A DNA stretch of 11,922 nt. Origin: Candidatus Heimdallarchaeota archaeon. GTDB taxonomy: Archaea > Asgardarchaeota > Heimdallarchaeia > Heimdallarchaeales > Kariarchaeaceae. The notes under the pieces were generated by a model. The model did not search any database. It was given only the letters and a program-made list of their open reading frames with translations, and was not told the DNA's origin. This document shows, piece by piece, positions 1-11,922 of the stretch (positions within the stretch are counted from its first letter, which is position 1; every line of letters begins with the position of its first letter). The stretch spans positions 1 through 11,922 of the forward strand of contig JASBSB010000009.1 in assembly GCA_030149205.1 (NCBI GenBank), read 5' to 3'. A program made the translations under genes and the position numbers.

Positions 1-120
1 CTGAAGCAGCGAGCACCGCTCCTGCGGGATCACAAGCCTCAGAACAAGCGGAAGAGCCTGCTGTGCTCTGTGGTCTGGTACAACCACAGAATCCGAGCTC
101 AGGTGGTGATTCCAATGTAA
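1..120 (+). CDS. Partial ORF (5' end outside window), probable C-terminus of a DDE transposase (IS5/IS4-like)
   Basis: Frame 1 is open from base 1 to TAA at 118-120: LKQRAPLLRDHKPQNKRKSLLCSVVWYNHRIRAQVVIPM*. The K-x-R...LR...N...L...YN-x-R pattern resembles the tail after the catalytic Glu of IS5-type transposases (recognised by eye, not searched). The stop lies 5 nt before the inverted repeat. GC is 67/120 (56%) by my count. Confidence 0.45.
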   Translation: MKQRAPLLRDHKPQNKRKSLLCSVVWYNHRIRAQVVIPM

Positions 121-125
121 ACGAA

Positions 126-140
126 TTTTGGGACAAGCTT
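126..140 (+). repeat. 15-bp inverted repeat, copy 1 (TTTTGGGACAAGCTT), putative IS terminal inverted repeat
   Basis: Exact reverse complement of AAGCTTGTCCCAAAA at 11782-11796. Identity stops on both sides of the 15-mer. Confidence 0.85.
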
Positions 141-221
141 AATATAATATTCTTGGTTAAGTAAAAAACATTACTCGATGATACAAATATTAAGAAATGC
201 TTTCTGTGAAACGAGAATTAA

Positions 222-338
222 CATAGAACTTATTTTCAATTTGGCGACGCTACAAAGTCTGCCCCTTATTTTGAGATTTTACCCGCGCTTTTTGCCTTGG
301 CATTATTTGCAATCACAATTGTAAAGAGAAGAAAATAA
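222..338 (+). pseudogene. 3' remnant of a surface-protein gene ending in a PGF-CTERM-like sorting/anchor signal
   Basis: Frame 3 reads HRTYFQFGDATKSAPYFEILPALFALALFAITIVKRRK* (TAA 336-338): a P-x-F motif, a hydrophobic helix and a KRRK tail. There is no start codon, and in-frame stops lie upstream at 162, 207 and 219. Too short for the ORF track. Confidence 0.5.
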
Positions 339-372
339 TTTAACAGCCAAATATATACTATGATTCCATCAG

Positions 373-1230
373 ATGTACATTCAACTTTTTTTCATTTTAA
401 TCAATATCTATTTTACATTAGGATTGATTATATTAGTGTTTTTGAACAATAACTTAATTCCTTCATTGAGGTATCAAAGGTATTCCCTACCGCATGGGTT
501 CAGATTATTGAGTCTCCCAGTTTCAGGAATAAGGTATTGGAAATTTGGAGCTGGGTCAGAATCTGTTATTCTTTTGCATGGTTGGACAGCAAACAGCGGC
601 ATGATGGTTAACAGGGCTAAAATTTATATGAAGAGGGGATTTACTGTATATCTGCTCGATGCACCCTCTCATGGGGTAAATAAAACAACGTTTTTCCCTA
701 ACACAGTACAATATGCAAGAGCATTGGATGAGTTAATTCTAACAGATAGGATAACTCAGCCCATACTCCATGGGGTTTCATTTGGTTCTATCGCCATAGT
801 TTTTGCTGTTTCCAGTAGGAAAGTTAAGGCTAAAGCTTTGGTTTTAGAAGCCTTACCTTCATCAATGGATCGGATATTCTTTGATATGATGAGATATGCT
901 CATATTCCTGTACCACTTTTTTACTGGGTGGGATGGATATCAACAGAGAGTATGAGGCATTATTTCTTGAGGACACAGACAAGATTTGACTTGACATCAA
1001 TTACTGTCCCTATATTCCTTATACACGGACAGCAGGATAAAATGTTTCCTTGCCAAGAAAACTTTGAGAAAAACAAGAAACTGCTAAATAACCTCAAAAA
1101 AAATTTTAGCTCTTGGGAGGTGGGAGGATCAAGTCACTCAGAAATGGACAAGAACAAGGAGTATCCTGAAAAACTGAATGAGTTTATTGATAAAGTCATA
1201 GGGGTAAACATTATTGGTGCAACAGTATAG
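373..1230 (+). CDS. Alpha/beta-fold hydrolase with N-terminal membrane anchor
   Basis: Hydrophobic residues about 3-24, oxyanion motif LLHGW, nucleophile elbow G-V-S136-F-G, HGQQD222 and SSH255 form a complete Ser-Asp-His triad. Confidence 0.9.
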   Translation: MYIQLFFILINIYFTLGLIILVFLNNNLIPSLRYQRYSLPHGFRLLSLPVSGIRYWKFGAGSESVILLHGWTANSGMMVNRAKIYMKRGFTVYLLDAPSHGVNKTTFFPNTVQYARALDELILTDRITQPILHGVSFGSIAIVFAVSSRKVKAKALVLEALPSSMDRIFFDMMRYAHIPVPLFYWVGWISTESMRHYFLRTQTRFDLTSITVPIFLIHGQQDKMFPCQENFEKNKKLLNNLKKNFSSWEVGGSSHSEMDKNKEYPEKLNEFIDKVIGVNIIGATV

Positions 1231-2083
1231 AACAGTCAGTGAGTTGATAACAAAGGGGGATTTAAGTGGTGCATTGAAATTGCTAGAAACTCTCCAAGGT
1301 GTCTCACAAACACAAAAAGGGTTACTTCTAAGTGAAATTTATGAAAAGCTTGGATTGTTTCAGAGGTCTTCTGAACAGATCTCTTTTCTTCTCAAGCAGT
1401 CGAATTTAATGTATCTCGAAAAAAGGAAAATAGAGCTTCAAAATTTATATACAATGTGGAGAATGGGTTCGATCGACTCATGCATTAAAGAAATAAAGAA
1501 ACACAGTCTAACCTACACCACAAAAGATGAGATGCGCATCTGTGGAAGGTTCGCAAATATATTTGGGTTAATTTATTGGACTAGGGGTAAGGAGATGACT
1601 GACCCAACGAGTTTGAGAATGGCATTGCAATTCCACTTACATTCCTTAGAGATACGTATAAGATTAGGTGATGCTACAGAAATGGCTTATAGTTTCAACA
1701 ACTTGGGTAACACGTTTATGTTTTTAGGTGACAAAAGTCAAGCATTTGAATACCTAACTATAGCACTATCTGTTAGAAAACATCTGAATGTTCAACCCGA
1801 CATAGCTACCACATTAAGAGATTTGGGGAGATTTCATCTTACAATGGGGGATCTTTCAGAGGCTGAAAGTTATCTACTTCAATCACTAGAAATTAGAGAA
1901 AAATTAAACAACCCTTTCGATTTAGCGAAATGTCATTTGACACTTGGGGAGATCTATGTAAAGCAGGGAAAAAAGGAGGGGGCTATATTTCATTTTACTA
2001 ACTCAATAGACTTTTTTTCACAGATAGGTCATAATTCACAGATTCAGAAGATTAAGGATCAAATCAGTAAGTTGACACAATAA
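1214..2083 (+). CDS. Tetratricopeptide repeat protein (about 40-aa spaced, TPR_12/MalT-like repeats)
   Basis: C-terminal half has repeats such as AYSFNNLGNTFMFLGD..A.EY...AL..R, ATTLRDLGRFHLTMGD..EAESYL.QSLEIR and AKCHLTLGEIYVKQG. TTG start (or GTG at 1217) overlaps the hydrolase end by 17 bp, with GGGGT 8 nt upstream. Confidence 0.9.
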   Translation: MVQQYRTVSELITKGDLSGALKLLETLQGVSQTQKGLLLSEIYEKLGLFQRSSEQISFLLKQSNLMYLEKRKIELQNLYTMWRMGSIDSCIKEIKKHSLTYTTKDEMRICGRFANIFGLIYWTRGKEMTDPTSLRMALQFHLHSLEIRIRLGDATEMAYSFNNLGNTFMFLGDKSQAFEYLTIALSVRKHLNVQPDIATTLRDLGRFHLTMGDLSEAESYLLQSLEIREKLNNPFDLAKCHLTLGEIYVKQGKKEGAIFHFTNSIDFFSQIGHNSQIQKIKDQISKLTQ

Positions 2084-2112
2084 GTTTTATTTGAAGAACC
2101 ATACACAGAGTT

Positions 2113-3024
2113 ATGGTGACAGAGCAAATGACTATGAGTAGATGGAAAATCTGGATACTCGCTATCCGTCCAAAAACTCTCCCAGCAGCAGTCAGTCCAG
2201 TGATTGTGGGGACAGCATTAGCGTATCATGACCACAAATTTAGGCTATTCATTGCTACTGCTGCATTGGTTGGTTCATTACTGCTCCAGATTCTTTCAAA
2301 TTTGGCAAATGATTATTATGATTTCATCAAAGGGGTTGATGATCACACACGCGTCGGACCAGTACGGGTAACTCAGTCTGGACTATTAACGCCAATACAG
2401 GTCAGAAATGGAGCTATTGTTGTCACATTATTAGCCATTGTTGATGGATTATATCTTATTTTTTCTAATGGAGGCCTGGTTGTGTTATTAATAGGGTTGT
2501 TCTCCATCATTTTTGCTATCATCTACAGTGGAGGTCCTTATCCACTAAGTAGTTTAGGTTTAGGTGATATCTTTGTTTTCATATTCTTTGGATTAATAGC
2601 TGTGCCTGGAACATATTATGTTCAGGCGTTGACTGTTACCACAGAGGTTTTTATCGCCTCAATCCCAGCAGGTCTACTCATCACTGCAATATTGGTTGTC
2701 AATAATTACAGGGATTTTGATAATGATTTGAAGGCAAACAAAAGAACCTTTGCCCATTTTCTGGGAAAACGTGGGACACGGTACTATTACTCATTTCTTG
2801 TCTTTGTTCCGTTTACCGTCTCATTTTTGTTCATTGGATTATATCCAAACAGTTTCAATTTTTGGTTGCTTTTGCCACTAATTTCCCTACCTCTTGCATT
2901 TCAGTTGGTCAAGCAGATCCACACTACAACTGAACTTCAAAGGTTTAACGTACTGTTGGGAAAGACCGCAATGTTTGGATTACTATTCAACCTTTTATTC
3001 TCATTGGGATTAATTTTAAGTTAG
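2113..3024 (+). CDS. menA: 1,4-dihydroxy-2-naphthoate prenyltransferase (UbiA superfamily, MenA)
   Basis: W..AIRPKTLPAA N-terminus, NLANDYYDFIKGVD, YSGGPYPL...GLGD..VF.FFG and VNNYRD..ND..A.KRT motifs, and multiple TM helices. The real start is probably ATG 2128, which has GGTGA 8 nt upstream. Confidence 0.93.
   Translation: MVTEQMTMSRWKIWILAIRPKTLPAAVSPVIVGTALAYHDHKFRLFIATAALVGSLLLQILSNLANDYYDFIKGVDDHTRVGPVRVTQSGLLTPIQVRNGAIVVTLLAIVDGLYLIFSNGGLVVLLIGLFSIIFAIIYSGGPYPLSSLGLGDIFVFIFFGLIAVPGTYYVQALTVTTEVFIASIPAGLLITAILVVNNYRDFDNDLKANKRTFAHFLGKRGTRYYYSFLVFVPFTVSFLFIGLYPNSFNFWLLLPLISLPLAFQLVKQIHTTTELQRFNVLLGKTAMFGLLFNLLFSLGLILS
2115..2119 (+). promoter_or_regulatory. Shine-Dalgarno-like GGTGA for menA (ATG 2128)
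   Basis: GGTGA is complementary to the 16S 3' tail UCACC, with an 8-nt spacer to the in-frame ATG at 2128. Confidence 0.55.
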
Positions 3025-3635
3025 CTAAAAAACAAATTTTCATAAGAATCTGAACTGGACGAATGAGGTTGGATATAAAGTTGACACTCAAACTGCTTTT
3101 CATCTGTGAATAGTCCAAGCTGCACGAGAAACAGGTTTTGTCCAGATTCGTATTGAGTTAACTTTTCAAATACCTCTTCTTTGACTCCATACCTGAATTG
3201 AGAGGCAAATTTCGGCATCGTATCAATTTTCATCATCTTATTCAAAGCAGCAACATATCTCAGGAGAATATTTGAACCAACCTCTTGCATCAGGGAACTT
3301 TGAAATTCATTTAAATCTTCGAACGAATTTATACTACCGGTGTTCACATTTGATAAAAGCGACAATATATTCTTTACGGAATCTAAGGTGAATACTACAG
3401 AAAGACGATACTTTATAGGGTTCTCTATATCCAGAAAATCAAATGCAATGGAGGTTCCATCTTCTATCTCATTCTCTTTTACGATTTTTGAGACGACTCC
3501 TTGTCTAACATAAGGGATTGTCATGTCAACATCGCGTGAAAATAGTTTAGTGAGAGCGATAGCTGCGTGTCCCGCCCCTACATTACCTGCCTCTTTGAAA
3601 GCTTCAATGACTAACTCAGAAAACTTATCACTCAT
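3021..3635 (-). CDS. cheC: CheC-family CheY-P phosphatase with one intact and one degenerate site
   Basis: EAFKE15AGN18VGAGHAA.AL..L...V....P41 matches E-x2-N-x22-P exactly. The second repeat reads SLMQE118VGS. Start overlaps the cheA stop (ATGA, 3632-3635). Confidence 0.88.
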   Translation of the reverse strand: MSDKFSELVIEAFKEAGNVGAGHAAIALTKLFSRDVDMTIPYVRQGVVSKIVKENEIEDGTSIAFDFLDIENPIKYRLSVVFTLDSVKNILSLLSNVNTGSINSFEDLNEFQSSLMQEVGSNILLRYVAALNKMMKIDTMPKFASQFRYGVKEEVFEKLTQYESGQNLFLVQLGLFTDEKQFECQLYIQPHSSSSDSYENLFFS

Positions 3636-5419
3636 GCAACCACCCTGAATTTGCTTGGGTCAATAACCATCATAACTGCTTGTTCTGTTCCTGTTACCAC
3701 ACCTTCGAAGATTTCAAGAGTTACAAGAAGTGGATTTAATTTCCGAACACTTAAGAGTCTTTCATCAACAATTTCATCAACCACGAGTGCAATCTGATGT
3801 GAAGCACCTCTACAGATCAATACAAGTTCCTGAGAGTTTAGTCCGTTTTCGTTGGGATCAAATAGCTTACGTAATAAAACCAGAGGATACTTTGCATCAT
3901 CAATTTTCACCTCTCCATGTGATTCTCCCCAAAGCTTGATACCTGAAGTATCAAGCAAATAAAATGCTTTTTCAACCTCTGATGATTGTATAGAATAGAG
4001 CTGATTAGAAACACGTACTATCAAATTCTTTGAGATGATATCCTGATCGGGAATTGTAATTGTGAAGGTGGTTCCTTTGTTCTTCTCCGATTCCACAGTT
4101 ATATTTCCACCGATTTCTTCAATTTTCGACTTCGCTGCATCGAGCCCAATCCCCCTTCCAGCAACCTTTTTAGCATTTTTTCTGGTTGAAAAACCTTCTA
4201 AGAAGAGCACATCGTATTTTGAAGATAACTGACCTTGTGTTTCTGCGTCTAGTTCTTTGAACTTCTCATTTACAACCTCCTCATCGATACCTCCACCATC
4301 ATCTGAAACTTTTATGATTACTTTCCCTCTGTCAGCAATACAGCTCATTTGGATTAAACCGACAACATTTTTACCTGACTCTGTTCGCTCATGAGATGCC
4401 TCAATCCCATGAATCACTGCATTTCTTACAATTTGGGTGAGTGGGTCAATAAGAACTGTTGCTAAAGCTCGATTAATTAAAATGAATCTTCCCTGAATTT
4501 GTAATTCTGCTTCTTTTAATTCTGATTCTGCAAGACGTTTAACCATACCTGGTAACGGTTCAAGGATGCTGTTTATAGCCACTTTTCTTAATTTTCTCAA
4601 ATCTTCCTCAATATGAGAAAAAGTTGAATCAATTTGAATAAATTTACTCTTCTGTTCCACACCAATTAGGTCTCCTCTAAGGTGTTCTAACTGAGTATTC
4701 AGAATTGTCAATGCCTGTTCCAAGTTCACAAGGTCATCTGAATCTATCTTTATTGACTGTCGTCGAATAGTTGAAACATGGTTTGTTGTATCACGTTCTT
4801 TCACTTCAATGGAAACATTACTCACGCTTGGTAATTTTAGAATGCGTTGATACAATACCTCATATGGTTCTAAAGTAGCTATTTCTACCTTCATGCTTTC
4901 AAAATTTAAATCCAACATTAAATCGTCACGTGATGGAGAACTCGACCTGATGTGAGCAAATCTCTTAATAGTGTTGAGTATTGCCAAGGCTCTAGCCGTC
5001 TTAATGGCTCGATCTGCCTTGATTTCAATGTCAATTTCATAAATTTTGTTACTCTTTATCAACACCGTCTCGAAACCAATTTTTCGTTCTAACTCCTGAA
5101 CCATCTCACCTGAAGGAGGATTTATTGAAATTTCTTTTAAAAGCAATTCAATCTTTACCTCCATCTCTAGGATGGATTCAACAGTTGATGCCTGTAATGA
5201 TGTTCCTTCTTGATGTATCCTCTCCTCAATCTCAGCTATGATTCCTGCACTGGAAGTCAATCCAACCGAACTAAAAAGCCCTTTGTAGGTATGATAAGCC
5301 CGTTTTAGTTCGCTTAAATTCTTATTTGTGATTTGTTCAGAGCTTAGGTTCATTGACTGAATTTCCTCATGAAAGTTTTCTATATCAGATACCCAAGCAT
5401 CCCATTCTGTTGTACTCAA
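3632..5419 (-). CDS. cheA: CheA-type histidine kinase (P1 HPt, P2, P3 dimerisation, P4 ATPase, P5 CheW-like), compact and divergent
   Basis: AYH43TYKG (HPt); P2-like YEIDIEI...KTARAL.IL..I......SSP; SIKID (P3 start); DPLTQIVRNAVIHGIE (N-box); VSDDGGGID (G1); GFST...GRGIGLD (F/G2); KGTTFTITIP; C-terminal CheW-like ALVVDEI. TTG start with GGAGG 8 nt upstream. Confidence 0.92.
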   Translation of the reverse strand: MSTTEWDAWVSDIENFHEEIQSMNLSSEQITNKNLSELKRAYHTYKGLFSSVGLTSSAGIIAEIEERIHQEGTSLQASTVESILEMEVKIELLLKEISINPPSGEMVQELERKIGFETVLIKSNKIYEIDIEIKADRAIKTARALAILNTIKRFAHIRSSSPSRDDLMLDLNFESMKVEIATLEPYEVLYQRILKLPSVSNVSIEVKERDTTNHVSTIRRQSIKIDSDDLVNLEQALTILNTQLEHLRGDLIGVEQKSKFIQIDSTFSHIEEDLRKLRKVAINSILEPLPGMVKRLAESELKEAELQIQGRFILINRALATVLIDPLTQIVRNAVIHGIEASHERTESGKNVVGLIQMSCIADRGKVIIKVSDDGGGIDEEVVNEKFKELDAETQGQLSSKYDVLFLEGFSTRKNAKKVAGRGIGLDAAKSKIEEIGGNITVESEKNKGTTFTITIPDQDIISKNLIVRVSNQLYSIQSSEVEKAFYLLDTSGIKLWGESHGEVKIDDAKYPLVLLRKLFDPNENGLNSQELVLICRGASHQIALVVDEIVDERLLSVRKLNPLLVTLEIFEGVVTGTEQAVMMVIDPSKFRVVA

Positions 5420-5420
5420 C

Positions 5421-5786
5421 TTAGACCCCTCCTAAAACACTATCCAAGCTTTCAACAACTTCCACTGGTTCGACGGGCTTGATTAAAAAATTTAAGGCTC
5501 CAAAGCTCAATGCTTTCCTGATCATCGGTTCATGGCCTAAAGCAGTAATCACAATAATTCTTGCATTTGGGTCTTGATCGACAATTTTCTTCACCGCTAT
5601 CAGCCCATTCTGTTCGGGCATAACTATATCCATTGTAACTGCATCAGGTTGACATTTCATATATAGGTCTATGGCTTCGTTTCCATTAGATGCCTGTCCC
5701 ACAACCTCATGACCCACTTTTTCTAAAGCTATCCGTAGTTTTGTTCGCATAAAATTTGAATCGTCAACTATCATTATTCGTGCCAT
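5421..5786 (-). CDS. cheY: Single-domain response regulator CheY
   Basis: IMIVD8D9S..MR, TMD53IVMP..NG, T81A, F100 and K103P are all present. The sequence style resembles Firmicutes/Thermotoga/archaeal CheY, and it sits between cheW-like genes and cheA. Confidence 0.95.
   Translation of the reverse strand: MARIMIVDDSNFMRTKLRIALEKVGHEVVGQASNGNEAIDLYMKCQPDAVTMDIVMPEQNGLIAVKKIVDQDPNARIIVITALGHEPMIRKALSFGALNFLIKPVEPVEVVESLDSVLGGV
5428..5432 (-). promoter_or_regulatory. Shine-Dalgarno GGAGG for cheA, inside the cheY 3' end
   Basis: The minus strand reads GGAGG-GGTCTAAG-TTG, an 8-nt spacer, which supports the TTG start at 5419. Confidence 0.65.
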
Positions 5787-5792
5787 TTTACA

Positions 5793-7619
5793 TCACTTAA
5801 TTAATTTAATTGGGATTTTATTGTCCCTTATTTGTAGAAAACTGAAATTGTTCTCCACTTGTATGTTGCTTTCCTCTGCAACCACCAATCTAGAGCTATC
5901 AATGATCTTATAGACCTTGTTTGAAACTGAATAAACGTATATAGGTTGGCCATCAGTGTCAATTAAATTCTCTACTACTTCTGTACCCTCACCCTTAATT
6001 TCTTGTATTTGAGTTACATCGATCGCTAAAGTTGGAAGATTTTGATCAAAAACAACAAGAAAGCTCTTAACATCTTCCTTCCATATCTTAAACCAATCAA
6101 ATTCAAATATTTCCTGTTGATGGATTTCTATTGAATGTGACTCTTTTAATGATTCATAAACTATTTTAATCTGCTTTTTATTTAGATCGATTAATGAGAC
6201 AAAATGACTGAGGTTGGGGATGACCACAAATTCTGAACCAGTATACAGTATATCAGAGAACCAATAAGAAGCAGTTTCCTTGTTCACCAATGAGGAAAGA
6301 CTCAGTGGAGCCTCAAATCTATCAACAGAATCCCCTCTAAACTCAATTAACTGATTGTCAGTTTGGATAATGACACTAAAGATACCCATATGCGTAGAAT
6401 CTATGTTTAAATACCTTTGGAGGTCAACAGAAGGCAACATTGAACCACCGTAAAGAGAAACACCTAATTGATTATCAATTGACTTAAAGACAGGATTGAA
6501 TCGTATCTCTTTGATTTGCTCTTCTCGGAAGATTACATTAGTTTTACCAGTCGTAAGTTTAATGAATGGCTGTGTTTTAAAATCAACATTCTCATCAACA
6601 GCTTTGGGAGACCTTCTGAGGAATTTCATCCAATTGCTTACAGAGGCAGTCAATAACTTTTTTGAAAGTAGAACCTTCCGAAGATATTCGCTATTAAGGA
6701 CAAAAATTGGTGTTTGGTATTTATCTATGAAGATATTTGAATATGGTAGGTTATTTGTGTCTGATATTTCTGAGGAAGTCTCAATGAATTTTTCAATAGA
6801 AAGAGCCTCTGAAACATCTTCTACTTCAATCCCGAATTTTCTTACATCCCTACCTACTATTACTAATTTTTGTGGGGTTTTTGATGTACTCAACCCTATG
6901 ATGTCCTCAATGTTCAAAATTGGAAGGTTAATTAGGTCAAACTCAGCGACACTTTTAATCAGGCTCTCACGAAAATTTAGTTCAACTTTGTGAAGATCAT
7001 CTGGGGACATAACTCTGAAAACCTCATATTCTGGAAGTAAGATATCCCCATTCAAAAATCTAAGACGTAGAAATTTATCCTTGACTTCATCAGATTTTAA
7101 ATGAAATTTTGATACTCCAGAGATTAATTGCCTCTGACTATTGGGAGATACCTCCGTCAGACCTTTCCAGTTTATTTCTTTGAAGATTTTCTGTGTCTCA
7201 GCTTCGAGTTCTTTGTAAAGCACAGATATCACAGCACTTAGATAGAATACCGTGTAAGGTAATTCCTCTATAAGCTCGAGGACAAAGGGTAATCCTGTTT
7301 TCTTCTCAGAAGGGGGTTGGTAGAGTTTTAGTGTTCTTCTCACCCCGAGGGGCAATTTTAAACAAATTAAATACTCTTGAAATTCAAGTAGAACTAGTAT
7401 ATCATCCAGCTTGTTTGATGACTTGTAGCCATAAAAATCTAGAAGGTCAACCACCAAGCTCAACCTGTTATCAAGGATCGTAACCCCTAGAACATAATTA
7501 GAGGTTAGAGGAAGTGGAGTAATCTGGTTTTTGTAATATTGATACTCATAAATTCTTGGATTTTTATCTAATTCCAACAGAAAGCGACGTTGGTTTAGTT
7601 CAAACTCCAAAAATTCCAT
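5793..7619 (-). CDS. Tandem multi-CheW-domain protein (three full and one truncated CheW-like repeats)
   Basis: Repeat 1 (about 1-135): FLEFEL...ITPLP....VLGV..L......VVDL. Repeat 2 (about 181-315): KFLRL...LPILNIEDIIG...FGIEVEDV. Repeat 3 (about 350-478): PFIKL...IKEI...LGV..YGG.MLPSVDL. Partial repeat 4 (about 518-608): SFLVVF...LAIDVTQIQEI. Coupled to upstream cheW by a TAATG overlap at 7617-7621. Domain calls are by eye. Confidence 0.75.
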   Translation of the reverse strand: MEFLEFELNQRRFLLELDKNPRIYEYQYYKNQITPLPLTSNYVLGVTILDNRLSLVVDLLDFYGYKSSNKLDDILVLLEFQEYLICLKLPLGVRRTLKLYQPPSEKKTGLPFVLELIEELPYTVFYLSAVISVLYKELEAETQKIFKEINWKGLTEVSPNSQRQLISGVSKFHLKSDEVKDKFLRLRFLNGDILLPEYEVFRVMSPDDLHKVELNFRESLIKSVAEFDLINLPILNIEDIIGLSTSKTPQKLVIVGRDVRKFGIEVEDVSEALSIEKFIETSSEISDTNNLPYSNIFIDKYQTPIFVLNSEYLRKVLLSKKLLTASVSNWMKFLRRSPKAVDENVDFKTQPFIKLTTGKTNVIFREEQIKEIRFNPVFKSIDNQLGVSLYGGSMLPSVDLQRYLNIDSTHMGIFSVIIQTDNQLIEFRGDSVDRFEAPLSLSSLVNKETASYWFSDILYTGSEFVVIPNLSHFVSLIDLNKKQIKIVYESLKESHSIEIHQQEIFEFDWFKIWKEDVKSFLVVFDQNLPTLAIDVTQIQEIKGEGTEVVENLIDTDGQPIYVYSVSNKVYKIIDSSRLVVAEESNIQVENNFSFLQIRDNKIPIKLIK

Positions 7620-8068
7620 TAGAATACCTCTAATATATTTCCGTCTAACTTCACCAGAAAATTTTCGGTGTCCAGCATCTGCACCTCGAGTGTATCTACT
7701 GTCAGAACCTCAGCTATGACCTCCTTAAATTTGCTTGGTTTTTTTAATTTCATACTCTTATCCACTTTAGTTTTTGTGGGCAGTTCATTAATAAAAATAC
7801 CAAAAAGATTCCCTTTGTATTCCAATACCAAAACATTGGTTGTAACCGAGAATTCTAGACCACCTGAGTATTTAGGATTAAGTCGCCTTTGAAAGTTTAT
7901 CACTGGAATCAATTCTGAATTCTGGTAAAGTATACCAGCTATTACCTCAGGTACTCTCGGGATTTGCATAAAGTTAGTCTCTGAAACTAAAACTACCTCT
8001 TTCACAATTTTCTCGTCAATGCCAAAAAAACTTTCCCCAGATCTAAACACTAATATTTCCTCGTACAC
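7619..8068 (-). CDS. cheW: CheW-like coupling protein
   Basis: ILVFR.G...FGI.....KEVV......QIPRVPEVIAGI.....LIPVINF...L...VLVL.....LFGIFINE fits the CheW pattern. GTG start with GAGGA 7 nt upstream. First gene of the operon. Confidence 0.85.
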   Translation of the reverse strand: MYEEILVFRSGESFFGIDEKIVKEVVLVSETNFMQIPRVPEVIAGILYQNSELIPVINFQRRLNPKYSGGLEFSVTTNVLVLEYKGNLFGIFINELPTKTKVDKSMKLKKPSKFKEVIAEVLTVDTLEVQMLDTENFLVKLDGNILEVF

Positions 8069-8075
8069 AAATTTG

Positions 8076-8080
8076 TCCTC
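8076..8080 (-). promoter_or_regulatory. Shine-Dalgarno-like GAGGA for cheW
   Basis: The minus strand reads GAGGA-CAAATTT-GTG. Confidence 0.55.
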
Positions 8081-8343
8081 TTAAAATTACAAACTATAAT
8101 CTTTTTTGGTTTTTAACTCTTTTGACTCTCAATCCTTTACGATTTCAGAATTTGGTTTTTCTTTGAGCCTATGTCATTACCATCAATTAAGTAAAATTAT
8201 GTTCTTCAATTTAGCAGAATTTACAAAATCATTCAGTGTGATTGCACATTGAGTGAAGTAAAACTATTGAAATTAAATTTACGGTTCAATAATTGAGATA
8301 GATGAGAGCAATTAGCTCTGAATTCTTCTCTAGAATCAAAGAT

Positions 8344-8823
8344 TTATTTAGAATCTGCTGATACTAACTCGAGAAGTTCTATTCCATGTTTATTCAATCC
8401 ATATTTAGACCCTCCACCTCTGATACCATTGTAAATGACCTCTTCAACCTTACCTTCCTCATTTATGATAAAGGTCACCCGATCAGAAAGTTTTGTAATT
8501 ACATAGTTCTTAAAAACACCAAATTGTTTACTGATCTTTCCATCAGGATCTGGAACCAAGGTATATTCAAGTTTATAGGTTTCTGCAAACTTCTTCATCG
8601 TTTCTTCATTATCAGTTGATATTCCAAACACCTCTACATTCCTTTCTTTTAAATCAGCATAGGTATCCTGTAATGAACAAGCTTCTGCAGTACAACCCTT
8701 AGTGAAAGCTTTTGGAAAGAAAAACACAATTTTTCTCCCCTTCACATCAAGAAAGCTCATTGAACGACCTTCTTTTGTCGAAAATTCAAAATTTGGACAA
8801 GTTTCACCTGCTTGCAAGACCAT
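8344..8823 (-). CDS. bcp: Peroxiredoxin, BCP/PrxQ subfamily (CxxxxC type)
   Basis: FP37KAFT41KGC44TAEAC49 gives PxxxTxxC with a resolving Cys five residues downstream. GIS.D and DRVTFII..EG motifs are also present. Confidence 0.95.
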   Translation of the reverse strand: MVLQAGETCPNFEFSTKEGRSMSFLDVKGRKIVFFFPKAFTKGCTAEACSLQDTYADLKERNVEVFGISTDNEETMKKFAETYKLEYTLVPDPDGKISKQFGVFKNYVITKLSDRVTFIINEEGKVEEVIYNGIRGGGSKYGLNKHGIELLELVSADSK

Positions 8824-8845
8824 AAATTACAATTGATGTTACAAG

Positions 8846-8851
8846 TATAAA
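8846..8851 (-). promoter_or_regulatory. Putative archaeal TATA box (TTTATA) of a leaderless bcp transcript
   Basis: The minus strand reads AAAGCTAATA-TTTATA, 23-28 nt upstream of the bcp ATG, with no SD motif. This is typical archaeal spacing, but the region is AT-rich. Confidence 0.5.
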
Positions 8852-8966
8852 TATTAGCTTTAAGGAAAATGTTCAAGCTATCCTGGATTTAAAGACAAAA
8901 CCATCTTAGGTAAGTTTTAATGTGAATAAAAGCTTGATGAGAGATTAATTGTGAAAAACTTTAACT

Positions 8967-11513
8967 TTAAATTTGTAATACATCAGCAATCATCAAGAAT
9001 TCATCTGGATATCCAAAAAATTCATGATGAGCATAAATACCTAGTATTAGAAGACCATGATATCCATCAGGAATGAACACTGGAACTTCTTCACCTGAAC
9101 CAATAATTTGACTTGGGGAGAGATACGATGGCACCACACCAAGGTCTGTTGTTGTAATTTCAAGTCTAAAGGCAGTGCCAGAGGAGTCATAAATATCAAA
9201 GCCTACGATTATGATTGTAAACTCTCCACTTTGAAGGTACATAAAAACAGCCTCAGGAGCATTAAGTCCGGCACCTGCTGTGACAAAGTGTCCTGTCGAG
9301 TTGAAAATATAGAAGTCTAAATCGTCGGTTCCATAGTATCTGTAATCTCGTTCCCAGATAAGTTCCACTGATGCAAAGTCAAAAACATAATCGGGAATTG
9401 AAAATGTATAGGATTGAATCTCACCCTCTGTAATCCACCCAGTTGTTCTTGAAAACGTACCAGGCCAGATACCTACAGTAGTATTCGCAGGAATACCATC
9501 ATTCACAATTGAAATTTCACCTTCATCTTGTTCGAAATATGTTTCGGTTACCTCAATGATTAAACTATCAATGGTTAAATCACTCCATGAGGTAAATTCA
9601 TTTTCAATGGTAAGTCGAATTATCCCTTGCTCAAAGGTGAATGATTTTAATTTACCAACTTCGTAATCACCTGTGGGTAACCAAGAAAAGGCATAATAAT
9701 TACCTCGTATGCCATTATGCATTGCTGTTGAGAGATAAACAAACGCATTGTTTCCTAGAAGTGGATTCATTGATGAACCAAATTGGGTATTCCTTATTTT
9801 TACTGATAAAATTGCAGTAGTTGAAGGTACCTCGAATGCAAAATATGCAAATTGAGATGGCTTTATGCGAATATTGTCTATTGTGTTTGTCCCATAGTCA
9901 AGTTCCACTAGATCCATGTATTCCTCAAAACTCTCTTCAACCAACCCATGGTTAATCCCATGATCCTCATGCTCAAATTCATGTTCTTCTGATTGAAGAT
10001 ACTTTATTGAATTATATAAGTTCATATATCCATGGCCTTGCTCAATCTGTGAAAAGCCAGGTATTAAGTCTGCCCCAGCAGATAGTGCCTCTTTTATATC
10101 TTCCGCACCTAGATTCAACCCATTAAGATCACTGTATGCTGACAACAGAGCTGCACCACCTGCTACTACTGGTGAGGAGTAAGAGGTACCTGAACCAAAA
10201 GCTAGACCATAATAGAAGATTCCTCCAAGGTTGAGTGAACCTGTTGCAACTAAATCAGGTTTTGCCCTTCCATCTGAAGTCGGTCCTCTACTTGAGAAAG
10301 AAGTGATTGACTTTTCATTCCCTTTATAAAAGTAATCAGCGTTTCCAAAAATATATTCTCCAAAAACTTTCATTTGAACGGGAGTTGAAGCAGCACCAAC
10401 AGTGATAGCTGAGATTGCTGTTCCCGGAGACCCAATTTGAAGTGGATTAGGGCCAGAATTTCCTGCTGCTATCACAACTGCAATTCCTCGCGAGCTTGCT
10501 TCATCCACCATCAAATCCACTGGATCTTCACCAGGAATGTTACTCGCACCACCTAGGGAGAGATTTATAACATCAACGTTTTGAAGTATAGCATGCTCAA
10601 TACCAGAGAGGATGATAGCTGTTGTAGTAAACAGCGAAGCACTAAATACCTTGATTCCATAAATTGAAGCGAGTGGGGCTGTGCCAAGTAAATCTACCTG
10701 AACAAGTCCATCAGGAGTAAGTATTGCGTTTGGGTCATGATGTAAGAAGGCTTGACCGATATTTGATGAGGATGAGAATAACACCCTAGCATTAGCGGCA
10801 GCTTGAGTTGCAACAAATGTCCCATGATAAAAATTATTAGGATTGTCAAACCCCTCAAATGGAGTTCCTACATCAGGAGTTAAATCAACACCACCTATGA
10901 GTCTATCACCCAATAGAAAATTCGGAAGGACTCCGCTATCAATAATAGCTATAACCTGTCCTTCACCAGCACCTGTCATTGACCATACCTTGTTCGCCTT
11001 AGTGAGGTATGCGTTTGCATAAGCCTCAGGAAGTGTTGAGAGGTCAACAGATGAGGTAAACTTAAATGCTGAGGGGTCTATATCTGTGGTAGCCGATTCA
11101 CCTTTCAGTGCCCAATCAGTCTCAAGCGAGAGCTTTTCATTTTTATAAATCTTTTTAGTGTTTGGGCTGTTTGCAAGTTCTAATAATCTGTTACTTGGAA
11201 TTGTTGCCGCAATCAAAGATCCTAAAGTGTACTCATGAGTAATTTGACCCCCAAATCTCAAAATACTATCTTTCAAAAGGGATTCATCCCCTACACTTTC
11301 GACTATAATATCAAGATCATCTTTGTTTTCAGAAAACAAAACATCCTTTAATGAGCTGACGACTTTTGTTAATCCGTCAGTTACATTATTTTCTGGTTGT
11401 GTAATCTTAATATCATTACTAATAGTTTCAATTGAGCTCACACCCGTTAGTAACGGTAAAACGAGAATGAGACTCAAAATTATTGCTAATCGTTGTTTCA
11501 TATACAACACCAT
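8967..11513 (-). CDS. Secreted subtilisin-like serine protease (S8) with signal peptide, I9-like propeptide and C-terminal beta-rich/PPC-like domains
   Basis: Signal peptide MKQRLAIILSLILVLPLLTGVS. Catalytic IAIID192SG, H230GTFVA, AAGN352SG, FSSRGPT.DGR.KPD and GTS444YSSP.VAG. The start is probably ATG 11501, with GGTG 6 nt upstream. No C-terminal TM anchor. Confidence 0.95.
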   Translation of the reverse strand: MVLYMKQRLAIILSLILVLPLLTGVSSIETISNDIKITQPENNVTDGLTKVVSSLKDVLFSENKDDLDIIVESVGDESLLKDSILRFGGQITHEYTLGSLIAATIPSNRLLELANSPNTKKIYKNEKLSLETDWALKGESATTDIDPSAFKFTSSVDLSTLPEAYANAYLTKANKVWSMTGAGEGQVIAIIDSGVLPNFLLGDRLIGGVDLTPDVGTPFEGFDNPNNFYHGTFVATQAAANARVLFSSSSNIGQAFLHHDPNAILTPDGLVQVDLLGTAPLASIYGIKVFSASLFTTTAIILSGIEHAILQNVDVINLSLGGASNIPGEDPVDLMVDEASSRGIAVVIAAGNSGPNPLQIGSPGTAISAITVGAASTPVQMKVFGEYIFGNADYFYKGNEKSITSFSSRGPTSDGRAKPDLVATGSLNLGGIFYYGLAFGSGTSYSSPVVAGGAALLSAYSDLNGLNLGAEDIKEALSAGADLIPGFSQIEQGHGYMNLYNSIKYLQSEEHEFEHEDHGINHGLVEESFEEYMDLVELDYGTNTIDNIRIKPSQFAYFAFEVPSTTAILSVKIRNTQFGSSMNPLLGNNAFVYLSTAMHNGIRGNYYAFSWLPTGDYEVGKLKSFTFEQGIIRLTIENEFTSWSDLTIDSLIIEVTETYFEQDEGEISIVNDGIPANTTVGIWPGTFSRTTGWITEGEIQSYTFSIPDYVFDFASVELIWERDYRYYGTDDLDFYIFNSTGHFVTAGAGLNAPEAVFMYLQSGEFTIIIVGFDIYDSSGTAFRLEITTTDLGVVPSYLSPSQIIGSGEEVPVFIPDGYHGLLILGIYAHHEFFGYPDEFLMIADVLQI

Positions 11514-11549
11514 CTTAAATTAGATGAGTAAATAGATTTCTGAGAACAA

Positions 11550-11556
11550 TATATAA
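11550..11556 (-). promoter_or_regulatory. Possible archaeal TATA box (TTATATA) for the protease gene
   Basis: The minus strand reads AGGAAATAC-TTATATA, a purine-rich BRE-like stretch followed by TATA, about 40-50 nt upstream of the start. AT-rich context limits specificity. Confidence 0.4.
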
Positions 11557-11781
11557 GTATTTCCTACATCAGAAATGAATCTGCAATAAAAACATATAAT
11601 TTTACAGCTATATTTTTATTTAATTAGGTCATCAATATACTGTTTATAGTAAATGTTTTCTTCGTTTTTCATTAGTAAGTAATAAATTGAGAATTATGAG
11701 TTTGGGAGCGGAATGAGTAAGAGGAATCGAAATAACATGATTTACAATTGAAAGATTAAAGGAAATTAAGTTATTAATAGA

Positions 11782-11796
11782 AAGCTTGTCCCAAAA
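11782..11796 (+). repeat. 15-bp inverted repeat, copy 2 (AAGCTTGTCCCAAAA), putative IS terminal inverted repeat
   Basis: Exact reverse complement of 126-140. Confidence 0.85.
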
Positions 11797-11809
11797 CTCC
11801 TGGAACAAG

Positions 11810-11831
11810 CATTGAGCCCTCAGGCTCAATG
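11810..11831. repeat. Perfect 9-bp hairpin CATTGAGCC-ctca-GGCTCAATG
   Basis: 11810-11818 is the reverse complement of 11823-11831 with a 4-nt loop, 13 nt inside the putative TIR. Confidence 0.7.
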
Positions 11832-11922
11832 GATGAAAGATTTTCAGAAGAGAGAGATCCTCGCTTGAGATTCGGCTAGAATCGAACTAGATATATAGGA
11901 GGGGGTCAGAGCTGACTAGTGC

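Follow-up and report, generated by a model that had tools for sequence, protein, structure and literature searches.

The five-gene operon described here (cheW, multi-cheW, cheY, cheA and a cheC-like gene) is probably the streamlined, fast-evolving core of a second Che pathway (system 2), with receptors encoded elsewhere in the genome and an output other than the archaellum. The window, which is the whole stretch of DNA analysed, comprises 11,922 bp and corresponds to an entire contig (C10) of a 3.3-Mb Heimdallarchaeia MAG that is 93.5% complete, with an estimated contamination of 2.8%. The evidence does not establish a receptor-less signalling system. Many Asgard archaea carry bacterial-type Che genes. 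Two paralogous Che systems are stably maintained in the family of the window genome, here called f1. One of them is organized around a fused CheW scaffold that has three to six domains. This offers concrete targets for cryo-ET of arrays, reconstitution and the search for partners.

Organization of the operon and its flanks

The ORF listing places the five genes on the minus strand at positions 3021-8068. In gene order, they are cheW (8068-7619; 149 aa, P0004), multi-cheW (7619-5793; 608 aa, P0001), cheY (5786-5421; 121 aa, P0005), cheA (5419-3632; 595 aa, P0002), which has a TTG start, and the cheC-like gene (3635-3021; 204 aa, P0003). The Pfam searches identified CheW in the first two proteins, Response_reg in the third, and Hpt, P2, HATPase_c and CheW in the fourth, while the CheC match of the fifth was below the cut-off and was complemented by a profile match to CheC structures in the PDB. 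The first two genes overlap by 1 nt (TAATG) and the last two by 4 nt (ATGA), and cheY is separated from multi-cheW by 6 nt and from cheA by 1 nt. Upstream of cheW, on the same strand, the sequence contains an AT-rich, non-coding region of 275 bp (8069..8343), which is presumed to be the promoter region of the operon, and a GAGGA motif is located 7 nt ahead of the cheW GTG start. No Rfam families were identified in the window, this region included. At the other end, the operon meets the convergent menA gene for DHNA polyprenyltransferase (2113..3024, plus strand; NCBIfam 318 bits, cut-off 264), which also adjoins the operon in members of the same genus and has no part in Che signalling. An earlier reading of the sequence alone had described the same five genes, junctions and flanks, all of which were borne out.

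A gene for a TPR protein of 289 aa (1214..2083, plus strand; Pfam TPR_12) follows beyond menA. A TPR gene is also located beside this type of operon in the relatives L019, L039, L020, L022 and L041, and any link to signalling is putative. No genes for MCPs, CheB, CheR, CheD, CheF or the archaellum were found in the window, and the earlier description of the locus as lacking them is thus correct for the full contig.

The CheA, CheY and CheC-like proteins

The CheA protein contains the P1 domain with H43 in the motif HTYKG, the P2 and P3 domains, a P4 domain in which the N, G1, F and G2 boxes are kept, and the P5 domain. All features that were taken to define the kinase (HxxKG in P1, P3, the P4 boxes and P5) are thus present. 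The Hpt match in Pfam is weak (22 bits), and the CheA profile aligns to the P3-P5 domains of CheA from T. maritima (1b3q) over positions 222-596 with an E-value of 3.6e-60. The residues H43, K46, G47, N333, H337, D373-G377, F406 and G421-G425 are invariant in four orthologues. The CheA phylogeny recovered a single Heimdall clade (SH-aLRT 98), and in the best tree the window-type CheAs were grouped with those from the full operons, with a support of only 36. The window CheA is placed on a very long branch, with a stem of 1.89 substitutions per site.

The CheY protein is a stand-alone receiver (Pfam Response_reg, 92 bits) that contains D8, D9, D53, T81 and K103. The best NCBIfam matches were CheY_Halo for CheY (108 bits versus a cut-off of 200), CheA_Halo for CheA and CheC_Thtogales for the CheC-like protein (61 bits), and all of the NCBIfam Che scores were far under the equivalog cut-offs. 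The CheC-like protein as a single sequence scored 18 bits against Pfam CheC, which is under the cut-off of 22 bits. The profile of this protein and its orthologues (A5) matched the CheC structures 1xkr (E 7.5e-30) and 2f9z (E about 1e-29), and on these alignments P0003 is assigned to the CheC fold and family. The active site of CheC was defined by two D/S-x3-E-x2-N-x22-P sites, the first of which is kept in P0003 as E-x3-E-x2-N-x22-P. In the second site, every system-2 CheC has Ser in place of the Asn that the canonical CheCs retain.

The single CheW and the multi-CheW scaffold

The single CheW (P0004) has the CheW fold, with 45 bits to Pfam CheW and 65 bits to our own CheW HMM. The multi-CheW protein (P0001) matches Pfam CheW with 57 bits over the whole protein, in several stretches, and contains at least three CheW-like domains and no other domain type, which makes it a multi-domain CheW by definition. 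In the comparison of its segments with a CheW profile by hhalign, domain 1 (aa 1-125; 7245..7619, minus strand) obtained 93% and also a Pfam score of 31 bits and support from the AF2 secondary structure, domain 2 (aa 182-308; 6696..7076, minus strand) 98% and 14.9 bits, and domain 3 (aa 349-468; 6216..6575, minus strand) 92.5% and 13.5 bits. The C-terminal, β-rich module (aa 511-606; 5802..6089, minus strand), seen as AF2 strands of low confidence, is possibly a truncated fourth CheW-like domain; hhalign gave only 18% and 3% for this module (aa ~500-608), and an Atlas score of 0.86 provides a lead.

The AF2 model of P0001 is poor (5-row alignment, mean pLDDT 49) and was used only for the secondary-structure pattern and for Foldseek, in which the 18 best PDB matches were all CheW or CheA-P5. 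The predicted complex of the multi-CheW protein with CheA-P5 scored 0.01 and is uninformative in either direction. There were no NCBIfam matches for P0004 or P0001, and word-indexed protein searches with P0001 and its alignment (A1) retrieved nothing beyond the query. The sole match in an exhaustive phmmer search with P0001 was its orthologue in the genus (P0126; E 4.5e-4, 24% identity). The scaffold thus contains three confirmed domains and one unconfirmed domain here, and three to six in the relatives, one example being the 1142-aa protein of L042. Among 301 Asgard genomes sampled, it was detected in just two orders of the Heimdallarchaeia.

Che genes elsewhere in the genome and in relatives

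Outside the window, the genome encodes six MCPs, one CheR, one CheD, a REC-CheB and a REC-less CheB (C4:975442-976368), as well as a second, canonical set of CheA, CheW, CheY and CheC, here called system 1, which brings the total to two CheAs and two CheBs. The sole CheD is placed with system 1, and neither CheD, CheR, the CheBs nor the MCPs are linked to the window operon. The terms receptor-less and adaptation-less, as used in the sequence-only reading, therefore apply to the operon itself but not to the organism. That reading had named receptors, adaptation enzymes, CheF and archaellum genes elsewhere in the genome, together with a CheA that falls within ordinary F1 systems, as what would speak against a repurposed system. 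The MCPs, CheR, CheD, CheBs and canonical set in the same genome supply one half of this, whereas CheF (PF04283), archaellin (PF01917) and ArlD/E (PF04659) gave no match in the genome. Both the canonical and the window-type CheA are present in most of the family f1 genomes searched.

The candidate receptor for the operon is a multi-TM MCP of 401 aa (C1:85551-86756). The MCP that adjoins the operon in the genus mate G002 is 46% identical to it over 375 aa, and is the best match in the genus also when its N-terminal module is used as the query. The signalling domain is short, with ~108 aa from the tip to the C-terminus in a rough length check, which is less than in a 44-heptad receptor and suggests a shorter class. 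The assignment of individual MCPs to system 1 or system 2 is putative.

The core order cheW, multi-cheW, cheY, cheA and cheC recurs in three genus mates (L019, L039, L040), in another genus of family f1 (L044), in two other families of the order, f2 and f3 (L041, L042, L031 and the metagenome L020-22), and in a second order (L023 and the closed genome L072). At least five other genomes contain the five-gene set in intact form, and the long frames persist in at least six genomes, at roughly 35% G+C. The operons of more distant relatives from other families are fuller and add MCP, CheD, CheR and CheB. The family f1 operons have lost CheD, CheR and REC-CheB. In two genus mates (G001, G002) an MCP gene is located directly upstream of cheW, and in two (G001, G003) a REC-less CheB gene is located three genes downstream of the operon. 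A comparison of the neighbouring genes across family f1 revealed no conserved upstream or output gene in addition to the five-gene core; conservation of menA, the TPR gene, the REC-less CheB and a hydrolase at this locus is limited to the genus. Since MCP, CheD, CheR and CheB are encoded in or beside orthologous operons, and Che genes elsewhere in the window genome, the operon is not a self-contained receptor-less system.

Absence of CheF and the archaellum

CheF was found in none of the 47 genomes of the order and none of the 22 genomes of the sister family f5 (69 relatives), and archaellin exceeded the cut-off in one of the 47 and none of the 22. All lineages with the scaffold are without CheF and, with one exception, without archaellin. 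The archaeal chemotaxis-archaellum pathway requires CheF, archaellin and ArlCDE, a set that was thus not recovered. Judged from these gene searches, the lineage is without an archaellum for the operon to steer. A simple type IV filament locus is present on C4.

The conserved arginine and the evolution of the scaffold

In the alignments, P0004 reads YQNS at the NxRG motif, and the conserved arginine (R62 in E. coli CheW) is gone. R62 pairs with Glu38 in the feature compared, which P0004 thus lacks. Among the family f1 sequences that were scored, the equivalent arginine is absent from five of five single CheWs and from 20 of 20 multi-CheW domains. In E. coli, R62 is needed for the signalling geometry but is dispensable for binding (PMC3828127), and the loss in family f1 represents a natural experiment on this residue. 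Within the genus, the multi-CheW proteins are 22-28% identical and the CheWs 26-30%, as compared to 73-77% for CheY; by this measure the scaffold proteins are very fast evolving.

Proposed pathway and alternative explanations

In the pathway that we consider probable, system 2 would operate beside the canonical Che set in one genome. CheW and multi-CheW would tie CheA, via P5, to membrane MCPs from other loci. Among these, the MCP on C1, with an orthologue directly beside the operon in genus mates, is the best candidate. CheA would phosphorylate CheY, and the CheC-like protein would take the phosphate off. Adaptation may depend on the REC-less CheB on C4 and the single CheR and CheD, perhaps common to system 1. 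The family f1 operon would be derived from an ancestral MCP-cheW-multi-cheW-cheY-cheA-cheC-cheD-cheR-cheB operon, which persists in other Heimdallarchaeia. The output would be other than the archaellum, with the type IV filament locus and the cytoskeleton as candidates. We counted against this pathway the lack of linked receptor and adaptation genes in the genome, the loss of the arginine, the fast scaffolds and the long CheA stem.

The same observations could mean that the module was re-purposed and uncoupled from receptors, such that the multi-CheW platform no longer relays conformational signals from MCPs and serves another input and a non-motility or cytoskeletal output. This is rather unlikely. 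The arginine is lost in 25/25 family f1 domains, is kept in 6/6 canonical and full-operon single CheWs and is retained in about half of the full-operon multi-CheW domains; the missing CheD, CheR and REC-CheB genes, the long CheA branch, the fast scaffolds and the near absence of CheF and archaellin from the lineage also agree with uncoupling. However, in two genus mates the operon adjoins the gene for an MCP, the hairpin tip of which is canonical, CheB is close by in two, R62 is dispensable for binding, and both the CheA P5 domain and a separate CheW are kept. The sequence-only reading, which is partly borne out, had proposed a repurposed phosphorelay with non-standard input through the tandem CheW protein and, possibly, non-archaellar motility or cell-shape control as its output. 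The phosphorelay is not self-contained, but the tandem CheW protein is real and, with the lack of CheF and archaellin, the long CheA branch and the loss of the arginine, it keeps non-standard coupling and a non-archaellar output under consideration.

As an unlikely but bolder variant for this family, CheW, all scaffold domains and CheA-P5, each without the Arg62-type residue, might form a covalently pre-linked baseplate. It would either couple to family-specific multi-TM receptors of ~400 aa with a novel geometry or signal independently of receptors, and it would steer a non-archaellar behaviour, for example of a type IV filament or the cytoskeleton, in archaea closely related to eukaryotes. 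In sister lineages, the scaffolds with three to six domains may take the place of whole CheW rings in the array.

It is very improbable that the operon is a redundant second Che system drifting to loss after its receptor and adaptation genes went. The very low conservation of the scaffold, the sub-threshold scores (18 versus 22 bits for CheC, and no NCBIfam match for either CheW protein) and the unconfirmed, possibly truncated fourth domain would be consistent with decay. Against this, the five frames, including those of 608 aa and 595 aa, are intact in an AT-rich genome and in at least five others, the catalytic residues of CheA and CheY are all invariant, and the tight junctions are preserved. 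Pseudogenisation was rejected on the intact frames and motifs. A binning artefact, by which the inventory of the genome would not apply to this short stand-alone contig from a MAG with some estimated contamination, is hardly credible, as the G+C content of the contig (0.367) falls within that of the other contigs (0.34-0.38) and the operon, menA and the TPR gene are syntenic in three Heimdallarchaeota genus mates, each with a canonical CheA; a bacterial origin or contamination was rejected on the same synteny.

Comparison with known systems

The operon may belong to the F1 class in the classification of Wuichet and Zhulin (Archaea, Firmicutes and Thermotogae), a label that we assign from gene content. 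It resembles this class in that CheA contains P1-P5, including P2, that a CheC-family gene directly follows cheA, that fuller orthologous operons contain CheD, CheR and CheB, and that the best NCBIfam matches are haloarchaeal or from Thermotogales. The F1 set (CheC and CheD with CheA, CheW, CheY, CheB, CheR and MCP) is complete in the orthologous operons of other families but scattered in the window genome. It differs from the class in that the operon has the extra multi-CheW and is without CheD, CheR, REC-CheB and MCP, the signalling domain of the candidate MCP is short, CheF and the archaellum are missing, and the scores are under the equivalog cut-offs. The euryarchaeal CheY-CheF-ArlCDE archaellum switch has in common with it a predicted archaeal phosphorelay from CheA to CheY with CheC, but the searches for CheF, archaellin and ArlD/E gave no match here.

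The chemotaxis passages of Rodrigues-Oliveira et al. 2022 (PMC9834061) report Che genes in 27 of 97 MAGs, in Loki- and Heimdallarchaeia, and putative chemoreceptor arrays in L. ossiferum. In contrast to the order of the window organism, L. ossiferum reportedly has archaellum genes (PMC13705601). Neither a multi-CheW scaffold nor two paralogous Che systems are mentioned in these passages or in the other literature searched.

The closest counterparts of the scaffold are the multi-domain CheW.II and CheW.III (Vass, Bourret and Foster, 10.1101/2022.05.07.491037), which were assigned to ordinary Class 1 CheW-like domains and proposed to serve unusual receptors rather than to replace CheW. CheW.III marks F9 systems, such as the cytoplasmic arrays of Vibrio cholerae cluster I (10.1101/2022.05.07.491037). 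As in these proteins, the scaffold consists only of tandem CheW-like domains, and its gene neighbours those of CheA and of a normal CheW with a single domain. However, the host is an archaeon, the domains are without the conserved arginine, and the partner genes are F1-like rather than F8/ACF (CheW.II) or F9 (CheW.III), with CheC, CheD and a P2-bearing CheA in the orthologous operons. While CheW.II and CheW.III have two and three domains, the scaffold has three to four here and three to six in the relatives.

Gene content and flanks of the operon

The window, a complete contig of 11,922 bp (C10) from an Asgard archaeon of the Heimdall group, contains five tightly packed genes on the minus strand, which encode a CheW of 149 aa (8068-7619; Pfam CheW), a multi-CheW protein of 608 aa (P0001, 7619-5793; Pfam CheW), CheY (5786-5421; Pfam Response_reg), CheA with a TTG start (5419-3632; Pfam Hpt, P2, HATPase_c and CheW) and a CheC-like protein (3635-3021). 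The ORF listing and the Pfam matches confirmed the gene set and the junctions described in the sequence-only reading: from cheW through cheC, the genes first overlap by 1 nt, are then separated by 6 nt and by 1 nt, and finally overlap by 4 nt. The CheC-like protein scores 18 bits against a Pfam cut-off of 22, and a profile of this protein and its orthologues matches the solved CheC structures 1xkr and 2f9z with E-values of about 1e-29. An ORF of 165 aa on the plus strand (6496-6993) runs antisense to multi-cheW and is most likely spurious.

The flanks were likewise as first described, with a convergent menA gene downstream (NCBIfam, 318 bits; cut-off 264) and a 275-bp gap upstream of cheW. The gap has no Rfam match, and a peroxiredoxin and an S8 subtilase are encoded beyond it (Pfam). 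At 373-3024, menA, a clear equivalog, adjoins a TPR gene and a gene for an alpha/beta hydrolase that faintly resembles MenH/BioH, and this menaquinone-related pair is kept beside the Che operon within the genus.

Judging from the sequences, the operon, here called system 2, probably encodes a functional, streamlined second Che pathway, which would be supplied in trans with receptors and adaptation enzymes, would use the fused multi-CheW as a scaffold and would have a non-archaellar output.

Receptors and adaptation genes in the genome and in its relatives

The operon had been described as receptor-less and adaptation-less. This is correct for the operon alone but not for the genome, where a search for MCPs, cheB, cheR and cheD identified all of them on other contigs: six MCP genes (one on C1, three on C7 and one each on C8 and C9), a cheR gene (C4:185568-187001), cheD and two cheB genes. 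A canonical set, system 1, extends over C1:121887-130667 (121.9-130.7 kb; L017 6888-15668) and encodes CheD, CheC, CheY, a 268-aa CheW, a REC-CheB, a 643-aa CheA with all five Pfam domains and another receiver protein. The genes of this set are dispersed, with unrelated genes for an MFS transporter, two MgtE-like proteins and a PhoU/TrkA-C protein in between, and the canonical CheW has a C-terminal tail with a weak match to Rho_N (20 bits). The other CheB, which is REC-less and 308 aa long, is encoded at C4:975442-976368 (L052 6443-7369), where it is flanked by two generic SAM methyltransferase genes, with a 544-aa UbiA-family gene close by.

The order cheW, multi-cheW, cheY, cheA, cheC is repeated in three genus mates (L019, L039, L040), in another genus of the same family, f1 (L044), in the families f2 and f3 of the same order (L042, L031, L041 and the metagenome contigs L020-22), and in a second order of the class (L023 and a closed 4.9-Mb genome, L072). 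In f2 and f3, the operon is composed of MCP-cheW-multi-cheW-cheY-cheA-cheC-cheD-cheR-cheB, while the second-order copies contain cheB and cheR, with cheD in L023 and no MCP in the stretch read. These fuller operons and the gene inventory of the window genome limit the lack of receptors and adaptation genes to the operon level. In the operons of f5, a family of the second order, the position directly upstream of cheW is taken by an ORF of 242-247 aa (L023 4485-5213, without a Pfam match on record, and L072 18608-19351), which may be a lineage-specific component. Several lineages have a TPR gene beside operons of this type, a recurrence that offers a weak lead, and the neighbourhood comparison of relatives revealed no conserved candidate output gene flanking the operon.

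Within the genus, the gene directly upstream of cheW in G001 and G002 codes for an MCP that has a multi-TM N-terminus and is 382-404 aa long, and G001 and G003 contain the orthologue of the REC-less CheB gene three genes downstream of the operon, past the TPR gene and menA. The operon-adjacent MCP of G002 is 46% identical over 375 aa to an orphan MCP of the window genome (C1:85551-86756), and it is also the best genus match when the N-terminal sensor module of the orphan alone is used as query. This module is present in 8 of 11 other f1 genomes and in none of 35 genomes from the order's other families, a distribution that represents one clade-level association rather than independent evidence, since the genomes are kin. 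The ancestral neighbourhood has been rearranged in the window genome, and the receptor and the REC-less CheB moved away from the operon. The orphan MCP (L051 6552-7757) has 401 aa and a multi-TM N-terminus, and its gene is convergent with a RadA paralogue. In this MCP, only about 108 residues separate the hairpin tip from the C-terminus, and the signalling domain falls clearly short of the one in the aligned 44-heptad receptor from T. maritima.

Two CheA paralogues

Canonical and window-type CheA occur together in most f1 genomes searched. Within the genus, the canonical proteins are 62-65% identical, while the window-type proteins of the same genomes show about 45% identity to each other and 26-28% to the canonical paralogue. 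In a tree of 62 CheA sequences, those from Heimdall group together in a single clade (SH-aLRT 98), which divides into three subclades, namely the canonical type, the window type and the type encoded with multi-CheW in the full operons of relatives. The window-type subclade has a support of 100 and a stem of 1.89 substitutions per site. The best tree pairs it with the full-operon type with a support of only 36, and the order among the three subclades is unsettled. Gene content suggests an F1 affinity of system 2, as do the haloarchaeal and Thermotogales models that CheA, CheY and CheC match best in NCBIfam, all with scores far below the equivalog cut-offs.

Putatively altered coupling and predicted catalytic competence

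The Arg of the NxRG motif (R62 in E. coli CheW) was scored by alignment to the CheW HMM. It is kept in all six canonical and full-operon single CheWs and in about half of the full-operon multi-CheW domains, but in 0/5 single CheWs and 0/20 scored multi-CheW domains from f1, and in none of the CheA-P5 domains scored. In CheW, R62 is salt-bridged to E38; binding does not depend on this bridge, but the geometry of the receptor and kinase sites relative to each other does, and with it signalling (Ortega et al., PMC3828127). The f1 operon is also missing cheD, cheR and REC-cheB, and identity within the genus falls from 73-77% for CheY to 49-53% for CheC, about 45% for CheA, 26-30% for CheW and 22-28% for multi-CheW. 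At the sequence level, the loss of the Arg, the missing genes, the long CheA branch and the fast-evolving scaffolds show that the f1 system is a derived form with putatively altered coupling. The main rival to the reading as a functional second pathway, which we consider rather unlikely, is that the coupling now serves another purpose or is no longer tied to receptors.

In CheA, H43 (HTYKG) is kept, as are the N, G1, F and G2 boxes, and each of these is invariant in four orthologues; the P3-P5 region can be aligned to T. maritima CheA. CheY has kept D8, D9, D53, T81 and K103. The first active-site motif of the CheC-like protein, E-x3-E-x2-N-x22-P, is kept, and the Asn of the second is replaced by Ser in all system-2 CheCs. 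All five reading frames are uninterrupted in at least six genomes; next to this, decay of system 2, for all its divergence, is unlikely. Mis-binning of the window contig is very unlikely. The assembly comprises 3.31 Mb in 12 contigs, with an estimated completeness of 93.5% and a contamination of 2.8%, and its SSU rRNA is archaeal (RF01959, 1198 bits).

Output

The lack of CheF and archaellum genes in the sequence-only reading was borne out genome-wide: CheF, archaellin and ArlD/E have no match in the window genome, and the archaellum therefore cannot be the target of either of its Che systems. CheF was found in none of 47 genomes of the order and none of 22 of the sister family, including one closed genome, and archaellin was above cut-off in only one genome of this set. 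This match (G008:C52:5454-6020, L049; 59 bits), the only one above cut-off in the order's 47 genomes, occurs where CheF is absent and could be a pilin-like protein, a true archaellin or contamination. A simple type IV filament locus at about C4:48680-55100 (L067 2681-9106), with genes for a PilB3-type T2SSE ATPase, two T2SSF platform proteins, a JAB/MPN protease and AAA proteins, may represent a surface machine other than the archaellum, and nothing seen connects it to the Che genes. The locus agrees with the core-only T4F machineries reported for a few Heimdallarchaea (PMC13705601).

The multi-CheW scaffold

The sequence of the multi-CheW protein has diverged extremely far. Among 5.8 billion proteins, a word-indexed search recovered only the protein itself, and an exhaustive phmmer search of 1.84 billion representatives matched only a genus orthologue (24% identity, E 4.5e-4). 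Pfam CheW covers residues 2-87 with 31 bits and matches more weakly around 232-277 and 374-434. The protein was cut into four segments, each aligned over five family orthologues and compared with a CheW profile built in this analysis, which gave probabilities of 93%, 98% and 92.5% for segments 1-3 and only 18% for the C-terminal segment. With a mean pLDDT of 49, the AF2 model is poor; it contains four beta-rich modules (1-125, 182-308, 349-468 and 511-606) with partly helical linkers between them. In a Foldseek search of this model against the PDB, each of the best 18 matches is either a CheW or a CheA-P5 (E 1e-6 to 2e-4).

In other lineages, the CheW HMM identified three, four, five and six domains in orthologues of 573, 763, 960 and 1142 aa, respectively, with a period of about 190 aa. 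Along the chain of the six-domain protein (G022, L042 5431-8859), the Arg position is occupied by S, R, H, R, Y and K, which resembles the alternation of CheW and P5 in array rings; no clean alternation is seen in other orthologues. Strong matches (E ≤ 1e-20) in a sample of 301 Asgard genomes were confined to this order (f1, f2 and f3) and one family of the second order of the same class (11 of 21 genomes), with none in the 24 other Asgard families sampled. No description of a multi-domain CheW in Asgard archaea was found in the part of the literature that was searched. Such proteins are rare but known, and have been catalogued as CheW.II and CheW.III, the latter linked to F9 systems such as the cytoplasmic arrays of Vibrio cholerae (10.1101/2022.05.07.491037).

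Follow-up and report, generated by a model that had tools for sequence, protein, structure and literature searches.

What does a soluble protein built largely of CheW-like domains do in the chemotaxis operon of a member of the Heimdallarchaeia, which belong to the archaea most closely related to eukaryotes? Among large signalling lattices, chemosensory arrays are understood best; in them CheW and the P5 domain of CheA form six-membered rings beneath receptor trimers of dimers, and how these CheW/P5 rings set the array geometry is still debated. To our knowledge only one multi-CheW protein, CheW3 of V. cholerae, has been examined experimentally. The stretch of DNA analysed here (the window, 11,922 nucleotides) is the entire contig C10 of a 3.3-Mb genome in 12 contigs that is 93.5% complete. 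An earlier note on it had described a 608-aa protein made only of tandem CheW-like domains, and had proposed that this protein is a scaffold able to cluster and regulate CheA without receptors.

The gene of this multi-CheW protein (P0001, 608 aa) lies on the minus strand at 5793..7619, and according to the ORF list and translation it starts with an ATG at 7619-7617 and ends with a TGA at 5795-5793. A plus-strand reading of 5793-7619 was rejected, as it is interrupted by stops throughout and the intact ORF of 608 codons is found on the minus strand. Directly upstream is a single-domain cheW gene (7619..8068, minus strand, 149 aa, Pfam CheW E 9.3e-12), which is translationally coupled to the multi-CheW gene, the cheW stop and the following ATG overlapping as TAATG. 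On the other side a 6-nt spacer separates the multi-CheW stop from cheY (5421..5786, minus strand, 121 aa, Pfam Response_reg E 4.8e-26), followed by cheA (3632..5419, minus strand, 595 aa, Pfam Hpt, P2, HATPase_c and P5/CheW domains) and by a cheC/cheX-like gene (3021..3635, minus strand, 204 aa). The last has a weak Pfam CheC match (E 0.0029, below cut-off) and its product is 32% identical to that of the CheC-position gene of a related operon. The minus-strand operon order is cheW, multi-CheW, cheY, cheA, cheC/X-like. The operon CheA is without a Pfam match to H-kinase_dim (P3) and its Hpt match is sub-threshold; in the other CheA of the genome (contig C1, 643 aa, L070:12740-14668, minus strand) all five domains are clear.

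Analysed as a whole, the protein scores 57.2 bits against Pfam PF01584 (cut-off 23.5), and the protein database already assigns this family, contrary to the expectation of the earlier note that standard annotation would probably call the protein hypothetical. Pfam alone is significant only for residues 2-87, and when the domains were scanned singly domain 1 (D1) reached 32.3 bits, with D2 (13.6 bits) and D3 (14.5 bits) both below cut-off. No other Pfam family was detected in the protein at E≤0.1, and pairwise BLAST among its four repeats, the single CheW and the P5 of the same genome gave no significant match. An alignment of eight orthologous sequences was divided into four domain alignments, A4 to A7, from which profiles were made. 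The profile of D1 (7215..7619, minus strand; residues 1-135, a full CheW-like fold followed by a helix at 127-145) matches solved CheW structures (E 1.3e-6). That of D2 (6666..7079, minus strand; residues 181-318), the best-conserved CheW domain in the family, matches T. maritima CheW 1k0s with E 1.6e-12 over 137 positions, which is the whole domain, and D2 scores 33.8 bits with an independent Heimdall CheW HMM. For D3 (6192..6575, minus strand; residues 349-476), which is CheW/P5-like, the only PDB matches are CheA P5 domains, and these are weak (E 0.11-0.72); against all 4987 ORFs of the genome the top non-self match of the D3 profile is the canonical CheW of contig C1 (E 4.8e-7). This was further supported by hhalign, which aligned D1 with D2 over 142 columns (96.5% probability, E 7e-10) and D3 with D2 over 131 columns (92% probability, E 5.7e-7).

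Structure prediction agrees with the profiles. AlphaFold run on the single sequence gave a pLDDT of only 32, and AlphaFold2 with the 8-sequence alignment gave a pLDDT of 64.5 and a pTM of 0.58, with four beta-rich domains joined by linkers that are partly helical. Between the three CheW-like modules these linkers measure 30-45 residues. The top 18 PDB matches of a Foldseek search with this model were all CheW or CheA P5, residues 177-340 could be superposed on a CheW domain (atlas model) with 150 residues aligned at an rmsd of 3.9, and residues 1-481 on a bacterial all-CheW protein of 513 aa (TM 0.50/0.57, 417 residues). Each of D1-D3 is modelled as a double beta-barrel, that is two intertwined five-stranded beta-barrels, the same fold as in single CheW and CheA P5 (PDB 2ch4, 1k0s, 1b3q, 6s1k); unlike these, the window domains are covalently linked in series and do not keep the Glu38-Arg62 pair discussed below. 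Based on sequence profiles together with the structure model, D1-D3 are CheW-like, and we are certain of a predicted architecture of three tandem CheW-like domains, i.e. CheW.III plus an add-on.

The add-on is the C-terminal module D4 (5805..6071, minus strand; residues 517-605), an all-beta domain specific to the family and conserved across the eight orthologues, for which nine strands are predicted with pLDDT 50-79. Its profile had no match among PDB sequences, hhalign matched it to neither D2 nor D3, and VIA likewise gave no support. When D4 was compared with an HMM for which only CheW domains from outside the family were used, 35 in all and taken from other families of the Heimdall group, with 1600 shuffles as control, three of the eight sequences scored above the 99th percentile of the shuffles and none above the shuffle maximum. 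In a protein-language-model search the nearest named cluster was CheW (0.86-0.87, two sequences about 20% identical), which is a result at the level of a lead only. The register relative to CheW also differs between methods, as MAFFT places D4 on the N-terminal part of CheW and the HMMs at about positions 50-100. Judged from such sequence comparisons, D4 has slightly better than even odds of being a shortened CheW derivative, and assignment of the whole protein to CheW.IV is not certain. Accordingly, the earlier description of the protein as nothing but tandem CheW-like domains holds for D1-D3 by profiles, hhalign and model and is unproven for the last 90-100 residues; of the repeats 2-4 that it took for CheW folds, the structure check bore out D2 and D3, and D4 is the one without PDB, hhalign or VIA support.

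Proteins of linked CheW domains are known from other organisms. Vass, Bourret and Foster catalogued the classes CheW.II and CheW.III and mentioned a rare CheW.IV, built of two, three and rarely four Pfam CheW-like domains only; these classes are defined by Pfam-detectable domains, about 93% of them Class 1, reach about 1-3% of the abundance of single CheW and were proposed to serve special receptors or arrays (bioRxiv 10.1101/2022.05.07.491035, 10.1101/2022.05.07.491037). As far as we could find, archaea are not mentioned in the earlier-numbered of the two papers (bioRxiv 10.1101/2022.05.07.491035). The window protein differs from the catalogued classes in that two of its three domains are singly sub-threshold in Pfam and its fourth module is not demonstrably CheW. 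In V. cholerae, VC1402, a concatenated triple CheW, forms the baseplates of the cytoplasmic F9 array together with CheA (Briegel et al. 2016, as summarised in PMC7534058 and PMC9321776). With catalogued classes and VC1402 at hand, the architecture is at least partly a known one from characterised systems, an outcome that the earlier note had named as speaking against its reading. Like CheW3 (VC1402, F9) the window protein is soluble, is encoded in a che cluster with CheA and has no Pfam domain besides its tandem CheW domains. However, it is archaeal, has an extra conserved C-terminal beta domain and lacks an Arg62 equivalent, its domains are far more divergent with only D1 passing Pfam singly, its cluster is without cheB or cheR, and a DosM-type receptor, with two MCP signalling domains, was not found by Pfam MCPsignal in the 93.5% complete genome. 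The protein is not an F9 CheW3, because no DosM-type receptor was found and because of the extra C-terminal module.

The closest counterparts are instead in related archaea. A genome search recovered syntenic orthologues from three congeneric genomes (652-669 aa) and from four more in the same GTDB family (577-867 aa). Full-length members are restricted to this GTDB family (f1), where 7 of the 11 genomes have one and the remaining four are 63-80% complete, and the order cheW, multi-CheW, cheY, cheA, cheC recurs in six other f1 genomes. The same gene order, often continued by cheD, is present in three other Heimdallarchaeia families (f2, f3 and f5), and at the position of the multi-CheW gene these encode proteins with four (751-761 aa), five (960 aa) or six (1142-1145 aa) clear CheW domains (L071-L076 and L080, in genomes G053, G050, G065, G067, G022 and G013). 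They occupy the same operon slot and the D2 profile matches their domains with up to 38 bits, but each of their domains scores 52-116 bits with a family HMM and their C-terminal domain is a full CheW, whereas the family of the window protein has three recognisable domains and the short D4 and evolves much faster. The window protein is thus a local, fast-evolving version of the CheW proteins with four to six domains that occur in the sampled Heimdallarchaeia families. That D3 and D4 correspond by position to domains 3 and 4 of the four-domain form was not supported, as the best matches of the D3 profile are domains 1 and 2. In the six-domain form, the number of domains equals that of the CheW-only hexagon of the array.

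In a sample of 301 genomes of the phylum, no multi-CheW protein was found in the other CheW-bearing Asgard class. Candidates from that class (family f14) were rejected, since frames of about 694 aa proved to be CheA and one of 661 aa a CheW-CheC-like fusion; its che cluster contains a protein of about 660 aa with an N-terminal CheW and a CheC-like region (L077:2070-4055, minus strand, and L078:9880-11859, plus strand). When 5.8 billion proteins were searched with the protein, a 4-sequence profile and the orthologue C-terminal part, only the queries themselves were returned, and an exhaustive search of 1.8 billion representatives gave one orthologue (E 4.5e-4). The alignment stayed at eight sequences because these large searches gave so few relatives. 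Contig scans, with a CheA query against genome contigs and the genus alignment against metagenome contigs, gave no matches, and we found no literature on the Heimdallarchaeial series of four to six CheW domains or on the 3+1 variant, which is not proof of absence.

We hypothesize that the protein is a multivalent CheW-type coupling or scaffold protein of the Heimdallarchaeial chemosensory system, a reading that we hold at a probability of about 65% because of the fold, the operon and the bacterial triple-CheW precedent. The protein would sit beneath the receptor tips and take up several neighbouring CheW places in the baseplate. It would bind there to the tips of membrane chemoreceptors and to two products of its own operon, the single CheW and CheA (through P5), and would in this way hold adjacent core units together, a task ascribed in bacteria to the triple CheW (CheW3) of F9 systems. 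Incorporation into the array, the identity of the ring positions filled and the role of D4 are inferred by us on these grounds, whereas the folds of the domains, the operon, the distribution among genomes and the rapid divergence are results of the analysis. A model of the complex between the multi-CheW protein and the P5 domain of the operon CheA is weakly consistent with such a contact (ipSAE 0.38, runs 0.25-0.50, best control 0.00). Of 80 solved complexes 58 passed the same mark, as did 2 of 110 mismatched pairs; the passes at ipSAE 0.60 or under, however, include only 7 of the 80 solved complexes and both passing mismatches. The runs agreed in at least 65% of contacts and the partner pLDDT was at least 78, the contacting domain being unspecified; since CheW-P5 complexes are already solved, the modelled contact may reflect memory or likeness only. 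For its three CheW-like domains the earlier proposal of a scaffold for the neighbouring CheA and CheW is thus supported by the operon context and, weakly, by this model. The receptors would be the six membrane MCPs of the genome, found by a Pfam MCPsignal search as six frames with one match each, all with TM-like segments. The six frames lie on contigs C1, C7, C8 and C9. Five of them are very short (345-404 aa), carry 2-4 N-terminal TM-like segments and are too small to hold a large sensor domain.

Three other explanations are less likely because of the points that count against each. The protein might be a negative regulator or decoy, a CheW/P5 mimic without the Glu-Arg pair that caps rings or sequesters CheA and CheW, and so damps or insulates the signalling of this second che system. 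Contig C1 carries another, more canonical cluster of CheW, CheA, CheC and CheD, and a P5 mimic would be in line with the PDB sequence matches of D3, which are P5 domains only, and with the fast divergence of the protein. The conserved Glu38-Arg62 pair of E. coli CheW is required for function but not for assembly (PMC3828127), and the equivalent of Arg62 is lost in D1-D3. When all domains were aligned with MAFFT, with D2 as aligned by HMMER to the CheW of E. coli and T. maritima serving as the anchor, the Arg62 column holds Asp in D1 and D2, Gly in D3 and Asn in the operon single CheW, and an Arg62 equivalent is kept only in the CheW of contig C1, the columns of D1 and D3 depending on this one alignment of very divergent domains and being somewhat uncertain in placement. 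A Glu38 equivalent is kept only in D3 and in the D4 motif in the same alignment. The lost Arg, like the lack of a receptor, cheB or cheR in the operon, also counts against the scaffold that we prefer. The adjoining single CheW is thus also without the Arg, so that the whole system seems shifted rather than one decoy made, and the multi-CheW gene is fixed in the operon across Heimdallarchaeia, including genomes with only that operon at the locus; we therefore consider a decoy improbable. Least probable of the three is a CheW scaffold that polymerises by itself and, independently of receptors, clusters and regulates CheA on its own. CheW-only and P5-CheW rings are established array elements, and on the whole 11.9-kb contig, operon included, Pfam detected neither an MCP gene nor cheB or cheR, but the idea that the protein could work without receptors, put forward in the earlier note, is not supported in view of the six MCP-signal genes with TM-like segments elsewhere in the genome, and in related genomes the operon type precedes cheD and lies near other che genes.

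The remaining alternative, a relic, which we rate as still more improbable than a decoy, concerns the rate of divergence. In this case the gene would be decaying or neofunctionalised under relaxed constraint in a secondary che operon, with only the fold retained and no role in an array. Between the congeners G001 and G003, CheY is 86% identical, the CheC-like protein 72%, CheA 67%, the single CheW 43% and the multi-CheW protein 35%, and between the window genome and its congeners these values fall to 72-77%, 48-53%, 45-46%, 24-31% and 23-25%, respectively. The contrast of 23-25% with 72-77% for CheY and 45% for CheA favours a relic, as do the facts that the window copy is the longest branch in its family and that the searches of 5.8 billion and 1.8 billion proteins yielded just one orthologue. 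The rapid divergence of the two scaffold proteins, far faster than that of CheY, CheA and the CheC-like protein, might reflect a loosening of constraint and not a preserved function in the lattice, a point against the scaffold reading. On the other hand, the frame is intact at 608 aa, the length and four-part layout are conserved in eight orthologues, and the tight translational coupling is retained. Identical residues are invariant in each domain, those invariant among the orthologues being Y42, G45, D58, P90, P396, W513, L521 and L578. The identities also show that the multi-CheW protein and the single CheW co-accelerate, which suggests co-evolution with the partner rather than decay.

Going beyond the multivalent scaffold that we prefer, a bolder picture may be drawn, which we regard as tentative and rather unlikely. 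Arrays of Heimdallarchaeia would have their CheW rings made largely as single polypeptides, with the six-domain form as one covalent hexagon and the four- and five-domain forms as partial ones, and the window family would have branched off and co-evolved rapidly, its short fourth module and Arg-less domains giving a lattice geometry or mode of coupling that has not been seen in bacteria. The value of the locus lies more in the class-wide pattern than in the single window gene. A series of 3+1, four, five and six linked CheW domains is fixed in the che operon of one archaeal class, and such a graded series offers a direct way to learn how many ring positions can, or have to, be linked within an array. 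The series further indicates that the chemotaxis machinery of Asgard archaea is not simply a euryarchaeal or Bacillus-type kit.

Some further features of these genomes were observed. On a contig of one orthologue-bearing genome (G004:C225) two multi-CheW frames of 600 aa (L024) and 867 aa (L013) adjoin each other with a run of N between them, and over 47 residues the first frame ends in a sequence 85% identical to that with which the second begins; the pair could stem from a tandem duplication, be parts of one much longer gene or be an artefact of scaffolding. The CheW of contig C1 (268 aa, L070:8708-9511, minus strand) has a tail of about 100 residues past the CheW domain with a weak Rho_N-like match. 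The source genome carries many small GTPase genes, and intron-free tRNA calls are scarce in it, both in keeping with an Asgard archaeon. Upstream of the che operon in the window are a Bcp-type peroxiredoxin at 8344-8823 and a subtilase of 848 aa (8967-11513, minus strand; Peptidase_S8 E 1e-40) with a signal-like N-terminus and a long C-terminal extension.
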